Source: Methanobacteriota archaeon (lineage in GTDB: Archaea > Thermoplasmatota > Thermoplasmata > SG8-5 > JAGLSY01). From it: DNA of 20,780 bases. Location: the NCBI GenBank assembly GCA_020697715.1, contig JAEHCO010000011.1:1-20780 (forward strand), written 5' to 3'. Below are positions 1-20,780 of the stretch, piece after piece (the stretch's first letter is position 1; the number at the start of each line of letters is the position of its first letter). The notes below the pieces were generated by a model, which was not told the DNA's origin, did no database searches, and saw only the letters and a list, made by a program, of their open reading frames with translations. A program made the position numbers and the translations under genes.

Positions 1-3000
1 GTGGTCAATTCACATCTGTAATTCACATATACCTCATCGATACCAATAAAGTCCATAAGAGTACATGTGACTGTGAATTCATCACCTGTTGTGGGAGTAT
101 CAAATGTCAAATCCAGTATCTCTGGCAATAATTTGTAGCACCCCATCACATCGGCGATCGATGAATCCACCTCATACAATAGCGTTGTCGCATTACCCGA
201 GTGTGAATAGAATTGATAATAACCTTCATCATCATCCCCATCAAAGCTCATTGAGAATGGGTATGACGTATCATTGGAGTATAATGACCATGAGGTCCAA
301 GATGAATTATCAAATGAGGATCGATACCAGAATTCTACATATTCCGATCCAACGGCAGTAGCAGAAAGGTTCATTGGCATGGTCATCCACCAATATTCTG
401 ATGGTTGTATAATCTCGGAACATGGCTCTGTTATTCCCAGAGCCACTATCTCATCCGCAATGCCCATATCGACCTCGATATGGTCGAGCCCATCTGTCGC
501 GATCGTATAGAATTGATAGAATCCATCATCAGAGTAGGTGAAGTCCCAGGAATATGGATAGGTGGTATCATTACCATATGATGTCCATCCATCCCATGAG
601 ACATTATTTACCGAGTAATTGTAGAACAATTCCAATTGCTCTATACCAACTCCAGCATCATATGCCGTGGCGTTGACGATCAAAGGATCGTCAAAGTTCC
701 AGTAAGGCATTATTGCATCTACGGAGCTGGAAGGGCGTGTGGTATCATAGCCAGCGGATGTATCATTAGATAATGGGGCAGGCTCTCTGTTTCCTGCCAC
801 ATCGATGCCTATGGAATAGAATTCATAATAGCCATCGCCATTAGGATAAGTGAAGCTGGTAGTGTATGAGGCGGTCTGATCGACCCAATATGATAACCAG
901 CCTCCCCAGGATGAATTGTCTATCGAATATCTATACCAGAACTCAACCAGGCCCACACCGCTCATAGCATCCGTGGCTGAACAATTCAATATGATAGGGG
1001 AGGTATTGTTCCAATAAGGAGATATCATTCCGATCATTGAATCGGGATTGACAGTGTCCAATGCGATCTTGATATCAGCATTGCCCGGGCCAGTATCATT
1101 ATTCGTGGCATTGTCCACTCCTCCAGAATAGAATTCATAATAGCCATCACCATCAAGGAAATCAAAGCTGAAGGAATATGGAACCATGCCATCTATCCCA
1201 AACATTGTCCAATTACCCCAGGTTGAATTGTCCATGGAATATCTGTAATATAATTCGATCTCGTCCACATCGCTCATGGTGTCATTGGCAGTCACATTTA
1301 TCGTAATAGGAGTGGATGTGAACCAATACAAGCCAAGGGCATCGACAGAGGATGATGGATCTGTGATATCATAGCCTGCTGAAACATCAGCCATTCCTGG
1401 TGCACTCTCATAGTTCCCTGCAATGTCATGAGCCCTTGTATAGAAAGAGTAATTGCCTTCACCATCTGGCCATGTGAAATTCCATGACCAGGGAGCAATG
1501 ATATCGGTTCCATACAGGACATATGCGCCGCCCTCGAAGCTGTACCGTAATTCCACAGCGGTCAGTCCAGATGGACCACTATCACTGCCAGAGGCGGTTA
1601 TCGTCAATGGGCTGGAGTGCCAATATGGGGCTATAGCATCAACAGAGGTCGATGGATCTGCCGTATCAAGGCCAGACCCTGCATCGGCTATTGCAGGAGC
1701 GACCTCATAGAATGTGGATGTAACATTCCCAGCTCTGGAGTAGAACTCATAATAGCCTTCGCCATTCGGGAAATTAAAGCTCGATGTCCAGGATGTGCCA
1801 GTTGTGTCATTCGAATATTGTGACCAAGCATTCCATGAAGAATTATCTATGGAATATCTATACCAAAACTCAACATATTCAGCCTCATGAGCAGTGGCAG
1901 TCACTGATATGGGACCCATGAAATACCAGTGAGGTGAGATAGGGTCTATGAACGAATATGTCCCTGTACTATCTACCCAGCTCACATTCCAATAATATAG
2001 TTCTGGGCTTGCACTTCCATTGCCTGACAATCGTGCCAGTAATTTGATCGAAGGATAAGTGGCAGAGTTCAAGGTGGACAGGTCAATATCCGTACCTGTC
2101 ATATTCACATAGCCAGGTATTGTATCTCCGGTCGAACTTTCAAGTATGGTGACCGTGATATTGTTCACAGCACTTGGTTCGAACTTTGTCAAGTTAAGAG
2201 AGCCCCATACCTTTCCCCCAGGCAGAGATATGGATTCAGAGGTTATGTTGCCACTGGCAAAATAAGAGATGGGCATTCGAGCCCAGAATATTCTGTAATT
2301 AGATTGGGCCGTATAGCCTCCGGCATACCATAACTTGGCATATCCATCAGTATCGATCATGAATCTTGGGCAAATTATATTTCCATCATCCAATCCAGAT
2401 ACACTATTTGGAAGGCTAAGGCCGTGCTTTGTCCAGTTCTCTCCATCCATGGAGGTCGCATAATGAGTCTCTGCAGTGCTACCATCACTTCCTGCGAAGA
2501 ACATATAATAAAGATCATCGATCTTCGTGACATCAGGGTTACCTATAGAATAATCATCAATGCTACCCGGAGTTCCTAGGTCTAGGCATAATCCTTGCTT
2601 TGTCCATGTTATTCCATCCATGGAGGTTGCTATCATGATCCGACCAGTTGATGCGTCTGAATATCCACCATACCACATCTTGTAGGTTCCATCTGACATC
2701 TTCATGACTGAAGTGCCAATTGTAAATGTGTCATCAAGATCTCCAGAAGTCCCAATATCTACAACTACACCAAATCGAGTCCAGGATAAACCATCAGTAG
2801 ATTCTGCATAATGAATGCGCCAAACAGATCCATCATAGCCACCATACCACATCTTGTAGATTCCATCTTCTTTCAATACATTTGTATGACCCAAATGCGT
2901 GCTTTCTGTGCCTGCGCCAAGATTCATTACCTGGCCTTGTTTTGTCCAAGTAATGCAGTCAGTGGAAGTTGCATGGAATAAACGATAGTTACCACCATCC

Positions 3001-3362
3001 TTGCCAGAATACCACATCTTGTAGATTCCATCATCTTTTATCACGGATTGGCCTATATTTATCCAACCCTCTCCAGCACCACTCGGTGAAAAAGCCACAC
3101 CCTGCTTGTCCCAAATAGGATCCGTAAAGGAATTCTCATCAATAGAGGAAGTATTCAATGATACAGCATTATTGATCACGACATTATTGGATTCAGACAC
3201 ATTCAGAGTATTCTCAAAAGTGTCATTCCATCCATCCCCTGTACCGAGAAACACCTCGGCAATATCTTCTTTTGCGAGTGTATTGCCAGTAGAGACGATC
3301 AAAGACGATAGCATTATGCTCAATATTACTAAAAAACTAATATACTTTTTCAATAGACTCAT
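1..3362 (-). CDS. Large secreted surface protein (>1,120 aa, C-terminus outside the window): signal peptide, five-bladed beta-propeller, about six ~100-aa Ig-like repeats
   Basis: Hand-translated from ATG at 3362 (GGAGG upstream): MSLLKKYISFLVILSIMLSSLIVSTG... The frame stays open to the window edge (...FIGIDEVYVNYRCELT), so the ORF track omits it. Repeated blade motif YKMWYxG...RI..A.S.DG..W.K.G; many NxS/T sequons. Confidence 0.9.
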   Translation of the reverse strand, partial: MSLLKKYISFLVILSIMLSSLIVSTGNTLAKEDIAEVFLGTGDGWNDTFENTLNVSESNNVVINNAVSLNTSSIDENSFTDPIWDKQGVAFSPSGAGEGWINIGQSVIKDDGIYKMWYSGKDGGNYRLFHATSTDCITWTKQGQVMNLGAGTESTHLGHTNVLKEDGIYKMWYGGYDGSVWRIHYAESTDGLSWTRFGVVVDIGTSGDLDDTFTIGTSVMKMSDGTYKMWYGGYSDASTGRIMIATSMDGITWTKQGLCLDLGTPGSIDDYSIGNPDVTKIDDLYYMFFAGSDGSTAETHYATSMDGENWTKHGLSLPNSVSGLDDGNIICPRFMIDTDGYAKLWYAGGYTAQSNYRIFWARMPISYFASGNITSESISLPGGKVWGSLNLTKFEPSAVNNITVTILESSTGDTIPGYVNMTGTDIDLSTLNSATYPSIKLLARLSGNGSASPELYYWNVSWVDSTGTYSFIDPISPHWYFMGPISVTATAHEAEYVEFWYRYSIDNSSWNAWSQYSNDTTGTSWTSSFNFPNGEGYYEFYSRAGNVTSTFYEVAPAIADAGSGLDTADPSTSVDAIAPYWHSSPLTITASGSDSGPSGLTAVELRYSFEGGAYVLYGTDIIAPWSWNFTWPDGEGNYSFYTRAHDIAGNYESAPGMADVSAGYDITDPSSSVDALGLYWFTSTPITINVTANDTMSDVDEIELYYRYSMDNSTWGNWTMFGIDGMVPYSFSFDFLDGDGYYEFYSGGVDNATNNDTGPGNADIKIALDTVNPDSMIGMISPYWNNTSPIILNCSATDAMSGVGLVEFWYRYSIDNSSWGGWLSYWVDQTASYTTSFTYPNGDGYYEFYSIGIDVAGNREPAPLSNDTSAGYDTTRPSSSVDAIMPYWNFDDPLIVNATAYDAGVGIEQLELFYNYSVNNVSWDGWTSYGNDTTYPYSWDFTYSDDGFYQFYTIATDGLDHIEVDMGIADEIVALGITEPCSEIIQPSEYWWMTMPMNLSATAVGSEYVEFWYRSSFDNSSWTSWSLYSNDTSYPFSMSFDGDDDEGYYQFYSHSGNATTLLYEVDSSIADVMGCYKLLPEILDLTFDTPTTGDEFTVTCTLMDFIGIDEVYVNYRCELT
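135..1970 (-). repeat. About six tandem ~100-aa Trp/Tyr-rich Ig-like repeats inside the ORF (approximate bounds)
   Basis: Recurring pattern DT..P.S.V....PYW...P..I.A.A.D..SG...VE.WYRYS.DN.SW..W....D....S..F....G.GYYEFYS...D.AGN.E, period about 300-315 nt. Confidence 0.8.
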
Positions 3363-3421
3363 ACACCCACTTCCTCCAATATCCTATTACAGATATCAAT
3401 AATGTATGGAAGTAATTGAAT

Positions 3422-3436
3422 TATATAAAGTTTCTT
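3422..3436 (-). promoter_or_regulatory. BRE/TATA promoter for the 3362 ORF
   Basis: Minus strand AAGAAAC-TTTATATA about 60 nt upstream of the start codon. Confidence 0.6.
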
Positions 3437-3461
3437 AACATTGATGTAATATGTAAAAATA

Positions 3462-3485
3462 CTACCAGGCTTTTAAGCCTGGTAG
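3462..3485 (-). terminator. Hairpin terminator
   Basis: Perfect 11-bp inverted repeat CTACCAGGCTT-tt-AAGCCTGGTAG directly after the stop at 3487, followed by TATTTTT on the minus strand. Confidence 0.7.
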
Positions 3486-3486
3486 C

Positions 3487-6400
3487 TTATATTTTCTTCT
3501 TCATTTCTTTTATGTATTCTTCTTCCGTTATCTCTCCAGATATGAGCTTTTTGTCCAGATCGTTCAAATCTGCCATATCCGCATCCCCGGTCTTGCCCTT
3601 CTTCTTTTTGGCCTCAGATGTGATCAAAGTACTCGATACAAGCACTATTATCACGAGACCCATCAAGAATAAACCAGCATATGATGAAACACTGTTCTTC
3701 TGCGATTTCGAGTTCTCCACCTGTCCTGTTTCCAAGTCGAGTGGCTCAATACCGGCTTCATCTTCTGCCTCATCATCGCTTGACCTTATGGTCAAGATAT
3801 CTGGTTGGGTTGTGATAGCCAAAGAGGGCAGGAGGTTTGTATCATCCTCCTGTTCCCCCCCGTCAATGGCTATCACGGTTATCATGGGCGTGGGTCCGAC
3901 TAGCGATCCTTCCCCGGTGATCGCATCATTGCCTGAGACCCAAGCCCCATCATTGAGAGAGTATGTGCCAGGAGATGTGAATTCCTGTTTCCCAGCAGGG
4001 TTTGGTTTTGTAGATATGACAAGCTCAAGTGTGTGTATCTCATCTGCCGCCATAGTTCCGATATTCCATGTCAAAGAAGTTGAGCCAACCTGGCCAACTC
4101 CATTCGGTCCGTAGATAAGAACACCTGTGGTTATTGTGAAATCAATCAACTCAAGCTCAGCAGGAAGCACATCATGAACTACCACGTCCAATACATCGGA
4201 ATCTCCTGTATTGGCAACTGTGATCTGAAGTACCCAACCATATTTCGTGTGGGTGAATACCTCATCAGGCCCGGATGTCTTGATCTTGTCTATTGATAGT
4301 TTTCCACCAATTGGTGGATCTTCTGGTGGCTGTACAGGTTCGAATACCGTTATCTGGCATTCATCAGAGGCTACAAGGCCATCATTATCAATTACTGTAA
4401 GAATGACTGTGAAATTGCCTGTCGAGGCATAATCATGAGCTGGCGCGATACCAGTGCCATAGGTCCCGTCACCAAAGTCCCAGTTATAGGAGACAATACT
4501 TCCATCAGGATCATAGCTACCAGAGCCATCGAACTGGACATCAATGTTCAGGCATGCTTCCTGATCCAGGCCTGCATCTGAGATCGGCAGTATTGGAACA
4601 TATGGATCGATGACCTCCACCAAGCATTCATCAGAGACTGTAAGGCCATCATCATCTGTTACTGTGAGAGTGACAGAATATATGTCAACAGCATCAAAGG
4701 AATGCATAGGAACCGGGCCAGAAGCTGTATATCCATCTCCAAAGTCCCAGGAATAAGAAACTATCGCCCCATCAGGATCATAGCTACCAGAGCCATCGAA
4801 TTGGGTATCTGTGTATATGTCCACGATTATGTCTAAGCCTGCGTTTGCAATTGGGGGTACTGGCACATATGGCTCTGTCACCACGACTTCGCAGACATCG
4901 GAAGATGTCAAACCTCCATCATCTGTTACAGTTAGTGTAGCTGTGAAGCTGCCAGGAGTGGAATAGATGTGATATACAGCCATTCCAAAATCGGTCTGCC
5001 CATCTCCGAAGTCCCAGAAATATGAGATTATGGAACCATCTGGATCATAACTTGAATTTCCATTGAATTCAGCATTGGCGCCCACATCAACAAAGATATC
5101 TGCTCCGGCATCTGCGATTGGTGATTCATTGGATGGAATGTATGGGATGATGGATATCTGACCATTCGCCTGATTGTTTGTAAGATCTATATCCCCTGGA
5201 ACGACATCAGAGGCCACAGCTATAATGGAATGATCGCCCGGTTGATCTGCAAGCCAGCTTGTGGATACTGTTACTGTTCCATCGGCAGGAACGAATACAT
5301 CATACTGCCTATCTATAAGAGTTACTTCAGAAATAGTGTCAATATAGAAAGATACGGTGCATGTTGCATCCTGTCCGATCTTCGCGGCTGGTTTCTCAGC
5401 ATAGAATATGCGTACATTACTACCATCATAGCCATTGTACCAGCACTTCAAGGTATCGCCCTCTGTCATCATATAAGCGGCCGCCACCATATTGGTCTCA
5501 AGAGGCAAGGAACCTTCAAGGACTATGCCAGTCTTGATCCAGGTTATCCCATCAGTTGAGGTCGCATGCAATATCCTAGATGGCCCAGTATATGGAGCGT
5601 AACCTGTATAGTACATCTCATAACCTGTGTCTGTCACTATGACCTGAGGGTATGAAGCAGTTGGATAATCATATGGCCCATCATTGTTTATAACGACACC
5701 ATCCTTTATCCAAGGATCAGAAAGTTGCGCCTTGTGGGCGTGACATATCCTGCCCTCATTCGGAGAGCCCCAATCAGTCCCTCCATACCACATATGCCAT
5801 TCTGTTCCATCATAATGAACGAAAGGAACAGTGACACCATCAGGATCCGCAGCAGTTCCATAGCTCAGTTCCATCCCCAATTTCTGCCATGTTAGGCCAT
5901 CATCATAAGATATGGCTCTGTGAATATACCCACGGTATCCGCCATAGGAGCCTATACCGGTGTACCACATATGATAGATGCCGTCGTCATCTATCATCAC
6001 ATAAGGAGTAAGGACACCGTATTGTTCATACGCATTTCCATAATCAAGAGCCAGACCCTGCTTCTGCCATGTTATGCCATCCTGGCTTGTGGCACGGAAT
6101 ATCCTATGCCTGTATGTTAGGCCATCATCTCCATCCCCATTGTACCACATGACATAACTGCCATCATCCAGCTTTAGGACACATGGGTTTGTTACATGAA
6201 GATCCTCGCCAGTTCCACCAATGTCAATTATAACACCGCTCTTGACCCAGGAACTGCTTTGACTCTGATCTCCAAGAATATCAACATCGATGTTTATAAT
6301 ATCATTTTCAATGGCTTGATCGCTTGATAAGACCAAGGGATCCAATGAGATATCCACACCCACAGAAGGTTCTGGAAGAGCCTCCACACTTATTTGGGTA

Positions 6401-7770
6401 ATTGCCATATTATTAGTATTATCATTATCAATTGGATCTGAGTCAGTTATCTCAGCTATTATGTCATGGTCTCCTGGAACTGCTATCCAGTCAAATGATA
6501 CAGGAGTGTTGGAATCTGCTGGAACAAATGCATTTGTCTGCCTGTCTATCAGATTTGCCTCCGATACTGAATCTAAGTAAATTGACACTGTGCAGGTCGC
6601 ATCCTGACCGATCTTTGCAGCTGGCTTCTCAGAGTAGAAAATACGTTGATGGCTACCATCATAGCCAGTGTACCAACATTTAATGGTATCTCCCTCTATC
6701 GATATCTGGCCCATGCCCACCATGGTGGTCTCCAGAGGCGTGATGCCTTCAAGGACTATACCGGTCTTGGTCCAGGCAATACCATCTGATGAGGTCGCAT
6801 GCAGTATTCTTGAGGGTCCAGTATATGGAATAGAACCAGTATAATACATATCATAGCCAGTATCTGTTGGTACGATCCAAGGAGATACTGCGGATGGATA
6901 ATCATATGGTCCATCATTGTTTATAACGACACCGTCCTTTATCCAGGCATCAGATAGCTTTGCCTTATGAGCATGACATATCCTGCCCTCATTCGGAGAG
7001 CCCCAATCAATACCATCATACCACATATGCCATTCTGTTCCATCATAATGAACGTAGGGAGACCTAACACCATCTGGGTCTGCGGCAGTCCCATAATTCA
7101 ATTCCATACCTAATTTCTGCCATGTTATGCCATCATCATAGGATATGGCCTTGTGAATATACGCACGATAGCCGCCATTGGAGCCTATACCTGTATACCA
7201 CATATGATATATTCCATCATCATCTATAATAACATAAGGAGTAAGAACACCGTATTGTTCATACGCATTTCCATAATCAAGAACCATTCCCTGTTTCTGC
7301 CATGTTAGGCCATCCTGGCTTGTGGCGCGGAATATCCTATGCCTGTATGTTAGGCCATCATCTCCATCCCCATTATACCACATGACATAACTGCCATCAT
7401 CCAGCTTCAGAACACATGGACTTGTTATATGAAGATCCTCACCAGTGCCACCTATATCGATTATAACACCACTACCGACCCAGGAGCTATCCTGGGTCCG
7501 ATCTCCATTGATGCTGATATCAATAGATATGATCTCATCTTCAATAGCCTGGTAACTTGATAAGGCCAGTGCATCCAGTGACATATCCACATTGAATGAC
7601 TTTAATTCACCCTGCTGAGATGATGGTATCACATTATTTTCTGGTGTAGAGGCATCATCCATCTGAACAGAGCTTACCTGTTCCGGAACTGAACTCGCCA
7701 GTACCACAAAGGATACTGTGATCATCAGGCATGCGATAGCGAAGGTCACCAAGGTATTTTTCCGGTTCAT
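3487..7770 (-). CDS. Membrane-anchored surface protein: 2x (CARDB-like domain with inserted five-bladed beta-propeller), 3x PKD, DUF11-like domain, C-terminal TM helix, SHOCT tail
   Basis: 1427-aa ORF with AGGAG upstream. Signal peptide; MWYxG blade repeats; three SYDPDG.I.SY.WDFGDG PKD motifs; ITVANTG...VVVHDVLPAEL (DUF11-like); TM YAGLFLMGLVIIVLVSSTLI; tail LNDLDKKLISGEITEEEYIKEMKKKI. Confidence 0.92.
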   Translation of the reverse strand: MNRKNTLVTFAIACLMITVSFVVLASSVPEQVSSVQMDDASTPENNVIPSSQQGELKSFNVDMSLDALALSSYQAIEDEIISIDISINGDRTQDSSWVGSGVIIDIGGTGEDLHITSPCVLKLDDGSYVMWYNGDGDDGLTYRHRIFRATSQDGLTWQKQGMVLDYGNAYEQYGVLTPYVIIDDDGIYHMWYTGIGSNGGYRAYIHKAISYDDGITWQKLGMELNYGTAADPDGVRSPYVHYDGTEWHMWYDGIDWGSPNEGRICHAHKAKLSDAWIKDGVVINNDGPYDYPSAVSPWIVPTDTGYDMYYTGSIPYTGPSRILHATSSDGIAWTKTGIVLEGITPLETTMVGMGQISIEGDTIKCWYTGYDGSHQRIFYSEKPAAKIGQDATCTVSIYLDSVSEANLIDRQTNAFVPADSNTPVSFDWIAVPGDHDIIAEITDSDPIDNDNTNNMAITQISVEALPEPSVGVDISLDPLVLSSDQAIENDIINIDVDILGDQSQSSSWVKSGVIIDIGGTGEDLHVTNPCVLKLDDGSYVMWYNGDGDDGLTYRHRIFRATSQDGITWQKQGLALDYGNAYEQYGVLTPYVMIDDDGIYHMWYTGIGSYGGYRGYIHRAISYDDGLTWQKLGMELSYGTAADPDGVTVPFVHYDGTEWHMWYGGTDWGSPNEGRICHAHKAQLSDPWIKDGVVINNDGPYDYPTASYPQVIVTDTGYEMYYTGYAPYTGPSRILHATSTDGITWIKTGIVLEGSLPLETNMVAAAYMMTEGDTLKCWYNGYDGSNVRIFYAEKPAAKIGQDATCTVSFYIDTISEVTLIDRQYDVFVPADGTVTVSTSWLADQPGDHSIIAVASDVVPGDIDLTNNQANGQISIIPYIPSNESPIADAGADIFVDVGANAEFNGNSSYDPDGSIISYFWDFGDGQTDFGMAVYHIYSTPGSFTATLTVTDDGGLTSSDVCEVVVTEPYVPVPPIANAGLDIIVDIYTDTQFDGSGSYDPDGAIVSYSWDFGDGYTASGPVPMHSFDAVDIYSVTLTVTDDDGLTVSDECLVEVIDPYVPILPISDAGLDQEACLNIDVQFDGSGSYDPDGSIVSYNWDFGDGTYGTGIAPAHDYASTGNFTVILTVIDNDGLVASDECQITVFEPVQPPEDPPIGGKLSIDKIKTSGPDEVFTHTKYGWVLQITVANTGDSDVLDVVVHDVLPAELELIDFTITTGVLIYGPNGVGQVGSTSLTWNIGTMAADEIHTLELVISTKPNPAGKQEFTSPGTYSLNDGAWVSGNDAITGEGSLVGPTPMITVIAIDGGEQEDDTNLLPSLAITTQPDILTIRSSDDEAEDEAGIEPLDLETGQVENSKSQKNSVSSYAGLFLMGLVIIVLVSSTLITSEAKKKKGKTGDADMADLNDLDKKLISGEITEEEYIKEMKKKI
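4340..5130 (-). repeat. Three tandem PKD domains
   Basis: WDFGDG core occurs three times; identical stretch ATCAGGATCATAGCTACCAGAGCCATCGAA at ~4504 and ~4771 (267-nt period). Confidence 0.88.
5146..7593 (-). repeat. Intragenic tandem duplication of a ~411-aa CARDB+propeller module (5146-6360 and 6382-7593)
   Basis: 1233-nt offset between matching segments; long identical runs such as PCVLKLDDGSYVMWYNGDGDDGLTYRHRIFRATSQDG. Confidence 0.93.
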
Positions 7771-7817
7771 CTCAATTTCTCCTTAATTAGGGCATGTTAG
7801 AGACCATAAATATGTGT

Positions 7818-7900
7818 TTTTAGAAAAATTAAATAGAGTTTTTCCAAAATATAGTAGATAAATTCCAAAGTAAATTTAAAATAGTGCCGAGTATTTACTC
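7818..7900. promoter_or_regulatory. Divergent promoter region with candidate operators
   Basis: Inverted repeat TTTTAGAAAAA (7818-7828) / TTTTTCCAAAA (7839-7849); TTCCAAA repeated 21 bp apart (7842, 7863); TATA-like TTTAAAA 7875-7881; palindrome GAGTA-TT-TACTC 7889-7900 just before the ATG at 7907. Confidence 0.55.
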
Positions 7901-7906
7901 TTAGTC

Positions 7907-8341
7907 ATGAGAGAAAGAAGTGCGGCAATTATGAAGCATATGTCCTCGGACACATGCAATAAGATCCTACAAAGTCTACGAGAAGGACTGGATCATCCGG
8001 ACGATATCTGCAAGAAATTGGGAGTTGTGAGACAGACAGTGGACTGGCATCTATTACGACTCAGTGCTCTGGGTATCGTGGAAAGGATACCCATCTCCTC
8101 GCTCAGTGGACGGCCAAAGATAATATACCGCCTATCCAAAGATGGCGAGAACATGATAGATACCATTGATGATGCTGTATTCAAACACTATTCGAAAATA
8201 AGCAAGAGATATCATGATGAGATCAAGGAACTGGATATGAAATTGGCCCTGGCGCAGATCAGTGAAAATGCTTACAAGGAAAAGATAAAGAAGCTGGAAA
8301 AGGACCTCGGCATACTGGAAGGAGCCGGGTCATCTGAATAG
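7907..8341 (+). CDS. ArsR-like winged-helix transcriptional regulator with C-terminal SHOCT-like helix pair
   Basis: HTH PDDICKKLGVVRQTVDWHLLRLSALGIV, wing GRPKIIYRLS, tail IKELDMKLALAQISENAYKEKIKKLE. Confidence 0.85.
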   Translation: MRERSAAIMKHMSSDTCNKILQSLREGLDHPDDICKKLGVVRQTVDWHLLRLSALGIVERIPISSLSGRPKIIYRLSKDGENMIDTIDDAVFKHYSKISKRYHDEIKELDMKLALAQISENAYKEKIKKLEKDLGILEGAGSSE

Positions 8342-8348
8342 AACTCAT

Positions 8349-8402
8349 TTTGATAATAATGTATAACAATTTGATAGTAAATTACAACAATTTAGATAGT
8401 AA
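8349..8402. repeat. Three short direct repeats at 21-bp period
   Basis: TTTGATAATAA (8349), TTTGATAGTAA (8370), TTTAGATAGTAA (8391); the last two are preceded by AACAA. Confidence 0.6.
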
Positions 8403-8425
8403 GATGTAATAAAAATGAAAGAGAA

Positions 8426-8448
8426 GCCAGGCCTTTGAAGGGCCTGGC
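8426..8448 (-). terminator. Hairpin terminator after tfb, possibly bidirectional
   Basis: GCCAGGCC-N7-GGCCTGGC followed on the minus strand by TTCTCTTTCATTTTT; lies between convergent genes. Confidence 0.7.
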
Positions 8449-8477
8449 ATTTATGTATTTAGGATCTTATACTAGAA

Positions 8478-9410
8478 CTACAGCTGGATCTCGATCCCCA
8501 GTTTCTCTGTGAGTTCCTTGTACCGGTTCCTGATGGTGACCTCAGTTACTCCAGCCACATCTGCAACTTCCCTCTGTGTCCTTCTCGCATTGCACAGGAT
8601 GGAAGATACATATATCGCGGCTGCAGCCACACCAGTTGGTCCTCTACCAGATGTGAGTTCCTTCTCAGCAGCCTGCTTCAGTATCTCCAGTGCTTTCTGC
8701 TGAACATCTCCAGCTAGCTTTAACTCACTACAGAACCTTGATATGTAATCCTCGGGCTTGGTCGGCATGAGCTTTAATTTCAGCTCACGTGTCATGAACC
8801 TGTATGTTCTGCCGATCTCCTTTCTACCGACACGACTGGCACCTGCGATCTCATCCAGTGTTCTTGGAACATTGCACTGCCTGCAGGCGGCGTAGAGCGA
8901 GGCCGCTACTACGCCCTCGATGCTTCGGCCTCTGATAAGATTCTTATTAACTGCCTTTCTGTAAACCATGGCCGCGGTCTCTCTGACATTCCTTGGGAGA
9001 CCCATTCCGGAGGCCATCCTGTCCAATTCACTAAGGGCGAAGGCCAGGTTCCTCTCGGTTGCATTGGAAACTCGTATTCTCCTCTGCCATTTTCTCAATC
9101 TGTAAAGCTGGGCGCGGTTCCTGGTTGGTATGCTCTTTCCGTAGGAATCCTTGTTCTTCCAACCGATCTCCGTAGATAGACCCTTGTCATGGATGGTGTA
9201 GGTCATTGGTGCACCGGTTCTCGCACGTTTTTCTCCCTGCTCTGAATCGAAAGCTCTCCACTCCGGACCCTGGTCTATCAGCTGCTCATCTATTACCAGT
9301 CCACAGTCCTCGCAAACAAGTTCTCCACGATTATAGTCTCTGACCAGATGACTTCCCGAGCATTCGGGACATTCAACTACATCATCTGGGCCTTCTCTTT
9401 TTTTTGCCAT
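8478..9410 (-). CDS. tfb: Transcription initiation factor IIB (TFB)
   Basis: Zn ribbon CPEC...CEDC, GPEWRAF B-reader, two cyclin repeats, C-terminal [13 protein letters not shown]. Start moved to ATG 9410 (MAKKREG) behind a GGGGT RBS. Confidence 0.97.
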
Positions 9411-9696
9411 GCTTACTACCCCTTTTTTTGTTCCTGAATTTGGATTCCAGCTCTTTGTCCGAGAAGATCTCATTGTTCAACAGATGCATTCTCTCGCTTT
9501 CTGGAATATCAGATACTTTTACTATGAGATATGGTGATGCGACCGGTCCTATGGTCTTGACCACATGCCCGATCTTGATCTTTCTTCTGTCAAATACCCA
9601 TGTGCCAGGCCTATGTGCCTCGCTGGTCTTGACAAGGAGCTCACCCTTGTGATTCATATCATTGACTGTACCCAGGGATTTCATCTCCAACCTCAT
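9382..9696 (-). CDS. gar1: H/ACA RNP subunit Gar1/Naf1 family protein
   Basis: LGTV...GELLVK...VFD....IGHV...[12 protein letters not shown] signature; basic tail; position upstream of and overlapping tfb is a known archaeal arrangement. Confidence 0.85.
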
Positions 9697-9727
9697 GGTC
9701 TAAGTAATTTTGGAAACCTCCCTAAGA

Positions 9728-9803
9728 AAAAGTTGTATATATACTTTTCGCAATCACTTATATTCTTTATTGCGATTTTCGCGAAAGGTTTTTATATCTT
9801 TCG
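9728..9803. promoter_or_regulatory. Stacked BRE/TATA elements and palindromes upstream of gar1-tfb
   Basis: GTATATATAC 9735-9744; TCGCAAT/ATTGCGA 9748-9775; TTTCGCGAAA 9777-9786; CGAAAG-GTTTTTATAT-CTTTCG 9782-9803. Confidence 0.55.
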
Positions 9804-9859
9804 TTAGGAGCGAATATGGATATATTGCGCAGAAGATAGTTCATTGTAGAAATAGATAG

Positions 9860-9885
9860 AATCCCAAGCCTAAAGACTTGGGATT
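9860..9885 (-). terminator. Hairpin terminator after the aminopeptidase gene
   Basis: AATCCCAAG-N8-CTTGGGATT, 17 nt past the stop, then a pyrimidine-rich tail on the minus strand. Confidence 0.65.
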
Positions 9886-9902
9886 TCCCTCATATCTTGT
9901 AT

Positions 9903-11336
9903 CTACAATTCCTTCTCAGTGAAGAAAGCACTGTATGCTTTGTATGTATTGTAGATATCTGCCTTGCTCGCGATCTCGAAAGGCGAGTGCATGCCTATGA
10001 GAGCTGGACCGCAGTCAATGGTATCAATACTGTTCTCCGCGATGAACCTGGCAACAGTACCACCGCCGCCCTCGTCGACCTTACCCAGTTGGGCATACTG
10101 CCATGGGACATTGTTCTTGTTGAAGAGGTTGCGTACCTGTCCAGTGAACTCCGCCGAGGCATCGTTAGCTCCGCCTTTTCCACGGGCTCCACCGTACTTA
10201 CAAATGACAATTCCGTGCCCCATCCTGGCCGAGTTTTGGGCCTCGTGGACTTCCTTGAAATTGGGCTGCATAGCGACATCGACATCTCCAGACAGGCAAT
10301 AACCATTGGAAATGGCCATTTTAAGAGTGGAGTATTTGAATCCAGGGGTCAATCTCTCCATCAGCATGATGAAGGACAGTTCGAGATAATTGGATTGGGC
10401 GCCAGTTGCTCCCACGCTGCCTATCTCCTCTTTGTCGAAGAAGTAAGCGATACTCGTGTACTCTGGTGATTTGACATCCATGATGGCTCTGAAGGACGTG
10501 TAGGCGCAGGCACGGTCGTCCTGACCGTATGCTCCTATCATGCTCCTGTCCAGACCGATATCGCGGGGGTTCATTGCGGGAACCGCCTCCAATTCAGCAC
10601 TTACCAGGTCCTCTTCGGTAATACCATACTTGTCATTCAGTATCTTCAAGATATTGAGTTTCAGCTTCTCTTTTGCCTCTTTCTCGGTCTTCAGGGGCAT
10701 ATGGCCGGCCAGGATCCTCAATTCCTCGCCACGGATCCCGTCAAAGATCTTCCTGTCGCCCTGAGCCTTGTGAGCCAGATGAGGCAGGAGATCAGATATT
10801 ACAAAGGCTGGATCATCCTCGCCCTCGCCAATATTGATCTTCACTGTCTTACCAGTGGATGTGACCACGACACCATGGATGGCCAGAGGGATGTTCACCC
10901 ACTGGTACTTCTTGATGCCGCCGTAGTAATGTGTCTTGAATATTGCAAGCTCTATGTCAGAGTCCTCATACAGAGGCTTCTGCTTCAGATCGATGCGTGG
11001 GCTGTCAACATGGCTGGCTACCAGGCGATAGCCATCGGTGAGAGGCTTCTTTCCAATGACCGCCATGCACATGGTCTTGTTGCGGTTGACCATGTAGACC
11101 TTGTCGCCAGTTTTCAGCTTCTTGACCTTATTGATGTCCTTGAAGCCAGCCTTTGCAGCCTGGGCCACAAAAGCATCGACAACTTCCCGCTCGGTCTTAT
11201 TGACCTTCAGGAACTCTTTATAATCATCCGAAAAATCAAAAGTTGCCTTGACGGCCTTCTTGTCTGCGTCGTTCCAGTAGCTCTCTGTCTTAAGTGTTAA
11301 TTTCTTCTCCAATGAGGATTCTGATTTCTTTGCCAT
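9903..11336 (-). CDS. M18 family aminopeptidase (aminopeptidase I / ApeA type)
   Basis: Metal-ligand motifs SHVDSP, QDDR, EEIGS, GDV, GMHSP plus HYYGGIKKYQW. Confidence 0.92.
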   Translation of the reverse strand: MAKKSESSLEKKLTLKTESYWNDADKKAVKATFDFSDDYKEFLKVNKTEREVVDAFVAQAAKAGFKDINKVKKLKTGDKVYMVNRNKTMCMAVIGKKPLTDGYRLVASHVDSPRIDLKQKPLYEDSDIELAIFKTHYYGGIKKYQWVNIPLAIHGVVVTSTGKTVKINIGEGEDDPAFVISDLLPHLAHKAQGDRKIFDGIRGEELRILAGHMPLKTEKEAKEKLKLNILKILNDKYGITEEDLVSAELEAVPAMNPRDIGLDRSMIGAYGQDDRACAYTSFRAIMDVKSPEYTSIAYFFDKEEIGSVGATGAQSNYLELSFIMLMERLTPGFKYSTLKMAISNGYCLSGDVDVAMQPNFKEVHEAQNSARMGHGIVICKYGGARGKGGANDASAEFTGQVRNLFNKNNVPWQYAQLGKVDEGGGGTVARFIAENSIDTIDCGPALIGMHSPFEIASKADIYNTYKAYSAFFTEKEL

Positions 11337-11497
11337 TACCTACACCCCTGTAAATTATGTATGGTACCCCCAAGTATATAGAGTATTTATCGGTTTTCCC
11401 AAGAAAGCAGTAACGATTGTGTAAGTTGTGCAGAGAAATACAATGGAAATTAGACTGCTCTGATATGTGATCTTGAACATCTGAATAACGCAGATGT

Positions 11498-11577
11498 CCA
11501 ATCAGTACTCAAGATCTTCATCACGGAACAATCGGCATGCGCCAATAGTTCTCAGCAAGAGTTCAATCATCACAGAA
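11498..11577 (-). ncRNA. Box C/D methylation-guide sRNA
   Basis: Minus strand: C GUGAUGA (11573-11567), 11-nt guide UUGAACUCUUG, D' CUGA (11555-11552), hairpin spacer, C' GUGAUGA (11524-11518), 12-nt guide AGAUCUUGAGUA, D CUGA (11505-11502). TATA-like TTTTAATA at 11603-11596 is correctly spaced. Confidence 0.9.
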
Positions 11578-11624
11578 TCACTAATTCCAATTCATTATTA
11601 AAATCCTTTGTATGGAATTAGTGA
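11578..11624 (-). promoter_or_regulatory. sRNA promoter enclosed by a 12-bp perfect inverted repeat
   Basis: TCACTAATTCCA (11578-11589) / TGGAATTAGTGA (11613-11624) flank minus-strand CAAAGGA-TTTTAATA. Confidence 0.65.
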
Positions 11625-11637
11625 ATCTGCTCGTGTA

Positions 11638-11713
11638 GGCCATATCCTATTAATGCGGCGTCATGGGCGCCGCATCACTTTGCTGATTCTTCTTACGGAT
11701 ACGGCGGTATTCT
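11638..11713 (-). ncRNA. Putative structured RNA motif A, copy 1
   Basis: AGAAUACC-GCCGUAUCC..GAAGAAUCAGCA-[hairpin AUGCGGCG/CGCCGCAU]-GGAUAUGGC-C; homologous to 11776-11849 and 18074-18146. Confidence 0.55.
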
Positions 11714-11775
11714 TTCTGATTAATTCCAATTCATTATTAAAATCCTTTGTATGGAATTAGTGAATCTGCTCATGT

Positions 11776-11849
11776 GGCCATATCCTATCTGCGCGGCGTT
11801 ATGATCGCCGCATCACTTTACTGAATTATCTTACGGATACGGCAGTCTT
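11776..11849 (-). ncRNA. Putative structured RNA motif A, copy 2
   Basis: Same GCCGUAUCC/GGAUAUGGC stem and GCGGCG/CGCCGC hairpin; begins directly after the tmk stop. Confidence 0.5.
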
Positions 11850-12473
11850 TTAGTGCTGATGTTTAAAGCTTTCCTCAAGAATATCCTGTATATCAGCCAG
11901 CACCTTCTCAGCTGGCTGTCTCGCATTTATGATCCTCATACGGCCCTCGGTCTTCGCTATCCTGAGATAATTGGCTCGCACTTTTTCCAAATAATTATGC
12001 TTCTCGAACTTGGAGAGCTCCTCCCTGACCTTCAGGCGCTCCAGGGATGTCTCCGGGTCTATGTCGAGAAGGAATGTGATGTCTGGCTCGCGGATGACCG
12101 TGCTGTTCATCTGTGTTATCCAGTCCACCGAGTCGATGCCTTGCTTGGCCAGTAGTTCCTCAAGTGCCTCGCCCTGATAAGCGGTACTGGAATCACAATA
12201 CCGGTCAGAGATAACTACCTGACCGTCAGCCAGCTTCTTTTCCATGTCAAGCGTATGGGTCGCTCTGTCGGCCAAGAACAAGAAAACTTCGGTGTAGGGA
12301 CTGATCTCCTCGGTGTAGCTTCGGCGGACCGCCTGGCCCAGCCAGCTTTCCGAAGGCTCGAGGGTCAGGTACACTTCATGGCCCTTGGACTCAAGAATAC
12401 GGGCCAGTTCTTTTGAGGCCGTGCTCTTCCCACAGCCATCGATGCCTTCCAGAGTTATGAATAAGCCTGCCAT
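11850..12473 (-). CDS. tmk: Thymidylate (dTMP) kinase
   Basis: FITLEGIDGCGKST P-loop, FLADR, SDRY..S..AYQG, PD..FLLD. Start moved to ATG 12473 (MAGLFITLEG), which removes the overlap with the upstream ORF. Confidence 0.95.
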   Translation of the reverse strand: MAGLFITLEGIDGCGKSTASKELARILESKGHEVYLTLEPSESWLGQAVRRSYTEEISPYTEVFLFLADRATHTLDMEKKLADGQVVISDRYCDSSTAYQGEALEELLAKQGIDSVDWITQMNSTVIREPDITFLLDIDPETSLERLKVREELSKFEKHNYLEKVRANYLRIAKTEGRMRIINARQPAEKVLADIQDILEESFKHQH

Positions 12474-12537
12474 CAGGCTGGGAAAGGCCTGATGGTCAAA
12501 ATAGTTTGCGATTTTATTTTGCTCGGTCGTTCCCTTT

Positions 12538-13032
12538 TTAAACGGCAGGAGGCATTTCAAAGCAATCTTGTCCATTAATGAGAATTGATAAATTGTCAGG
12601 AAGCCAGATTAATTCGATTGTGTATTCTTCACCAGGAATTAAACCGGAGATTTCAAGATAATCTCCGGTATTTAATTCATAGCCAGCAGGGTAGTGATCA
12701 ACTAAAACAACAGTGACATTTGAATTCGATGATTCCACAATTGTGCAATTGGAATTGTGGTCTTCTGTAAATATGAATTCAGCTTGCTGGATATCACTTT
12801 TTAATCTCATCAATATTTCATCTGATTTGAATGGACCAGTAAAAAAATCATTCCCGAACTCTATTTTTGCCTCTGTTGGAGATGTCGTTTCAATACTGTT
12901 GAACCAATACCCTCCATCACCTACTGACTCATCGCTTGGCCAGAATACAATTAATAACGCAATTAGAATAACACAAACAATAATAATGAGAAATACTGGC
13001 TTCTTCATTTTGCCTACAGCCTTTTGTTCCAT
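12538..13032 (-). CDS. Small N-terminally anchored membrane protein with a beta-rich, possibly pilin-like, outer domain
   Basis: Basic N-terminus then hydrophobic VFLIIIVCVILIALLIVFW; C-terminal LNTGDYLEISGLIPGEEYTIELIW; GGAGTGA RBS. Confidence 0.7.
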   Translation of the reverse strand: MEQKAVGKMKKPVFLIIIVCVILIALLIVFWPSDESVGDGGYWFNSIETTSPTEAKIEFGNDFFTGPFKSDEILMRLKSDIQQAEFIFTEDHNSNCTIVESSNSNVTVVLVDHYPAGYELNTGDYLEISGLIPGEEYTIELIWLPDNLSILINGQDCFEMPPAV

Positions 13033-13122
13033 CCACTCACTCCCCTAACTGAATAGCGAATGTCCGGTAAAAACATTCGCATCACCTTAAACTACTTATC
13101 ATAGAAGGAAAATCCCAATCAC

Positions 13123-13761
13123 GTGTTCGCGAAGAAATGTATCCACTGGATAATCACGCCCTTCATAATTGCAGGGCTGATCTATTTCGTCATAGACCTG
13201 TCAAGTCTTGGTTTATGCTGGCTATGGCCTATCTTTGTATCGATCGGCATTTTCTTCATGATATTCTTCCGCGACCCAAAGCGCGAGATGGGAGATGGCA
13301 TCGTTGCTGCCGCTGATGGCGTCATCAGGGAAATAACTGATGACGGCCAGTATCTTAATCTATCGACATTCATGAACGTCCACAACGTTCATGTCAACCG
13401 CGCTCCGCTGGATGGGACAGTGGTGGACATCCAGCGTATCAAGGGAAGCTTCAAACCTGCCTTCTCTGGGGATGCTGGCGAGAACTCACGTGTCATGATC
13501 GATCTGGACACGGAGATCGGGAGAGTGAGAATAATCCAGATATCCGGGGTCTTCGCATACCGCATAGTGCCCTACATTGAGGTTGGCAAGCAGGTGAAAA
13601 AGGGAGATAGGATCGGCATCATCAGGTTCGGTTCCAGGGTGGATGTCATATTCCCCTCCAGAACCGTGAACCACACTGTCGAGCTCGGTCGTAAAATGAA
13701 GGCCAATATCAGCACACTGGCATATCCAATAACTAACTTTCGTGAGGAGGAAAGTCAATGA
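13123..13761 (+). CDS. psd: Phosphatidylserine/archaetidylserine decarboxylase proenzyme
   Basis: FFRDPKR, FMNVHNVHVNRAP and RFGSRVD (pyruvoyl self-cleavage) motifs; N-terminal TM segments; GTG start. Confidence 0.93.
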   Translation: MFAKKCIHWIITPFIIAGLIYFVIDLSSLGLCWLWPIFVSIGIFFMIFFRDPKREMGDGIVAAADGVIREITDDGQYLNLSTFMNVHNVHVNRAPLDGTVVDIQRIKGSFKPAFSGDAGENSRVMIDLDTEIGRVRIIQISGVFAYRIVPYIEVGKQVKKGDRIGIIRFGSRVDVIFPSRTVNHTVELGRKMKANISTLAYPITNFREEESQ

Positions 13762-14534
13762 GGTGGATGAGCCGTATATCCGCAGCCGATATCGTAACCC
13801 TGCTCAATGGATTGTCAGGATTGCTGGCCATCACGTATATCCTGGATGGGAAAATGATGGTCGCTTCTTGCTTCATCATACTGGCCATCGTGTTCGATGG
13901 TGTCGATGGAGCTGTCGCCAGGAAATTCGGCACTTCCCATGATTTCGGTCGTTTTCTGGATTCCATATCCGATTCTATTTCCTTCTGTTTCGCGCCCGCT
14001 TTACTGGTATATGGCAATCTTTATGACAAGGACCTCGGCAGTGCGTGGGTGAATATGCCTAATGCATTGGCTGTTGTCGCCACCATGTTCTTCGGTTCCT
14101 TCGGTATCCTGAGGTTGGCCAGATTCTCCAGCAAGGATTTCAAGCAAGGGTATTTCCTTGGATTTCCAACACCGGCTGCGGCGCTTGGCATCGTGATGTT
14201 CTGCAGTATCTTCGGAAACTCGGAGCTCAATCCCTTATCCAATGGCTTCGAGCCCAATTACATATTCGTATTCGCGATGGTACTGGCCTTCCTCATGGTG
14301 AGTGATGTACCATACCCGAAGATGAATAAGATATTCTTCGTATTGGCGGGGTTGACCGGACTACTCATCTCACTTCCATTCTTGATGTATCTGATGGATA
14401 TTGACATATTCTCCACTGCCACACTCGGCAATGTGGAATTGCTAGCCGCAATTCCATTCTCCGGATACCTTATCGGAGGGCCATTTATCACAAGCTGGAT
14501 GCGATGGAAAAGGAAGAAGAACAGAATTATTTGA
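13758..14534 (+). CDS. pssA: CDP-alcohol phosphatidyltransferase (archaetidylserine/phosphatidylserine synthase)
   Basis: DGVDGAVARKFGTSHDFGRFLDSISD signature, LRLARF, FLGFPTPAAA; ATGA overlap with psd and GAGG RBS. Confidence 0.92.
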   Translation: MRWMSRISAADIVTLLNGLSGLLAITYILDGKMMVASCFIILAIVFDGVDGAVARKFGTSHDFGRFLDSISDSISFCFAPALLVYGNLYDKDLGSAWVNMPNALAVVATMFFGSFGILRLARFSSKDFKQGYFLGFPTPAAALGIVMFCSIFGNSELNPLSNGFEPNYIFVFAMVLAFLMVSDVPYPKMNKIFFVLAGLTGLLISLPFLMYLMDIDIFSTATLGNVELLAAIPFSGYLIGGPFITSWMRWKRKKNRII

Positions 14535-14556
14535 TGTACTAACAATTTGCATTCAG

Positions 14557-14691
14557 CATGCCCCGTCTGGATGATAGAATTATGTCATCTGGAGGGCGGG
14601 GTACTGTATTCAATGAACATTCGAGTGACAAATACCAACGTGCTCCCTATTTAGAACCCCGTCTGAGTTCAGCGATGGCCGGGGGTGTCAA
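14557..14691 (+). repeat. Structured repeat B, left copy (135 nt)
   Basis: CATGCCCCGTCTG...GTCATCTGGAGGGCGGGGTACT...CGAGTGACA...CGATGG...TCAA; alignable end to end with the reverse complement of 16935-17071. Confidence 0.9.
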
Positions 14692-14812
14692 ACTCTCTGA
14701 AGTCCCAAAACATCCGAGTTAGGGATCAAAATCCCCACACCAAACTGGTCAATAATTTCCAGTTCTATTATATACTCAATTCCCCATTTTCGTGATATCA
14801 GGAGATAATGAA

Positions 14813-15763
14813 ATGAACAATAACAATGAGATCGCGATAGAGGTCAAGGGCGTGGCCAAGACCTATGATAAGGACGTTGAGGCACTGAAAGGTGTGGACT
14901 TCACCATCAATAAAGGCGAGGTCTTCACACTCCTCGGCCCCAATGGTGCTGGCAAGACCACTTTCATAAGGATACTGTGCACTCAGCTAATGCCCTCCAG
15001 AGGGGATATAACGATACTTGGAGATAGTGTGGTGGATGATCCGAATGCGGTCAGGGAGAATATCGCCATGGTGCCCCAGGATGCGATGGCCTATTCCAAT
15101 TTCACGCCCTGGGATTATGCATATGCCTTCTGCCTGCTGAGAGGGATGGATAAAGAAAAGGCCAAGAGAAAGGCCGAGGAAACCCTAAAGGCCGTTCTTA
15201 TGTGGGATATGAAAGATAAGCCATGCCAGGAGATGTCTGGCGGGGAGAAGAAAAGGGCGCTCATCGCTGCAACTATTGCCAGTGATGCCCCGATATTGGT
15301 ATTGGATGAGCCAACATCCGGCCTGGATGCCATAGGCAGACGCAATGTCTGGTCGGCCCTTCGGGACAGAGCCGCGCAGGGAAAGACCATTATCCTATCA
15401 ACTCACATGATGGATGAGGCCGAGATGGTGTCTGATAGGCTGGCCATAATAAAAAAAGGGGAACTGGTCACTATCGGCTCCACCAATGAGATCAAGAAAG
15501 CAGTACCATTCAAATACAGGATCATCGCGCCTGAAGATGCCATTGACAAGACCAAGTACACCGAGGTCACCAAGATCGGCGACAGAGCGGTCGTATACCT
15601 TACCAGCGACACAGAAGCTATCCAGTTAGTGTCTGATATGTTGAAGAAGGGCGTGAATGCCGAAGCTTCCCCCGTCACACTTGAGGATGCTTTTGTCAGA
15701 TTGGCTGGAGGCGACATATACGAGCTCAATGAAGAGGATAAGAAGGAGGTGAAGGTGAAATGA
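14813..15763 (+). CDS. ABC transporter ATP-binding protein (DrrA/CcmA-like exporter)
   Basis: Walker A GPNGAGKTT, signature MSGGE, Walker B LVLDEPTSGLD, H-loop STH, C-terminal TLEDAFV. Start set at ATG 14813 behind GGAG. Confidence 0.95.
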   Translation: MNNNNEIAIEVKGVAKTYDKDVEALKGVDFTINKGEVFTLLGPNGAGKTTFIRILCTQLMPSRGDITILGDSVVDDPNAVRENIAMVPQDAMAYSNFTPWDYAYAFCLLRGMDKEKAKRKAEETLKAVLMWDMKDKPCQEMSGGEKKRALIAATIASDAPILVLDEPTSGLDAIGRRNVWSALRDRAAQGKTIILSTHMMDEAEMVSDRLAIIKKGELVTIGSTNEIKKAVPFKYRIIAPEDAIDKTKYTEVTKIGDRAVVYLTSDTEAIQLVSDMLKKGVNAEASPVTLEDAFVRLAGGDIYELNEEDKKEVKVK

Positions 15764-16527
15764 TGGACATGAAGAAGTTCATCAGAGACACCTGGACCAT
15801 CACCTGGCTCAAATCTGTTCCCGACCTCAAGCGCCAGCCAGGCATATTGTTAATCCTCATGGGTTTCGCAGCCATACCCCTGTTCTTCATCACCCTCTTT
15901 GGTGGAGAGGACATGATGGATGTTGGACTGATAGGAGTGATAGTGTCCAGCATAGGTTTCATCGGCATATCGGCATCCATACAGGACCTTACCTGGGATA
16001 GATATGTCAAGCTCAAGGAGATGGTCGTGGCCATGCCAGTGCATCCGGTGGCTTATGCACTGGGGCTTACATTGGCTGCCCTGGTATTCACATTGCCAGG
16101 AGCAGTGGCCTTCACCATTTTCGGGCTTTACAGAGGTCTCTTTGATATCACCTCGATAATCATGATGGTCGGATCATTGTTACTATGCTGGGGCGGCCTT
16201 TCCGTAATGGGATTCACAGTTGCCACTTACCTGCACAAGTCAAGCCCAAATTCATTAGGGGTCTTGGCAAACCTTCTGAGCCTTGGGTTCGTATTCCTAC
16301 CGCCAGTATATTATTCCGAGACAATGCTGGAAAATGTGGGCGGCATGGACATCTCATGGGTAGTATACCTGCTTCCAACAACCAACTCCGCAGCCATAAT
16401 ACGATATTCCACTGGCTTGACAGAATGGGATGCCAGTGCCTTCATGCTTCACTGGGTGGCACTTGTAGTGATCCTTGTACTCTTCTCGGTCTTGGTCATC
16501 ACAAAGGCCAGGTGGAGAGAACCATAG
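15760..16527 (+). CDS. ABC-2 type exporter permease
   Basis: About six TM segments, FLPPVYY and YLLPTT motifs; ATGA overlap with the ATPase; GGAGGTGA RBS. Confidence 0.9.
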   Translation: MMDMKKFIRDTWTITWLKSVPDLKRQPGILLILMGFAAIPLFFITLFGGEDMMDVGLIGVIVSSIGFIGISASIQDLTWDRYVKLKEMVVAMPVHPVAYALGLTLAALVFTLPGAVAFTIFGLYRGLFDITSIIMMVGSLLLCWGGLSVMGFTVATYLHKSSPNSLGVLANLLSLGFVFLPPVYYSETMLENVGGMDISWVVYLLPTTNSAAIIRYSTGLTEWDASAFMLHWVALVVILVLFSVLVITKARWREP

Positions 16528-16582
16528 GCTTCCTGGAAACAATTAATAATGCCCCCTTCAATTCTGTTTGGAGGAGTTGAAC

Positions 16583-16906
16583 ATGGTCAAACCACCGCAG
16601 TACGAGGCAATGGATGAAACAAGGGCCTTCGAGACACCCAGAGCTTTCATAGAGGTCTTTGGAGAGGACAGCGAATATGAGCTTGAGAGAGAGGAGCCTC
16701 GCAGGGATCCAAATCCACCAGCTGGCCCAAGAGAATTCACATCATACCATGTCATGAAGGGGAATGAGAAAGTGGCCACGATACATTACAATGGCCACAT
16801 ATCCTGCTATGATGAGAGCATCCAGGACAAGATGGACAAGGTATCCGAGATACTTGAGAGGCATGCGAATGAGGCATATCTCAGAGTGATGGGCGGCGAA
16901 CGCTGA
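16583..16906 (+). CDS. Small acidic hypothetical protein (107 aa)
   Basis: GGAGGAG RBS before ATG 16583; AT-rich promoter-like AATTAATAA upstream; no family recognised. Confidence 0.75.
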   Translation: MVKPPQYEAMDETRAFETPRAFIEVFGEDSEYELEREEPRRDPNPPAGPREFTSYHVMKGNEKVATIHYNGHISCYDESIQDKMDKVSEILERHANEAYLRVMGGER

Positions 16907-16934
16907 GCTTCATTATTTTAAAAACTGCCAAAGA

Positions 16935-17071
16935 TTGAACCCCCTCGCCCATCGTTGGACTCCTGGCGAGGTTCCCGAATAGGAAGCAATTGGTGACTGT
17001 CACTCGTAGGGTCATCGAATATAGTACCCCGCCCTCCAGATGACAGGATACTGTCATTCAGACGGGGCATG
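16935..17071 (-). repeat. Structured repeat B, right copy (137 nt, inverted)
   Basis: Reverse complement reads CATGCCCCGTCTGAATGACAGTATCCTGTCATCTGGAGGGCGGGGTACT...GGGGGTTCAA. Confidence 0.9.
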
Positions 17072-17099
17072 TTCGCATTCATATAGCTTTTGAACCTTA

Positions 17100-18017
17100 C
17101 TATTTCATCAATAAGTCCATGACCGCCATCTCGGCCCACATTCGATTTTCGGCTTCGTCGAAAACCCTGGAGTTCGGAGAGTCGATTATCTCATCAGTGA
17201 CTTCCTCATTCCTATGAGCTGGCAGGCAGTGCAGGAATATGTAATCTGATTTTGCCAGAGCAACGAGTTCCGCATTCACCTGGAAAGGCGGGAACACCTT
17301 GTTCCTCTGCTCCTTCTCGGCCTCATCGCCCATGGAAACCCAGGTATCCGTGTAGATGACATCCGCGTCCTTGACCGCGTATATTGGGTCTGCCGAATGC
17401 TCTATCGTGCAACCTCTCTCAACTCCCAGAGCTTTTGCCTTGGCCAGTACTTCCTGGTTCGGTTCATATCCTACAGGACAGGCGGCCACCATGTGCATGC
17501 CGACTGCGGCGCTTCCCAGTAAAAGTGAATTGCAAACATTGTTACCGTCACCCAGGTAAACGAGCTTCAGGCCTTTCAAGCTGCCTTTCTGCTCCTTTAT
17601 CGTTTGAAAGTCAGCGAGTATCTGGCACGGGTGCTCGAGGTCATCCAATCCGTTGATAACAGGGACATCCGCATGTTCTGCCAATTGCTGCATGATCCTG
17701 TAATCGAAAGCGCGGTACATGATCCCATCAACATAGCGAGAAATAACTTTCGCCACATCGTACACACTCTCACGCTTTCCGACCTGGATCTCATTTGGTG
17801 ATAAGTAGAGGCCAGTTCCTCCCAGCTTGTATATTCCTAATTCGAATGATACTCTTGTTCTCAAGCTGGGCTTCTCGAAGATCATACCGAGAACTTTTTC
17901 TTTCAATGGTTTCTCACCATTGCCAGCCTTCTGCTTCGCCTTCAGTTCAATCGCCCTATCCAGCAAAATATCGATCTCATCCTTGACATCCAGTATGGAA
18001 ATTAAGTCGCGCTTCAT
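17100..18017 (-). CDS. argF: Ornithine carbamoyltransferase
   Basis: FEKPSLRTR, HPCQ, DTWVSMG, HCLP motifs. ATG 18017 lies 9 nt behind a GGTGA RBS (alternative GTG 18026). Confidence 0.96.
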   Translation of the reverse strand: MKRDLISILDVKDEIDILLDRAIELKAKQKAGNGEKPLKEKVLGMIFEKPSLRTRVSFELGIYKLGGTGLYLSPNEIQVGKRESVYDVAKVISRYVDGIMYRAFDYRIMQQLAEHADVPVINGLDDLEHPCQILADFQTIKEQKGSLKGLKLVYLGDGNNVCNSLLLGSAAVGMHMVAACPVGYEPNQEVLAKAKALGVERGCTIEHSADPIYAVKDADVIYTDTWVSMGDEAEKEQRNKVFPPFQVNAELVALAKSDYIFLHCLPAHRNEEVTDEIIDSPNSRVFDEAENRMWAEMAVMDLLMK

Positions 18018-18073
18018 CTTATTCACTCACCTTCAAACTACCAGACCTTAGAGTCTGTATGTTTTCATACATG

Positions 18074-18146
18074 GGCCATATACTCCAACCTCGGAGTTGA
18101 TTCCTCCGAGGTATGCTGATCTTCGATGAGCATACGGCGGTATTCT
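18074..18146 (-). ncRNA. Putative structured RNA motif A, copy 3 (argF leader)
   Basis: AGAAUACC-GCCGUAUGCUC..GAAGAUCAGCA-[hairpin CCUCGGAG/CUCCGAGG]-GAGUAUAUGGC-C. Confidence 0.55.
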
Positions 18147-18330
18147 TCTTGGGTATAACAGGGCTATAGAAAATACTTTTTATCAGGACACGGATGAGGC
18201 AATAGAGATCGGTGGAAGGGAAATGAAACAATTCAGTGTAGTCTGGCTCGCTTTTTCCATGCTAATTTATCATACCGATACATTTATTTCCTTAGACCTA
18301 GATTAAGCTCTAGATATGGAGGAGAGATGT

Positions 18331-20780
18331 GTGGGTAAATTTAGTGTATTTATTCTATCAATCATGATGGTTGCATCAGGATTTGGGATGGTTATCGGAG
18401 CAAATGTTCATTCTTCAAATACCAAATTGAGTGTATCATTTGGGGATGTGTACAGCTTTCCCGAGCACCCTTTCGGGGCCGATTGGACAACAGGGGAGGG
18501 GGGTGACATCATCACGATATATGCTCAGGCTGACATGGGAATGGATTCTATTTTTATAAGCACCGGTTTTGCCAATAGATTCATCTGCTCACCTACAGAG
18601 CCATGGACGTCAATGACACCCGTGGGAGATTCAGTTTTCATGTACCAATTACCAGGTGATTTTTTCAATGGCTGGAGCGTTTATGAAGCCTCCTCAAATT
18701 CGATGAGCTATGTATGGTTCCAACTGTACGGAGAAAACTCAACTACTTTCGAATATTCCTATTACCCAGATTACAATGCCAATGACCAGGATCTATTACC
18801 CACCGAGGTTGTTGAGATATTTCCAGCCTGGCCACCATCCCAGATAAATGTTACTAGTGTGGCTTCCAAGACAAATTTGAGCCCCGGTGAAATATTTTGG
18901 ATTAATGGTACCGCTGATTATTGGAATAGCACGTATGAGCCACTGGATTTGGATCCTGGTTATGACACCTTGATCCCGGTCACCCAGACAAATGTAACAA
19001 TTGCAATTAATCCCACATTTACAGGCAAGACAGATGGTAACGGTGATTTCAGCATAGCGGCCAATGCACCCGTGATTCCAGGCATTTACTGGATCAATTC
19101 AACTGTTGTTAACAATACAATGAACTACAATGGCAATCAAACAAGGAATGCAACTTGTATTTCTCACGATATACAAATTGAAGTTGGAAATACTGGCCCA
19201 GTTCACAACATTGACACCGACGAATATTTCAATGAGATACAGACAGCGATAGACGATTCAGACACCCAGGATGGGCATACAATCGAGGTCGGTGCTGGAA
19301 CCTACAATGAGGAAGTTATTGTCAATAAGACACTGACACTGATAGGTGAGGACAGGAATAATACAATGATCGACGCTGGCGGCTCCGGGCATGTTGTTTA
19401 CATCACCGCGAATTATGTGAATATCAGTGGCTTCACAATTACTGGAAGTTATGATACACCAATTGATTCGGGTATAGAATTGGAGAATGCGAATTACTGC
19501 ACTATCCAGGATGTCAATTGCACTGGAAATTTCGCTGGCATCTATCTGATATCCTCCAGTAACAACACTATCGATAAGAACCAATTCGTCATGAATGACT
19601 GGTCTGGGAATGGCGATGGAGTTCGATTAGACTTTTCCAGCAATTATAATACAATATCAAATAACTCCATATATGATAATGGCCAGCGCGGTATTATCAT
19701 TATTGATTCCAGTTCCAATACCATCTTCAATAATAATATCTCATCACATAGCTGGTATGGCGTGTATATTATGTCAAATAGTGATGGGAACATTATCTAC
19801 CATAATAATTTCTTTTATAATACAGACCATGCGTATGACGAATGCACCAATCAATGGGACAATGGCTATCCATCTGGTGGAAATTTCTGGTTGGGCTTTG
19901 CCGGTGTGGATAACTTCAATGGAGTGGGCCAGAACATAACAGGATCCGATGGGATAGGGGACATGCCCTACAACAATATCATGGGTGGAATTGAACAAGA
20001 TAATTATCCATTAATGAGCCCCTGGAATGGCACATTGCCTACACCAGCAATCACATCCCACCTACCAATCCGCATTAATTCCAACGCGGATTTTGACGAG
20101 GCTCACGGTGTGGCCAACTGGGGCACCGGAGATGGTACCGCTGGCAATCCATGGATAATCGAGAATTGGGATATCAATGGAACAGGATATGGATATTGCA
20201 TCTACATTGGAAATACGACAGAGTATTTTGTGGTGAGCGACTGTAATTTATATAATGGGACTGGAGATTATTCATGGCCATACTTCCTTAATGTGGGTTT
20301 GTCCCTTCACAATGTTGAGAATGGAATCATTAACAATATCATATCCTCAAATCAAGCTAATGGCATCATACTTGACGACTCAAATAATAATACAATATCG
20401 AACAATAATTGTTCCGACAATGTTTGGAATGGTATCCTTCTAGTTGGGGATCAAACAAGAGACAATTCGATCAATGATAATCTGGCATCAAACAATTCAA
20501 AAGGAATATACTTATTGACTCTTATTGACTATAATGATATCTCCAATAATTCATTGATGGATAATGAAGCTGGAATTCATTTATTGGGAACGGACAATTG
20601 CTTAATTGAGAATAATACAATGTCCACGAATATTATGGGCATCTATGTAGATCAAAGCGATTCAAACACTTTCGTCAATAATCTTATCTCAATAAATCTC
20701 AATTATGGGATCATGGTCTTTATTGGAAATGGTAACTTCTTTTATCATAATAATTTGGTTGATAATTTCAACCAAGCAGA
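18331..20780 (+). CDS. Large secreted protein with NosD/CASH right-handed parallel beta-helix domains (partial, >816 aa)
   Basis: Hand-translated from GTG 18331 behind GGAGG (alternative ATG 18316): signal peptide MGKFSVFILSIMMVASGFG; IQTAID...GTYNEEVIVNKTLTLIG; GI.L..S.NNTI..N repeats; WDNGYPSGGNFW...DGIGDMPY...DNYPLM; second helix after GDGTAGNPWIIENWDI. Open to the window end. Confidence 0.9.
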   Translation, partial: MGKFSVFILSIMMVASGFGMVIGANVHSSNTKLSVSFGDVYSFPEHPFGADWTTGEGGDIITIYAQADMGMDSIFISTGFANRFICSPTEPWTSMTPVGDSVFMYQLPGDFFNGWSVYEASSNSMSYVWFQLYGENSTTFEYSYYPDYNANDQDLLPTEVVEIFPAWPPSQINVTSVASKTNLSPGEIFWINGTADYWNSTYEPLDLDPGYDTLIPVTQTNVTIAINPTFTGKTDGNGDFSIAANAPVIPGIYWINSTVVNNTMNYNGNQTRNATCISHDIQIEVGNTGPVHNIDTDEYFNEIQTAIDDSDTQDGHTIEVGAGTYNEEVIVNKTLTLIGEDRNNTMIDAGGSGHVVYITANYVNISGFTITGSYDTPIDSGIELENANYCTIQDVNCTGNFAGIYLISSSNNTIDKNQFVMNDWSGNGDGVRLDFSSNYNTISNNSIYDNGQRGIIIIDSSSNTIFNNNISSHSWYGVYIMSNSDGNIIYHNNFFYNTDHAYDECTNQWDNGYPSGGNFWLGFAGVDNFNGVGQNITGSDGIGDMPYNNIMGGIEQDNYPLMSPWNGTLPTPAITSHLPIRINSNADFDEAHGVANWGTGDGTAGNPWIIENWDINGTGYGYCIYIGNTTEYFVVSDCNLYNGTGDYSWPYFLNVGLSLHNVENGIINNIISSNQANGIILDDSNNNTISNNNCSDNVWNGILLVGDQTRDNSINDNLASNNSKGIYLLTLIDYNDISNNSLMDNEAGIHLLGTDNCLIENNTMSTNIMGIYVDQSDSNTFVNNLISINLNYGIMVFIGNGNFFYHNNLVDNFNQA

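What the first reader, a model, noticed from the sequence alone, without database searches (positions are those of the whole stretch)
3487..8341. Candidate SHOCT-SHOCT transmembrane signalling pair: surface receptor plus divergent winged-helix regulator
Seen: the cytoplasmic tail of the surface protein (DLNDLDKKLISGEITEEEYIKEMKKKI) and the C-terminus of the divergent regulator (EIKELDMKLALAQISENAYKEKIKKLE) align without gaps as LD.KL....I.E..Y....KK. Known: SHOCT is a short C-terminal domain proposed to mediate oligomerisation. Inference: the membrane protein may tether the regulator through heterotypic SHOCT contacts and release it when the outer propellers bind ligand. I know of no described archaeal system like this.
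Basis: partly seen in the sequence, partly recalled or inferred. Interest (0 to 1): 0.72.

Follow-up and report, generated by a model that had tools for sequence, protein, structure and literature searches.

The report
Regulator paired with hairpin-tailed surface proteins
A small DNA-binding regulator of an uncultured Thermoplasmata archaeon and the cell-surface proteins encoded beside it carry the same short two-helix tag, and this pairing holds wherever the regulator family occurs, which points to a simple, kinase-free link between a partner protein and gene control that has not yet been tested at the bench.

Summary
The cytoplasmic tail of the 1427-aa surface protein (3487..7770, -) and the C-terminus of the divergent 144-aa winged-helix protein (7907..8341, +) share one two-helix motif, LDxxLxxGEI[ST]ExxY. 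A profile of regulator tails finds the surface tail at E=2e-6, one of two non-self hits among 1819 ORFs.

Neither tail reaches Pfam's SHOCT cut-off, so the motif is SHOCT-like, not a proven member.

The regulator family is confined to this class. In 43 of 49 loci examined, a gene beside the regulator, nearly always divergent, carries the same motif. All 45 motif-bearing ORFs lie within 3 kb of the regulator and none of 1564 ORFs lies further out. The usual partner is an N-terminal-motif bactofilin-like protein. In the window's lineage it is a run of type-I surface proteins with motif tails (three in genus-mate G021). Beta-helix homologues without the motif have no regulator.

I read the motif as the physical link: the partner captures the regulator, which controls the shared promoter region. 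Binding is untested because the complex predictor never accepted the job. Ligand-triggered release is speculation.

Closest in print are BacR/BacEF and bacterial HTH-SHOCT-like contexts. This scan noted the bactofilin version earlier on other DNA. I class it as a new variant of a known kind.

The parts
7907..8341 (+). Regulator gene, 144 aa: winged helix-turn-helix plus a C-terminal two-helix hairpin
   Evidence: ORF. Pfam HxlR 23.0 bits (cut-off 20.8) and HTH_5 22.9 bits (cut-off 22). AF2 model has pLDDT 89.7, with H3-12, H15-25, H31-38, H42-54, wing E58-63/E71-76, H78-114, turn 115-119 and H120-137. Foldseek best matches are MarR, ArsR, PadR, HxlR and Phr-type regulators. The genome holds a single copy.
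8030..8068 (+). Predicted recognition helix (residues 42-54, RQTVDWHLLRLSA)
   Evidence: Helix H42-54. R42 and D46 are invariant and Q43 nearly invariant across 31 class-wide family members.
8219..8299 (+). SHOCT-like motif of the regulator (residues 105-131)
   Evidence: L109, D110, L113, A114, E120 and Y123 are invariant in 18 homologues. The motif is conserved across 50 family members. It spans the end of H78-114, the turn and H120-137.
7771..7906 (.). Shared divergent promoter region
   Evidence: Conserved blocks across 6 genomes of 3 families.
7818..7849 (.). Inverted repeat TTTTAGAAAAA-N10-TTTTTCCAAAA, a candidate operator
   Evidence: Found. The left arm is invariant and the right arm largely conserved in relatives. 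The pattern TTTT[AG]GAAAA-N6-16-TTTTC[CT]AAAA occurs once in the 2.12-Mb genome, here, with 11 half-sites in all. Binding by the regulator is inferred, not shown.
7867..7884 (+). AAAGTAAATTTAAAATAG: BRE/TATA-like element about 24 nt before the regulator's ATG
   Evidence: Nearly invariant in the 6-genome alignment. Reading it as BRE/TATA rests on general knowledge of archaeal promoters and was not tested.
3487..7770 (-). Surface protein 1, 1427 aa, type-I topology
   Evidence: ORF. Domains. Hydrophobic segments lie near residues 5 and 1359.
5161..7569 (-). Two beta-propeller-like modules that are internally duplicated (about residues 68-505 and 510-870; limits approximate)
   Evidence: Glyco_hydro_32N E=1.1e-14 in 4 stretches, BNR_2 E=1.1e-7 in 2 stretches. 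The duplicated sequence is visible in the translation.
4345..5130 (-). Three PKD domains (residues 881-1142)
   Evidence: PKD_4 E=6.9e-69, 3 stretches.
4000..4230 (-). DUF11 repeat (residues 1181-1257)
   Evidence: PF01345 E=2.6e-8, 34.6 bits, cut-off 24.6.
3619..3681 (-). Membrane helix (residues 1364-1384, YAGLFLMGLVIIVLVSSTLIT)
   Evidence: Hydropathy scan; sequence.
3490..3618 (-). Cytoplasmic tail (residues 1385-1427) holding the SHOCT-like hairpin (core 1401-1427, nt 3490-3570)
   Evidence: KKKKGK directly follows the membrane helix. Regulator-tail HMM E=2.1e-6. Pfam SHOCT 13.6 bits, E=0.057, below the cut-off of 27. AF2 of the 44-aa tail alone gives helix, turn (GEIT), helix, with pLDDT 73 overall and 86-87 over the motif.
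3..3362 (-). Surface protein 2, 5' part (1120 aa, runs off the contig); the same cluster continues on contig C28
   Evidence: Signal-like N-terminus, GH130-like and Big_7 domains. It aligns to residues up to 1497 of the 1854-aa G021 orthologue. The ORF C28:1-1050 aligns to residues 1503-1854 and ends in TM plus a motif tail. The next gene, C28:1172-3112 (646 aa), also ends in TM plus a motif tail.

Best explanation
The 144-aa protein is a dimeric winged-helix transcription regulator. Its C-terminal two-helix, SHOCT-like hairpin is the handle by which the proteins encoded across the divergent promoter hold it.

In most of the class the holder is a cytoplasmic bactofilin-like beta-helix protein that has the same hairpin at its N-terminus. 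In the window's lineage that protein has been replaced by a run of type-I surface proteins: three in genus-mate G021. In G000 the first lies in the window, the second is split between the window's contig and C28, and the third lies on C28. Each ends in a membrane helix plus the hairpin on the cytoplasmic side.

My proposal is that the partner hairpin pairs with the regulator hairpin. This draws the regulator to the membrane and/or breaks its DNA-binding dimer, so the amount or state of the surface proteins feeds back on transcription from the shared intergenic region. The candidate operator there is the unique inverted repeat at 7818-7849.

Shown: the shared motif, the two predicted hairpin folds, the membrane topology, and the near-universal adjacency and co-occurrence. 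Inferred: direct hairpin-to-hairpin binding, DNA binding at the repeat, and the direction of regulation. No evidence bears on an extracellular ligand.
For: 1. Same motif in both proteins.

2. Adjacency. I examined 49 regulator loci from 46 other genomes, chosen from the places listed. A non-regulator ORF with the motif lies beside the regulator in 43 of them (38, 5 more), nearly always divergent with a 50-370 bp gap. Of 1231 ORFs of at least 60 aa within 3 kb of the regulator, 45 carry the motif. Of 1564 ORFs further away, none does. The loci total 703,850 bases.

3. Two unrelated partner classes share only the motif. One is N-terminal motif plus beta-helix: Bactofilin up to 42.4 bits, and a SHOCT hit in 5 of 6 at 16-22 bits. 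The other is signal peptide, ectodomain, membrane helix and C-terminal motif, with differing ectodomains: GH32/BNR propellers, PD40, Laminin_G_3, GH130.

4. Phyletic pattern. Family tallies of the beta-helix partner mirror those of the regulator. The exceptions are informative. In f13, f11 and f2 the beta-helix is found in 53/59, 8/10 and 8/13 genomes, but the matches lack the N-terminal motif, and the regulator is found in 0/59, 0/10 and 1/13. In f1 (beta-helix 0/4), G072, G111, G174 and G002, the regulator is present with tail-bearing surface partners instead.

5. All 7 of 7 sampled motif-less beta-helix loci have no motif and no regulator within about 2 kb.

6. In the genome itself, 3 of the 6 motif hits among 1819 ORFs belong to the cluster beside the regulator.

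7. Of 12 homologues of the surface protein, only the 4 on regulator-bearing contigs have the tail.

8. The promoter region is conserved, with a genome-unique inverted repeat. A different conserved palindrome, TTCAACT-N4-AGTTGAA, sits at the same place in bactofilin-type loci.

9. Precedent. In B. subtilis, purified bactofilins bind BacR, reduce its DNA binding and recruit it to the membrane (PMC13649987, abstract and passages).
Against: - No binding data of any kind exist here. The complex prediction never ran.
- Pfam SHOCT is sub-threshold for the surface tail and absent for the window's regulator tail.
- The window's regulator has a degenerate turn and is missed by the partner-motif HMM. Only 22 of 49 regulators are hit by that HMM at E<0.01.
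- The only published test of SHOCT self-association was negative (PMC3581485).
- A regulator hairpin is not clearly more similar to its own partner than to other partners: 36.8 against 35.4, with 282 of 5000 shuffles as high.
- The genome holds further motif-tailed membrane proteins not in this cluster, such as C29:149537-149845, C28:226546-228009 and C29:17488-27624. The tail therefore has a use that does not need an adjacent regulator.
- The change of partner class may be a single ancient event. The tree needs 2 changes, and one clade holding all 10 tail-partnered regulators is not rejected, p-AU 0.37. The surface-protein association may thus count as only one or two independent observations.
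- In BacR, the AlphaFold-predicted interface lies near the HTH, not at a shared hairpin.
- I picked the loci for flank length and family spread, not at random.
Confidence: 0.5

Rival explanations
1. Co-localisation without direct contact. The SHOCT-like hairpin is a peripheral membrane or hub-binding module, as proposed for bacterial SHOCT-like domains. The regulator and its partner each use it to reach the same sub-membrane site or a common third factor. Coupling then arises from competition or proximity, not from hairpin-to-hairpin pairing.
For: PMC11237479 predicts that SHOCT-like domains anchor disparate domains to the inner leaflet of the membrane (passages read). The genome has several motif-tailed membrane proteins that lack an adjacent regulator. 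The published self-association test of SHOCT was negative. No own-partner covariation was seen.
Against: The hairpins are strongly charged and have only a narrow hydrophobic stripe (sequences). A tail already fixed to a membrane helix needs no membrane anchor. This reading does not by itself explain why the regulator is absent exactly where the beta-helix protein lacks the motif, although a shared hub could explain it.
Confidence: 0.25
2. Independent homo-oligomerisation modules. Each protein uses its own hairpin only to self-associate. The regulator simply controls the neighbouring operon, and the shared motif has no role in communication between them.
For: The regulator's long helix plus hairpin looks like the C-terminal dimerisation element of many winged-helix regulators, for example Phr 2p4w among the Foldseek matches. 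SHOCT was first proposed as an oligomerisation domain. The conserved divergent promoter fits plain local regulation.
Against: This gives no reason why the target's product should always carry the regulator's motif across two unrelated partner classes. It also gives no reason why motif-less beta-helix homologues should lack the regulator. The published oligomerisation test was negative.
Confidence: 0.15
3. Chance neighbours. A common lysine- and glutamate-rich helical tail happens to occur in two adjacent genes.
For: The motif is short and compositionally simple. About 6-8 ORFs of the genome carry it.
Against: With 6 motif ORFs among 1819, chance adjacency is of the order of 1%. The pairing recurs in 43 of 49 loci, and none of 1564 more distant ORFs has the motif.
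Confidence: 0.02

Closest known systems
BacR (YhbD, DUF4004) with bactofilins BacE/BacF of Bacillus subtilis (PMC13649987; abstract and passages read)
   Same: A small HTH regulator is encoded beside a structural partner. The partner binds the regulator, lowers its DNA binding and recruits it to the membrane. The regulon is essentially the local operon. This is the best experimental model for how the present pair may work.
   Different: BacR belongs to the DUF4004 family and is not a winged helix with a SHOCT-like tail. Pfam found no DUF4004 hit. Its genes lie in one operon rather than divergently. The paper's main text does not contain the word SHOCT (0 occurrences), and the predicted interface is near the HTH. 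The system is bacterial, and the partner is a bactofilin, not a membrane-spanning surface protein.
[quoted passage not shown]
   Same: An HTH regulator with a C-terminal SHOCT-like domain is encoded next to a protein that starts with a SHOCT-like domain. A beta-helical partner also occurs. The authors propose a role in passing membrane-proximal signals to transcription.
   Different: The DNA-binding domain differs: a zinc ribbon plus DUF2089 HTH, with no such Pfam hit here. The contexts are bacterial. The authors propose membrane anchoring, not hairpin-to-hairpin binding. No type-I surface proteins with C-terminal hairpins are described as partners in the text I read.
Thermoplasmatota wHTH-SHOCT regulator / SHOCT-bactofilin pair
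   Same: It is the same regulator family and the same hairpin. I rediscovered the pair independently before reading those notes. It is the parent system of the window's variant.
   Different: In the window's lineage the bactofilin-like partner is not found: f1 0/4 and G000 none. Membrane-spanning surface proteins with C-terminal hairpins take its place.
Pfam SHOCT, PF09851 (PMC3581485; passages read)
   Same: A short two-helix module at a protein terminus, often following a membrane segment and found on many unrelated proteins. The sequence pattern is similar. The N-terminal motif of the beta-helix partners scores 16-22 bits.
   Different: The curated cut-off of 27 bits is not reached by any sequence tested here. 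Its function is unknown, and the published oligomerisation test was negative.
Membrane anti-sigma factor / ECF sigma pairs and PspA-PspF
   Same: The logic is the same: a membrane or envelope protein holds its own transcription factor and releases it according to its state.
   Different: No sigma factor or enhancer-binding protein is involved. The proposed contact is between two copies of one small hairpin. The system is archaeal.

Membership tests
Pfam SHOCT (PF09851) | Score at or above the curated gathering cut-off (27 bits) | tested here: not met
   The surface tail scores 11.2 bits in the whole protein and 13.6 bits (E=0.057) as a fragment. The regulator tail gets no hit. Among 18 regulator homologues, 2 give a hit, best E=0.041. 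Beta-helix partners score 16.2-22 bits in 5 of 6.
Pfam SHOCT (PF09851) | Short two-helix (helix-turn-helix) fold of about 28 residues | tested here: met
   In the regulator model the motif spans the end of H78-114, the turn 115-119 and H120-137. The surface tail alone is predicted as H13-28, a 4-residue turn (GEIT) and H33-43, at moderate confidence (pLDDT 73, single sequence). These are predictions only.
Pfam SHOCT (PF09851) | Location at a protein terminus, often after a membrane segment | tested here: met
   The motif is C-terminal in both window proteins and N-terminal in the beta-helix partners. Both positions are described for SHOCT and SHOCT-like domains.
SHOCT-like regulator contexts of PMC11237479 (DUF2089-type) | Zinc ribbon plus DUF2089 HTH ahead of the SHOCT-like tail | tested here: not met
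   No DUF2089 or zinc-ribbon hit among the Pfam matches of the regulator or its 18 homologues. The fold is a winged helix.
SHOCT-like regulator contexts of PMC11237479 (DUF2089-type) | HTH-SHOCT-like gene next to a gene for a SHOCT-like+X protein | tested here: met
   43 of 49 loci, and the window itself.
BacR / DUF4004 regulators | DUF4004 (PF13171) domain | tested here: not met
   It is not among the Pfam hits at E<=1 or E<=10 for 18 homologues (first 25 of 49 families shown).
BacR / DUF4004 regulators | Partner binds the regulator and lowers its DNA binding | not testable with these tools
   This needs purified proteins. The complex prediction did not run.
ArsR/HxlR-type winged-helix regulators | Winged helix-turn-helix fold and family HMM above cut-off | tested here: met
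   HxlR 23.0 bits against 20.8 and HTH_5 22.9 against 22, which is marginal. HxlR and HTH_5 hit 18 of 18 homologues. The AF2 fold and Foldseek matches agree. All NCBIfam named families are far below their cut-offs.
Bactofilin (PF04519), for the class-wide partner, not the window | Bactofilin beta-helix domain above cut-off (27.9 bits) | tested here: inconclusive
   Of 6 partners, 1 is above the cut-off (42.4 bits). Four score below it (15.9-27 bits) and one gives no Bactofilin hit. There are also weak DUF2807 and FapA hits.

The most novel reading that the evidence does not exclude
SHOCT-like hairpins may be a general heterotypic connector between a transcription regulator and the protein whose state it reports. 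In this archaeal lineage the connector would have been moved from a cytoplasmic bactofilin onto the inner tails of type-I surface proteins. That would create a kinase-free, protease-free transmembrane route: the surface protein's tail captures the dimerisation hairpin of a soluble winged-helix regulator, acting as a decoy in the manner of Id proteins against bHLH factors, and so sets transcription of its own operon. If true, this would also give the widespread but function-less SHOCT domain its first defined activity.
Probability: 0.3. Interest if true: 0.8.

Novelty: new variant of a known kind. Interest (0 to 1): 0.62.

Why it matters
SHOCT and SHOCT-like hairpins occur on many unrelated prokaryotic proteins, and no function has been demonstrated for them. 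Here the comparative pattern makes one function directly testable with two small proteins or peptides. The regulator is present only where its neighbour carries the hairpin, whatever else that neighbour is.

Archaea have few characterised routes from the cell surface to transcription. A surface protein that holds its own regulator by a 30-residue tail would be among the simplest. The swap of partner, from bactofilin to surface proteins, shows how such a module could be rewired by moving only a hairpin.

If binding fails, the pattern still marks a conserved regulator-target pair whose shared motif needs another explanation.

Tried and rejected
- **Complex prediction** (regulator alignment A1 with the tail, A2 residues 1384-1427). 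It was never accepted, either because the queue was full or because the machine gave no usable answer. There is therefore no verdict of any kind on binding.
- **Own-partner covariation of the hairpins.** No clear signal.
- **Charge complementarity.** After the conserved Tyr, regulators are basic (+2.7) and beta-helix partners acidic (-2.2), but tail-type partners are basic too (+1.6). There is no general rule, and the acidic linker may explain the first case.
- **The search for related loci with the broad alignment A4.** I used A1 and the genome search instead.
- **Solved structures by sequence.** Nothing informative for the regulator profile or a beta-helix partner.
- **NCBIfam.** No named family for the regulator or the partner.
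- **The beta-helix partner elsewhere in G000.** tblastn found only hairpin-sized matches and the profile search found none. The genome is 93.8% complete.
- **TFB as part of the system.** TFB (8478..9473, -) is next to the regulator in the window and in 4 of the 5 other loci of the window's regulator clade (L033, L034, L036, L037). In L035 the neighbouring ORF showed no TFB match. It is not seen next to the regulator in the other loci printed (part of the output was cut). I treat it as local synteny.
- **Chance adjacency.** Considered and rejected.
Full report
**What is in the window.** The window is the first 20,780 bases of contig C2 of a 2.12-Mb, 34-contig genome that is 93.8% complete. Close relatives are deposited as uncultured Thermoplasmata or Thermoplasmatota archaea.

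The ORF 3487..7770 (-) encodes a 1427-aa protein with, in order:
- a signal-like N-terminus;
- two internally duplicated beta-propeller-like modules (Glyco_hydro_32N E=1.1e-14, BNR_2 E=1.1e-7);
- three PKD domains (E=6.9e-69);
- a DUF11 repeat;
- a membrane helix (residues 1364-1384);
- a 43-residue tail that starts with KKKKGK and is therefore cytoplasmic by the positive-inside rule.

Across a 136-bp gap, 7907..8341 (+) encodes a 144-aa protein. It scores just above Pfam's cut-offs for HxlR and ArsR-type winged helices. AlphaFold2 models it at pLDDT 89.7 as a winged helix followed by a long helix (78-114), a short turn and a last helix (120-137). Foldseek finds only generic MarR, ArsR, PadR, HxlR and Phr-type regulators.

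**Is the likeness more than chance?** Yes.
- The regulator's 27-mer was slid over every window of the other 1818 ORFs of the genome. Its second-best match is the neighbour's tail.
- Eighteen homologues of the regulator keep the tail motif, and most have a cleaner LDxxLAxGEISExxY.
- An HMM of 50 regulator tails hits the surface protein at E=2.1e-6. Only one other non-self ORF scores comparably, and the next is at E=0.36.
- An HMM made from partner motifs of other genomes, with no window sequence in it, hits the surface tail at E=2.5e-7.
- The two profiles align with hhalign probability 97.4%.
- The 44-residue tail alone is predicted as helix, GEIT turn, helix.

**Is it SHOCT?** Not by Pfam's standard.
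- The surface tail scores 13.6 bits and the window's regulator tail gets no hit, against a cut-off of 27.
- Only 2 of 18 regulator homologues give any SHOCT hit.
- The same motif at the N-terminus of the class-wide partner scores 16-22 bits in 5 of 6 proteins.

I therefore call it SHOCT-like. The SHOCT paper itself reports that its oligomerisation test did not support that role (PMC3581485, passages).

**What the relatives show.** The regulator family occurs in 121 of 401 sampled genomes of the class, nearly always as a single copy. Outside the class only the winged-helix part finds matches. In 1.84 billion representative proteins, full-length matches are all small proteins, none fused to a partner.

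I fetched 49 loci from 46 other genomes. They were chosen for flank length and family spread, not at random. I scanned all 2844 ORFs of at least 60 aa.
- A non-regulator ORF with the motif lies beside the regulator in 43 loci. It is nearly always divergent, with a gap of 50-370 bp.
- Of the six loci without a detected partner, four are cut by a contig end (L034, L035, L052, L038). Two (L057, L058) show the motif by eye but below threshold.
- All 45 motif ORFs lie within 3 kb of the regulator, out of 1231 ORFs there. None of 1564 ORFs further out has the motif.

**Two partner classes.** The common partner is a 283-374-aa cytoplasmic protein made of the motif, an acidic linker and a bactofilin-like beta-helix.

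The other class is signal peptide, ectodomain, membrane helix and C-terminal motif. It is found in the window's own regulator clade (6 loci) and beside the regulators of G174, G011, G002 and a second copy in G072. The ectodomains differ between these proteins: GH32/BNR propellers, PD40, Laminin_G_3, GH130.

In the genus-mate G021, whose contig is intact, three consecutive surface-protein genes of 1643, 1854 and 641 aa follow the divergent promoter. Each ends in a membrane helix plus the motif. In G000 the second gene is the one that runs off the window at position 3. It continues on contig C28: alignment to G021 residues stops at 1497 on one contig and resumes at 1503 on the other. The third gene is C28:1172-3112. 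Three of the six motif ORFs of the whole genome therefore sit in this one cluster.

Among 12 homologues of the window's surface protein, only the four on regulator-bearing contigs have the tail. The other eight end in a membrane helix and a few basic residues. For one of the four, the shared contig is inferred only from equal contig length and source.

**Presence and absence.** A profile of the beta-helix partner gives family tallies that mirror those of the regulator. The exceptions run in two directions.
- In families f13, f11 and f2 the beta-helix protein is common (53/59, 8/10, 8/13) but the regulator is not found (0/59, 0/10, 1/13). There the matches start at about model position 45-80, so the N-terminal motif is missing. 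Seven of seven such loci that I fetched have no motif and no regulator nearby. The f13 tally includes three unpublished genomes (G301, G098, G211).
- In f1 (0/4), G072, G111, G174 and G002 the beta-helix protein is not found and the regulator sits beside tail-bearing surface proteins.

G000 has no beta-helix homologue by tblastn or by profile.

On a maximum-likelihood tree of 50 regulators the partner class changes at least twice. A single origin of all ten tail-partnered regulators is not rejected, p-AU 0.37. The switch may therefore be one old event.

**Promoter region.** The intergenic DNA is conserved across three families. It holds an inverted repeat, TTTTAGAAAAA-N10-TTTTTCCAAAA at 7818-7849, whose pattern occurs nowhere else in the genome. 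A BRE/TATA-like block lies about 24 nt before the regulator's start codon. Bactofilin-type loci have a different conserved palindrome, TTCAACT-N4-AGTTGAA, at the equivalent place. That the regulator binds these sites is inference.

**Mechanism.** The simplest reading of a regulator that is present only where its neighbour carries the regulator's own hairpin is that the hairpins are the point of contact. I propose that the partner's hairpin pairs with the regulator's hairpin. This would hold the regulator at the membrane (surface partners) or on a filament (bactofilin partners), or break its dimer. The partner's abundance or state would then feed back on the shared promoter.

The best experimental precedent is B. 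subtilis BacR. Bactofilins bind it, reduce its DNA binding and recruit it to the membrane (PMC13649987, abstract and passages). Bacterial gene contexts of the form HTH-SHOCT-like next to SHOCT-like+X are tabulated in PMC11237479, whose authors favour membrane anchoring.

Against my reading:
- there are no binding data;
- hairpins show no own-partner covariation;
- the published SHOCT self-association test was negative;
- other motif-tailed membrane proteins of the genome have no adjacent regulator;
- the window's own regulator has a degenerate turn.

**Novelty.** Literature searches for SHOCT domain, SHOCT-like, SHOCT with bactofilin, bactofilin with archaea and Thermoplasmat-, and YhbD with bactofilin found no description of the archaeal pair. 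The library covers open-access papers and bioRxiv only.

This scan had already noted the regulator-bactofilin form three times on other DNA. I had reached the same pairing independently. New here are the surface-protein form, the three-gene tail cluster, and the finding that motif-less beta-helix homologues lack the regulator. I class it as a new variant of a known kind.

Noticed in passing
window 1-3362 and contig C28:1-3112 of the same genome: The left end of the window's contig and the start of contig C28 appear to be neighbours. The two gene halves align to residues up to 1497 and from 1503 of one 1854-aa G021 protein. The assembly break therefore falls inside a repeat-rich surface-protein gene.
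   Followed up: yes
G000 C29:149334-149845; C28:205451-207151; C28:226546-228009; C29:17488-27624; C11:735269-735616: Further membrane proteins of the genome end in the same kind of hairpin: two small adjacent ones of 65 and 102 aa, and large ones of 487, 566 and 3378 aa. None has an adjacent copy of this regulator. The 102-aa protein is the best match in the genome to the regulator's tail.
   Followed up: partly
L041, L043-L047, L064-L068 intergenic regions (alignment A5): Bactofilin-type loci of one family share a perfect palindrome, TTCAACT-N4-AGTTGAA, just upstream of a TATA-like CCTAAATA before the regulator gene. This is a likely operator for that branch of the family.
   Followed up: partly
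L049:9471-10229, L050:9420-10178, L069:9467-10339, L071:8250-8993: In one family a third conserved gene (about 250 aa) lies convergent to the regulator. It ends in a related motif, ...ARGE[LVI][ST][LI]DEAI..., that lacks the aromatic residue. Pfam gives only a weak VbhA-like hit.
   Followed up: no
window 8478-9473 (-) and 9382-9696 (-): TFB (TFIIB repeats E=1.3e-50 plus zinc ribbon) lies convergent to the regulator, also in four of the five other loci of the window's regulator clade. A 104-aa ORF with a lysine/arginine-rich end overlaps the start of TFB, recurs in G021 and has no Pfam hit at E<=1e-4.
   Followed up: partly
window 18316-20778 (+): Another large secreted protein with NosD/right-handed beta-helix repeats (E=1.8e-45) runs off the right end of the window.
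   Followed up: no
proteins P0105 (1655 aa), P0118 (576 aa), P0140 (915 aa): Some long proteins in the representative library match the hairpin part of the regulator profile 4-10 times. They look like arrays of SHOCT-like hairpins.
   Followed up: no
L075 (G174:C79:1901-2317): The regulator match in this genome contains one in-frame TAG according to the genome search. It still sits beside a 774-aa PD40/PKD/DUF11 surface protein with a motif tail.
   Followed up: no

Follow-up and report, generated by a model that had tools for sequence, protein, structure and literature searches.

The minus strand of the window (the whole stretch of 20,780 nucleotides analysed here, on contig C2) carries, from 11577 to 11498, an intergenic gene for a box C/D sRNA that is, judging from its boxes, its guides and its homologues, a real and conserved archaeal guide RNA and that appears to be independently transcribed. 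We consider it probable that this sRNA is the core of a ribonucleoprotein (RNP) that would convert the wobble nucleotide of tRNA-Leu(CAA) to Cm34 by means of its D guide, that its D′ arm has partners both in helix 89 of the 23S rRNA and in the intron of tRNA-Leu(UAA), and that the two arms together would clamp the precursor of tRNA-Leu(UAA).

The host genome, from a member of the Thermoplasmata, is a metagenome-assembled genome (MAG) of 2.12 Mb in 34 contigs with a completeness of 93.8%. The sRNA gene sits in a gap of 513 nt between two open reading frames, both on the minus strand, that encode an M18 aminopeptidase (9903-11336) and a thymidylate kinase (11850-12575). In the direction of transcription, it consists of a box C (GUGAUGA, 11573-11567), a D′ guide of 11 nt (11566-11556), a box D′ (CUGA, 11555-11552), a D′-C′ spacer of 28 nt (11551-11524), a box C′ (UGAUGA, 11523-11518), a D guide of 12 nt (11517-11506), and a box D (CUGA, 11505-11502). 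The four perfect boxes and the guides of 11 and 12 nt given in the preliminary description are all found on this strand. The architecture is the one expected of an archaeal box C/D sRNA: a box C of the form RUGAUGA is near the 5′ end and a CUGA box D is near the 3′ end, the internal D′ and C′ boxes go with guides in the range of ~10-12 nt, and the complementarity to a stable RNA, for which at least 9-10 bp are expected, brings a sensible nucleotide, C34 of tRNA-Leu(CAA), to the N+5 position. The protein machinery is encoded in the same genome, with fibrillarin at 230.9 bits, Nop5 at 202 bits, and an L7Ae-family protein at 98 bits. The fibrillarin and Nop5 genes are not adjacent but on separate contigs (C11:109132-109743 and C22:65604-66239).

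A TATA-like box, UUUUAAUA, is located ~28 nt upstream of the sRNA (11596-11603, minus strand), with a purine-rich AAAGGA ahead of it, and the block as a whole (11596..11609) is a probable promoter. In 23 homologues, the AT fraction reaches a peak of 0.85 at -31 to -26 before box C and has values of 0.52-0.72 in counting intervals that start outside -33 to -29. Both this peak and UUUUAAUA fit an archaeal TATA box, with transcription probably starting just before box C; a start at 1-4 nt before box C is likely. A TFIIB gene is also present in the window. Among public sequencing runs, none of RNA was listed for this stretch, and one DNA run contained a small share of its sequence words. A 7-bp hairpin, which was found by eye 4 nt past box D (11477..11497, minus strand) and which is seen, again by eye, in several homologues, possibly marks the 3′ end or acts as a terminator. 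The fold of the window gives no evident terminal stem flanking boxes C and D.

The surroundings of this promoter have features of their own. The TATA-like box is flanked by a 17-nt inverted repeat (11573-11589 and 11613-11629, 94% complementary), so the 5′ leader of the sRNA could pair upstream of its own promoter. Between the stop codon of the thymidylate kinase gene and the sRNA, there are two tandem units of ~138 nt (11582-11849, minus strand), each with an H/ACA-like hairpin RNA of ~75 nt, in which the lower stem has 9 bp, the upper stem is GC-rich, an internal loop lies between the two, and an ACA comes after the lower stem. After each of these hairpins the same TATA-like promoter block recurs, and related units also precede the sRNA in all three congeners. 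A search of three rRNA sequences from relatives gave no convincing pseudouridylation target for these units, and they had no match in Rfam.

The long hairpin spacer noticed at the outset proved to be a conserved feature of this RNA. The 28 nt between boxes D′ and C′ contain a 26-nt hairpin (11526..11551, minus strand) with stems of 4 + 6 bp and a GCAU loop. Among the homologues, the spacers have differing sequences and are 10-97 nt long, and in 18 of 23 they fold into a hairpin that starts at the first nucleotide after box D′ and leaves exactly 2 nt before box C′. Since the hairpin has the geometry of a K-turn, the long spacer constitutes a conserved structural variant; going by the folds, boxes C′ and D′ form a true K-turn, whose canonical stem is closed, and not a K-loop.

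The D guide had been assigned to C34 of tRNA-Leu(CAA), and the tRNA gene itself bears out this assignment. The exact 11-mer complement of the D guide occurs at two sites in the genome, namely the opposite strand of the sRNA gene and C11:45895-45905; the latter, which is the sole exact complement outside the sRNA gene in the whole genome, is the anticodon arm of tRNA-Leu(CAA). The gene for this tRNA (133 nt, C11:45813-45945) has the anticodon stem AUAGA/UCUAU and the loop CUCAAGA, and it carries ACUCAAGAUCU, the sequence on which the assignment had been made to depend. The guide forms 11 bp with the tRNA from A31 to U41, and C34 faces the fifth nucleotide of the guide, counted upstream from box D. 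In the unedited genome, both ARAGORN and the Rfam tRNA model miss this gene because of an intron of ~49 nt in the D-loop, and ARAGORN calls the tRNA after these ~49 nt have been removed in silico. (In a relative, G004, tRNA-Leu(CAA) has insertions in both the D-loop and the T-loop.) A failure of tRNA finders to detect a target gene, as with this D-loop intron, would wrongly refute predictions of guides. The core of the D guide is invariant in most homologues, and the 11-mer in the tRNA is widely kept in the class. Position 34 of tRNA-Leu(CAA) and of tRNA-Leu(UAA) is a predicted target of C/D sRNAs in Pyrococcus, according to PMC7994747 and PMC7668247. On the basis of its complementarity and conservation, it is very probable that the RNA belongs to a genuine C/D sRNP that would make Cm34 in tRNA-Leu(CAA).

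The target of the D′ guide had been sought either in a tRNA T-arm or in domain V of the 23S rRNA, and it is the second of these that held. Domain V contains CAAGAGUUCAU, which is far ahead of any other match and pairs at 10 of 11 positions in a congener (G003) and at 11 of 12 in an order-level relative (G010). We take CAAGAGUUCAU to be the 5′ strand of helix 89, corresponding to C2467-U2477 of E. coli, with N+5 falling on the equivalent of A2471. The T-arm, on the other hand, found no support: the best fit in the T-arm of tRNA-Leu(CAA), made by eye, is 7/11, with N+5 at no known site. A 5S rRNA gene is present in the assembly (C22:213949-214070, Rfam 96.1 bits). Neither 16S nor 23S rRNA was found in it, so the match to helix 89 rests on relatives. 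Among these, the exact 11-mer CAAGAGUUCAU is present in 15 of the 21 23S sequences read, and the base at the A-to-G position of the D′ target is A in all 24 sequences (the 21 plus three from family f22). In f22, the D′ guide is ACGGACUCUUG, and it pairs by hand with the f22 variant of helix 89 through nine Watson-Crick pairs and one G.U. The D′ guides of f17, f19, and f8 differ, and inspection by eye gave no clear partner for them; in f6, no 23S rRNA was found in any of the five genomes.

The length of the D′ guide varies in close relatives (11, 12, or 13 nt), which shifts the distance between the pairing and box D′ by 1-2 nt. As a consequence, the predicted site moves among the equivalents of A2471, G2470, and A2469, and this argues that it is the pairing rather than a fixed D′ methylation that is conserved.

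Two further elements were encountered around the helix 89 sequence. Directly after CAAGAGUUCAU, at the tip of the helix, there is an insertion of ~38-60 nt in 8 of the 21 relatives, which is absent from the other 13 (the loci with the insertion include L168 in G003, L169 in G010, L171-L174, L180, and L185). It is probably an rRNA intron, and no clear bulge-helix-bulge motif appears in its minimum-free-energy fold. The other element is a dispersed, genus-specific repeat of ~135 nt (C22:213695-213802, C11:42487-42624, and others), with 16 BLAST matches in the host genome and 18 in G003; in the 61 genomes searched, no other genus has any. At four or more sites, this repeat or a related element forms a hairpin with a GC stem and a helix 89-like loop, CARGAGUUCAACGA, which is complementary to the D′ guide at 11/11 in one copy and, in three others, through 10 Watson-Crick pairs and a G.U. 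The only 11/11 match to the D′ guide (C22:213770-213780) is in such a loop, and it was regarded as a less likely target because the repeat is limited to one genus and the guide is much older.

A second partner for both arms is found in tRNA-Leu(UAA). Its gene (C11:675676-675802) has an anticodon-loop intron of 42 nt with the junction ACUUAAG|AUCU. On the precursor, the D guide can form ten Watson-Crick pairs plus a G.U at U34, over a stretch that extends from A31 to the fourth nucleotide of the intron. The intron contains CAAGAGUUCA (C11:675728-675738), 8 nt past the D site, which pairs with the D′ guide at 10/11. With one mismatch or less, the D′ target is found at ~46 sites elsewhere in the genome, and simple arithmetic gives an expectation of ~4e-4 for an intron of 42 nt. 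As far as the sequence goes, then, the two sites on the precursor are neighbouring targets, being 8 nt apart here and 6-9 nt apart in relatives, where ~100 nt would be close enough. 

The intron aligns over its full length across f1, f4, and f6. Approximately 41 intron-bearing tRNA-Leu(UAA) genes have the motif AAGRGUYC, by eye 6-9 nt after the fourth intron nucleotide, with flanks that vary; they belong to f1 (four), f4 (six of nine), f6 (five), f18 (16), and f23 (10). (The count was made on 81 entries, of which the remainder were motif-less introns or false matches in intron-less tRNAs, and one of which comes from the unpublished genome G301, on which no claim is built.) The three f4 genomes with motif-less introns are ones in which no sRNA was detected. 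In some genomes the intron has the motif and no sRNA was found, all of these being incomplete assemblies. When paired by eye, the 5′ and 3′ parts of the intron put the motif into a hairpin loop, and minimum-free-energy folding gives the stem only for short, motif-poor introns. The intron of tRNA-Leu(UAA) in G004 (L146) opens with a near copy of the D-guide sequence, which together with the anticodon loop makes up a near-palindrome that has GATC at its centre.

The D′ guide and the intron also vary together. Both were recovered from 22 genomes, and in every one of these the D′ guide scores higher against the native intron than against shuffled versions of it (individual P values of 0 to 0.054). 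At position 11 of the guide, a change of G to A accompanies a change of C to U in the intron in G004, G019, and G020, with a G.U intermediate in G001, G023, and G048; the pairing in G004 is 11/11. At position 7, a change of U to C accompanies A to G in the intron in G023, G048, and f18 (GACCCUU in the guide and AAGGGUC in the intron). At places where the rRNA has another sequence than the intron, it is the intron that the guide matches better: the guide of G020 has an A that pairs with the U of the intron and faces a C in helix 89, and that of G056 has a score of 8.5 with its own intron versus 7.0 with its own helix 89. Only a small number of substitutions, in lineages that are related, underlie these co-variations; where the guide changes from U to C, a tolerated G.U becomes a G-C and no mismatch is rescued; comparisons between families reveal little specificity among f1, f4, and f6; and the f18 guide pairs with its intron at only 7-9 of 11 positions. 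On this evidence, we think it somewhat probable that the pairing of the D′ guide with the intron is functional. As to which D′ partner would matter in the host genome, helix 89 or the intron, we infer it from the sequences.

The following mechanism would accommodate these observations. The sRNA would assemble with L7Ae, Nop5, and fibrillarin into a methylation-guide RNP, the D arm of which would pair with the anticodon arm of tRNA-Leu(CAA), position the wobble C34, and give Cm34. The D′ arm would recognise AAGRGUYC at two places, the 5′ strand of helix 89 and the loop of the intron hairpin of tRNA-Leu(UAA). Both arms could then clamp a single molecule of pre-tRNA-Leu(UAA), with the D arm covering A31 to intron nucleotide 4 and the D′ arm on the tag in the intron. 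On this precursor the order would be 5′-D site, 6-9 nt, D′ site-3′, and the linker would have to bridge box C′ to box D′, which are presumably held together in the K-turn, making the arrangement topologically reasonable. Such a clamp would most likely serve to bring the RNP to the precursor while this is still unspliced, and there it would either lead to Um34 or help with folding and ordering before splicing.

Methylation is disfavoured when the target nucleotide is in a non-Watson-Crick pair, and the G.U at U34 counts for this reason against a methylation of U34. That the clamp yields Um34 in spite of this G.U is a possibility we hold only tentatively. We are equally reserved about the wider idea that the intron of tRNA-Leu(UAA) has been kept because it offers the second arm of the guide a docking tag resembling helix 89, which might make the modification of U34, or the handling of the precursor, dependent on the intron and would require it to be done before splicing.

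Another possibility is that the pairing of the two arms serves as a chaperone or a timer, holding open the region of the anticodon and the intron or delaying splicing; U34 would then stay unmethylated, and Cm34 of tRNA-Leu(CAA) would be the sole tRNA methylation. This is what the G.U at the target pair and the variable register of the D′ guide would lead one to expect, and no guide with an A opposite U34 was found in the host genome or among the 27 sites listed in 61 relatives. Nm34 on both tRNA-Leu(CAA) and tRNA-Leu(UAA) is, however, widespread elsewhere, where it is made by TrmL in bacteria and by Trm7 in yeast. Together with the guide that Pyrococcus has for position 34 of tRNA-Leu(UAA), as reported in the summary of PMC7994747, this means that some route to Um34 is to be expected, which speaks against a chaperone or timer. 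In its favour, Dennis et al. (2015) propose in PMC4644070 that a double guide whose target position is mismatched binds its RNA and leaves it unmethylated. All in all, we regard this alternative as rather improbable, if well worth keeping in view.

A further alternative is that the D′ arm serves helix 89 only, for a methylation near the equivalent of A2471 or for the folding of the rRNA, with the motif in the intron as an unrelated look-alike. The sequence of helix 89 that would be its target is exact in most of the 23S sequences read (15/21, as above), domain V is a usual area for archaeal C/D targets according to PMC4644070, and in f22, where no anticodon-loop intron was found in tRNA-Leu(UAA) (0 of 6), the guide still follows the variant of helix 89. 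Against this, the guides of f18 and f6 have a C that stands opposite the A of helix 89 and pairs with a G in the motif of the intron from the same genome (no 23S rRNA having been recovered from f6), the A in the guide of G020 pairs with the U of the intron and not with the C of the rRNA, the register relative to box D′ differs by 1-2 nt from one relative to another, and the motif is kept in an intron that is otherwise variable, at a fixed 6-9 nt from the site of the D guide. An arm confined to helix 89 is, in our opinion, unlikely, and a D′ arm with partners in both the rRNA and the intron is the reading that we prefer.

The existence of the sRNA itself is supported by its distribution. Half units of the form UGAUGA-N9-13-CUGA number 94 in the genome (2.12 Mb, both strands), and pairs of half units 2-80 nt apart number three versus ~0.16 expected by arithmetic from the genome counts. 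The C′-guide-D half, with two mismatches or less, is present in 24 of 61 related genomes versus 0/61 for the reversed control, and, of 401 genomes sampled from the class, 58 contain a pattern for the whole RNA versus 0 for the control. The families in which the whole-RNA pattern was found are f1, f4, f6, f8, f17, f18 (32/44), f19, and f22 (6/6); a further copy in f23 has a degenerate C′ box and escapes this pattern. Using BLAST, the sRNA was found in all three congeners and parts of it in other families. Wherever something was not found among the relatives, the incompleteness of MAGs bears on the result. In the congener G003 (L032, C11 ~72974-73116), an insertion of ~99 nt lies between two identical 22-nt copies of the C′-guide-D segment of the sRNA.

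The preliminary description had named a search of Rfam as a check. It brought weak C/D matches, beside spurious ones at E up to 10, and no family at the gathering score in the window: sR2 scored 17.1 bits, U54 17.5 bits, and sR3 10.9 bits, versus cut-offs of ~40 (36-42). That the boxes are a chance arrangement or an unexpressed relic, as this absence of a match at the gathering score and of a terminal stem might suggest, is highly improbable, given that at least eight families share the boxes, the D guide, the position of the hairpin, and the upstream TATA-like box, and that the controls gave 0.

How does this sRNA compare with known systems? A C/D guide for Nm34 of leucine tRNAs is known already: Clouet d'Orval et al. 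(2001), as summarised in PMC7994747, predicted guides for position 34 of the leucine tRNAs of Pyrococcus, and the present sRNA is like these in being free-standing, in having the wobble nucleotide at N+5, and in depending on the same protein machinery. It differs from them in three respects, namely a shared D guide, a hairpin-closed K-turn, and a second guide that is not an orphan. Firstly, Pyrococcus has separate sRNAs for each leucine tRNA, going by the summary in PMC7994747, whereas here a single D guide fits tRNA-Leu(CAA) perfectly and tRNA-Leu(UAA) via a G.U. Secondly, the C′/D′ motif of the Pyrococcus sRNAs is given in the same summary as a K-loop, whereas here it is a K-turn closed by a hairpin. 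Thirdly, sRNAs directed to tRNAs usually have one guide that lacks a target, going by PMC7994747, which summarises such a finding by Lui et al. (2018), whereas here the second guide has partners in helix 89 and in the intron of tRNA-Leu(UAA). The method of Lui et al. scanned mature sequences only (PMC6009581).

The guide in the intron of euryarchaeal pre-tRNA-Trp, known from Haloferax and as sR50 from Pyrococcus, resembles the present case in that it concerns position 34, an intron-containing precursor, and duplexes in which the intron takes part. There, however, the guide is the intron, whereas here the guide is a separate gene and the intron of tRNA-Leu(UAA) is without C/D boxes and carries only a tag on the side of the target. 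Indeed, no pair of half units of the form C-N9-13-D was found at the tRNA-Leu(UAA) locus, and the sRNA is intergenic on contig C2 while both leucine tRNA genes are on contig C11, so it is not an intron-encoded guide of the pre-tRNA-Trp type.

With the archaeal double-guide sRNAs that Dennis et al. (2015, PMC4644070) propose as RNA chaperones, the sRNA shares two guides that can pair a few nucleotides apart on one RNA, one of them with a non-Watson-Crick pair at the methylation position. Their substrate is rRNA, at neighbouring sites, whereas here it would be a pre-tRNA bearing an intron. A trans-acting guide has also been proposed to act on a pre-tRNA in the Sulfolobales, where H/ACA sRNAs are proposed to guide pseudouridine 35 of the intron-containing pre-tRNA-Tyr (PMC2651775); those guides are of the H/ACA class and of a different chemistry, whereas the present one is of the C/D class. 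Among publications viewed by title and the opening of the abstract, none was found that describes a trans-acting C/D guide with its second arm on a tRNA intron, an absence that is not proof.

What the analysis adds to the first reading of this locus is the helix 89 partner of the D′ guide, an intron partner that is equally good (10/11 each), and the K-turn hairpin. Guides for wobble methylation are known from a few hyperthermophiles, and the present one is from the Thermoplasmata, a class rarely treated in the cited literature on C/D sRNAs. If the proposed clamp is correct, some guides considered to be orphans would be explained, and surveys limited to mature sequences (PMC6009581) would be blind to targets in introns. 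A conserved archaeal tRNA intron would acquire a function that can be tested, and a trans-acting C/D RNP would be reading an intron as part of its substrate.

Follow-up and report, generated by a model that had tools for sequence, protein, structure and literature searches.

Motif A, the probable core of a family of non-autonomous mobile structured repeats in uncultured Thermoplasmata

A structured motif of about 75 nt (motif A), located on the minus strand of the 20,780-nt window (the whole stretch of archaeal DNA analysed here), probably forms the central hairpin of the units that make up a hitherto undescribed family of small mobile elements, non-autonomous and without any protein, which, as far as our searches extended, is confined to one family-level clade of uncultured Thermoplasmata. 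On this reading the element would be comparable to the REP/BIME or BOX repeats, in that it would be a mobile structured repeat, so far undescribed and non-autonomous, of which some copies have been kept by the host. The REP, BIME, BOX and ERIC repeats are well studied in bacteria; to our knowledge, archaeal counterparts of such small structured repeats have barely been described. Literature searches retrieved no such repeats for the Thermoplasmata, and the main text of one large MITE census did not mention the group.

The covariance model R1 placed three copies in the window at 11634-11710, 11772-11848 and 18070-18143 on the minus strand, no more than 4 nt from the coordinates originally predicted, confirming that they are real. 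With its 5' leader (AUCAGAAAGAAUACC), copy 1 extends over 11634..11720 (79.5 bits), these bounds being taken from its flanking repeats, whilst copy 2 occupies 11772..11851 (74.2 bits) and copy 3 occupies 18070..18146 (81.3 bits), all on the minus strand. The predicted minus-strand fold was recovered for each copy (z -4.6, -3.7 and -5.2, respectively), with none of 200 shuffles folding as well, whereas the plus strand folded more poorly (z -2.5, -1.7 and -2.7). As had been described, a closing stem, GCCGUAU/AUAUGGC, was present, extended by CC/GG in copies 1 and 2 and by GCUC/GAGU in copy 3, and it encloses a long 5' internal loop followed by an inner hairpin with a 7-nt loop. Copies 1 and 3 did share the segments AGAAUACC and GAAGA(A)UCAGCA, whilst copy 3 had an inner hairpin of wholly different sequence. 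The genes adjoining the copies encode an M18 aminopeptidase, a thymidylate kinase and an aspartate/ornithine carbamoyltransferase.

The motif is not, however, limited to three copies. R1 searches of this genome (G000) returned 22 matches at E <= 1, of which 18 were counted as members, comprising 15 full-length and three interrupted copies. The four other genomes of its family (G001, G002, G003 and G004) yielded 8, 68, 13 and 48 matches at E <= 0.001, respectively, and copy number ranged from 8 to 68 within one genus. Outside the family, matches at this threshold were found in only three of 36 genomes, and within the order R1 matched all five genomes of family f1 against two of 17 others (E <= 1e-5). 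Median identity of the copies within a genome was 57-65%; the copies are therefore old and diverged, and most of the family has not been recently active.

Across 79 distinct copies, 98.5% of 1422 stem cells were paired and 16 of 18 pairs had changed on both sides, values reached by none of 500 shuffles, and slid controls paired at 29-46%. Pairs of the G·U or U·G type numbered 95 against three A·C or C·A, or 20 against three when a conserved G·U pair was left out. The prediction of a conserved, strand-specific secondary structure with abundant covariation is thus upheld, and selection on this structure operates on a single strand. A search of Rfam 15 with the whole window and 12 further loci, carrying both long and short elements, returned no match at the gathering threshold, and the best sub-threshold matches at the motif were at chance level, in accordance with the earlier failure to recognise a family.

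The unit to which motif A belongs is modular and reaches about 205 nt when complete; within it, motif A stands between a 5' hairpin domain and a 3' hairpin, H2. In the 5' domain three helices are stacked, and an internal loop, GAAC/AUGAA, is conserved. In motif A itself, a lower stem of 9-12 bp containing the conserved G·U pair leads to an AU-rich 5' internal loop of 15-21 nt, with 2-5 nt on its 3' strand, and to an upper hairpin formed by a plain 7-10-bp helix and a 7-nt loop. Variation in the 5' loop is not free, as it keeps a degenerate common consensus (AUCAAUAAU.AUUCAA.CUGAA). H2 follows motif A in most family members, including copy 3 (18024..18073, minus strand; R2 36.9 bits, E 7.5e-7), and its alignment displayed compensatory changes in 11 of 11 pairs. 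The three hairpin domains are joined by conserved single-stranded linkers, and the 205-nt unit (fold z -6.7) starts and ends with hairpin strands; its ends are not inverted copies of each other, and terminal inverted repeats are absent.

Shorter forms also exist, consisting of motif A with H2 or of motif A alone, as do forms with other hairpin modules nested inside; three copies in G000 carry the same nested insertion of ~95 nt at an identical place in the stem. In G002, two copies located on separate contigs were identical over 200 of 205 nt and had unrelated flanks. Units have thus been copied to unrelated intergenic sites, and all 18 copies in G000 are intergenic.

Occupied sites differ between sister species. 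An alignment of three loci (G000, G003 and G001) gave the approximate extent of the copy 3 insertion, comprising motif A and H2, as 18035..18152 on the minus strand and revealed the site to be empty in G003 and G001. Conversely, five elements of G003 or G001 (L025, L032, L046, L026 and L041) are without an equivalent at the corresponding position in G000. Long duplications of the target, variable in length and including tRNA 3' ends, border some of the insertions. Copy 1 and its leader form an 84-nt stretch enclosed by two direct repeats of family D20, the right-hand copy on the plus strand at 11582..11636 (98% identical) and the left-hand copy at 11721..11775, which separates copy 1 from copy 2; the repeats differ at one position in 55 nt, or extend to 61 nt with mismatches (57 of 61 identical). 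A duplication of about 50-59 nt borders element L041, and the empty site in G000 has this stretch only once; at seven copies adjacent to tRNA genes, the 3' end of the tRNA is repeated after the element. No flanking duplication was found at L046 or at copy 3, and only four of the 18 G000 copies have a flanking repeat with at least 18 identical positions. Where present, the duplications measure 12-61 nt, and given this irregularity they may be products of a different process, for example local tandem duplication.

We infer that movement takes place in a folded single-stranded form, most likely single-stranded DNA, which an enzyme encoded by the host would recognise in trans. A single-copy IS200-type Y1 (HUH) transposase was the sole shared candidate to emerge, and we put it forward tentatively, the assignment being less likely than not. 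One Y1_Tnp gene, resembling the ordinary IS200 type, is encoded in each of G000, G001 and G003, whilst none was found in G002 (74% complete) or G004 (83% complete), the genomes richest in copies. Neither R1 nor R2 matched within the 3.3-kb loci around the three Y1 genes, and the same kind of gene occurs in 22 of 41 relatives, most of them without an R1 match. We know of no IS200/IS605 elements that make long target duplications. With regard to other enzymes, Cas1 and rve were found in none of the five family genomes, nor was TnpB above its cut-off, reverse transcriptase and DDE_Tnp_1 were confined to G004, and IS110 was represented by a fragment on a 502-nt contig of G000. A classical MITE was rejected on the absence of an autonomous insertion sequence with the same ends among these, on the lack of terminal inverted repeats and on duplications that range from none to 61 nt instead of having a short fixed length. 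The original prediction had set a MITE against a functional RNA, and what was found agrees with the former in spirit, being a dispersed repeat with species-variable site occupancy, but it is not a described MITE and its ends are not terminal inverted repeats.

After insertion, some copies would be retained by the host, and a retained copy could provide a gene with a 3' hairpin or belong to the transcription unit of a small RNA, in the manner of bacterial REP elements. Copy 2 starts 1 nt past the stop codon of the thymidylate kinase gene, and a copy is present at this position in all five family genomes, with stems that are conserved or compensated (U-A, U·G, C-G) and loops that diverge. A separate, genuine-looking C/D box sRNA lies just downstream of copy 1. 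Either copy 2 or copy 1 may be the old retained copy between the thymidylate kinase gene and this sRNA, whilst copy 3 would have been inserted, in this lineage specifically, into the leader or promoter of the carbamoyltransferase gene. The maintenance of stems at one position across genera points to a probable host-level function, which a purely selfish element would not need. Motif A is not itself a C/D box sRNA, as it has no C (RUGAUGA) and D (CUGA) boxes at a guide spacing of about 12 nt.

The closest comparison is with the bacterial REP/BIME elements and the REPINs, which are mobilised by single-copy RAYT (TnpA_REP) Y1 transposases (PMC2817692, PMC3116915 and PMC5581495). These are likewise short, non-coding, intergenic hairpin repeats in many diverged copies, and in both groups the stem structure is maintained, composite mosaics occur and some copies serve the host; of the five family genomes, G000, G001 and G003 yielded a single-copy Y1 gene. 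In contrast, REPs are palindromes of 20-40 nt, whereas the motif A family consists of multi-hairpin modules of 75-205 nt, forms no inverted pairs, has no repeats flanking the Y1 gene and includes copies with long target duplications, which are not a REP feature. A further account (PMC6006769) records only the ordinary IS200-type Y1 subclass in Archaea and describes REP systems as bacterial.

Other families share different features. The motif A family resembles two sets of modular structured intergenic repeats, the BOX elements of Streptococcus pneumoniae and the ERIC/IRU repeats of enterobacteria, in having separable hairpin boxes and variable module content and in being intergenic, non-coding and without a known transposase. 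It has no sequence relation to them and its host is archaeal, and unlike in these repeats, its unit boundaries are directly readable, as is one recent copying event. The palindrome-associated transposable elements (PATEs) are non-autonomous IS200/IS605 derivatives, and like these derivatives, with their strand-specific subterminal hairpins, the motif A unit has strand-specific end hairpins (G·U 95 against A·C 3) and no terminal inverted repeats; both also have no regular target duplication and insert in an orientation independent of transcription. Unlike in PATEs, the two end hairpins resemble neither each other nor anything near the resident Y1 gene, and some insertions have duplications of 12-61 nt. 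Variable duplications of tens of bases that rebuild a gene or tRNA end also appear in the insertion with long target duplication reported by Furuta, Abe and Kobayashi 2010 (PMC2853133), although the units described there are kilobase-sized gene cassettes, whereas the motif A elements are about 200 nt or less and carry no gene.

A more far-reaching version of the mobile-element reading, which we regard as improbable, would make the elements substrates of one undescribed archaeal pathway that places folded single strands at gene, tRNA and sRNA boundaries and duplicates up to about 60 nt of target. Such a pathway could be an archaeal counterpart of REPIN-RAYT run by the lone IS200-type Y1, or alternatively the three-hairpin unit could represent a new class of mobile ribonucleoprotein RNA.

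The same structural evidence might instead reflect a family of genes for small non-coding RNAs, each transcribed independently as the RNA part of a ribonucleoprotein and multiplied into copies whose variable loops confer copy-specific specificity; we judge this unlikely, albeit worth serious consideration. It would account for the strand-specific, strongly covarying structure, for three neat hairpin domains on conserved linkers, and for the conserved stems and diverged loops at one position in five genomes, immediately before a C/D box sRNA. Differences between copies 1 and 2 also fall mostly at unpaired positions (14 of 18), and the motif copies differ at 13 of 74 nt, compared with one of 55 nt in their flanking repeats. 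Nevertheless, the copied unit begins at the first base of the first hairpin and so carries no upstream promoter, and no conserved TATA-like box was visible upstream of the copies inspected. The spread in copy number within one genus, the occurrence of modules alone or nested in one another, and the antisense placement of some copies between co-directional genes likewise oppose it. Such an RNA would bind protein at a K-turn-like site, the GAAC/AUGAA loop in the 5' domain, but by inspection this loop misfits the standard K-turn pattern.

A cis-acting regulatory leader of a downstream gene, whether riboswitch, protein-binding leader or RNA thermometer, is very improbable and as a class largely refuted. 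At the carbamoyltransferase gene, copy 3 and its H2 do lie downstream of a TATA-like box and upstream of the ribosome-binding site, H2 ending 4 nt ahead of the Shine-Dalgarno sequence, and several copies in relatives end just ahead of a ribosome-binding site and start codon. Against this, R1 had no match at the carbamoyltransferase loci of 11 of 11 relatives, whose genes are thus without such a leader, and the genes downstream of the copies are functionally unrelated. Only 11 of the 18 G000 copies have a co-oriented gene downstream, seven having none, and among 35 loci the copies between co-directional genes comprised nine sense and seven antisense, i.e. no orientation bias. Moreover, conservation is lowest in the unpaired segments, which would have to make up a ligand pocket. 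The suggestion of a riboswitch-like aptamer or leader is thus not supported.

It is scarcely credible that motif A acts as a guide RNA, whether of an atypical H/ACA type or of another antisense kind, whose large internal loop would base-pair with a target RNA: the hairpin-internal loop-hairpin shape, the variable loop sequences and the predicted ACA 3' of the stem in copies 1 and 2 are present, but ACA/ANA is not conserved across the family (tails include UAUG, GCUG, UUUG and CAUG), the 2-5-nt 3' strand of the internal loop leaves no two-sided pocket, the 5' loop keeps its common consensus, no K-turn or K-loop is apparent in the upper stem by inspection, and no Rfam H/ACA model matches.

The family offers unusually clean material: its covariation is strong, the limits of its units can be read, sister species provide both filled and empty sites, and its long duplications rebuild tRNA or gene ends. 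It could open up a mobilisation route, as well as the way in which such elements turn into host signals for RNA processing or mRNA stability. Repeats of this kind break metagenome assemblies, and can pass mistakenly for riboswitches or sRNA genes. Many of the R1 matches in the 370-contig assembly of G002 lay no more than 250 nt from a contig end.

Reading and folding the minus strand of the three stretches named in the original prediction (copies 1, 2 and 3 of motif A, at window positions 11634-11710, 11772-11848 and 18070-18143) bore out their positions, together with the closing stem GCCGUAU/AUAUGGC with one G·U pair, present in all three, and its differing extension, which is CC/GG in copies 1 and 2 versus GCUC/GAGU in copy 3. 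The closing stem and the inner hairpin are separated on the 5' side by an internal loop of 15-21 nt; the inner hairpin comprises 7-10 bp and a 7-nt loop, with 2-5 nt unpaired on its 3' side. Relative to dinucleotide shuffles, the minus-strand folds of copies 1, 2 and 3 had z-scores of -4.6, -3.7 and -5.2, with 0 of 200 shuffles as stable, and the plus-strand folds were clearly weaker in the same comparison. When the entire window was scanned with Rfam 15, no matches were returned at gathering thresholds and only chance-level matches at permissive ones, in keeping with the earlier view that no known RNA family is represented.

A covariance model of motif A (R1), built from the three window copies and two further copies located by pattern search, was utilized to search the window's own genome (G000), an assembly of 2.12 Mb in 34 contigs that is 94% complete. 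The count of three copies first put forward proved too low, as 22 matches were retrieved at E ≤ 1, 15 of them full-length, and three more members (contig positions C28:68736, C34:23486 and C11:314727) consist of motif A interrupted by a common insertion of ~95 nt, which splits the lower stem on its 5' strand. Amongst 41 genomes (G000 and 40 relatives) searched at E ≤ 0.001, all five genomes of the same family (f1) were positive, with 17, 8, 68, 13 and 48 matches in G000, G001, G002, G003 and G004, respectively, whilst only 3 of the 36 genomes outside this family had any. A search of 22 genomes of the order agreed with this pattern. Several of the matches in G021, a genome assigned to another family, had contig coordinates and scores identical to those of G004, which probably means that contigs are shared between these bins; the matches outside family f1 are hence doubtful.

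Covariation was assessed in 82 R1 matches (79 distinct) from the five genomes. Standard pairs were formed by 98.5% of 1422 stem cells and changes on both sides were seen in 16 of the 18 stem pairs, which upholds the covariation originally claimed, though both figures are biased towards structure because the alignment was fitted to R1 and R1 had also picked the matches. Neither the observed pairing nor the double-change value was attained by any of 500 shuffles, and in a control with the 3' partners slid by 1-3 columns pairing dropped to 29-46%. A first, smaller sample of 43 matches had given 97.7% pairing and double changes in 14 of 18 pairs. Compensated stem sequences of many kinds are present in the raw alignment and are not explained by model bias. 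Within the stems, G·U or U·G combinations outnumbered A·C or C·A by 95 to 3, and by 20 to 3 when the conserved G·U pair was left out, an excess which shows that folding is important on the strand previously called sense. This strand, acting in folded form, could be either RNA or single-stranded DNA.

Motif A is regularly accompanied by further structured modules. A second hairpin (H2), with the consensus G.AAC-(A/U)U-CAGG...CCUG-UA-GUU.C, follows it after ~8 nt in nearly all copies, and an alignment of 29 short forms revealed compensatory changes at 11 of 11 predicted pairs. The covariance model of this hairpin (R2) identified 14 examples in G000, 11 of them directly 3' of a motif A; the other three comprised two solitary hairpins at gene ends and one adjoining a degenerate motif A. 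The hairpin behind copy 3 was matched by R2 at window 18024-18073 on the minus strand. Most copies of the relatives also have a 5' domain in which three helices are stacked. Its stems UUACUGC/GCAGUAA and GGUCGA/UCGACC covary, its GAAC/AUGAA internal loop is conserved and its apical hairpin is variable. Two copies on separate contigs of G002 were identical at 200 of 205 nt between unrelated flanks, thereby defining the limits of the copied unit. This unit runs from the opening strand of the 5' domain to the closing strand of H2, lacks terminal inverted repeats and folds into the three domains (z = -6.7). In other pairs of copies motif A was 91-95% identical, yet the 5' or 3' modules differed. 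At the G003 locus corresponding to window copies 1 and 2 (L050, ~1290-1380), ~85 nt of extra hairpins interrupt motif A in its 5' internal loop, and they include a module resembling the long elements' 5' domain. The differing neighbours of near-identical motifs and these nested hairpins together indicate that modules have been exchanged or inserted into one another.

All 18 copies in G000 were intergenic, and for 11 of them the downstream gene was co-oriented. Crude ORF calls at 35 loci, each having 1 kb or more of flank, put 11 elements at divergent gene pairs, 7 at convergent pairs and, between co-directional genes, 9 in sense and 7 in antisense, with one left undetermined, hence the orientation of the element is not tied to transcription. 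Copy 3 is a lineage-specific insertion: its site holds 7-11 unrelated bases in G003 and G001, versus ~118-128 nt of motif A and H2 in G000, and none of the 11 related carbamoyltransferase loci had an R1 match. Upstream of the carbamoyltransferase gene, the insertion separates a TATA-like box from the ribosome-binding site; to judge from the sequence, an mRNA still started from the old promoter would carry a structured leader of ~125 nt that stops 4 nt short of the ribosome-binding site. In the reverse comparison, 20 element loci of relatives were checked against G000. Both flanks matched an element-free G000 site at five of these (L025, L032 and L046 of G003; L026 and L041 of G001), three were occupied in G000 too (L035, L040 and L048) and 12 could not be matched to a G000 site.

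The flanking duplications ranged from none to 55-61 nt. None was found at copy 3, nor at L046, a clean insertion of ~125-143 nt; window copy 1 is flanked by one of 55-61 nt, and L041 by one of ~50-59 nt, the same stretch being single-copy at the empty G000 site. At seven copies adjacent to tRNA genes (two on C22 and one on C28 of G000, plus L153, L183, L189 and L040), at least the last 12 bases of the tRNA are in every case repeated behind the element. A flanking repeat with at least 18 identical positions was present at only 4 of the 18 G000 copies. The median pairwise identity of motif A inside a genome was 57-65%, which implies that most copies are old. Stacked insertions were observed after two tRNA-Leu genes of G000 (L007, C22:278740-279310; L009, C28:52235-52600), each including one hairpin module of another kind, of ~90 nt and with an end resembling the 3' half of a tRNA, and continuing with one or two motif A and H2 units, behind each of which the tRNA 3' end is repeated once more.

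The best reading of the motif A family is that of an undescribed, modular, non-autonomous mobile repeat of archaea, with hairpins selected on one strand and with some copies kept by the host. That it is instead a family of RNA genes is a live rival, and the locus of copies 1 and 2, between the genes for thymidylate kinase and an M18 aminopeptidase, bears on both. An element is found at this position in all five genomes of the family; within the genus its stems are conserved or compensated and its loops divergent, one stem pair changing amongst U-A, U·G and C-G, and in G004, from another genus, both stems are different and still paired. Such stem conservation suggests either that the locus is under selection or that a hotspot has been used repeatedly. 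The riboswitch-like and guide RNA interpretations of the original prediction were not supported: riboswitch, H/ACA and C/D readings of motif A were set aside in view of gene context and absent boxes, and an antisense guide role of the 5' loops on anatomy alone. Our literature search found no account of such Thermoplasmata repeats; the supplementary archaeal MITE lists of PMC11602168, which lay outside that search, might include the family.

Only G000 has two copies at the thymidylate kinase position, arranged as a tandem of ~138 nt. Between its units (window 11634-11851), 13 of 74 motif positions differ, as against 1 of 55 in the stretches that follow (Fisher p 0.004), and over 80 nt, 14 of the 18 differences between copies 1 and 2 fall at unpaired positions. 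Gene conversion of the flanks, fast evolution of the loops or an assembly of two strain variants are possible causes of this uneven divergence. The duplicated 55-nt stretch includes a minus-strand hairpin at window 11576-11628 (duplicate at ~11714-11766), the stem of which covaries between genomes, being CACUAAUUCCA/UGGAAUUAGUG in the window versus CAAUUAAUUCAG/CUGAAUUAAUG in G001, with another stem in G004. Beyond it, directly downstream of copy 1, window 11498-11578 on the minus strand is probably a C/D box sRNA. Its C box (UGUGAUGA) and D' box (CUGA) enclose a guide of 11 nt; after a hairpin spacer come the C' box (CGUGAUGA) and the D box (CUGA), with a guide of 12 nt between them. All of these boxes and the two guides are kept in G001-G004, and Rfam returned nothing in this interval beyond sub-threshold sR2 and U54 matches.

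With regard to the enzyme that might mobilise the repeat, one gene each for an IS200-type (HUH) Y1 transposase was found in G000, G001 and G003. Such an enzyme would suit the strand-specific hairpin ends, the missing inverted repeats and insertion regardless of transcription direction. Neither motif A nor H2 was detected near the Y1 gene when R1 and R2 were applied to the Y1 loci; the gene occurs in 22 of the 41 genomes, mostly ones without R1 matches, and none was found in G002 or G004, the genomes with the most copies of the element, both of which are incomplete assemblies. Since no physical link between the gene and the elements was found, we propose Y1 as the mobilising enzyme tentatively and regard this role as rather doubtful; the long flanking duplications remain unexplained by it. 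PMC6006769 reports the ordinary IS200 subclass as the only one seen in Archaea and treats REP systems as bacterial. A tyrosine recombinase (PF00589) is encoded by a single gene in G000, probably a housekeeping Xer-type enzyme, and G001 and G003 also gave full-length matches. Amongst G000-G004, DDE_Tnp_1 was identified in G004 only, an IS110 transposase only in fragmentary form on a G000 contig of 502 nt, and neither rve, TnpB above the cut-off nor Cas1 in any genome, the last dismissing the casposase route considered for tRNA 3'-end targets. Retrotransposition was likewise rejected, reverse transcriptase being present in G004 only and not in 94%-complete G000 and G003.

The Y1 gene of G000 (L067, C1:16359-16709) is flanked on one side by msrB, which converges on it and overlaps its end, and on the other by a tRNA gene with an adjoining partial tRNA duplicate. 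Between G000 and G003 the Y1 segment is inverted relative to its flanks within a rearranged neighbourhood, and the gene itself is only ~71% identical versus ~89% for the flanks. A hairpin-rich insert at the aIF5B gene of G000 (L196, C29 ~104650-104864) spans ~105 nt between identical 21-base duplications of the gene end and has no sequence in common with motif A or H2, so that G000 contains at least two unrelated families behaving alike, which hints at a common host route.

Elsewhere in the window, the minus strand of positions 3-7770 encodes two very large ORFs of 1120 aa (open-ended) and 1427 aa, both with extensive internal DNA repeats that recur every 267-312 nt and 1233 nt. The product of the 1427-aa ORF is probably a surface protein, given its predicted PKD, GH32-like, BNR-like and DUF11 domains.
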